Part shown: one piece after another, positions 1 through 32,000 of the stretch
Layout of the letters: each line of letters opens with the position of its first letter
Position numbering within the stretch: position 1 is the first letter of the stretch
The notes under the pieces: model-generated
What the model was told of the DNA's origin: nothing
Databases searched by the model: none
The model's input: only the letters and a program-made list of their open reading frames with translations
Assembly: GCF_005696695.1 (NCBI RefSeq)
Contig: NZ_CP040006.1
Span: 2,328,134 to 2,360,133, forward strand
Reading direction: 5' to 3'
Source of the DNA: Schaalia odontolytica
GTDB taxonomy: Bacteria > Actinomycetota > Actinomycetes > Actinomycetales > Actinomycetaceae
DNA: 32,000 nucleotides
Position numbers and translations under genes: made by a program

Positions 1-2
1 TC

Positions 3-347
3 GTGGGCGGCGAGCTGCTGCCGAACCGGACCCACATGTGGGGGCCCACCGCCATCGATCAGCTGGAGCACATCCGCGTGAACACGGCTGTTTTCGGCGC
101 GAATTCGGTGATGGAGGACGGCATTTACGCGTCCACCGGCTACTCGATCGAGCTGCAGCAGAAGGTCCGCTCGATCGCGTCGACGGCCTACTTCGTCGCG
201 GATTCGACGAAGTTCGGCCGCAACGCCCTGTACAAGGTCCTCGGCATCGACGCGTTCACGGCGGGCATCACGGACTCGTTCCTCTCCCCCATCTCGGCGG
301 CGGCCTACCCGATCCCCCTCATCCGGGCTGAGGTCGCGCAGAGTTAG
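3..347 (+). CDS. DeoR/GlpR-family transcriptional regulator, C-terminal effector-binding (DeoRC) fragment; 5' end lies outside the window
   Basis: The frame is open from the window edge to TAG at 345-347. 'VFGANSVMEDGIYAS...YFVADSTKFGRNALYKVLGIDAFTAGITD' fits the DeoRC pattern (ADSSKFGR ... TD). Codons are G/C-ending, host-like. Confidence 0.7.
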   Translation: MGGELLPNRTHMWGPTAIDQLEHIRVNTAVFGANSVMEDGIYASTGYSIELQQKVRSIASTAYFVADSTKFGRNALYKVLGIDAFTAGITDSFLSPISAAAYPIPLIRAEVAQS

Positions 348-376
348 TTGGGGGCGCCGCACCACGGTGCTATAAC
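348..376 (+). promoter_or_regulatory. Candidate sigma70-type promoter for the Type ISP gene (TTGGGG-17 nt-TATAAC)
   Basis: 'ttgggg' at 348-353 and 'tataac' at 371-376 are separated by a 17-nt spacer, about 45-80 nt upstream of the possible start codons. Hexamer match only. Confidence 0.3.
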
Positions 377-419
377 GCAGCAATCCCCTTGTAGCCACAC
401 CACGGCACCCAACTAGCTT

Positions 420-3400
420 GTGTGTCGTAGATTACCCGCTATTCTTGGTCGCATGACTGCTGCGCGCGACGACGACTTCATGGCTCTGCCCGGTATGGAA
501 GCGGATTCCACCGAGACCCACCACGGCCGGGAACGTTTGTCAGATGAAGCCACCCCCACCTCCCCAAACGCCTCCTCGAAGTCAGCGCTCGATGCCCTGC
601 TGGATGAGTACCGTGCGCGCGCGAAGAGCGAGCGCGAGAAGGGCACGCTGTTTGAGGAGCTGACGCGTCAGTTCCTGCTCCACGATGCGCGTTTCGCGCA
701 CCAGTTCAAGGAAATCTACCTGTGGAGCGAGTGGCCCGAGCGCCGCACAGGCGACACGGGTATTGACCTGGTGGCGATCCCGGTCGACGAAAACGCAGGC
801 CCGGTCGCCATCCAGTGCAAGTTCTACGCGCTGGGTCATCGCATTCAGAAGGCGGACATTGACTCGTTCCTGTCGGCGTCGGGCAAGGAGCCGTTCGGTC
901 GCCGCATCGTCGTGGACACGTCGGGCGCGCCGTGGGGCAAGAACGCGCAGGACGCGATCGAGGGCCAGCAGATCCCGGTTTCCCGCATCACACTGGCAGA
1001 TCTGCGCGATTCGGACATTGATTGGCGCACGTATTCGCTGGGTTCGACGCAGGCGCCGAAGACCCGCGAGCGCAAGGTTCCGCGCGACCATCAGGTGCGT
1101 GCGCGCAGCGCGGTGATATCGGGCTTCGAGGAGCACGACCGCGGCACGATGGTCATGGCGTGCGGCACGGGTAAGACGTTCACGGCGCTCACGATCGCGC
1201 GCGAGTTCGTGGAGAAGGAGGGCGGCACCGCCCGGATCCTGTTCGCTGTCCCCTCGCTCGCGCTTCTCAAGCAGACGCTGGACGATTGGGCGGCCGAGGC
1301 CGATGGCGCGTTCACGGCGTGGGCGGTGTGTTCGGATACGAAGGTGTCCTCGTCGGCGCGTAACGACACGGCCGAGGAGTCGGCGGTGGACCTGCCGATC
1401 CCGGCGACGACAGACGGCCAGCGCCTCGCGGACTCCCTGAATGCGAATAACACGACGGAGGGACTGCAGGTCGTCTTCGCGACGTACCAGTCGATCGAGG
1501 TCATTCACCGCGCGCAGGAGATCGCGGGCGATGAGTGGCGCGATTTCGACCTGATCATCTGCGACGAGGCCCACCGCACGACGGGTGCGACGCTGACGGG
1601 CGAGGACGAGAGCGCGTTCACGAAGATCCACAGCGACGAGTTCATCCGCCGTGCGAAGACCCTCTACATGACGGCAACGCCGCGTATTTTCGCGGAGAAC
1701 GCGAAGAATAGGGCGTCGGAGAAGGACGCGATCCTGACTTCGATGGACGACCAGGAGACCTACGGTCCGGTGTTCTTCCGCCTGGGCTTCGGCCAGGCGG
1801 TGAAGGAGAACCTGCTGACGGACTACAAGGTCATCATCCTGACGGTCAGTGAGGAGGAGGTGTCGCAGCACTATCAGGCGATCGCCGAGATGGGCGGCGA
1901 GCTGAACCTGGACACGGCCGCGAAGCTGACGGGCTGCTGGAACGCGCTGGCTAAGCGCAAGAATCGCGGCTCGGACGTGGACTACGGCGAGGATCGTGCG
2001 CCGATGCGCCGCGCCGTGGCCTTCTGCAAGGACATCAAGGCCTCGAAGGCGGTGGCCACACAGTTCCCGGACCTGGTAAACGGCCCCTTTGGCCTGAGCG
2101 ACCTCAGCAACGATGACGCGTCGGATAACCTGCAGGTCGAGTGCCGCCACGTGGACGGCACGATGAACGCCGCGGTGCGTGCACGCGAAATGGATTGGCT
2201 GACCGAGGGCGCGGGCACGGACGAGGTCCCGGTGTGCCGCATCCTGACGAACGCGCGCTGCCTGAGCGAGGGCGTGGACGTGCCCACGCTGGACGCGGTG
2301 CTCTTCCTGTCGCCGCGCAAGTCGCAGGTGGATGTCATCCAGGCGGTGGGCCGCGTGATGCGCCGCGCGGAGGGCAAGGATTTCGGTTACATCATCTTGC
2401 CCGTGGCCGTGCCGGTGGGCATGGCGCCGGAGCGCGCGCTGGACGACAACAAGCGCTTCCAGGTCGTATGGCAGGTCCTCAAGGCCCTGCGCGCCCACGA
2501 CGAGCGCCTGGACGCGGCGATCAACTCGATGGAGCTCAACGGCCAGGGGCCGGAGAACATCATCGTCGAGCAGGTCTCCCTCGAGAAGGCGAAGAAGCAG
2601 GACGATCCGCTCGGGGGCAGTGCACCCGATGGGGACGAGGCCGGGGCCGGGTCCTCGGGTTCCGGAGCGGACGGCGTGGCCCAGGGCATCCAGGGTCAGC
2701 TGACGCTTCTTCCCTCGGATTGGAAGGAGTCGGTGTTCGGCCGGATCGTGAAGAAGGTGGGCTCGTCCCTGTACTGGGAGGACTGGTCCAAGGACATCGC
2801 GACCGTGGCGGACCGCTACATTCACCTCATCGATCGCCTGCTGGAGGATCCGGAGCGCCAGGACGCGTTCCAGGAGTTCGTGAACGCGCTGCGCGCAACC
2901 CTAAACCCAGCCGTGGACAACGAGTCGGCGGTGGAGATGCTGGCCCAGCACATTCTCACCGCGCCGCTGTTTGACGCGATGTTCCCGGATCATTCGTTCT
3001 CGAAGCAGAACCCGGTGAGCCGCGCGATGAACACGATCGTGGAGATGCTGGCGTCGCACTCGATGTTCGAAAACGAGCGCCGCGAGCTGGATTCCTTCTA
3101 TCGGGCGATGGTCGAGCGCATCGAGGCCGTGCACACCCTGGCGGGCAAGCAGGAGATCATGCGCACGCTCTACGACCGCTTCTTCTCCCAGGCCTTCCCA
3201 CGCATGAGCGAGCGCCTGGGCATCGTCTTCACGCCCGTCGAGGTCGTCGACTTCATTATCCGCAGCGCGGATGATGCAATGCGCACGGCGTTTGGCCAGA
3301 GTCTGGGGGATCCGGGCGTGGCTATCATCGAGCCTTTCGCCGGAACCGGCACCTTCGTGGCGCGCCTGTTGCAACTGGGCGTCATCCCGCCCGAGGCCCT

Positions 3401-5579
3401 GGAACGCAAGTATAAGAACGAGATCTTCGCGAACGAGTTCGTGCTGCTCTCCTACTACATCGCGTCAATCAACATCGAGCAGGTCTACCACCAGGTGCGC
3501 GCCGAACAGGGCGTGGACGAGGGCTACGTCGAGTTCCCCGGCATGACCCTGACGGACACCTTCCAGCTCCACGAGGGCGACGGCACGATCACCGAGGACT
3601 TCGAGGGCCTGGCCGCCAACAACGAGCGCGCGAAGGCGGAGAAGGATTCCGCAATCACGGTGATCGTGATGAACCCGCCGTACTCAGCGGGCCAAAAGGA
3701 AGAGAACGACAAGAACAAGAATCTCAAGTACCCCCGTCTGGACGAGAGAATCGAAGAAACGTACGTCCGCCAATCTGGAGCTGGCCTGATGACCAAGCTC
3801 TACGATTCCTACTTCCGCGCCCTGCGCTGGGCGTCGGACCGAATCGGGGCGCGGGGCGTCATCGCCTTCGTCTCCAACAGCTCCTTCCTCGATGCGAACA
3901 GCACAGACGGTGTGCGTCTTACACTGCAGGATGAGTTCTCCCAAATCTTCGTCTACGACATGAAGGGGAACGCACGAACATCCGGTGAGCGCCGGCGACG
4001 CGAAGGCGGAAACGTTTTCGAGTCTGGTTCTCGCACGGGTGTAGCCATCACCATCCTAGTGAAGGACCCCACCCACTCCAGCACCGCCGAGATCTTCTAC
4101 GCGGAGGCGGAGGACTACGCGACGCGGCAGGAGAAGCTCGACCAGATCACCAACTACGGATCCATTGAGGGGATCAGCGGAACAGATGCATTCCGCACCA
4201 TCACGCCGAACGAGCACGGCGACTGGATCAGTACACGCGACGAGCATTTTGCTACCTTCCAAGAAATCGGCAATCAAGCCCTCAAGGGAAAGATGGCTTC
4301 TCCAGGCATTTTCCAACAATTCTCACTTGGATTGGGAACAAACCGTGATGCATGGTGCTACAACTTCTCAGGTACGGCTGTGTCCTCGAACATGCACCGC
4401 ATGATCGACAATTACAATTCACATGTTAAAGCCAAACGTACGAGCGCAAACGCAACCACGGATGCCACGCAAATTAATTGGAATGATCGACTGCTTCGAG
4501 ACCTCAACAGCCAGAAGATTCACCATTACGAGCACGCAGCGCTACGCGTGAGCATGTATCGTCCCTTCTGTATACAACATGTATATTTCTCAAGGGAAAT
4601 GAACAATAGAACATATCAGCTTCCGCAACTCTTCCCTACAATTGCACACAGAAATCTATCCTTCGTAGTCTCCAGAGGGGATATTACAAAAATTGGTCCG
4701 CTAATGACCGACTTTCTCCCCGACCTGCATCTTGTGGGAGATGCGCAGACATTCCCCCTCTACACCTGGGAGCCCCTCTCCCCCACCTCCGGTGGCGAGC
4801 CGGACCTGTTCGCGGACCTGGCAACCTCCTCGGAGAGCCAGGCGGATGGGGTGGCCACGGCCTCGTCACTTGATTTCTCGCGGCCGATCGGCGACCAGAT
4901 CCCGGTGATCCTGGACGGCTATCGCCGCGTCGATAACGTCACGGACGCGACGCTAGCCTCGTACCGGGAGCACTACGGGGATGCGGGGATCACGAAGGAG
5001 GACATTTTCTTCTACGTGTACGCGCTGCTGCATCACCCGGAGTATCGGGAGCGCTACGAGGATGATTTGAAGAAGATGCTGCCGCATATTCCTCGTGCGG
5101 CGGGTTTCCACACGTATGCGAGTGTGGGCCGCGAGCTGGCGGACCTGCACGTGAACTACGAGCGGGTGGAGCCGTATCCGTCGGTGCAGGAGGAGGCGAG
5201 CTTGCACGCGCCTGCCGACCCGTGGGAGCGCTACCGGATCGGTGAGCGCAAGATGCGTTTCCCGAAGCTGGGGCGCCGCGATAAGGACTTTACGCGCTTG
5301 GAGTACAACGACTACGTGACCCTGACGGGCATTCCCGCAGAGGCGCAGGGCTATTCAATTTCGGGCCGCAGCCCGCTCGAGTGGATCATCGACCGCTACC
5401 ACGTCAAGACGGACAAGGCGTCGGGCATCGTCAACGACCCGAACGACTTCCTGCGCGAGCAGGGCCGCCCCGACGCGGTCGTAGACCTGATCAAGCGCCT
5501 GGTGACCGTCTCGATGCGAACCCAGGAGCTCCTGGCGACGCTGCCCGCGTTGGAGATTCCGGAAGGGGCAGACCAATGA
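420..5579 (+). CDS. Type ISP restriction-modification enzyme (single polypeptide: Mrr-like PD-(D/E)xK nuclease, SF2 DEAH translocase, N6-adenine methyltransferase, target-recognition domain)
   Basis: 1719-aa ORF. The nuclease core is 'GIDLVAIP...AIQCKFY'. Helicase motifs are I 'ACGTGKTF', II 'ICDEAHRTTG', III 'MTATP' and VI 'QAVGRVMRR'. Methyltransferase motifs are I 'IEPFAGTGTF' and IV 'NPPY' (nt 3671-3682), followed by a long C-terminal TRD. This order matches LlaGI/LlaBIII-type enzymes. Start is GTG at 420 or, more likely, ATG at 453 (MTAARDD...). Confidence 0.85.
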   Translation: MCRRLPAILGRMTAARDDDFMALPGMEADSTETHHGRERLSDEATPTSPNASSKSALDALLDEYRARAKSEREKGTLFEELTRQFLLHDARFAHQFKEIYLWSEWPERRTGDTGIDLVAIPVDENAGPVAIQCKFYALGHRIQKADIDSFLSASGKEPFGRRIVVDTSGAPWGKNAQDAIEGQQIPVSRITLADLRDSDIDWRTYSLGSTQAPKTRERKVPRDHQVRARSAVISGFEEHDRGTMVMACGTGKTFTALTIAREFVEKEGGTARILFAVPSLALLKQTLDDWAAEADGAFTAWAVCSDTKVSSSARNDTAEESAVDLPIPATTDGQRLADSLNANNTTEGLQVVFATYQSIEVIHRAQEIAGDEWRDFDLIICDEAHRTTGATLTGEDESAFTKIHSDEFIRRAKTLYMTATPRIFAENAKNRASEKDAILTSMDDQETYGPVFFRLGFGQAVKENLLTDYKVIILTVSEEEVSQHYQAIAEMGGELNLDTAAKLTGCWNALAKRKNRGSDVDYGEDRAPMRRAVAFCKDIKASKAVATQFPDLVNGPFGLSDLSNDDASDNLQVECRHVDGTMNAAVRAREMDWLTEGAGTDEVPVCRILTNARCLSEGVDVPTLDAVLFLSPRKSQVDVIQAVGRVMRRAEGKDFGYIILPVAVPVGMAPERALDDNKRFQVVWQVLKALRAHDERLDAAINSMELNGQGPENIIVEQVSLEKAKKQDDPLGGSAPDGDEAGAGSSGSGADGVAQGIQGQLTLLPSDWKESVFGRIVKKVGSSLYWEDWSKDIATVADRYIHLIDRLLEDPERQDAFQEFVNALRATLNPAVDNESAVEMLAQHILTAPLFDAMFPDHSFSKQNPVSRAMNTIVEMLASHSMFENERRELDSFYRAMVERIEAVHTLAGKQEIMRTLYDRFFSQAFPRMSERLGIVFTPVEVVDFIIRSADDAMRTAFGQSLGDPGVAIIEPFAGTGTFVARLLQLGVIPPEALERKYKNEIFANEFVLLSYYIASINIEQVYHQVRAEQGVDEGYVEFPGMTLTDTFQLHEGDGTITEDFEGLAANNERAKAEKDSAITVIVMNPPYSAGQKEENDKNKNLKYPRLDERIEETYVRQSGAGLMTKLYDSYFRALRWASDRIGARGVIAFVSNSSFLDANSTDGVRLTLQDEFSQIFVYDMKGNARTSGERRRREGGNVFESGSRTGVAITILVKDPTHSSTAEIFYAEAEDYATRQEKLDQITNYGSIEGISGTDAFRTITPNEHGDWISTRDEHFATFQEIGNQALKGKMASPGIFQQFSLGLGTNRDAWCYNFSGTAVSSNMHRMIDNYNSHVKAKRTSANATTDATQINWNDRLLRDLNSQKIHHYEHAALRVSMYRPFCIQHVYFSREMNNRTYQLPQLFPTIAHRNLSFVVSRGDITKIGPLMTDFLPDLHLVGDAQTFPLYTWEPLSPTSGGEPDLFADLATSSESQADGVATASSLDFSRPIGDQIPVILDGYRRVDNVTDATLASYREHYGDAGITKEDIFFYVYALLHHPEYRERYEDDLKKMLPHIPRAAGFHTYASVGRELADLHVNYERVEPYPSVQEEASLHAPADPWERYRIGERKMRFPKLGRRDKDFTRLEYNDYVTLTGIPAEAQGYSISGRSPLEWIIDRYHVKTDKASGIVNDPNDFLREQGRPDAVVDLIKRLVTVSMRTQELLATLPALEIPEGADQ

Positions 5580-6185
5580 AAGCACAAGGTAACCAGCCTA
5601 TTGCACTATTCAAACGGCACCCGCGCACCGATCCAAAATCCCTCGTGATGCATAACCAAGTATACCGCCTGGGCGAGTTATCAGAAGCGCATTATGAATC
5701 CACAGTAGTCATTTCCAGCAAGTTCGACGGACAAGCTACATCCGACACTTTCCTTCTACCTTATCTATTCCTAATGCGCCACGCCTTCGAATTATCACTC
5801 AAAGATGGAATAATAGTTCTCAAAAAAACTTAGAATAGAGCACTTTGTTGCAGATCCGGAAGTAGCATTCAACTACATGTCACCAATTGACTACGTTACT
5901 GATATCGGACACAATTTAATGAAGCTCTTTAACGAATTCAAACGAGAATATAATTCATTTGACTTCATGGATAGGTTCCCCAAAGGAGTTGAAACTGCAT
6001 TAATTCTTCTCCACCAAGCAGATAAATAGAGCACCGAATTTAGATACGGCACGGAGCCGCAGGATGAACCGTCACATATCGACTCAGCATCACTCTGCGC
6101 AGAACTGAGTACACAATTCCAAAAACTATCGACTGTTATCGACTACGCTTGTGGCACCTGCTCATACCTTCCCATTGCTCGATAT
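5576..6185 (+). pseudogene. Low-GC hypothetical gene (about 205 codons if repaired), disrupted by an A7 frameshift, an in-frame TAG and an IS30 insertion at its 3' end
   Basis: ATG 5576-5578 overlaps the Type ISP stop TGA 5577-5579 (ATGA). Frame 1 stops at TAG 5831-5833. The reading frame continues in the +1 frame from the A7 run at 5822-5828, and deleting one A fuses the two frames. An in-frame TAG lies at 6027-6029, and the frame stays open to the IS30 boundary at 6186. The composition is visibly AT-rich compared with the flanks. Confidence 0.6.
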
Positions 6186-7251
6186 CAGGGCAGTGTCAAT
6201 GTGTGATAGCAATGAGCTGGTTGAACCCTTTGAGGGTGCGTCTGGGGCAGTTGTTCAGTTCATTGACGATGGCTTCGAGGTAGGGTTGGTGGGTGGTGAT
6301 GGGGTTCGTTTGGGCAGGTAGTGACGGAAGAGTCGGTTGGTGTTTTCGTTAGTCCCGTTTCTCAAAGACTGTGGGGGTCAGCGAAGAACACGTCTACGCC
6401 AATGCCTAGGATGAGGCGCTGGTGGTGGGTCATTTCTCGTCCCCTTGGCCCCCGTGTCAGTTGCCTCGCACCGTTGGGGAGTGGGGTGAATACGGCGGGT
6501 GAACGCGTCACAGACTTGGTCGACCCTCCGCCCGAGAGGCAGAACCACCATAAATCAGGTAGCGGATGGCTGCCTCGACCAGGATTGTCTGCGCAATAGC
6601 CCCATCTCGGCTGATACGTGAGGTCACCTTCGAGGTGCCCATGATTCTTCGGTAGGCAATGTTGGCGCACCTCAATCGATTAATCACGTTTCAATCATCG
6701 GTGGCGAAAAATCACCCGCTCGGTCTATCTTGCAGATCCACCACGCGGAGGGCAAGCAAATGCTGTGATCGATCAACGTCTACTTGGGTTGGGCGTAGAT
6801 CCAGGTTCGATCGCCTCACGGCTAATCGCAACCGTGGGCGTCGGGAGAATTGTCCGTAGGAACCACTGTGCCACACACCTCAGCACTCAGACGTCGATCT
6901 GCCCTGGCGGGGCGTGCGCCCCTGCGACAAATCAGAGATAACACATCGGCGAAGAGCCATATCACGGTCCCGAAGCCACATCTTGGGCGATCCTCGCGGC
7001 TAGTGCCACGCTCAGGGCTTTCTCGGCCTGATACACGCCGTCAGGACCTGCATGGCGGGCGACCTAGCGGCATTCCACCGAGGGGATAGGCCCAACCCAA
7101 CGAGCGATACGAACCCTAGGAGAGGCCCACCTCCAAGCCCGCCATGATCACCACACGATTCCAAACACTGCACATCAGACGACAGTTCACAACCACCCAC
7201 CCAACAGCATTAGTACCACACAAATTGCTCACAGCCTATGACACTGCCCTG
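6186..7251 (-). mobile_element. IS30-family insertion sequence, ends intact, transposase degenerate (pseudogene)
   Basis: A 13-bp perfect terminal inverted repeat is present: 'cagggcagtgtca' at 6186-6198 and its reverse complement at 7239-7251, with further imperfect inner matches (tgtga..gcaat). Minus-strand fragments carry IS30 DDE hallmarks: 'GHLEGDL', 'FFADPHS', 'NGTNENTNRLFRHYLPKRT' and 'AIVNELNNCPRRTLKGF'. These fragments are spread over at least three frames with stops. Confidence 0.75.
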
Positions 7252-7272
7252 TGTTGAGGCTATCCTTGCAGT

Positions 7273-8133
7273 ATGGCTTTTTCTGCAACAGTACTCCGGG
7301 TAGCGATAGCGTCTCCGTCTGACGTCCCCGAATCGCGTGATGCAGTTGAAAGAGCACTTCACTCGTGGAATGAGGCCAACTCAGCCACGAAGAATGTCAT
7401 GCTACTGCCGTGGAGATGGGAAACATCGTCAGTTCCCAAGCTCGGCAAGCATCCCCAAGTATTTGTCAATGAGCAGGGGGTTGATAAGGCAGACATAGTC
7501 ATTGCCCTATTCGGTAGCAGGCTCGGAACTCCGACGCCTGAAGCAATCTCAGGAACCGTAGAAGAGATCGAACGATCCGTAGAACACGGGAAACACGTAC
7601 ATCTCTATTTTTCTGAAGCCCCTCATCCAAATGACGTGGACGTTGAGCAGCTGAGCGCTCTTCGTTCTTTTCGTGAAGAGATCAGCGAAAGAGGACTCCT
7701 TGCGACATTCGCAAACCCGAGTCAGCTAGAACATAAGGTCTGGCAAGCAATCGAGCTAGACGTCTCAGAACTTGTTGACGGCGGGCAAGTTTTGACTCCA
7801 GCAAAAAAACGCGGAGCACAGTTTCGCGTCCAGTCGAAGCAAAGCCAGCAGCTCAAAGAAACAGACTCGCGAGGCAGAGCGAAATACACAACGAAGCACT
7901 GGCTAGAGGTCACGAACATCGGAGATTCCGCTGCCGAAAACGTAACATTTAGAGCAGAAGCCACTTCAGGTCCAATTTTTCTTGTCACGCCAGAACAGCC
8001 AATTCGACTCGATCCTAATGTGACCTGGAAGCTCAATTTCGACCTAACACTGGGGACTGGTGGCAGGCTCCAGCTGATCATTAGCTGGGATGAAAACGAA
8101 GATCACAAGACAGAACGCTTCGACTTTCAGTAG
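7273..8133 (+). CDS. DUF4062/TIR-like (nucleoside 2-deoxyribosyltransferase-like fold) N-terminal domain fused to a C-terminal Ig/CARDB-like beta-sandwich; function unknown, candidate defence effector
   Basis: 286-aa ORF. The N-terminal pattern is 'LRVAIASPSD..ESRDAVERAL', then 'ADIVIALFGSRLG', then 'SGTVEEIERSVEHGKHVHLYF'. This is the beta-alpha-beta arrangement with a conserved acidic 'TxEE' seen in DUF4062/TIR-like domains. The C-terminus 'HWLEVTNIGDSAAENVTFRAE...VTWKLNFDLT...RLQLIISWDE' looks like a beta-sandwich. GC is intermediate, lower than core genes. Confidence 0.55.
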   Translation: MAFSATVLRVAIASPSDVPESRDAVERALHSWNEANSATKNVMLLPWRWETSSVPKLGKHPQVFVNEQGVDKADIVIALFGSRLGTPTPEAISGTVEEIERSVEHGKHVHLYFSEAPHPNDVDVEQLSALRSFREEISERGLLATFANPSQLEHKVWQAIELDVSELVDGGQVLTPAKKRGAQFRVQSKQSQQLKETDSRGRAKYTTKHWLEVTNIGDSAAENVTFRAEATSGPIFLVTPEQPIRLDPNVTWKLNFDLTLGTGGRLQLIISWDENEDHKTERFDFQ

Positions 8134-8158
8134 GGCTACGCAAGCTTCGTCCCTGCAA

Positions 8159-8485
8159 TCAGCACTCAACCAGCGGCTTCCGATTTGAACCACCCAGGCA
8201 GCCAGCGAACACGAGCCACCAACTTTGTAGCAAGCCTGGCAGGATAGCTTCGAGAAGGTAGTCGGTGGCATGGACATCGACCATCTCAGCCATGAGTCTT
8301 GTAGCGTGCTCAGGAGCGAGTACGACAACGAGACCAGAGCCGTCTCCTCCGCCATAAGAAATGAACTCTTGGTAGCAGTTACCGAGAATGTCAGAGTTGA
8401 TCGTTGAGCGGCCGGTGACGACGTGGTACACGTCGTCGGTGAGGATGTTGGTCATCCACTTCAGGGGCAACTGAGGCGTCTTCAT
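8159..8485 (-). CDS. Hypothetical protein, probably a 5'-truncated gene remnant abutting the ISL3 end
   Basis: 108-aa ORF whose ATG (8485-8483) and first 3-4 codons lie inside the ISL3 terminal repeat (8475-8500). There is an alternative internal ATG at 8455. The first half has coding-like G/C-ending codons ('NILTDDVYHVVTGRSTINSD...ISYGGGDGSGLVVVLAPEHA'). I recognise no family. Confidence 0.35.
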   Translation of the reverse strand: MKTPQLPLKWMTNILTDDVYHVVTGRSTINSDILGNCYQEFISYGGGDGSGLVVVLAPEHATRLMAEMVDVHATDYLLEAILPGLLQSWWLVFAGCLGGSNRKPLVEC

Positions 8486-9687
8486 AGTTGGGTGTGGGTG
8501 ACAGGTGTTGGTCGGGGGTTACAGATAGAGGTTGAGTTTCTTGATGATGAGCGGGCTTCAATCCCCGCCTTCTCCAAGGACCCAAGTGGTGTCTTACCCT
8601 GCCTGATGTTGTTCTGCTTCGCTTGACCGGTGCAAGCGGTTTGATCTGCTCGTTGGGATGGAGGGTTTCCACCTCACAGGTGCAGCGCACTGCCAAGGGA
8701 TCATGGTGCAGGATACTGAGTCGTGCAACCAGGTGGTGGGATGTCCTGAGTGTGGGGTAATTGCACAGGGCCATAAACGAGTGTAGGTGGAGATGATTGA
8801 CGCGCCGTGGGCCGGGACGCGGACGCGGGTTAGGCGGGACAATACGGCGCTGGTGCTGCCGCGAAAACGCCTGTCAGACGGTGACGTTCGTGGAGCACAA
8901 TATGCGCGTGTGTGCCCTCAAGACGCGTGTAGATGTGCGGGCAATTCGGTGAGCGATCCGTCAGTTGCGCTTTTTGGGAGCCACCATCGCATATCTGGCC
9001 CGCCAGCTAAGCACGGGCGTAACACCGTGTGGTCCTAAATCAAATCCCTCTTCCAAGCTGCGGCCGATCATCCCGACCGTTTCGCAGGCGTGCGGGCTCT
9101 AGGGGTGGATGAACACGTGTAGCACCACCAGAACAGACGCCAACGCGGCCCCATAGGCTCACCGGTATCAAAACTCACCCGAGGAGAGACCACACCGCAG
9201 CCCACTTGCTGGACCTGGTCCCAGGCAGGTCTGGAACCATGTACAAGAACTGGCTGGCCAAGCGCGGCGAGCAGTTTCGCTCCGGCATCCAGCTCATGAC
9301 ACTGGACCCCTTCCACGGGCAGCACACACGCCATCGATTACCAACTCTAAGACGCCACCAGCGCCTCCAATGCCTTCCATGCCGATGAGGCGCACATCAG
9401 TGTCCAAGTCGCCTACTGTTACGATCAGCAAGGCCGAGGTTTACCAGACTGCCCCGTCCCCGAGCTTGCTCGCCAAAGGGTAAACCTTGGGGCGACGAAA
9501 AAAGGCGTTCTCGGCCTACTTCGACACCGACCGAGCAAACAACGGACCCACGGAAGCCACCAATAGAATCCTAGAACTAGGCATACGAAACGCCAGAGGC
9601 TACCGCAACCCGACCAACTACCAACTCCGAATGCCCCTCATCGCAAGAGGCTTAGACGCCTCCACCCACACCCAACTATGAAGAGCC
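8475..9687 (+). mobile_element. ISL3-family insertion sequence, ends intact, transposase frameshifted and internally deleted (pseudogene)
   Basis: A 22-bp perfect terminal inverted repeat 'tcttcatagttgggtgtgggtg' lies at 8479-8500, with its reverse complement at 9663-9684. Both are preceded by ISL3-like 'ggc'. Plus-strand fragments in three frames match ISL3 transposase: 'VVGCPECGVIAQGH', 'MIDAPWAGTRTRV', 'LLDLVPGRSGTMYKNWLAKRGEQFRSGIQLMTLDPFHG' and 'NNGPTEATNRILELGIRNARGYRNPTNYQLRMPLIA'. Confidence 0.8.
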
Positions 9688-9848
9688 ACATCACCCGAGC
9701 ACTCCTCGAAACAGGAGGATTCAGAACCCAACTACACCCCAATTATCAAGAGCCCCGAATAGCACACAACAGTCCTGGGCAGAATAACCAGACCATAACG
9801 ATCCAGTGTTCCAAGATCTTTGGTCTCCTACCCCTACGAGACAATATT

Positions 9849-9876
9849 GCCTCCGCGCGGACATCCGCGCGGAGGC
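9849..9876 (-). terminator. Intrinsic terminator hairpin downstream of the 9899-10828 membrane-protein gene
   Basis: Perfect 12-bp stem 'gcctccgcgcgg' / 'ccgcgcggaggc' with a 4-nt loop, 23 nt past the stop codon. It is followed on the minus strand by the A/T-rich 'aatattgt'. Confidence 0.6.
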
Positions 9877-9898
9877 GGCACCATGATTGGGATTGGCA

Positions 9899-10828
9899 CT
9901 AGCTGAGCCAGGTTGGCTGCACGTAGCGGAAGAGCACGACGATCAGCGCTGGCACGCAGGCAAGCAGCAGGGCACCCAGGATGTAGTGCCAGCCCGGAAC
10001 GGGAAGATGATCAACAAACCAGGTAGTGACTCCGCCCGCACGGCGCGTGGCAAGTCGGCGCTCTAGGAACTCTCGAATCATCATCGCAAGAGCAAAGAAG
10101 CAGAGCACAGCCGTCACGAGCATCGCCATGAAGGCCACTGAAACATAGGGGAAGGCTTGTTCAGCACTGAGGAGATGGAAGGCATCGGCGAACGGTACCA
10201 GCTTCTCATCCCCGGCAGCTTCAGACAGCATTCGGCTTAGATCCGGCATCGACAGTCCGGACTTTCCTGTGGACAAGGTGAAGGACGACCAGTAGGTCGC
10301 GTAGGCAGAGGTAACCGCGAAGATACTTGCAACGATGGAGGAGCGAAGAGGCTTCGACACGTGCCTACTCCGCAACGATAGGCCTGTAGTCAGCAATGAC
10401 ATCGTCATCAAGAACACGGAAGTGATGACGAGGATACCCACCAGAATCTCGTAGTACCTCATGAGGAAGATAGCAATGACGACGAAGGCAGCAAAGCCAA
10501 GGCCAATCATCAGCCACATGTCCCCATCGCTATCGGCCCTCGCCGACCTGCTCTCACCGGCGACAGTCACATGTGTCGAGTTGTCGTCACCAATATGCGT
10601 ATAGTTTCGATCGCCGGCAACCATGGCGACATCACCATTCGCTGCCATCACCTGTTGGGTTACGGCGCCTCGTCCTGATGCTGTAGGTTCCGGAGCCATT
10701 GAGCCATCCGGGACCAGTTTCGCAAGAATGATCCCGGAGACAACGCCTGACACAACGCCAATCACAAGTTCAACAATCCAAGACACGGTCTTTCCTTTCT
10801 TATCGATCGCGGTCTTCATCGACAGCAT
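9899..10828 (-). CDS. Polytopic membrane protein (about 6 TM segments), unknown function
   Basis: 309-aa ORF. It has an N-terminal TM 'WIVELVIGVVSGVVSGIILAKLV', a soluble 'GDVAMVAGDRNYTHIGDDNSTHVTVAG' stretch, then five hydrophobic helices (e.g. 'MWLMIGLGFAAFVVIAIFLM', 'FPYVSVAFMAMLVTAVLCFFALAMMI'). Start is ATG 10828 or 10819. Confidence 0.65.
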   Translation of the reverse strand: MLSMKTAIDKKGKTVSWIVELVIGVVSGVVSGIILAKLVPDGSMAPEPTASGRGAVTQQVMAANGDVAMVAGDRNYTHIGDDNSTHVTVAGESRSARADSDGDMWLMIGLGFAAFVVIAIFLMRYYEILVGILVITSVFLMTMSLLTTGLSLRSRHVSKPLRSSIVASIFAVTSAYATYWSSFTLSTGKSGLSMPDLSRMLSEAAGDEKLVPFADAFHLLSAEQAFPYVSVAFMAMLVTAVLCFFALAMMIREFLERRLATRRAGGVTTWFVDHLPVPGWHYILGALLLACVPALIVVLFRYVQPTWLS

Positions 10829-11115
10829 CTGACTGTCAAGCAGAGAGTAAGGTCAGCCATATACATCTGCGTACGGGCGTCAAACACCAGGCTTGTACTC
10901 ACTGCTCTGCAAGGACATTTCCAGGGCCAAAACAAGAAGCCCAACCCCAACGCACAATTGTGCGTTTCTGAGAGTTTGGATGGGAGGATTTGCGTGATGG
11001 TTGCGCAGCATTCTTGGTGTTTCGTGTCGGTTCTGCGCGTACCCTGATGAGAAAGGACGCACCCCCAAGGGTGGGGGCGCGCCGGAGGACACCTCACCGT
11101 GGAGGCACACACACC

Positions 11116-11916
11116 ATGAAGGTCCCACCCCTATCCGAGCAACCCGTCACCGAGGAAGAAGAGCACGCCTTCCTCGACCCGACGTCACGCCGCAAGAAGA
11201 GCTCCCTAGCAGACAGGAGAGCAGCACTACGCCCGTGGGCAATGGGTATCGGACTCACCGTACTGGTGGCTATGGCAGCTGTTGGTGCCTACACACTGGG
11301 TGCGAGCATCGGCTCGTGGAACGATCATCCCAGTGCCGCCGCAACACCCACCGTGCACCCCGCGCCCGCACCATCAGCATCCAGTGAACCTCCGATGTCA
11401 GGCGGCTACGAGATCGGCCCCGACGGCGTCCTCGTGCGACCCGCCGAGTACGCGGCAGACACCTACACCAAGCCGGAGCTGCCCGAAGAAGCCAAGGAAA
11501 ACACCGAACGCGGCGCCGAAGCCGCGGCGGAACACTACCTCGCGCTGCTTGTTTACGCGTGGAACACCGGAGACACTCAACCATTCGCGGATATGTCCTC
11601 CCCATCATCACAGTTTGCATCGGCTATTGTCCGAGACATTAACGAACGATATGGCAGTGGATGGACATACGGAATGGAATCGAACATCACACATATCCTT
11701 CGCGTTGAGCCGATTGAAGCAAACGGCAAAGATATTCCCGAAGGTTCTATCGTTGTGAAATATCGTGTCGATTCATACGACGGAACGTACTGCACCAAGA
11801 CGAAAGTGCACACCGCCACCTCGAGGTATAAATCCACGTTGACCCTGATCATGACATGGCGCGACGGACAGTGGGTTGAAACGCAGGGAAGATTTGCCGG
11901 TGATGAGAAAGAATAA
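11116..11916 (+). CDS. Membrane-anchored DUF6318-like protein
   Basis: ATG at 11116 follows GGAGG at 11101-11105. There is one TM segment 'WAMGIGLTVLVAMAAVGAYTL' and a Pro/Ala/Ser linker. 'AEAAAEHYLALLVYAWNTGDTQPFADMSSPSS..FASAIVRDINERYGSGW' resembles the DUF6318 signature (xYxxxAxxTGDxxPL). The upstream part of the track ORF (from 10990) is Arg-rich and unlikely to be translated. Confidence 0.6.
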   Translation: MKVPPLSEQPVTEEEEHAFLDPTSRRKKSSLADRRAALRPWAMGIGLTVLVAMAAVGAYTLGASIGSWNDHPSAAATPTVHPAPAPSASSEPPMSGGYEIGPDGVLVRPAEYAADTYTKPELPEEAKENTERGAEAAAEHYLALLVYAWNTGDTQPFADMSSPSSQFASAIVRDINERYGSGWTYGMESNITHILRVEPIEANGKDIPEGSIVVKYRVDSYDGTYCTKTKVHTATSRYKSTLTLIMTWRDGQWVETQGRFAGDEKE

Positions 11917-12841
11917 ACCCTATACGTCTAGGGCCATCTATACTCTAGCCGTATGTCTTTGTCTTACTTTCATTCCCAGTGCGGGATGGGCGTTTGGCGA
12001 AGCTGACGTGCAACTAAACAATTACACCGAAGGCGAAAACGCAGTAATTCAGGGGCTACTCGGTGACAACGAACCTGATCCCGGCACCCCTTTCGGAAAT
12101 CATAAACCGGCTGACGATATCCCTAGACTCACAAACTTGTTCGACACGAGCCCTGCTGCGCAGACATACGAAGACGCGGCACGCTGTAAGAACGTGTACG
12201 TCAATAGAGCTCCCAACAGCCCCACGGTCTCCGACGACGATACTGTCGATAACTGCCCACTCCCGTCAGACCCTGAGGGAGACTCCAATCAAGACCCAGG
12301 CCGCGTGCCCTCGACACGAGACCTCCTCTACCTAGCCACTGCCGTCATCCACGCCGACGGCGCCGGTCTCTACAAGCGGCCCGAGGGTGTGTCCTACACG
12401 AATAAGTACATCCCGACGATCGTCTCGGCTACGCGCCCCACGCAAACACACGTAGTGACGATGTTCGGCCGCGAGGTCACCGTGACATTCACAGCCACGT
12501 CCTACACGTGGAGCTGGGGTGACGGGACCCCGGATCTGACCACGACCTCGCCGGGGATGCCCTGGCAAGAAGGCATGGACCCCAACACTGACCCCGCCCT
12601 GATCCGTCACTACTACAAGGCGCCGAACGGGTGGAAGTCCTTCCTGGATGGGCCTTACCCCTCCGCAACGCGCACCATCACACTGACCACGACCTGGGCG
12701 GGCACGGCCACCAACCCCTTCACCGGTGACACTCAGACCATCAACGGCTTGGTCACCACCACGGAAACGACCGGCCCATTCAAGCTCGACCAACTCATCG
12801 TCAACAACACCGACACTTCAGAAGAAAAACAAGGCCACTAA
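11903..12841 (+). CDS. Secreted protein with a PKD-like domain
   Basis: Start is ATG 11903 (or GTG 11900), overlapping the upstream gene by 14 nt. The signal peptide is 'MRKNKPYTSRAIYTLAVCLCLTFIPSAGWAFG'. The PKD-like hallmark is 'YTWSWGDGTP...IRHYYKAPNG...TITLTTTW'. Confidence 0.6.
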   Translation: MRKNKPYTSRAIYTLAVCLCLTFIPSAGWAFGEADVQLNNYTEGENAVIQGLLGDNEPDPGTPFGNHKPADDIPRLTNLFDTSPAAQTYEDAARCKNVYVNRAPNSPTVSDDDTVDNCPLPSDPEGDSNQDPGRVPSTRDLLYLATAVIHADGAGLYKRPEGVSYTNKYIPTIVSATRPTQTHVVTMFGREVTVTFTATSYTWSWGDGTPDLTTTSPGMPWQEGMDPNTDPALIRHYYKAPNGWKSFLDGPYPSATRTITLTTTWAGTATNPFTGDTQTINGLVTTTETTGPFKLDQLIVNNTDTSEEKQGH

Positions 12842-12847
12842 AGCACT

Positions 12848-12881
12848 GAGGCCCCAGCCCACCATCGTGGGCTGGGGCCTC
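12848..12881. terminator. Bidirectional terminator hairpin between convergent genes
   Basis: 13-bp perfect stem 'gaggccccagccc' / 'gggctggggcctc' with an 8-nt loop, starting 7 nt after the stop at 12841. It lies between a plus-strand gene end and the minus-strand permease end. Confidence 0.6.
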
Positions 12882-12889
12882 AACGTCAG

Positions 12890-12905
12890 TGTTTCACGTG
12901 AAACA
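12890..12905. other. parS: parS centromere-like ParB-binding site (16/16 match to TGTTTCACGTGAAACA)
   Basis: Exact palindrome 'tgtttcacgtgaaaca', intergenic, 9 nt after the terminator hairpin. Confidence 0.85.
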
Positions 12906-13008
12906 GTCGCCGACGATCGGCGCGATTAGAAGCGAAACAGGGTTCGGAGAGACGGGACGGCAGTCAGCCCCACCAGCTCAGGTATGCGAACACCCCAGGC
13001 CCAGACAG

Positions 13009-13923
13009 TCACCCCTGCCTCTCGCGCAATGTCCGCGCGAGGAGGCCGTGCCTCGGCGCGAAGAGCCAGGCGAGCACGAAGCAGGCGGTCAGCACGAGGA
13101 CGATCGTGGCGCCCGTGGGCACGTCCAGCGCCCACGACAGGTACAGGCCCACCAGGCCCCCGGAAGCCCCGAGCACGGGTGACAGGATCATCATGGTCCC
13201 CAGACGGTCGCACAGGAGCCGCGCGGTGGCCGCGGGGGTCACGAGGAGGGCCAGCACCAGGACGTTGCCGATCGTCTGCACGGAGATAACGACGGCCAGG
13301 GCCACGGCAACATACAGAGACAGGTCGGCCAGCAGCACGTGCACGCCCGCCGCCCGGGCGCTCTCGCGGTCCAGGGTCACGGCGACGATGGGCCGGTGCG
13401 CCAGGAACAGCATGAGCAACACGAACAACGCGCCAGCCAGCACCACGGGCACATCCGACGCCGGGATGCCCGTGATCGACCCGAACAGGAAGTCCTGCAG
13501 GCTGCCCGCATACCCGGGCGCCCGCGCAATGATCGCGACGCCGAGCGCAAAAGCGCCGACGAAGAGCACGCCAATGACGGAGTCCTCCTTGAGCCGCCGA
13601 TTCTGCGCCAACAAGGCCACGAGCACGGCGGTCACGACGCCCGCGAGCGCCCCGCCGAACACCAGGGACCCGCCGCACACGAAGGCGATCGCCAGGCCGG
13701 GGAACACGGAGTGCGCGACGGCGTCGCCGATGAACGCCATGCCGCGCAGGACGACGTGCACGCCGACGCTGCCGCACACGAGCGCGGCGACGACCGCGAT
13801 GAGCAGCGCGCGCGGCAGGAACGCCAGCGCGGGATTCGTCAGGTCGCGGAAGAAGTCGTAGGGGCTCAGGAAGTCCGCCGCCGCGGCGAGACCACCCCCG
13901 GCCGCGTGGATCACGGTGCTCAT
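13009..13923 (-). CDS. Metal ABC transporter permease (ABC-3/ZnuB-TroC family; anchored-repeat-type transporter permease)
   Basis: 304-aa highly hydrophobic ORF with ABC-3 family features ('GMAFIGDAVAHSVFPGLAIAF', 'VVISVQTIGNVLVLALLVTPAATA'). Its ATG overlaps the ATPase stop (ATGA at 13920-13923). Confidence 0.85.
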   Translation of the reverse strand: MSTVIHAAGGGLAAAADFLSPYDFFRDLTNPALAFLPRALLIAVVAALVCGSVGVHVVLRGMAFIGDAVAHSVFPGLAIAFVCGGSLVFGGALAGVVTAVLVALLAQNRRLKEDSVIGVLFVGAFALGVAIIARAPGYAGSLQDFLFGSITGIPASDVPVVLAGALFVLLMLFLAHRPIVAVTLDRESARAAGVHVLLADLSLYVAVALAVVISVQTIGNVLVLALLVTPAATARLLCDRLGTMMILSPVLGASGGLVGLYLSWALDVPTGATIVLVLTACFVLAWLFAPRHGLLARTLRERQG

Positions 13924-14639
13924 GCGCGCACTCCTAGGGCGTCAAGGATCGGGTTGTCGGGTCGCACGTCGAAGGCGCGGATCCACGGGTCGGCGTCGGC
14001 CAGCTCCTCGGGCCGCCCGGAGGCGACGATCGTGCGCCGCAGCAGGTACAGGCGGTCGCAGCCGGCGCGCGCGCCGATGAGGTCGTGCGTGGTCATAAGG
14101 AGGGCACGCCCCCCGTCCGCGAGCGCGCGGAACAGGTCCATGAGCATCTCCTGCGTGGGCATGTCGAGGCCGGTGAAAGGCTCGTCGAGGAGCAGCACAG
14201 CGGGCCGGATCGCGAGTGCCCGGGCGACGAGGACGCGCTGGCGCTGCCCACCGGACAGCTCGCCGATGGGGCGCTTGGCGAGGTCGCGCATGCCCACGAG
14301 GGACAGGGCCTCCTCGACCGCGCGGAAGTGCGGGGTCCGTGCGCGCCCGAGCAGGCCTCGTCGCACGGTGACGGCCTGGAGGACGGCGTCGCGCACGCTG
14401 ATCGGGAAGTCCCACGCGAACTCGTGCCGCTGCGGCACGTACCCGATCGCGCCGTCGGTCTCGACGCGCCCACTGGAGGGAATCAAGCCCAGGATCGAGC
14501 GGATCAGCGTGGTCTTTCCGGCGCCGTTGGGTCCGATGAGGCCGACGAGCTCCCCTGCCTCGACCTCCAGGTCGACGCCCTCGAGGACACTGCGCCCGCC
14601 CAAGGACGCGCCCACTCCGGTGACGCGCAGCTGGCTCAC
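13920..14639 (-). CDS. Metal ABC transporter ATP-binding protein (ZnuC/TroB-like; anchored-repeat-type)
   Basis: Walker A 'GPNGAGKTT', signature 'LSGGQRQRV', Walker B 'LLLDEP', H-loop 'TTHD'. GTG start at 14639 overlaps the upstream stop (GTGA). Confidence 0.9.
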   Translation of the reverse strand: MSQLRVTGVGASLGGRSVLEGVDLEVEAGELVGLIGPNGAGKTTLIRSILGLIPSSGRVETDGAIGYVPQRHEFAWDFPISVRDAVLQAVTVRRGLLGRARTPHFRAVEEALSLVGMRDLAKRPIGELSGGQRQRVLVARALAIRPAVLLLDEPFTGLDMPTQEMLMDLFRALADGGRALLMTTHDLIGARAGCDRLYLLRRTIVASGRPEELADADPWIRAFDVRPDNPILDALGVRA

Positions 14640-15694
14640 TGCTCCCCTCCCCGATCGTCGAGGCCGGGGCCGCGCTCGCCCGAGCCCTCACCGCGGGCGG
14701 TGGGCAGGGGCGCGAGGATGGAGTCGGCCTCGGCGATGGCGGCGGCCTGTTCGGCGCGGCTGCGGCGCGAGCGCGCCACCACGAGGGCGCCGATCACGAG
14801 GAGGGACGCCGCGGCGACAGCGATGATCGCGAGGAAGGCCCAGTCGGGCAGCCCGCCCGGCGCGGCACCCGAAGCGGAGGAAGAGGACGCGGGGGCGGCC
14901 CCGGAAGCAGCGGGCGCGGCGCCAGAGGAAGAAGCGGACGCCCCCGCCGAAGCGGAATCAGCAACGGCGGGCGCGGCCATGGCCAGGGCCTCGGACGCGG
15001 AGGCGGCGTCACCGACGGCGAAGCGTAGGGTCGTGGAAGCGCTGACGGCCTCACCAGCGGTGGTCGTGCCGAGGAAGGTCACGGTCGCCGTGTAGGTGCC
15101 GGGCGCGGAGAACGCCCAGTTGGCGTGCACGTGCGTGCCCGAGTCGATCCACACGTCGCCGGGTGCCGCGCCCGAGTCGGCGAGCAGGAGGGGCTTGCCA
15201 AAGGTGCCGGACTGCAGGAACAGCCACGCGCGGCCGGGGCCGGACACGGGGCCGACGCGCATGGTGAGGCCGCGGTCGATGGTGGCGGTGACGGCGGGGT
15301 CCTGCGTGTTCCAGCCGAGCCACACGACGCCAGGGTTCTGCGTCTGGGGAACGACGTACACGGGCTTGCCGGCAACGTCGGCCAGGAACGGGTAATCGTC
15401 GGAGTCGGGCGCGGTCATGATGGCCGCATCATTGACCCGCAGGACGGTCTGGTTGGGGTCACGCCACACGGCGCCGGTCTCGGCGTCGTGGCGCAGTCCG
15501 GCCCGCCACTGCCCGTCGATCAGTCGGGGGCCGAGGTCGACGTGCCCAACGCTGATCTCGCTGGCCTCATTCGACCACTCCTCGTGCGCGGCAACGCTCT
15601 GCGCGAGGTCGGGGTCGGGACTCGGGTCAGCAAAAGAAGAGGGCGCACCCACGATGACGAGGAACGCCGACACAAGCAGAGCGCTCAGAGACAT
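14636..15694 (-). CDS. Surface protein with one actinobacterial 'anchored repeat' domain, an Ala/Ser-rich linker and a C-terminal TM anchor
   Basis: The signal peptide 'MSLSALLVSAFLVIVGAPSSFA' begins at ATG 15694. Domain motifs are 'VGHVDLGP', 'VVWLGWNTQ' and 'THVHANWAFSAPGTYTATVTF'. The linker 'SASAGASASSSGAAPAASGAAPASSSS' is followed by the TM 'WAFLAIIAVAAASLLVIGALVVA' and a charged tail. An alternative in-frame ATG at 15979 overlaps the SBP stop (ATGA) but would add about 95 Arg/Pro-rich residues ahead of the signal peptide. Confidence 0.7.
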   Translation of the reverse strand: MSLSALLVSAFLVIVGAPSSFADPSPDPDLAQSVAAHEEWSNEASEISVGHVDLGPRLIDGQWRAGLRHDAETGAVWRDPNQTVLRVNDAAIMTAPDSDDYPFLADVAGKPVYVVPQTQNPGVVWLGWNTQDPAVTATIDRGLTMRVGPVSGPGRAWLFLQSGTFGKPLLLADSGAAPGDVWIDSGTHVHANWAFSAPGTYTATVTFLGTTTAGEAVSASTTLRFAVGDAASASEALAMAAPAVADSASAGASASSSGAAPAASGAAPASSSSASGAAPGGLPDWAFLAIIAVAAASLLVIGALVVARSRRSRAEQAAAIAEADSILAPLPTARGEGSGERGPGLDDRGGEQ

Positions 15695-15975
15695 GCCAAG
15701 GCGCGCGAAGCGCGACGAGGTGCTGGCAGGACACCCGCTCGGTCCCGTGGGCGACGACAGGGCCTGGCTGGGCTTGCAGAAAGGCCTCCGGCTAGCCCCG
15801 GGGGCGGCGGCGGGGCCTGGCCGGGCTTCGAGATCGACCACTCCGAGCGAAGCTCGCGTGTGGCGATCTCGCGGGCGGGCCGCCGCCACCGGGGCGTAGA
15901 GCCGGCGGCCGTCCTCGCAGGCAAAGAGCCGGCGGGCGACGCCTCGGCCGGAAGTCGGGCGAGAAGAGAAGGATT

Positions 15976-17664
15976 TCATGGCATCTCCTTGCCGCCCAGG
16001 CAGCGTGCCAGTGAGCGGGCGTTGTGTTCCATCATGTCGATGTAGGTGGGTGCTTGGTCGTCGAGGGTGTCGCCGTACAGGGGGCAGATGTCCACGCCCG
16101 CGTCGGTGGCGGCGGTGCGCAGGGTGGAGCGTGTGCGCGCCAGGTTGGGTTCGAGGAACACCGCGGGGATCGAGGAGTCGGACAGGGTGGCCTGGAGTTT
16201 GATGCGGTCGGCGATGGAGGGTTCGACGCTGGGGTTGGGTGCGACGAAGCCGGCGACAGTGAGCCCGTAGGCGTTGGCCAGGTACGCGTACGCGTCGTTG
16301 GTGGTGACGAGTTTGCGGCGCTCCTCGGGGATGGACGCGATGGTCGAGGCGACGGTGGCGTCGAGTTCGTCGAGGCGCGTCAGGTAGGCGGCTGCGTTGG
16401 CCCGGTAGGTGGCTTCGCCGTCGGGGTCGACGGAGATCAGCGAGTCGCGGATGACACGCACGTACGCTTGGGCGTTGTGGACGTCGTGCCACAGGTGGGG
16501 GTCGATGTCGCCGTGGACGTGCTTGCCGAGGACGGCCTGCGGGAGCATGTACACGTTCGCACCGGGCTCGCCGATGAAGCGGAACGAGGCCTCCCCGGGG
16601 ATCGTCGTGAGGGCGCGGGTGGGCACTTCGATGACGACCTGGTCGAGGTCGGTGCATTCCATGGTCGAGGCGACGGCCGCCGCCGCGCTGGATGCGCCCA
16701 CGCAGGGGGCCGAGGCCTCGTCCCCGCTGAGTGCTCCGGCGTCGGAGGCGAGTTCGACGCGCTTGGTGGTGAGGTTGACGGTGATGTCGGCATGGCCTGC
16801 GGAGAGGACACGGCGGCCTTCGGCGGAGGCGACCTCCTCGGGCGGGGTGCCGACGGCGAAGACGGCGGTGCCTTCCCCGACGCCCACCGGCGTGGCGCCG
16901 GGGGTGGTGCGCAGGTTGGCGCGGAAGTGGACGCGGTACACGCCGGGGGCGGTGAACGCCCAGCTCATGTGCTGGTGGGCGTCGGCGGGCAGCTGCGCGG
17001 TGTCGGTGTCGTATCCGCCTGCGGCGTTGAAGCCGTCCGAGGTCGCGAAGGCGATCTCCGGCTGCCCGAACGACGTGGTGAGGTAGGCGGCGGCCTGGCC
17101 GGGCCCGTCGACGCCGGTGGTCGTCAGGTCGATCTGTGAGGCGCGGGTGGCTCCCATGTCGGCGCCGTCGCCCCACACGCGCATGCCGAGCCACGGGGTG
17201 TCAAGCGCGCGGTCTTCGACGAGGGGAAGGATGGTGGCGCCGTTCTTGGCGGCCTCCTCGGCGACGGAGACGGAGCGCGAGCCAGCGGGCAGGTTGGAGT
17301 CGAGAGCACGGATGAGGGCGTGCTCCTCGAGCATGAGGTAGTTGGAGAAGGCGACGTCCGCGTAGGCAACATCGCGGATGGTGCGCAGGGAGGGCTCCCA
17401 CGAGTGCGGGTCTGCACCGTTGGGCACCATCTGGGTCACGTGGACGCGGTCTCCGGCAACGTTGCGCACGAGGTCGGCGAGGATGCCGGTCGTGGCGACG
17501 ACGCGCAGTTCACCGTCGCTGGAGGGGTTGGGCGCGGGCGCGCAGCCGGCCAGGGTCGCCGTGAGCGCTAACGTCGAGGCAGCGAGCACACACCCACTCC
17601 CCCGCCACCCACGAAAGGGGAGGCGGGGGATGAAGGAGAGTCGGCCTCGTGAATGAGGGGTCAC
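15976..17664 (-). CDS. TroA/ZnuA-like (cluster A-I) metal-binding lipoprotein carrying a roughly 220-240 aa inserted anchored-repeat domain (anchored-repeat ABC substrate-binding protein)
   Basis: Lipobox 'LTATLAGC'. SBP motifs are 'VVATTGILADLV', 'NGADPHSWEPS' and 'GDIDPHLWHD', about 300 aa apart. The C-lobe includes 'LVTTNDAYAYLANAYGL' and 'AVFLEPN'. The insert carries 'TPWLGMRVW', 'AHQHMSWAFTAPGVYRVHFRA' and 'AGHADITV'. Start is probably GTG 17664, overlapping the upstream stop (GTGA). The track ORF extends to 17736. Confidence 0.8.
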   Translation of the reverse strand: MTPHSRGRLSFIPRLPFRGWRGSGCVLAASTLALTATLAGCAPAPNPSSDGELRVVATTGILADLVRNVAGDRVHVTQMVPNGADPHSWEPSLRTIRDVAYADVAFSNYLMLEEHALIRALDSNLPAGSRSVSVAEEAAKNGATILPLVEDRALDTPWLGMRVWGDGADMGATRASQIDLTTTGVDGPGQAAAYLTTSFGQPEIAFATSDGFNAAGGYDTDTAQLPADAHQHMSWAFTAPGVYRVHFRANLRTTPGATPVGVGEGTAVFAVGTPPEEVASAEGRRVLSAGHADITVNLTTKRVELASDAGALSGDEASAPCVGASSAAAAVASTMECTDLDQVVIEVPTRALTTIPGEASFRFIGEPGANVYMLPQAVLGKHVHGDIDPHLWHDVHNAQAYVRVIRDSLISVDPDGEATYRANAAAYLTRLDELDATVASTIASIPEERRKLVTTNDAYAYLANAYGLTVAGFVAPNPSVEPSIADRIKLQATLSDSSIPAVFLEPNLARTRSTLRTAATDAGVDICPLYGDTLDDQAPTYIDMMEHNARSLARCLGGKEMP

Positions 17665-19640
17665 AGCGTTGCGCGCAGGTTGCGGCGACGTCCGATCGCA
17701 CCCACCCACACGCAGGCCGCGCCCGTGAGCGCCCACGTCAGGGAGACGACGGTCAGCGGGATGGTGTCGGCGCCGGTGGTGGCCAGGGAGAGGTCGCAGT
17801 CCTTGCCGGACGCGGTGCGGCCGACGACCTGGGAGACCATGGGTCGCCCGTTGGGGCCGGTCGCGCCGGTAGCCGTGAGGTCGCCGCCCGAGCCGAAGCC
17901 GCTGCCCGCGAGCGCCGCGCCGTTGGGGGTGACGCGCATGGTGATGGTCAGCGTGTAGGTGCCGGGCGCGGTGAACACCCAGTTCTGGTGGGCGTGCGTA
18001 TTGGCGCCGAGCGTGTAGCCGGTGCCCGGGCCGTCGAAGACGTGCTCGCCGACGCCGGAGCCGAGCGCGCCCGCGTTGAAGACGGCGACGCGTCCGGGGC
18101 CCTCAACGGCGTCGAGGGTGAACTGGACGGGGCCGGTCGTGCCGGTGACGATCTCTTCGCGCTGGGAGTTCAGGCCCAGCCACGGCACGCCCGCAATCTG
18201 GGTGGAGGGGATCAGCCAGACGCTCGAGCCGGGGGTGGCAACGAAGCCGAGGTCAGCGGGCGCGGTGATGCGCGCGGCGTCACCGAGGGCGAAGGTCAGG
18301 GACGAGGGGTCGACCCACTGGGCGGGCTGGCTGCGGTCGTCCTTGACGCGGGCGACGAGGGTGCCGTTTTCGATGGCGGGGCCCAGGTCGAAGTGGCCGT
18401 CGGTCGCGTTACCGGAGGCGCCGTCGCCGACGCTCACGGTCAGCGTGGTGCGCGCGGTGTTCGCGGGGGCGTTGTTCGAGGCCAGGGTGGCGGCCTCGGC
18501 CTCTGTGGCCTCGCGGGTGATGCGGGTGGCGACGCAGCGCTCACCGCCGGTCGTGCCGGATGTGGTGCGGGCGCCCGAGGAGAGGGCGGGGTTCGCGCCG
18601 GTCGTCGTGCCGGTGGTGCCGGTCGTTCCCGAGGTCGCGGCGGGGGCCGGGGCACTGGGGGTTCCCGTGGCACCGCCCTCGCCCTGGTCCTGGGCGGCCT
18701 GGTTGTTCGTGGAGCTCACGGAGCCGGGGCCCACGCCGGGGGCGGGGGCGGGCTGCGCCTGGTCGGTCGAGGGGGCCGATCCGGACTCGGCGAGGCACGA
18801 GGCCTCGTCGGCGACGTCGATCGTGTACGTGTGGGCCGCGGACTGGGCGTTGGCGGCGCCGGTGTTCCCGGGGGTCCACGCGCTGGCCTGGACGGTCAGC
18901 GTGTAGCGGCCGGCACGCGTGAAGAGCCAGTTGACGTGCTTGTGGGCGGCGTAGGGCTGGTCGATGTCGTCGCCCTCGGGGGCCAGGTCGAAGCTGCCGT
19001 CATTGGTGACCGCCTTGGTGCCCTCGGTGAAGCTGGAGGTGAAGGCGTAGATGCGGCCGTTGGCGGGACCCGTGTAGGAGATGTGGAAGCGCGCGGCGTC
19101 GTAGCCGCCGGCCGTGACGCCCAGGGTGTCCCAGCCGGGCCACAGGACGGTGGCCTGGTTGTCGCCGGACTGGCCAAGCAGGTACGCGGCGGCGGGAGCG
19201 CCGGTCGCCTGGCTGACGGAGGCGGGGATCTGGGTGAGGGTGGACTTGTTGACGGCCAGCAGCGTCTGTTCGGGCTCGCGCATGACGCCGGAACCCGTCG
19301 CGTCCTCCTTGATGCGCAGGGAGAGTGCGCCGGAGGCATCGGAGGTCAGGTCGAAGATGTCGGCGTGGCCGCGGTCCAGGGTGGCCGTGGTGCCGGCGGG
19401 GGCGGTGCGCATGACTGCGCAGGCGGAAGCGTCGGCCTCGGACGAGGCCGTTGCTGCGTTCGCGGTGTCGGCCTCGGCGGTGGTGGCCTCCTCTGTCGTT
19501 ACCGCGTCCGTGGTGTCGGCGGTGGCCTCGTCGGCGGCGTGTGCCGCTCCGGGCACGAGGAAGGAGGTGGCCGCGAGGGCCATTGCAGCGAAAGCCCGGG
19601 CAGCTGCGCGGCCCGGGTTCCGGTACTTCGTGGGGTTCAT
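17661..19640 (-). CDS. Cell-wall-anchored protein with two 'anchored repeat' domains and an LAxTG sortase signal (ABC-transporter-associated repeat protein)
   Basis: Signal peptide 'AAARAFAAMALAATSFLVPGAAHA'. Repeat 1 has 'RGHADIFDL', 'VLWPGWDT' and 'AHKHVNWLFTRAGRYTLTVQA'. A Thr/Gly/Pro-rich linker follows. Repeat 2 has 'DGHFDLGP', 'VPWLGLNSQ' and 'THAHQNWVFTAPGTYTLTITM'. The C-terminus is 'LATTG', a hydrophobic stretch, then 'RRRN'. Confidence 0.85.
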   Translation of the reverse strand: MNPTKYRNPGRAAARAFAAMALAATSFLVPGAAHAADEATADTTDAVTTEEATTAEADTANAATASSEADASACAVMRTAPAGTTATLDRGHADIFDLTSDASGALSLRIKEDATGSGVMREPEQTLLAVNKSTLTQIPASVSQATGAPAAAYLLGQSGDNQATVLWPGWDTLGVTAGGYDAARFHISYTGPANGRIYAFTSSFTEGTKAVTNDGSFDLAPEGDDIDQPYAAHKHVNWLFTRAGRYTLTVQASAWTPGNTGAANAQSAAHTYTIDVADEASCLAESGSAPSTDQAQPAPAPGVGPGSVSSTNNQAAQDQGEGGATGTPSAPAPAATSGTTGTTGTTTGANPALSSGARTTSGTTGGERCVATRITREATEAEAATLASNNAPANTARTTLTVSVGDGASGNATDGHFDLGPAIENGTLVARVKDDRSQPAQWVDPSSLTFALGDAARITAPADLGFVATPGSSVWLIPSTQIAGVPWLGLNSQREEIVTGTTGPVQFTLDAVEGPGRVAVFNAGALGSGVGEHVFDGPGTGYTLGANTHAHQNWVFTAPGTYTLTITMRVTPNGAALAGSGFGSGGDLTATGATGPNGRPMVSQVVGRTASGKDCDLSLATTGADTIPLTVVSLTWALTGAACVWVGAIGRRRNLRATL

Positions 19641-19677
19641 GAGGGGGTCCTCTAGGTGCTTCGCACGTGTATATGAA

Positions 19678-19692
19678 TGAGAATCGTTATCA
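19678..19692. promoter_or_regulatory. Fur-family (Zur/Fur-like) 7-1-7 operator abutting the putative -10 of the anchored-repeat ABC operon
   Basis: The minus-strand reading 'TGATAAC-G-ATTCTCA' compares with the classical Fur 7-1-7 'TGATAAT-n-ATTATCA' with two mismatches. The extended palindrome AATGA-N9-TCATT spans 19676-19694. It lies 37 nt upstream of ATG 19640. The candidate promoter on the minus strand is TTGCGC (19720-19715), a 17-nt spacer, then TAGAAT (19697-19692). Confidence 0.55.
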
Positions 19693-20214
19693 TTCTATGC
19701 CCGTGGCCCACGCCGCGCAAAGTTCTAGCGCCCGAAACCGTCGATAGCGACCCAAATACTGATGGAGCACCGCTCCCCCACCTCAATAGATGTCGTCATG
19801 CCCCTCGGAGGCCAGGGCCACACACAGGCATTTCATGAACCTGCACGAAACAGCATCAAGATTCCCGAATTTTTGTGATCTGTAGACGAGCAGAGCCGAC
19901 ACAACAGACGAATTGTGACGGCGTGCGCACGTTTGCGCAGGTGGTGTGCACGTAGCCACTTTGCTTTGCAATTGCTTGGTTTTTGATGCGATCTAAATTA
20001 CTGGCCGAACGGTTGATTGAGCTTTTTGGGAGGGATAAACTATAACCATCAAGCGCCTGACAGAGCTGCCAAGCTGGTCTGGCGCTTTTCTTGTTTGAAA
20101 CGCAGGGTCGCGCCGACGCTACCCGCGTTGGCACTCCTCGTTACAGACCGGGTGATCCTCGGCCTCGTCAAGCAGGGAATCAATACACAATACGATCCCA
20201 CAAGGAGTTCACTC

Positions 20215-20313
20215 ATGTTCTCGACCATCGACGTCATGGTTGCCCAGGCCCACATCGATCAGCTCAACGAGCTCGCCGACACCAAGCACCTGGTGAAGGC
20301 CGACCGCCACTGA
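20215..20313 (+). CDS. 32-aa small protein of unknown function (MFSTIDVMVAQAHIDQLNELADTKHLVKADRH)
   Basis: AAGGAG at 20202-20207 lies 7 nt upstream of the ATG. About 28 of 31 sense codons after the ATG end in G/C, matching host coding bias. An intrinsic terminator lies 31 nt after the TGA. The ORF is below the 60-aa cutoff as an independent ORF in the track. Confidence 0.55.
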   Translation: MFSTIDVMVAQAHIDQLNELADTKHLVKADRH

Positions 20314-20344
20314 GCGAATTCCGGCCACGCCGGAGTTCCACGCA

Positions 20345-20378
20345 AGTCCGCAGACCCGCAGGGGCTGCGGACTTTTTG
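20345..20378 (+). terminator. Rho-independent terminator after the 32-codon ORF
   Basis: Stem 'agtccgcag' / 'ctgcggact' with an 11-nt loop, followed by 'ttttg'. Confidence 0.7.
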
Positions 20379-20522
20379 CATACCGCCGCATGCACGCAGC
20401 ACCGCTCCCCCACTTCTCCCTCGGCCAACGCACCACGGGGGTACGCCCATGTAGAGGACACCACGAGGTCCACCTGCGTCGCGGACCCTCGGCGCGGTAC
20501 CGGTGGGCGCGACAGTTACATG

Positions 20523-20585
20523 GGTGGAAAATGCCCTGTCTTTTGGGTGGAAAATGTATACCAAGATTGGTGGAAAATGTATAAT
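20523..20585 (+). repeat. Three direct repeats GGTGGAAAATG(TATA) phased exactly 23 bp apart, overlapping the promoter of the DUF4143 ATPase gene
   Basis: Copies start at 20523, 20546 and 20569. Copies 2 and 3 share 15 nt ('ggtggaaaatgtata'). TATAAT at 20580-20585 overlaps the 3' part of copy 3. AGGAGG lies at 20608-20613 and the ATG at 20619. Confidence 0.7.
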
Positions 20586-20618
20586 TCTCTACATATTTGC
20601 TGATCATAGGAGGTTCAG

Positions 20619-21905
20619 ATGCAAGCTGTACGTCCGGACAACTACCGCCCTCGAGCAATCGACCGGCGTATCGACCAACTGCTGCGATCCTTCGGCGCTG
20701 TTGAAATCGCCGGGCCCAAATGGTGTGGAAAGACCTGGACCTCACTTGCACATGCTGGCAGCGCTGACTTGCTCACTGACCCATCGACGCTATTAGCCGC
20801 TCAGTCCTCCCCCGAACTTGTCCTCTCTGGCGAGCGCCCACACCTCATTGACGAGTGGCAGGAGGTGCCTCAGATCTGGGATATGGTTCGTTCTCGTATC
20901 GATTCGTCCGCGGGTGAACGAGGACAGTTCATCCTCACAGGTTCATCCGCACCACACGATATTGAAACAATCAGGCACAGCGGCGCAGGGCGCATTGCTC
21001 GCGTTCACATGCGGCCAATGACCTCATACGAGGCCGGAGCGACTCCCGGAGGCGTAAGCCTCCGCGATCTTTTTGACGGCAAGGGAATCACTTCGCAACG
21101 ATGCGAAAGCTCTATCGAAAGCGTTGCGCGTTGGTGTTGCCGAGGAGGATGGCCGTCGATTCTTGATCTCGATGACGAAGATGCGTTGGAAACTCCGGCA
21201 CAGTACCTACGCAACCTCATTGAGGTAAACATGCCTCAACTGCGCCGATCTCCAGACACTACACGGTCACTGTTACGCGCTCTCAGTATGAATCTTGCGC
21301 AAGCTCCGACAATGAGCACCCTGGCAAAGGATATGGGCAGCGAAGGTGAAGAAAAGTCGCGTCACACGATTAGGGCCTACCTCGACGACCTCCGCGCAAT
21401 GTACCTACTCGAAGATGTGCCCGGATGGGAACCCGCAGCTCGAGGAAAGAAACGAGTTCGTATCAAGCCCAAGCGCTACTTCGTCGATCCCTCGCTACCT
21501 GCAGCCATGCTCGGTCTATCCCCCAGCAAGCTGCTGCGCGATACTCAGACTCTCGGCGGATTGTTTGAAACTCTCGTCTGCCGTGATCTCCTCACGTTCA
21601 CCGACACACTTCCTGGTGTCGGAAACTCCATCGCCTACTACCGTGACGACAAAGGTCTCGAGGTTGACTTCATCATCGAACTCGCTGACGGCCGCTGGGG
21701 CGCGTTCGAGGTCAAACTATCGTCGATGGGTATTACCGAGCGCGCCGTGGAACGCCTTCGGAGGTTTCATGCGCTCATGACCGGTAACCCTATGGCCCGG
21801 ACTTCCGAGCCCGCTTTTCTTGGTTTCATCGTGGGTCATGGAGAGTTCGCGTACCAACGCGACGACGGTCTGTTTGTACTCCCTTATGCGTGTATCGAGC
21901 CCTAA
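20619..21905 (+). CDS. AAA+ ATPase with C-terminal DUF4143 domain (AAA_14/DUF4143 family)
   Basis: 428 aa. Walker A-like 'GPKWCGKTW', Walker B-like 'HLIDEWQ', and the DUF4143-like C-terminal half ('GGLFETLVCRDLLTF...YYRDDKGLEVDFIIE'). It has a strong SD. Confidence 0.8.
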   Translation: MQAVRPDNYRPRAIDRRIDQLLRSFGAVEIAGPKWCGKTWTSLAHAGSADLLTDPSTLLAAQSSPELVLSGERPHLIDEWQEVPQIWDMVRSRIDSSAGERGQFILTGSSAPHDIETIRHSGAGRIARVHMRPMTSYEAGATPGGVSLRDLFDGKGITSQRCESSIESVARWCCRGGWPSILDLDDEDALETPAQYLRNLIEVNMPQLRRSPDTTRSLLRALSMNLAQAPTMSTLAKDMGSEGEEKSRHTIRAYLDDLRAMYLLEDVPGWEPAARGKKRVRIKPKRYFVDPSLPAAMLGLSPSKLLRDTQTLGGLFETLVCRDLLTFTDTLPGVGNSIAYYRDDKGLEVDFIIELADGRWGAFEVKLSSMGITERAVERLRRFHALMTGNPMARTSEPAFLGFIVGHGEFAYQRDDGLFVLPYACIEP

Positions 21906-21921
21906 TGTTTCACGTGAAACA
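21906..21921. other. parS: parS site (16/16), immediately after the TAA stop of the DUF4143 gene
   Basis: 'tgtttcacgtgaaaca'. It extends to the 18-bp palindrome 'atgtttcacgtgaaacat' at 21905-21922. Confidence 0.85.
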
Positions 21922-22018
21922 TCTGCCCAACCACCGGCCCCGTTACCCCGTATGGCCAGGAAAGTGGCACACTTGACCTATACGGTTCTATGTACCTTCA
22001 TGCAAAGGATGGCATGCC

Positions 22019-23347
22019 TTGACTCAGCCTTCGACCAACGGCGGCACCCCGGCCTCGCCCGGGCGCACGCCCGCGCAGGGAAACCGCCTCGACCCCTGGT
22101 ACGACGTCTACGCAGACCGCGCACACAACCTGCGCGCATCCGAGATTCGAGCTCTGTTCTCCGTCGTGTCGCGCCCCGAGGTCGTCTCCCTCGCAGGCGG
22201 CATGCCGAACCTGAAGGACCTGCCCCTCGATAGGCTCGCGGCGTCCGCGGAGAAGCTCATCCGCAACCACGGCGCGCAGGCCATGCAGTACGGCAGCGGC
22301 CAGGGCTGGGAGGTGCTGCGCGAGCGCATCACCGAGGTCATGGCATATGACGGCATCGTCGGCGCTGACCCAGACGACGTCGTGGTGACGACGGGCAGCC
22401 AGCAGGCACTCGACCTCGTCACGGAACTCTTCGTGAACCCCGGCGACGTCATCCTCGCCGAGGCCCCCTCCTACGTCGGCGCTCTGGGCGTGTTCCGCGC
22501 GCGCCAGGCGGACATCGTGCACGTTCCCATGGATGAGAACGGCATCATTCCCGAGGCCCTGGTGGAGACGATCCGCGACGTGCGCGCCTCGGGCCGCACG
22601 ATCAAGTTCATCTACATCATTCCGAACTACCACAACCCCGCGGGCGTGACGCTGTCCGCCGAACGCCGCCCGATCATCGCCGAGATCTGCCTGCGCGAGC
22701 ACGTTCTGATCGTCGAGGACAACCCCTACGGCCTGCTCGGCTTCCACAACGATCCACTGCCGGCCATCGCCTCGTACAGCCCCGAGGGCGTCGTCTACCT
22801 GGGTTCGTTCTCGAAGATGTTCGCACCCGGCTTCCGCATCGGCTGGGCGTACGCGCCGCACGCGATCCGCGCGAAGCTGGTCCTGGCCCTCGAATCCGCG
22901 ATCCTGTGCCCGTCGATGGTGGGCCAGATGGCGATCGCCGACTACCTGAGCAACTACGACTGGTACGGCCAGGTGAAGTCCTTCCGCTCGATGTACGCGG
23001 AGCGCTGCCGCGCGATGCTGACCTCGCTCGAGGAGTACATGCCGTCGTGCACGTGGACCGTGCCGGACGGCGGCTTCTACACGTGGGTGACCCTGCCCGA
23101 GGGCCTCGACGCGAAGGCCATGCTGCCGCGCGCGGTGCGCGCCCAGGTCGCGTACGTGTCGGGCACAGCGTTCTTCTACGACGGTTCGGGCTCCAACCAC
23201 CTGCGCCTGTCCTTCTGCTACCCCACTCCCGAGGAGATCCGCGAGGGCGTGCGCCGCCTCTCGACGGTCGTCAACGCGGAGAAGGAAATCGTCGACATGT
23301 TCGGTACGGCTTCGGGCAACGAGGCCGGGGCCGGGTCCGATCGCTAA
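22019..23347 (+). CDS. PLP-dependent aminotransferase, fold type I (class I/II; 2-aminoadipate/aromatic aminotransferase-like)
   Basis: 442 aa. Family features include 'SLAGGMPN', 'QYGSGQGWEVLRERI', 'TTGSQQALDL', 'IPNYHNPAGVTLS', the PLP-lysine region 'GSFSKMFAPGFRIGW' and 'HLRLSF'. The track start is TTG; the exact start is uncertain. Confidence 0.85.
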   Translation: MTQPSTNGGTPASPGRTPAQGNRLDPWYDVYADRAHNLRASEIRALFSVVSRPEVVSLAGGMPNLKDLPLDRLAASAEKLIRNHGAQAMQYGSGQGWEVLRERITEVMAYDGIVGADPDDVVVTTGSQQALDLVTELFVNPGDVILAEAPSYVGALGVFRARQADIVHVPMDENGIIPEALVETIRDVRASGRTIKFIYIIPNYHNPAGVTLSAERRPIIAEICLREHVLIVEDNPYGLLGFHNDPLPAIASYSPEGVVYLGSFSKMFAPGFRIGWAYAPHAIRAKLVLALESAILCPSMVGQMAIADYLSNYDWYGQVKSFRSMYAERCRAMLTSLEEYMPSCTWTVPDGGFYTWVTLPEGLDAKAMLPRAVRAQVAYVSGTAFFYDGSGSNHLRLSFCYPTPEEIREGVRRLSTVVNAEKEIVDMFGTASGNEAGAGSDR

Positions 23348-23370
23348 GAGTTACCTGAGGAGACACCCCC

Positions 23371-24399
23371 ATGGCTACCAAAGTTCTGATCATCGCCGGC
23401 GGTCTGACGCACGAGCGTGACGTCTCTGTTCGTTCGGGCCGTCGCGTCGCGAATATCCTGACGCAGTTCGGCTACGAGGTGCGTATTTCCGACGTCGACG
23501 CGTCACTTGCGGAGGCTATCGAAACCTTCTCTCCCGACGTTGTATGGCCGCTCGTGCACGGCTCGATCGGCGAGGATGGCTCCCTCCAGTCCTTCCTGGA
23601 GTCGGTGGGAATCCCCTTTGTGGGCTCGTCGTCGGTGCAGGCCATGCTCGCCTCGAACAAACCCACAGCGAAGGCTCTGCTGGGCTCTGCGGGCCTCGCG
23701 ACACCCGGCTGGGTGACGCTTCCGCAGGCGATTTTCCGCCAGCTGGGTGCCTCTCACGTGCTCTCCGCGCTCGAGGGTTCGGTGTCCTTCCCCGTCGTCA
23801 TCAAGCCGACGGACGGCGGCTCCGCGCTCGGCATTTCGACCGCTCTGGACGCTAAGGCCCTGCGCCGTGCGATGGTGGACGCCTTCGCATACGGACAGCG
23901 GCTGATGGTCGAGCAGCGCATCAACGGCCGAGACGTGGCCGTTTCCGTCGTCGATCTGTGGGATGGACCCGTGGCCCTTCCCCCGGTCGAGGTGTCGACG
24001 GACCGTGGCCGCTATGACTACGACGCCCGCTACACCACCGATGAGACCGAGTACTTCGTGCCCGCACGCCTTTCCGACGAGATTCTCGCGGACCTCCAGG
24101 CCGCGGCCGTCGAGGCCCATACGACGCTGGGTCTACGCGATCTGTCCCGCATGGACTTCGTGGTCGACGACGAGGGCACCTGCTGGTTCATCGACGCAAA
24201 CGTCGCGCCCGGCATGACGGACACGTCGCTCCTCCCCCAGGCCGCCGACGCGCTCGAGGACTCCTCCTTCGCGCAGCTGTGCGCCGACATTGTGGACTTC
24301 GTGGCCGGTGGCCGCGACGTGCACAGCGTCGACTACGTCATCGACGAGGAAGGCACCGGCGTCATCATTTCAGAGGACGCCGAGGCGACCGAGGAGTAA
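23371..24399 (+). CDS. ddl: D-alanine--D-alanine ligase
   Basis: 342 aa. 'KVLIIAGGLTHERDVSVRSG', 'HGSIGEDGSLQSFLE..GIPFVGS', ATP-grasp 'FPVVIKPTDGGSALGIS', and 'DLSRMDFVVDDEGTCWFIDANVAPGMT'. GAGGAG lies upstream of the ATG. Confidence 0.9.
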   Translation: MATKVLIIAGGLTHERDVSVRSGRRVANILTQFGYEVRISDVDASLAEAIETFSPDVVWPLVHGSIGEDGSLQSFLESVGIPFVGSSSVQAMLASNKPTAKALLGSAGLATPGWVTLPQAIFRQLGASHVLSALEGSVSFPVVIKPTDGGSALGISTALDAKALRRAMVDAFAYGQRLMVEQRINGRDVAVSVVDLWDGPVALPPVEVSTDRGRYDYDARYTTDETEYFVPARLSDEILADLQAAAVEAHTTLGLRDLSRMDFVVDDEGTCWFIDANVAPGMTDTSLLPQAADALEDSSFAQLCADIVDFVAGGRDVHSVDYVIDEEGTGVIISEDAEATEE

Positions 24400-24417
24400 T
24401 CGCTCATTCAACGCGCT

Positions 24418-24450
24418 GTGGGCCCGGGAGGATGATCCTTCCGGGCCCAC
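24418..24450 (+). terminator. Terminator hairpin downstream of ddl
   Basis: 15-bp stem (one G-U pair) 'gtgggcccgggagga' / 'tccttccgggcccac' with a 3-nt loop, 19 nt after the stop. A parS site abuts its 3' side. Confidence 0.65.
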
Positions 24451-24451
24451 A

Positions 24452-24467
24452 TGTTTCACGTGAAACA
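24452..24467. other. parS: parS site (16/16)
   Basis: 'tgtttcacgtgaaaca', intergenic between the convergent ddl and HAD genes. It forms an 18-bp palindrome with the flanking a/t. Confidence 0.85.
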
Positions 24468-24577
24468 TCGTCCACTACGAATTCGCGCACTCCGACTGGC
24501 GACAGTCACACGCGATGAAAGTTGCTCACGAGGCAACAGCATTGCTCGAACCGAGCAAAATTTCGTTCTCTGTACGC

Positions 24578-24629
24578 CTCTGTGTCGTTTTCGCGGTCCG
24601 GAACGAAACAGAGTTTCGCTGACACAGAG
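24578..24629 (-). terminator. Compound hairpin downstream of the HAD hydrolase gene
   Basis: The outer 9-bp stem 'ctctgtgtc' / 'gacacagag' encloses an inner 'cgaaac-tct-gtttcg' hairpin (minus strand). It starts 5 nt after the stop. The minus strand then reads '...gaaattttg'. Confidence 0.45.
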
Positions 24630-24633
24630 CGTC

Positions 24634-25263
24634 TCAGAAAAGGACTCCGAGCTCCTTCAGACGCGTTTCTGCGTCCTCAACACCCTGCCAGACGATGCCC
24701 TGCACACCAAGGAGTTCGGCCGCGCGGACGTTCTCGCGACGGTCATCGATGAAGACGACATCCTCGTGAGGTACGTCGAGGCGCACGAGAACGTCACGGT
24801 AGATACCGCGGGACGGCTTGCAGATACCGTAGTCGCACGAGAAGGCGAAGAAATCGAAAAGGCTCCCCCACTCGGAGCGACGAATCGCCTTAGCAATGGG
24901 ATACGGTGCGTTGGATAGAATACCGAGGCGTACTGCCTGTCGCCGCAGACGGCGCACAAGATCGAGAGCTTCTTCGTTTGCCGTTGCCATGCGCGACGCG
25001 TCGAGCGCGACAAGTTCCTTCAACAGAGCACTGGAAGGCTCGGGCTGACCGCAATCTCCGGCGATACGGTCCCAAAATTCACGGTCGGACATCCCAGCGT
25101 CATACTCGCCGCGATGGGTCCACATCGCCTGATCGACGAGAGTCGTGAGACCTCGCGAACCATCGCCGAACAACTCAGCGATAGCGTGCGGGTCCGGGTG
25201 AGCATCCACGAGGACACCTCCGACATCGAAAAGCACGGTGCGCGAACTGCCTTGAGCGTTCAT
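24634..25263 (-). CDS. HAD-superfamily hydrolase (subfamily IA)
   Basis: 209 aa. Motif I 'VLFDVGGVLVD', motif III/IV region 'CKPSRGIY...VVFIDDRRENVRAAELLG'. GGAG lies upstream of the ATG. Confidence 0.8.
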   Translation of the reverse strand: MNAQGSSRTVLFDVGGVLVDAHPDPHAIAELFGDGSRGLTTLVDQAMWTHRGEYDAGMSDREFWDRIAGDCGQPEPSSALLKELVALDASRMATANEEALDLVRRLRRQAVRLGILSNAPYPIAKAIRRSEWGSLFDFFAFSCDYGICKPSRGIYRDVLVRLDVPHEDVVFIDDRRENVRAAELLGVQGIVWQGVEDAETRLKELGVLF

Positions 25264-25409
25264 GCCTTTCGCTCCTTCTGGTACTGCGAGGGCCCGACGA
25301 CGGACCCTTTAGAGGTAGTTTAAGCGTTAATTCATCCGAAGATTAGCTCAGGAAATGTCGCGTACGGAACATACTGCGCGTGATCTGCGAAAAGAACTAT
25401 GAAGTTAGA

Positions 25410-26696
25410 TCAGTGGAGAATAAGGTCTGCAATTCGCTGAAGATCCTCGGATCCTGCGAATTCGATGACGATCCGACCCTTCTTACGTCCCTCAGTGATG
25501 GTCACGCGCGTATCGTACGCGTCGGACAGCGCCGATACGACGCTCTCCCCCAGCTGCGACAGAGGACGCTGCTGGCGTGCGCGCGGACGCGGGGTTGCCT
25601 TCGCCTTGCCGAGGCGAACGATCTCTTCGGTAGTACGCACGGAGAGACCCTCGGCGACGATACGCTCGGCCAGTCGTTCCATCTCTTCGGGCGTCGACAG
25701 AGACAGCAGCGCACGGGCGTGGCCGGCGGTGATGACCTGAGCGGCGACCTTCTTCTGAACGGACGGCGGGAGCTTGAGGAGGCGCAGGGTGTTCGCAATC
25801 TGCGGGCGCGAGCGGGCGATTCGCTTGGCGAGCTCTTCCTGAGTCGCGCCGAAATCCGCCATGAGCTGCTGGTATGCGCTCGCTTCTTCCAACGGGTTGA
25901 GCTGGGCCCGGTGGAGGTTTTCCAGGAGCGCGTCGCGGAGCAAGTCCCCGTCTTCGGTCTCCCGGATGATTGCCGGAATCGTGGTTTCGCCTGCGAGCTC
26001 TGAGGCGCGCAGGCGGCGCTCACCCATGATCAGTTCGTAGCGTGCTTCGGGCTTCTCGGCGAGGAACTCGGTGAGCTTCTCGGAGCGGCCCTTCGTGGGG
26101 ATACTACGAACGACGACGGGCTGGAGAACGCCGACCTCCTTGATCGAGGCCGACAGTTCCTTCAGATCATCCTCATCAAAGACCTCTCGAGGCTGCTTCG
26201 TGTTGGGGACGATCTGATCGATCGCAATTTCAGCAAAGGATGCACCGGGCACCGGAAGAAGCTCGTGATCAACGGATGTTTCACGTGAAACATTCTGTTC
26301 TTCGCGCTTGTCTGCTTCGTTGACGGAAGCGTCTTTCGCGGGCACACGAGTCGCCTTCTGGCGGGAATCTGAGCCATTGATTCCAGCGCCGAGACCGCTG
26401 CGAGAGCCAGCGCCTCGACGTCCACCAGCCGCCTCAACGGACGGCATGGTCGGACGCTTCTTCTTCGACGAGGCAGTGCCACGCTTGGGCTGCAAAAGAT
26501 CCTTCGCAGAACCTCCACGCTTACCGGCGGAGCTACCTTCGGGGAAGAACACGTCCAGGGGACGGGAGGGCGCGGAGGGTGCATTATGCGGCGTCTGCTC
26601 ACTAGCCTGAGGAATGAGAGCGCCAAGACCACGGCCGAGGCCAGTGTGCTTGCGAGCGCCCTTACGGCCCTCAGACTTCGGTGCTGCATCCGCCAT
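25410..26696 (-). CDS. parB: Chromosome partitioning protein ParB (Spo0J)
   Basis: 428 aa. 'GLGRGLGALIP', the ParB box 'VVVRS...YELIMGERRLRAS', the HTH region 'TQEELAKRIARSRPQIANTLRLLKLP', and a long low-complexity N-terminal linker. AAGGAG lies 7 nt upstream of the ATG. Confidence 0.95.
   Translation of the reverse strand: MADAAPKSEGRKGARKHTGLGRGLGALIPQASEQTPHNAPSAPSRPLDVFFPEGSSAGKRGGSAKDLLQPKRGTASSKKKRPTMPSVEAAGGRRGAGSRSGLGAGINGSDSRQKATRVPAKDASVNEADKREEQNVSRETSVDHELLPVPGASFAEIAIDQIVPNTKQPREVFDEDDLKELSASIKEVGVLQPVVVRSIPTKGRSEKLTEFLAEKPEARYELIMGERRLRASELAGETTIPAIIRETEDGDLLRDALLENLHRAQLNPLEEASAYQQLMADFGATQEELAKRIARSRPQIANTLRLLKLPPSVQKKVAAQVITAGHARALLSLSTPEEMERLAERIVAEGLSVRTTEEIVRLGKAKATPRPRARQQRPLSQLGESVVSALSDAYDTRVTITEGRKKGRIVIEFAGSEDLQRIADLILH
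26277..26292. other. parS: parS site (16/16) inside the parB coding sequence
   Basis: 'tgtttcacgtgaaaca' encodes 'NVSRETS' in the ParB N-terminal linker. Confidence 0.85.
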
Positions 26697-26726
26697 TGCA
26701 ATACTCCTTCAATTGCGTCGGTTCAT

Positions 26727-26742
26727 TGTTTCACGTGAAACA
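26727..26742. other. parS: parS site (16/16) in the parA-parB intergenic region, 31 nt upstream of the parB start
   Basis: It lies within the 20-bp perfect palindrome 'attgtttcacgtgaaacaat' at 26725-26744. Confidence 0.85.
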
Positions 26743-26849
26743 ATGGCATGCGCTCAGCTAGTAAGCGTCTTTGATCACTTTGTTGCACCAATGCTCACGC
26801 ACGGTGACTAATACGTGCCGACCTGCGGAAACATGCGGAAAACTCCGAA

Positions 26850-26865
26850 TGTTTCACGTGAAACA
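26850..26865. other. parS: parS site (16/16) ending 1 nt from the parA stop codon
   Basis: 'tgtttcacgtgaaaca'. The parA TGA occupies 26867-26869. Confidence 0.85.
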
Positions 26866-26866
26866 A

Positions 26867-27748
26867 TCACTCTTCAGAGGCTGCGACGCGCTGGCACAGC
26901 TCCAACGCGGCCTTCCGATACGCGATTGCGCCCACGTTACGGGGATCGTACGTGACGACAGTCTGACCGTAGCTCGGCGCCTCGGAAATGCGCACAGAAC
27001 GCGGGATGACGGTCTCAAAAGTGTGGTCCGGGAAGTGCGAGCGAACCTCGCTCTCAACCTCCTCGGAAAGCTTCGTGCGCTTGTCCGCCATGGTGAGCAA
27101 CATGCCGGAGACACGCAGGCCAGGGTTAAGATCCACGCCGATCCGTTCGACGGTGTTCCACAGCTGGCTGAGGCCCTCCAGGGCGTAATACTCGGCCTGA
27201 ATCGGGATCATGACCTCGTCCGCGGCGACCATGACATTCAGCGTCACGAGGCCGAGGGAAGGCGGGCAGTCGATGAGCACGATATCAATGTCGGCATGCT
27301 CAGAAACATACTCACGCAGGGCCTCGCGCAGCCGGTATTCACGGCGCTCAACGTCGACGAGCTCGATTTCCGCGCCGGAGAGGTCGATCGTGGCCGGGCA
27401 CACGACAATACCATCGATGTCGGGGCACGGCTGCACGACGTCTGCAACGCTGGCCCCGCCGATGATGACGTCATAGGTTGACGGGGTTCCGGCGGGGTGC
27501 GGCACGCCGAGCGCGCTCGAGGCATTTCCCTGGGCGTCCGCGTCGACGACGAGGACAGACAAGCCGCCCATCGCGAGGCCGGCCGCGAGGTTAACAGCCG
27601 ATGTCGTCTTACCGACGCCACCCTTCTGGTTCGCGACGGCGATGATGCGCGTGTGCTGAGGGCGCGGGAACGTTGCGCGTTCGAGCATGGCCAGATCGCG
27701 CATGTTGCGCTCGATCTGATTCGACAAAGGGGTGTTGTTGGTACTCAC
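26867..27748 (-). CDS. parA: Chromosome partitioning ATPase ParA (Soj)
   Basis: 293 aa. Deviant Walker A 'NQKGGVGKTTSAVNLA', 'VLVVDADAQGN' and 'IDCPPSLG'. GTG start with GGAAGG upstream. Confidence 0.95.
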   Translation of the reverse strand: MSTNNTPLSNQIERNMRDLAMLERATFPRPQHTRIIAVANQKGGVGKTTSAVNLAAGLAMGGLSVLVVDADAQGNASSALGVPHPAGTPSTYDVIIGGASVADVVQPCPDIDGIVVCPATIDLSGAEIELVDVERREYRLREALREYVSEHADIDIVLIDCPPSLGLVTLNVMVAADEVMIPIQAEYYALEGLSQLWNTVERIGVDLNPGLRVSGMLLTMADKRTKLSEEVESEVRSHFPDHTFETVIPRSVRISEAPSYGQTVVTYDPRNVGAIAYRKAALELCQRVAASEE

Positions 27749-27979
27749 GTGACACCTTCCTAGATACTGCCCCTAGTTTACGGGCAGACGCACACACTTC
27801 CAGCACGAAAAGCCCGGGATGCATCCAGGCGCACACAATCTCCATGCACCGCCGTACAACAAAGAAAATTTCGTTCTGTAGGATCGATTCTCCCAGCGAA
27901 GAGCCGAAACGTGACAAACCGTCAATCGACAGAATCGATCTGACACAACACCACACCGATGTGGCCTGCGTCACTATAT

Positions 27980-28017
27980 GAGAGGAGCGCCGCAGTAAAC
28001 GCCACGACGCTCCTCTC
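27980..28017 (-). terminator. Terminator hairpin downstream of rsmG
   Basis: 10-bp perfect stem 'gagaggagcg' / 'cgctcctctc' with an 18-nt loop, 16 nt past the rsmG stop. There is no clear U-tract. Confidence 0.45.
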
Positions 28018-28033
28018 CCCCACTGGGGACGCG

Positions 28034-28717
28034 TTACTTAATGCGCGTGCAGACGACCACGTACGTGGACTCGTCCTCCATGATGGAGGGCACCTCGTGG
28101 ATCTCAGCGCGCAGGTGGTGACGGCGCAGCTCCGCCGAGGCCTCGTCCACCTCGATGGGCGCGCGGCGACCCTTGAGGGCCACGAGCGAGCCACCGGGGG
28201 CGATCAGCTTCGAGGTCATGCGCACGAGCTTGCTCATGTTCGCCACGGCGCGGGCAGTGACGACGTCAGCCTTGCCCTTGCCGCGCAGCTCCTCGGCGCG
28301 CGCCTGGTGAATGGTGACGTTGTCGAGACCCAGGTCCTCCACGACGTCCATGAGCCACTCGACGCGGCGCGCCATGGGCTCAGCCAGGTGCACGTCGAGC
28401 TCGGGGCGGCAGGCGGCGATCACGATGCCGGGCAAGCCGGATCCGGAGCCGACATCGAGGACCTGACGGCCATCCTTACGGGGCATGAAGTCCAGGACGG
28501 CAGCGGAGTTGACGATGTGGCGCGACCAGATGCGCTCCATGTCGCGCGGGCCGAGGAGGCCGCGAATCTCGCCTTCCTCCTCGAGCATGCGTGCGTATTC
28601 GGCGACCTCCGCGAAGGCCGGTCCGAAGAAGTCGCGGACGGCCTGCGTGGGCTCTTCTGGGACGAAGGGGTCGCCGACCTGGCGACCCCTTCCCGTCCCG
28701 TTCGGGTTCTCACTCAC
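28034..28717 (-). CDS. rsmG: 16S rRNA (guanine527-N7)-methyltransferase RsmG (GidB)
   Basis: 227 aa. 'RHIVNSA' and the SAM motif 'VLDVGSGSGLPGIVIA'. Synteny is jag-rsmG-parA-parB. GTG start overlaps the jag stop by 8 nt. Confidence 0.9.
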   Translation of the reverse strand: MSENPNGTGRGRQVGDPFVPEEPTQAVRDFFGPAFAEVAEYARMLEEEGEIRGLLGPRDMERIWSRHIVNSAAVLDFMPRKDGRQVLDVGSGSGLPGIVIAACRPELDVHLAEPMARRVEWLMDVVEDLGLDNVTIHQARAEELRGKGKADVVTARAVANMSKLVRMTSKLIAPGGSLVALKGRRAPIEVDEASAELRRHHLRAEIHEVPSIMEDESTYVVVCTRIK

Positions 28718-29213
28718 CGTCGGTGTCCTCGGGGAGGATCACCACGCGGCGGTGGGGCTCGGCGCCCTCGGACTCAGAGGTGAGGCCCTCGTCGGCGACC
28801 ACGTCGTGGCACACCTTGCGCTCAAACGGGTTCATGGCGTCGAGCTTGACGGCCTCGCCGGTGGCGCGCACGCGGGCGATCGCCTCGCGGGTGATGTCCT
28901 GCAGCTCTTCCTTGCGCTCGGCGCGGAAGCCGGCGATGTCGAGCATGAGGCGCGAGCGCTCGCCTGTCTCGGTCTGGACGGCCAGACGGGTCAGCTCCTG
29001 GAGGGCGTCCAGGACCTCGCCGTCGTCGCCCACGAGGCGGTCGAGGGCGTCGGGGTCGTCGGCGACAATCTCGACCGAGGCGCGGCCGTTTTCGACGTCG
29101 ATCTCGATGTCGCCGTCGAGGTCGGCGATGTCAAGCAGCTCTTCCAGGTAGTCGGCGGCGATTTCGCCTTCTTCTTCGAGGCGGGTCAGCTTGTCTGCGT
29201 TGTCGTCACTCAT
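28710..29213 (-). CDS. jag: Jag/KhpB-like RNA-binding protein (KH + R3H domains)
   Basis: 167 aa. The N-terminus is acidic and the R3H region is 'MNPFERKVCHDVVADEGLTSESEGAEPHRRVVI'. It lies immediately downstream of yidC. GGAGGA lies upstream of the ATG. Confidence 0.85.
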   Translation of the reverse strand: MSDDNADKLTRLEEEGEIAADYLEELLDIADLDGDIEIDVENGRASVEIVADDPDALDRLVGDDGEVLDALQELTRLAVQTETGERSRLMLDIAGFRAERKEELQDITREAIARVRATGEAVKLDAMNPFERKVCHDVVADEGLTSESEGAEPHRRVVILPEDTDGE

Positions 29214-29296
29214 GACGTGTCCTCCGTAGTGGGGAATGGGGTCTTGCTGGTGTCCAGGTTACCGGCTGGGGGCCTGGAACCGTGAATCTATGGTGG

Positions 29297-30637
29297 TCAG
29301 CGCTTGTTGCCGCGGCGGCGGGCCTTGCGGCGCTCGATGCGGCGACGCTCAATCTCCTCGGCGCTCAGCGAGCCGTGGCCGGAGGTCGACTCGCCGGCCT
29401 CGGCCGCATCCTTCGACGAGGCCTTGGCGGACTCACGCTCGAGGGCACGGCGGTCGCGGACCTGCTTCTGGAGCTCGGCGCGCTGGGCGGAAGCTTCCTG
29501 CTTGGCCAGGCGCTTCTCGACGGCCAGGGTGAGGCCGTGCATCCACTGCTCGTCGGGCAGGGTCGTCCACTTCTGGGTGGCCAGGTTGCGGTAGACAGTG
29601 ATGATTTCGCCGGCGCTCATGGAGGCCGGGAAGTCGGAGGCAACGCGCTGCTTCTTGGCCTTGGAGCGCAGCTCGGCGAGGGTGCGCTCGTTGAGCTCGT
29701 CGATACGCGGGTCGGAGCCGGCAACACCGAGGGCGGCGCGCTCACGGTCGTAGTTCTGGAAGAAGGGCTTGGCCCATTCCTGGTAGGCAGACTCGCGCGA
29801 GGACAGCAGGTCGGCGTAGGCCGGAGAGCCGGGGGTCGGCATGACCTTGATGGTCCAGAGGGACTGGGCGAGAGCCCAGAAGGAGGCGGTCACGGTGTAG
29901 ATGACGACGCCCATCTGGAAGAACGCGCCGGAGAAGATGAACATCAGCGGCATCACGTACATCATGGAGCGCTGCGACTGAGCCATCGGGTTGTCGCCCA
30001 TGTCGGGCATGTTGCGCGAGAAGGACAGTCGCATGGAGACGAACTGCAGGACCACCATGAGGACGATCGCGGCAATGAAGACGGCGACGATCGCGGGCTG
30101 GCCCCAGGACTCGCGCAGGGTGTGGGAGAGCGGAACACCGAAGACGGTGGAGTTGACGATCTCGGTGGACACGGACTCGGTCAGCGGGCCGAGGTGGTCG
30201 GTGGCATCGCCGCGGTAGGTGTAGGTGCCGGCGGAGATGGAGGAAACCGCGATGATGGCTCGGTACATGCCGAACAGGACGGGCATCTGCACGAGCATGG
30301 GCAGGCAGGAGGCGAAGGGCGAGACCTTGTGCTTGCGCTGGAGGGCCTGGGTCTCTTCCATCATCTTCTGACGGCTGACCTGGTCCTTCTTGCCCTTGTA
30401 CTTCTCCTGGATCTTACGCATCTCAGGCTGGATGGCCTGCATGGCTCGCGAGGAGCGGATCTGCTTGAGGAACAGCGGGATGATGGCGATACGCACCAGG
30501 ATGGTGAGCAGCACGATGGACAGGACCCACGCCATGCCCGAGCCGGAGGACATTCCGAGCAGCACGAGGAGGTCGTGGATCCAGACCCACACGTAGGAGA
30601 TCGCCCACGCGAAGGGGTGGAGGATTGCGTCGAACAT
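29297..30637 (-). CDS. yidC: Membrane protein insertase YidC
   Basis: 446 aa. 'LLTILVRIAIIPLFLKQIRSSRAMQAIQPEMRKIQEKYKGKKD' and 'CLPMLVQMPVLFGMY', with a basic C-terminal tail 'RRKARRRGNKR'. Confidence 0.9.
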   Translation of the reverse strand: MFDAILHPFAWAISYVWVWIHDLLVLLGMSSGSGMAWVLSIVLLTILVRIAIIPLFLKQIRSSRAMQAIQPEMRKIQEKYKGKKDQVSRQKMMEETQALQRKHKVSPFASCLPMLVQMPVLFGMYRAIIAVSSISAGTYTYRGDATDHLGPLTESVSTEIVNSTVFGVPLSHTLRESWGQPAIVAVFIAAIVLMVVLQFVSMRLSFSRNMPDMGDNPMAQSQRSMMYVMPLMFIFSGAFFQMGVVIYTVTASFWALAQSLWTIKVMPTPGSPAYADLLSSRESAYQEWAKPFFQNYDRERAALGVAGSDPRIDELNERTLAELRSKAKKQRVASDFPASMSAGEIITVYRNLATQKWTTLPDEQWMHGLTLAVEKRLAKQEASAQRAELQKQVRDRRALERESAKASSKDAAEAGESTSGHGSLSAEEIERRRIERRKARRRGNKR

Positions 30638-30685
30638 AGTTTTCGCTTTCGCCGTGGCGCGGGAGCGCCGCTGTTTCGTTGTTCC

Positions 30686-31051
30686 TTAGAGTCCCGAGGC
30701 CGTGTCCGGCTCGGTCAGGTCGTGCTCCGGGTCGAGTCCCATGGGGTCGGGGCGGACCCAGTTGTCGTGCCCAGCCCAATCCTCGGGTGGGACCCATGGG
30801 TCGGGCTTCCAGCGTCCACGCTCTGGTACGTGGTCCACTCCCCCGTGGCTCCAGGGGTTGCATCTGAGCAACCGCCAAGCCGCGAGGATGAGTCCCTTGA
30901 TGGGTCCGTGGACGCGAATGGCCTGGAGAGCGTATGTGGAGCAGCTGGGTGCGTATCGACACCGGGGGCCGAGGGCCGGGGAGATGTAGCGCTGGTAGGC
31001 GACGATGGGTGCGGACACGAGAGCGCGAAGCGCTCGGCCCGCCATGTTCAT
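30686..31051 (-). CDS. yidD: Membrane protein insertion efficiency factor YidD
   Basis: '[53 protein letters not shown]'. ATG at 31051 overlaps the rnpA stop (ATGA). The track ORF extends to GTG 31063. Confidence 0.85.
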
Positions 31052-31401
31052 CGTGCGTCCCACTTACGCCACGCTCGCGCCATCACGCGGTCGAGGTGTT
31101 CGCCGAGTTCCTTGGAGGGGACGCCGAGAGCCTTACTTGAGGCCCTCACGACGACCCGGGATCCTTCGGGGAGGTCGGCAATCCGTTCGCGCATGAGGTG
31201 GCGCAGCTGCCGCTTGACGCGATTGCGTCCGTTGGCGCGCTTAATTTCCCGCTTGGGTACGACGAAACCGACGAGGCGACTGTTGCGTTCCTCGTCGGCT
31301 CGGACGTGGACGACGACCAGCGGATCCCCTGCTCGCGTTCCCTGTCGGATCGCGGCGGTGAAGTCCGCTGGGTCAACCATGCGGTGCGCGCGCGGCAGCA
31401 C
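31048..31401 (-). CDS. rnpA: Ribonuclease P protein component
   Basis: 117 aa. '[29 protein letters not shown]' is the RNR motif region. It lies immediately downstream of rpmH. Start is GTG 31401 or ATG 31380. Confidence 0.85.
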
Positions 31402-31410
31402 CGGGGTGTC

Positions 31411-31551
31411 TCAGGCGGACAGCTTGGCGCGGCCCTTGCGGCGGCGGGCAGCCAGAATGGCGCGGCCGGCGCGGGTCGACATGCGCAGACGGAAGCCGTG
31501 CGTCTTGGAACGACGACGGTTGTTGGGCTGGTAGGTCCGCTTGGTGGTCAC
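31411..31551 (-). CDS. rpmH: 50S ribosomal protein L34
   Basis: My own translation of the minus strand gives (V)[44 protein letters not shown]. It has a GTG start with GAGGAG 7 nt upstream. It is absent from the ORF track because it is shorter than 60 aa. Confidence 0.9.
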
Positions 31552-31724
31552 GGCAATTCTCCTCGGCGGGGAGTGGTTTCCCACTCGGTATCGGTTGGGC
31601 TATCGACACGTAAGCACGCGCGATAGCGGGGACGCACGCCCGAAATGGGCGCAAACAAAGACCAAGACTAAGCGGATTGGGGCCACACGTCAACGCGGCA
31701 GCGTTACCCACCGCGTCACACACA

Positions 31725-31904
31725 GTATCCACAACTGTGCAAATCGCTGTGGATCTCATCCGTCCACAGAGGGTGGACGACGACAGTTATCCACAGGCTG
31801 TGCGTATTTTTGCTTTCCGCACGCTGCTGCGGACCCAAAGTTGTAACTACAAAGCTGTGATTCTGTGATAGTTCTCCACAGCTTCATCCCCAGTCTGTGC
31901 ATAA
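31725..31904. other. DnaA-box cluster in the rpmH-distal intergenic region (part of oriC / dnaA promoter region)
   Basis: A perfect TTATCCACA lies at 31787-31795. There are 8/9 boxes at 31725-31733 (gTATCCACA), 31872-31880 (TTcTCCACA) and 31896-31904 (reverse, TTATgCACA), and a 7/9 box at 31748-31756 (reverse). No credible ORF lies from 31552 to the window end. Confidence 0.75.
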
Positions 31905-32000
31905 CATGTGCGCGGACTACACTGCGACAATGTACGAGCGTCACGCACATCACCGAGAAGTCGTGACCGAACTCACCAGTATTTGTGACCGGAGGTTGCC

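Follow-up and report, generated by a model that had tools for sequence, protein, structure and literature searches.

Organization of the locus

The window, a 32,000-nt stretch of DNA from Schaalia odontolytica, carries on its plus strand an intact Type ISP restriction-modification gene (420–5579; 1719 codons from the first GTG, zero internal stops, stop TGA 5577–5579). The single polypeptide comprises an Mrr nuclease, an SF2 helicase, a coupler, a gamma-N6-MTase and a TRD, with the Pfam domains all in order (Type_ISP_C 1.9e-96, ISP_coupler 7e-41, Mrr_cat_2 6.6e-36, and ResIII 3.3e-24), the motifs GTGKT, DEAH, and NPPY all present, and a PADLOC REase_MTase_IIG match that spans its full length. 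The gene downstream of it is dead: it is the pseudogene of a 209-aa, ISP-coupled partner protein (5576–6206, plus strand; ATG at 5576, native stop TGA 6204–6206). The initial annotation had recognized here a lesion-bearing ORF of ~205 codons; the ORF and two of its three lesions are real, while the repaired product has 209 codons. Once one A is removed, the frame is open to the TGA at 6204–6206 except for a TAG at 6027–6029, and the three motifs quoted in that annotation all occur in the repaired translation.

The reported ATGA overlap (5576–5579) was read directly, the partner ATG occupying 5576–5578 and the ISP stop 5577–5579, and so was the switch in base composition, from a GC content of 0.625 in the ISP gene to 0.431 at 5576–6185. 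A Shine-Dalgarno-like GGAAGGGG (5561–5568, plus strand) lies within the final ISP codons and 7 nt ahead of the partner's ATG. The 4-nt NTGA overlap is kept in all related loci with upstream sequence, including alleles that are 55–60% identical, and an GGAAGGAG/GGAAGGGG equivalent is kept in the divergent alleles L009, L011, L015, and L018. With the two genes overlapping and the ribosome binding site embedded in the end of the ISP gene, a single transcript probably yields both proteins through translational coupling.

Further downstream, a 286-aa gene (7273–8133, plus strand) has a DUF4062/PDC-S60-like N-terminus (Pfam DUF4062 1.3e-4, under the curated cutoff; PADLOC PDC-S60 1.1e-24) and identifies the locus as a defence island. 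The island also holds a type IIG fragment (8162–8485), a further relic besides the dead IS30 element described below.

The IS30-family relic at the 3′ end

A degenerate IS30-family element occupies 6186–7251 on the minus strand, bounded by 28-nt inverted repeats (6186–6213 and 7224–7251) that are 79% complementary. Remnants of an IS30-type transposase were detected on the minus strand at 6303–6481, in two frames (tblastn with the L040 transposase, HTH_38 + rve; E 7e-8). They amount to a frameshifted, 60-residue piece of the catalytic region, and no intact transposase remains. The IS end supplies the last six partner codons (QGSVNV) and the stop, and the intact orthologue P0001 and its relatives terminate in the same IS-derived ...ARYQGSVNV*. 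The relic is found in all intact loci of this type (L001–L008, L041–L045), whereas L015 and L018, which are without the IS, diverge from about 6178 onward. On this comparison, the IS30 end is an older event common to functional alleles, which swapped only the variable C-terminal tail. The element is where the initial annotation had placed its end (6186), but it cannot be counted as a third independent lesion, and the "triple hit" proposed there has to be given up: the intact alleles that carry the relic are widespread and under purifying selection.

Lesions in the window copy

The two remaining lesions were both read directly. The first is an A7 run with one extra base (5822–5828, plus strand), which leads to a premature TAG at 5831–5833, after codon 85; the second is an amber TAG (6027–6029, plus strand) that replaces Ser151, encoded by TCG in all intact alleles examined. 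At the frameshift site the window reads AAAAAAACTTAG, against AAAAAAG-TCAG in the nearest intact allele, a difference of two substitutions besides the insertion; another intact version reads AAAGAAC-TCAA. Set beside other alleles (AAAGAACTC), the site is still consistent with the gain of a single A in an ancestral AAAAAACTT.

Against eight intact loci, the window copy differs in 12 alignment columns (10 substitutions and one single-base insertion). The changes derived in its lineage are Y39H, A43T, A91V, K133R, N143I, S151*, and the +1 A, against one synonymous change, and Y39H and A43T strike columns that are invariant in the clade. These five replacements and one nonsense change against a single synonymous one agree with the relaxed selection suggested at first, although the counts are small. 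The pseudogene has diverged from L001 as much as the dead IS relic (~1.9% and ~2.2%, respectively) and three times as much as the neighbouring gene (~0.6%). Counter-selection against a toxic partner, the other cause offered in the initial annotation, may also have played a part; other independently disrupted partner alleles exist, e.g., in the P0183 lineage.

Homopolymer runs are classic sites of sequencing error and the window copy shares 98% identity with its nearest intact allele, which could be taken to mean that the frameshift and the TAG are sequencing or assembly errors in an ordinary, intact gene. Five contigs, independent in both sample and assembler (L021–L025: ERZ3584914, SRR18033983, SRR18033984, SRR15235652, and SRR31716228) are, however, 100% identical to the window over 5576–6206 (631 nt), including the A7 and the TAG, and the allele bears five private amino-acid replacements. 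Since the same two lesions recur in five independent assemblies, they are not assembly errors; the error reading is effectively refuted, and we give it practically no credence. A short-tract phase-variation switch that turns the partner reversibly off and on is also very improbable. The frameshift does fall in a homopolymer, and the P0209 allele (...LKKSE*, three contigs) looks as though the same tract had lost an A there (A6 to A5); yet a tract of this size is short for slippage to be efficient, its length is A7 in all six copies of the window allele and A6 in 16/16 other L001-type loci inspected, and going back from A7 to A6 would leave the gene non-functional because of the TAG further on and the replacements at invariant positions. 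The tract length, whose variability the initial annotation had proposed to check, does not vary among the five assemblies. The window at 5576–6206 is a genuine, lineage-fixed double-hit pseudogene, and that it derives from a conserved, ISP-coupled gene is close to certain.

Intact orthologues and the partner family

Intact orthologues, for which the initial annotation had proposed a search, overlap Type ISP genes by the same 4 nt in numerous oral metagenome contigs and MAGs of Actinomyces. Chance does not account for the ORF: the repaired product has 29 close homologues, the best at an E-value of 5e-132. The intact orthologue P0001 (209 aa) is 97% identical to the repaired translation over 100% of its length (E 5e-132). 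Values of dN/dS between 0.14 and 0.31 place the intact alleles under purifying selection. A profile search extended the family to 243 representatives at E ≤ 1e-3 (61 at E ≤ 1e-10), for which no Pfam, NCBIfam, PADLOC, or PHROGs model reaches threshold. While the dead window copy is ordinary, the intact family is thus unannotated and without an assigned function.

Across 132 sequences, P62, R68, and E72 are invariant, and K76, H112, D149, R156, and Y157 are conserved in more than 90%, a residue set from which we infer that the intact partner is an enzyme-like module. The AlphaFold (AF2) model for the family is confident (pLDDT 93.5, pTM 0.90) and all helical, with helices at 32–47, 54–90, 136–148, and 170–195 and an insert at 94–126.

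How tightly the partner is tied to the enzyme can be judged from disrupted loci. Where the ISP gene is destroyed (L037–L040) the partner is frameshifted too; MAG L028, with an apparently frameshifted ISP gene and an intact partner, speaks against strict dependence. The inspected distant family members P0031, P0034, P0129, and L029 are not beside Type ISP or recognised defence genes (the contig of P0035 is too short to tell its neighbours), and the functional partnership may therefore be clade-specific, or the gene may be hitch-hiking in the operon. In the latter case the partner would be an autonomous module (a defence or mobile-element gene, or a non-HEPN novel fold) whose loss is neutral decay. 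The stand-alone distant members agree with this reading, as do the absence of a significant structural neighbour, the low GC content (0.43), which suggests a horizontally acquired cassette, and an island that holds the dead IS30 element and the type IIG fragment. Against it, the overlap and the embedded Shine-Dalgarno sequence are kept down to 55–60% identity and partner and enzyme are disrupted jointly in L037–L040, which argues for a functional link; we regard an autonomous module as a minority possibility.

The intact partner might alternatively be a regulator, a safety factor, or an antitoxin-like modulator of the Type ISP enzyme, acting, e.g., to moderate self-restriction or to help with methylation. 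Tight coupling of translation implies that the two proteins are produced in step, and one family member has a weak match to the immunity protein Imm71 (E 8.5e-4, under threshold). The genotype with an intact ISP gene and a dead partner nevertheless persists in at least six assemblies, so the enzyme is not lethal without its partner, and LlaGI and LlaBIII are described, in the accessible parts of the reports, as single-polypeptide enzymes working alone (PMC3553950, PMC4666363). No DNA-binding HTH was detected in the partner protein, and the invariant R/E/K/H/D/R/Y set looks catalytic. We therefore consider a modulator unlikely.

Possible relation to HEPN proteins

The resemblance to HEPN/Abi-type proteins noted at first amounts to weak, consistent hints of a putative membership, and the canonical Rx4-6H is missing. 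An Ex3[KR] motif is present in helix 54–90 (E72 in 132/132 sequences, K76 in 130/132). Matches to PF05168 occur in 6 of 55 members, all sub-threshold (best E 0.006; 12–17 bits against a cutoff of 22), and the three of these six that were inspected individually (best 16.7 bits) map the same partner region, residues ~100–175, onto positions 45–101 of the Pfam model. One family member has a Csm6-HEPN match (E 0.07).

The structural comparison gave a confident model and recurring HEPN matches, without a significant PDB match. With the first model the top PDB match in Foldseek was a HEPN protein, and HEPN/MNT toxins come up repeatedly with either model (E 0.24–1.4, TM at most 0.5 over both models); with the high-confidence model no PDB structure scored better than E 0.26, and HEPN toxins rank only 32–39 (TM about 0.3–0.46). 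A profile search of PDB sequences found no HEPN entry, and the AbiV-named Pfam models gave no match at E ≤ 1 among the members scanned. R156 is kept in 130/132 sequences with no conserved His 5–7 residues downstream; roughly half of the wider family has a [KR]107-x4-H112 variant, which the ISP-linked clade lacks.

Anantharaman et al. (2013, PMC3710099) describe the Ex3[KR] motif and the alternative His, and report links to R-M systems for at least 16 HEPN clades. Non-canonical variants without the usual Rx4-6H are described there for AbiV/AF0298, in which E-x3-K lies in helix 2, the alternative His in the helix 2–3 insert, and an Arg at the end of helix 3. The helix order and motifs of the partner resemble this arrangement. 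By analogy, the intact partner could tentatively be seen as a HEPN-like, RNA-targeting effector, an assignment we hold to be less likely than not.

Proposed explanation

The ancestral product was an all-alpha protein of 209 aa, whose gene in oral Actinomyces follows immediately on a Type ISP gene with a 4-nt overlap. In the window lineage it was inactivated by the +1 in the A-run and the Ser151-to-amber change, with replacements at invariant residues since. The most likely role of the intact protein, modelled on proposals for other R-M-linked HEPN genes, would be that of an RNA-targeting second-line effector of the abortive or dormancy type, co-expressed with the ISP enzyme. Taken as a whole, this combination of an ISP-coupled pseudogene and a HEPN-like effector is an explanation we lean towards by a small degree. 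Because the ISP gene has outlasted the partner, neither the enzyme nor the viability of the cell depends on the partner, which is probably costly.

A bolder version, which we hold to be speculative and rather improbable, is that in Actinomyces the Type ISP enzyme and a new effector, be it a highly divergent HEPN-like RNase or an all-alpha protein of a new fold, make up a defence unit of two layers, in which translation would be coupled and the effector held in check by, or triggered through, the enzyme. If so, the repeated independent inactivation would reflect an autoimmunity cost; candidate examples are the window copy, the lineage of P0183, and insertions of IS30 at several 3′-end sites.

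Comparison with known systems

Decayed defence-island genes, or unitary pseudogenes near IS elements, share with the window copy a frameshift and a nonsense change, excess replacements, and IS and R-M relics; there is no unusual difference between them, and in this respect the finding is an ordinary one.

Among HEPN proteins, the AbiV/AF0298 type (HEPN-T, PF05168 clade) is likewise about 200 aa and all-alpha, misses the Rx4-6H His, and has an alternative His (H112 in the partner) in the helix 2–3 insert and an Arg (R156) that ends helix 3; the individually inspected PF05168 matches (three of six) fall on exactly this region. Unlike that type, the partner stays below the PF05168 cutoff, reaches a TM of at most 0.5, and has no MNT or SaV-like neighbour. 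R-M-linked HEPN genes (PrrC with EcoprrI, RloC; ~16 clades, PMC3710099) resemble the partner in being small to medium-sized and helical, in their R-M operon and defence-island setting, in an Ex3[KR] on a long helix with conserved His and Arg, and in patchy presence and loss. The partner differs from them in having no significant model or structure match and no canonical Rx4-6H, from PrrC or RloC in carrying no ABC/ATPase or anticodon-nuclease domain, and in its R-M enzyme, which is a single-polypeptide Type ISP and not a Type I complex; RNase activity and a guard relationship are purely putative for the partner.

Type ISP enzymes have been treated as self-sufficient, single-chain restriction-modification machines. 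The window genome itself only records the loss of the partner, its own copy being dead, and shows that an ISP gene is able to persist without it. A conserved, translationally coupled partner throughout a clade of oral Actinomyces suggests an unrecognised accessory layer, possibly similar to the RNase toxins found alongside other R-M systems; with its 243 representatives, a confidently modelled structure, and a well-defined set of invariant polar residues, the unannotated family is a tractable target for defence discovery. LlaGI and LlaBIII, from Lactococcus plasmids, have the same five-domain, single-chain architecture as the Type ISP gene of the window, and the accessible parts of their descriptions (PMC3553950, PMC4666363) mention no accessory subunit, whereas in Actinomyces an overlapping partner gene lies downstream.

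A double-lesion pseudogene overlapping the end of the Type ISP gene

The partner gene starts within the end of the Type ISP gene, as its start codon (ATG, 5576–5578) overlaps the ISP stop codon (TGA, 5577–5579) in the tetranucleotide ATGA, and a Shine-Dalgarno-like GGAAGGGG is found at 5561–5568, inside the ISP gene end. Both this overlap and the switch from GC-rich to AT-rich sequence (GC of 0.625 in the ISP gene vs. 0.431 in 5576–6185) were directly readable, as the initial annotation had reported. The frame opened at 5576 runs for 85 codons through an A7 tract (5822–5828) and ends at a TAG (5831–5833), while the removal of one A restores an open frame as far as the TGA at 6204–6206, with the TAG at 6027–6029 as sole interruption and a repaired product of 209 codons instead of the approximately 205 first estimated. 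The truncated 85-aa product was recorded as an exact match in five contigs from independent samples (L021–L025), all of them 100% identical to the window over 5576–6206, A7 tract and TAG included. Outside this region, the contig L021 carries 69 differences from the window across 8.6 kb. Sequencing or assembly error was thus ruled out as the source of the lesions, and both are considered real. Phase variation, for which the initial annotation had proposed a test of the A tract, was not observed: tract length was constant among the five contigs sharing the window allele, and a metagenome pattern scan for variants retrieved only three additional loci, all A6. Programmed frameshifting or amber read-through is implausible given two separate lesions and replacements at invariant residues, and is also countered by the plain ORF of intact alleles.

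The window copy and the eight loci carrying the closest intact orthologue (L001–L008) differ in 12 alignment columns, which were polarised with more distant alleles. Y39H, A43T, A91V, K133R, N143I, S151* (TCG to TAG), the extra A and a single synonymous change arose in the lineage of the window copy; two of the replaced residues, Y39 and A43, do not vary in the clade alignment of 20 sequences. Divergence from L001 is ~1.9% for the pseudogene, ~2.2% for the dead IS relic that follows it and ~0.6% for the next gene. The initial annotation had suggested relaxed selection or counter-selection; this pattern fits relaxed constraint, although the counts are small and drift and selection for loss are indistinguishable. 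The region 5576–6206 is a genuine double-lesion pseudogene fixed in one oral Actinomyces lineage, an ordinary decayed gene within a defence island.

Intact orthologues and their link to the Type ISP enzyme

Intact orthologues next to Type ISP genes, which the initial annotation had proposed to look for in related genomes, were found. The repaired protein had 29 homologues, the best of which (P0001, 209 aa) aligned over its full length with 97% identity (E 5e-132) and is encoded at eight loci by a gene whose start overlaps the last 4 nt of a 1703–1704-aa Type ISP gene. An identical overlap is present in alleles of 80–86% (P0010, P0009) and 55–60% identity (P0020, P0015) as well as in Actinomyces MAGs (GTDB genomes), with GTGA replacing ATGA in one allele. 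Pairwise dN/dS between intact alleles ranged from 0.14 to 0.31, and an NCBI member (WP_454928563.1) is annotated as ‘hypothetical protein [Actinomyces sp.]’. A profile search of genome contigs with one family alignment (A1) recovered only four loci. The source of the pseudogene is a conserved, unannotated partner gene, probably translationally coupled to Type ISP genes. Three short cluster members of 143 or 155 aa (P0204, P0206, P0187) were considered as N-terminally disrupted alleles and rejected, as a complete 209-codon ORF overlapping the ISP stop is present in their loci (L041–L045, 6803–7432) and the public calls merely begin at Met67, a start chosen by the gene caller. Automated annotation systematically under-calls the overlapping partner gene.

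The ISP ORF of the window is complete (420–5579; Mrr_cat_2, ResIII/DEAD, ISP_coupler, N6-MTase and Type_ISP_C domains, with GTGKT, DEAH and NPPY motifs). Members of the Actinomyces clade retain both the overlap and the Shine-Dalgarno sequence embedded in the ISP gene despite up to 45% protein divergence, which argues for co-expression of partner and ISP. Two parts of the operon stand out by low GC and high variability: the partner gene and the target-recognition (TRD) segment of the ISP gene, the latter with a GC of about 0.50 (about 0.46–0.50 in 4200–4800). Positions 4373–4746 have no nucleotide similarity to the genes of L001–L005, which are elsewhere 89–94% identical, a contrast suggestive of a swapped specificity cassette. 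Since the window lineage retains an intact ISP next to a dead partner, cells can evidently tolerate the enzyme without the latter. In a MAG labelled Xylanimonas (L028, CAKMQM010000104.1), the partner ORF is intact and the ISP gene is apparently broken into three ORFs that overlap and lie in different frames (1835–7004, breaks at ~3790 and ~5316). The breaks fall where the identity with the window changes (97%, 94%, and 83%); either the ISP gene is a true pseudogene there or the MAG is a chimeric assembly. No ISP genes adjoined distant family members where contexts were informative, and PADLOC detected nothing in the short or uninformative neighbourhoods of P0031, P0034, P0035, P0129 and L029.

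The IS30 end and other disrupted lineages

A probable IS30-family relic starts at 6186, bounded by 28-nt inverted repeats (6186–6213 and 7224–7251) and containing frameshifted IS30-type transposase remnants on the minus strand (6303–6481); the IS-free alleles at L015 and L018 part from the window sequence from ~6178 onward. The initial annotation had counted this IS end as a third hit. It does exist, but the relic occurs in every locus of three intact alleles (P0001, P0201, P0202), which share the IS-derived C-terminus QGSVNV*, leaving two lesions. As intact alleles carry it and the tail that it replaced is variable among alleles in length and sequence (and is the lowest-confidence region of the structural model), the IS30 end is an older tolerated event and no private lesion of the window copy.

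Three partner proteins run on into the same IS-end peptide (RRCQWVVAMSSLNASVGVR), P0217 from residue ~172, P0210 from ~183 and P0011 from ~195 onward. These tails may reflect either repeated insertion by an active IS30-family element or adjacent deletions in the 3′ end of the gene. Together with P0209 (which looks frameshifted by an A5 version of the A tract) and P0018 (a frameshift near codon 133), they suggest further independent partner disruptions, all five being read from database protein entries. In another lineage (L037–L040, about 1700–7320; 33 contigs), an IS30-type element, together with an EcoO109I/Dcm system, has cut the ISP to its last ~145 residues, and the partner is frameshifted after about codon 32. 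Upstream of the ISP remnant are an intact or decaying transposase (HTH_38 and rve), an EcoO109I-like REase and a Dcm methylase.

The P0015 allele (L011–L014) has an IS junction in common with window 6150–6330, and its 3′ end is nearly the same as that of the window, starting at about ...TGCTCATACCTTCCCATT, yet its protein is only 60% identical. The partner gene thus looks like a mosaic with internal recombination breakpoints.

Defence-island surroundings

Besides the dead IS30 element, the island contains a type IIG fragment. Downstream of the IS relic lies a 286-aa gene (7273–8133, plus strand) conserved in all related loci with ~0.6% divergence, whose N-terminal 180 residues match PADLOC PDC-S60 (E 1e-24) and which has a weak DUF4062 match. 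It is followed on the minus strand by a 108-aa ORF (8162–8485), a type IIG restriction-methyltransferase fragment (PADLOC E 2.7e-14) and another relic of the island. At around 8790, divergence from L001 climbs abruptly from < 1% to about 30% (segment ~8790–9379), which marks a sharp boundary, either of recombination or of the island. Farther away, a 428-aa ATPase gene with AAA_14 and DUF4143 domains (Pfam E 6e-34 and 5e-12) is located at 20619–21905 (plus strand). Strain-variable genes flank the ISP-partner pair (upstream of ISP in L002–L004 and L041–L045, and also in L015 and L043), including an SLFN-g3 helicase, an AAA_15/AAA_21 ATPase pair, ThsB_TIR and SLFN_AlbA_2/HATPase_c_4; such variable flanks are typical of a defence-island hotspot.

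Protein family and comparison with HEPN proteins

The interest resides in the intact family, beyond the decayed copy of the window. A profile search with the clade alignment against 1.84 billion cluster representatives retrieved 243 representatives at E ≤ 1e-3 (61 at E ≤ 1e-10), mostly stand-alone proteins of 190–240 aa. P62, R68, and E72 are invariant across 132 sequences, and K76, H112, D149, R156, and Y157 are > 90% conserved; the three motifs quoted in the initial annotation coincide exactly with conserved sites. The structure prediction proposed there gave a confident all-alpha AlphaFold model with the family alignment (pLDDT 93.5, pTM 0.90; helices 32–47, 54–90, 103–110, 114–126, 136–148, and 170–195), but Foldseek found no match with E < 0.19 in PDB (two models) or BFVD, and the better model had no PDB match better than E 0.26. 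When PDB sequences were searched with a profile of the broad alignment (A2), just three matches came up, all irrelevant and with E > 0.5, and nothing reached threshold in Pfam, NCBIfam, PADLOC, or PHROGs for the repaired protein and 55 family members. The intact partner is predicted to be an all-alpha, probably enzymatic protein.

The loose resemblance to HEPN proteins noted earlier was recovered in part. Sub-threshold matches to PF05168 occurred in 6 of 55 members (residues ~100–175 aligned to model positions 45–101 in the three inspected individually), and one member had a Csm6-HEPN match. HEPN proteins headed the Foldseek list of the first, weaker model and stood lower with the much better second model, where the former top match gained no strength. 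As the defining Rx4-6H motif is absent and no significance threshold was reached, we do not class the family among the HEPN proteins. No paper combining Type ISP and HEPN was retrieved by a literature search, and a HEPN-like Type ISP accessory is, to our knowledge, apparently undescribed in the literature searched.

According to Anantharaman et al. 2013 (PMC3710099), at least 16 HEPN clades are linked to restriction-modification, the Ex3[KR] motif is located in HEPN helix 2, and AbiV and AF0298 are non-canonical HEPNs in which the motif His is missing and an alternative His is found in the insert that separates helices 2 and 3. The family agrees with this description in its E72-x3-K76 within helix 54–90, H112 within the 94–126 insert and R156 after helix 136–148. 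It may work like a HEPN protein, and the intact members may be divergent, HEPN-like proteins accessory to Type ISP systems.
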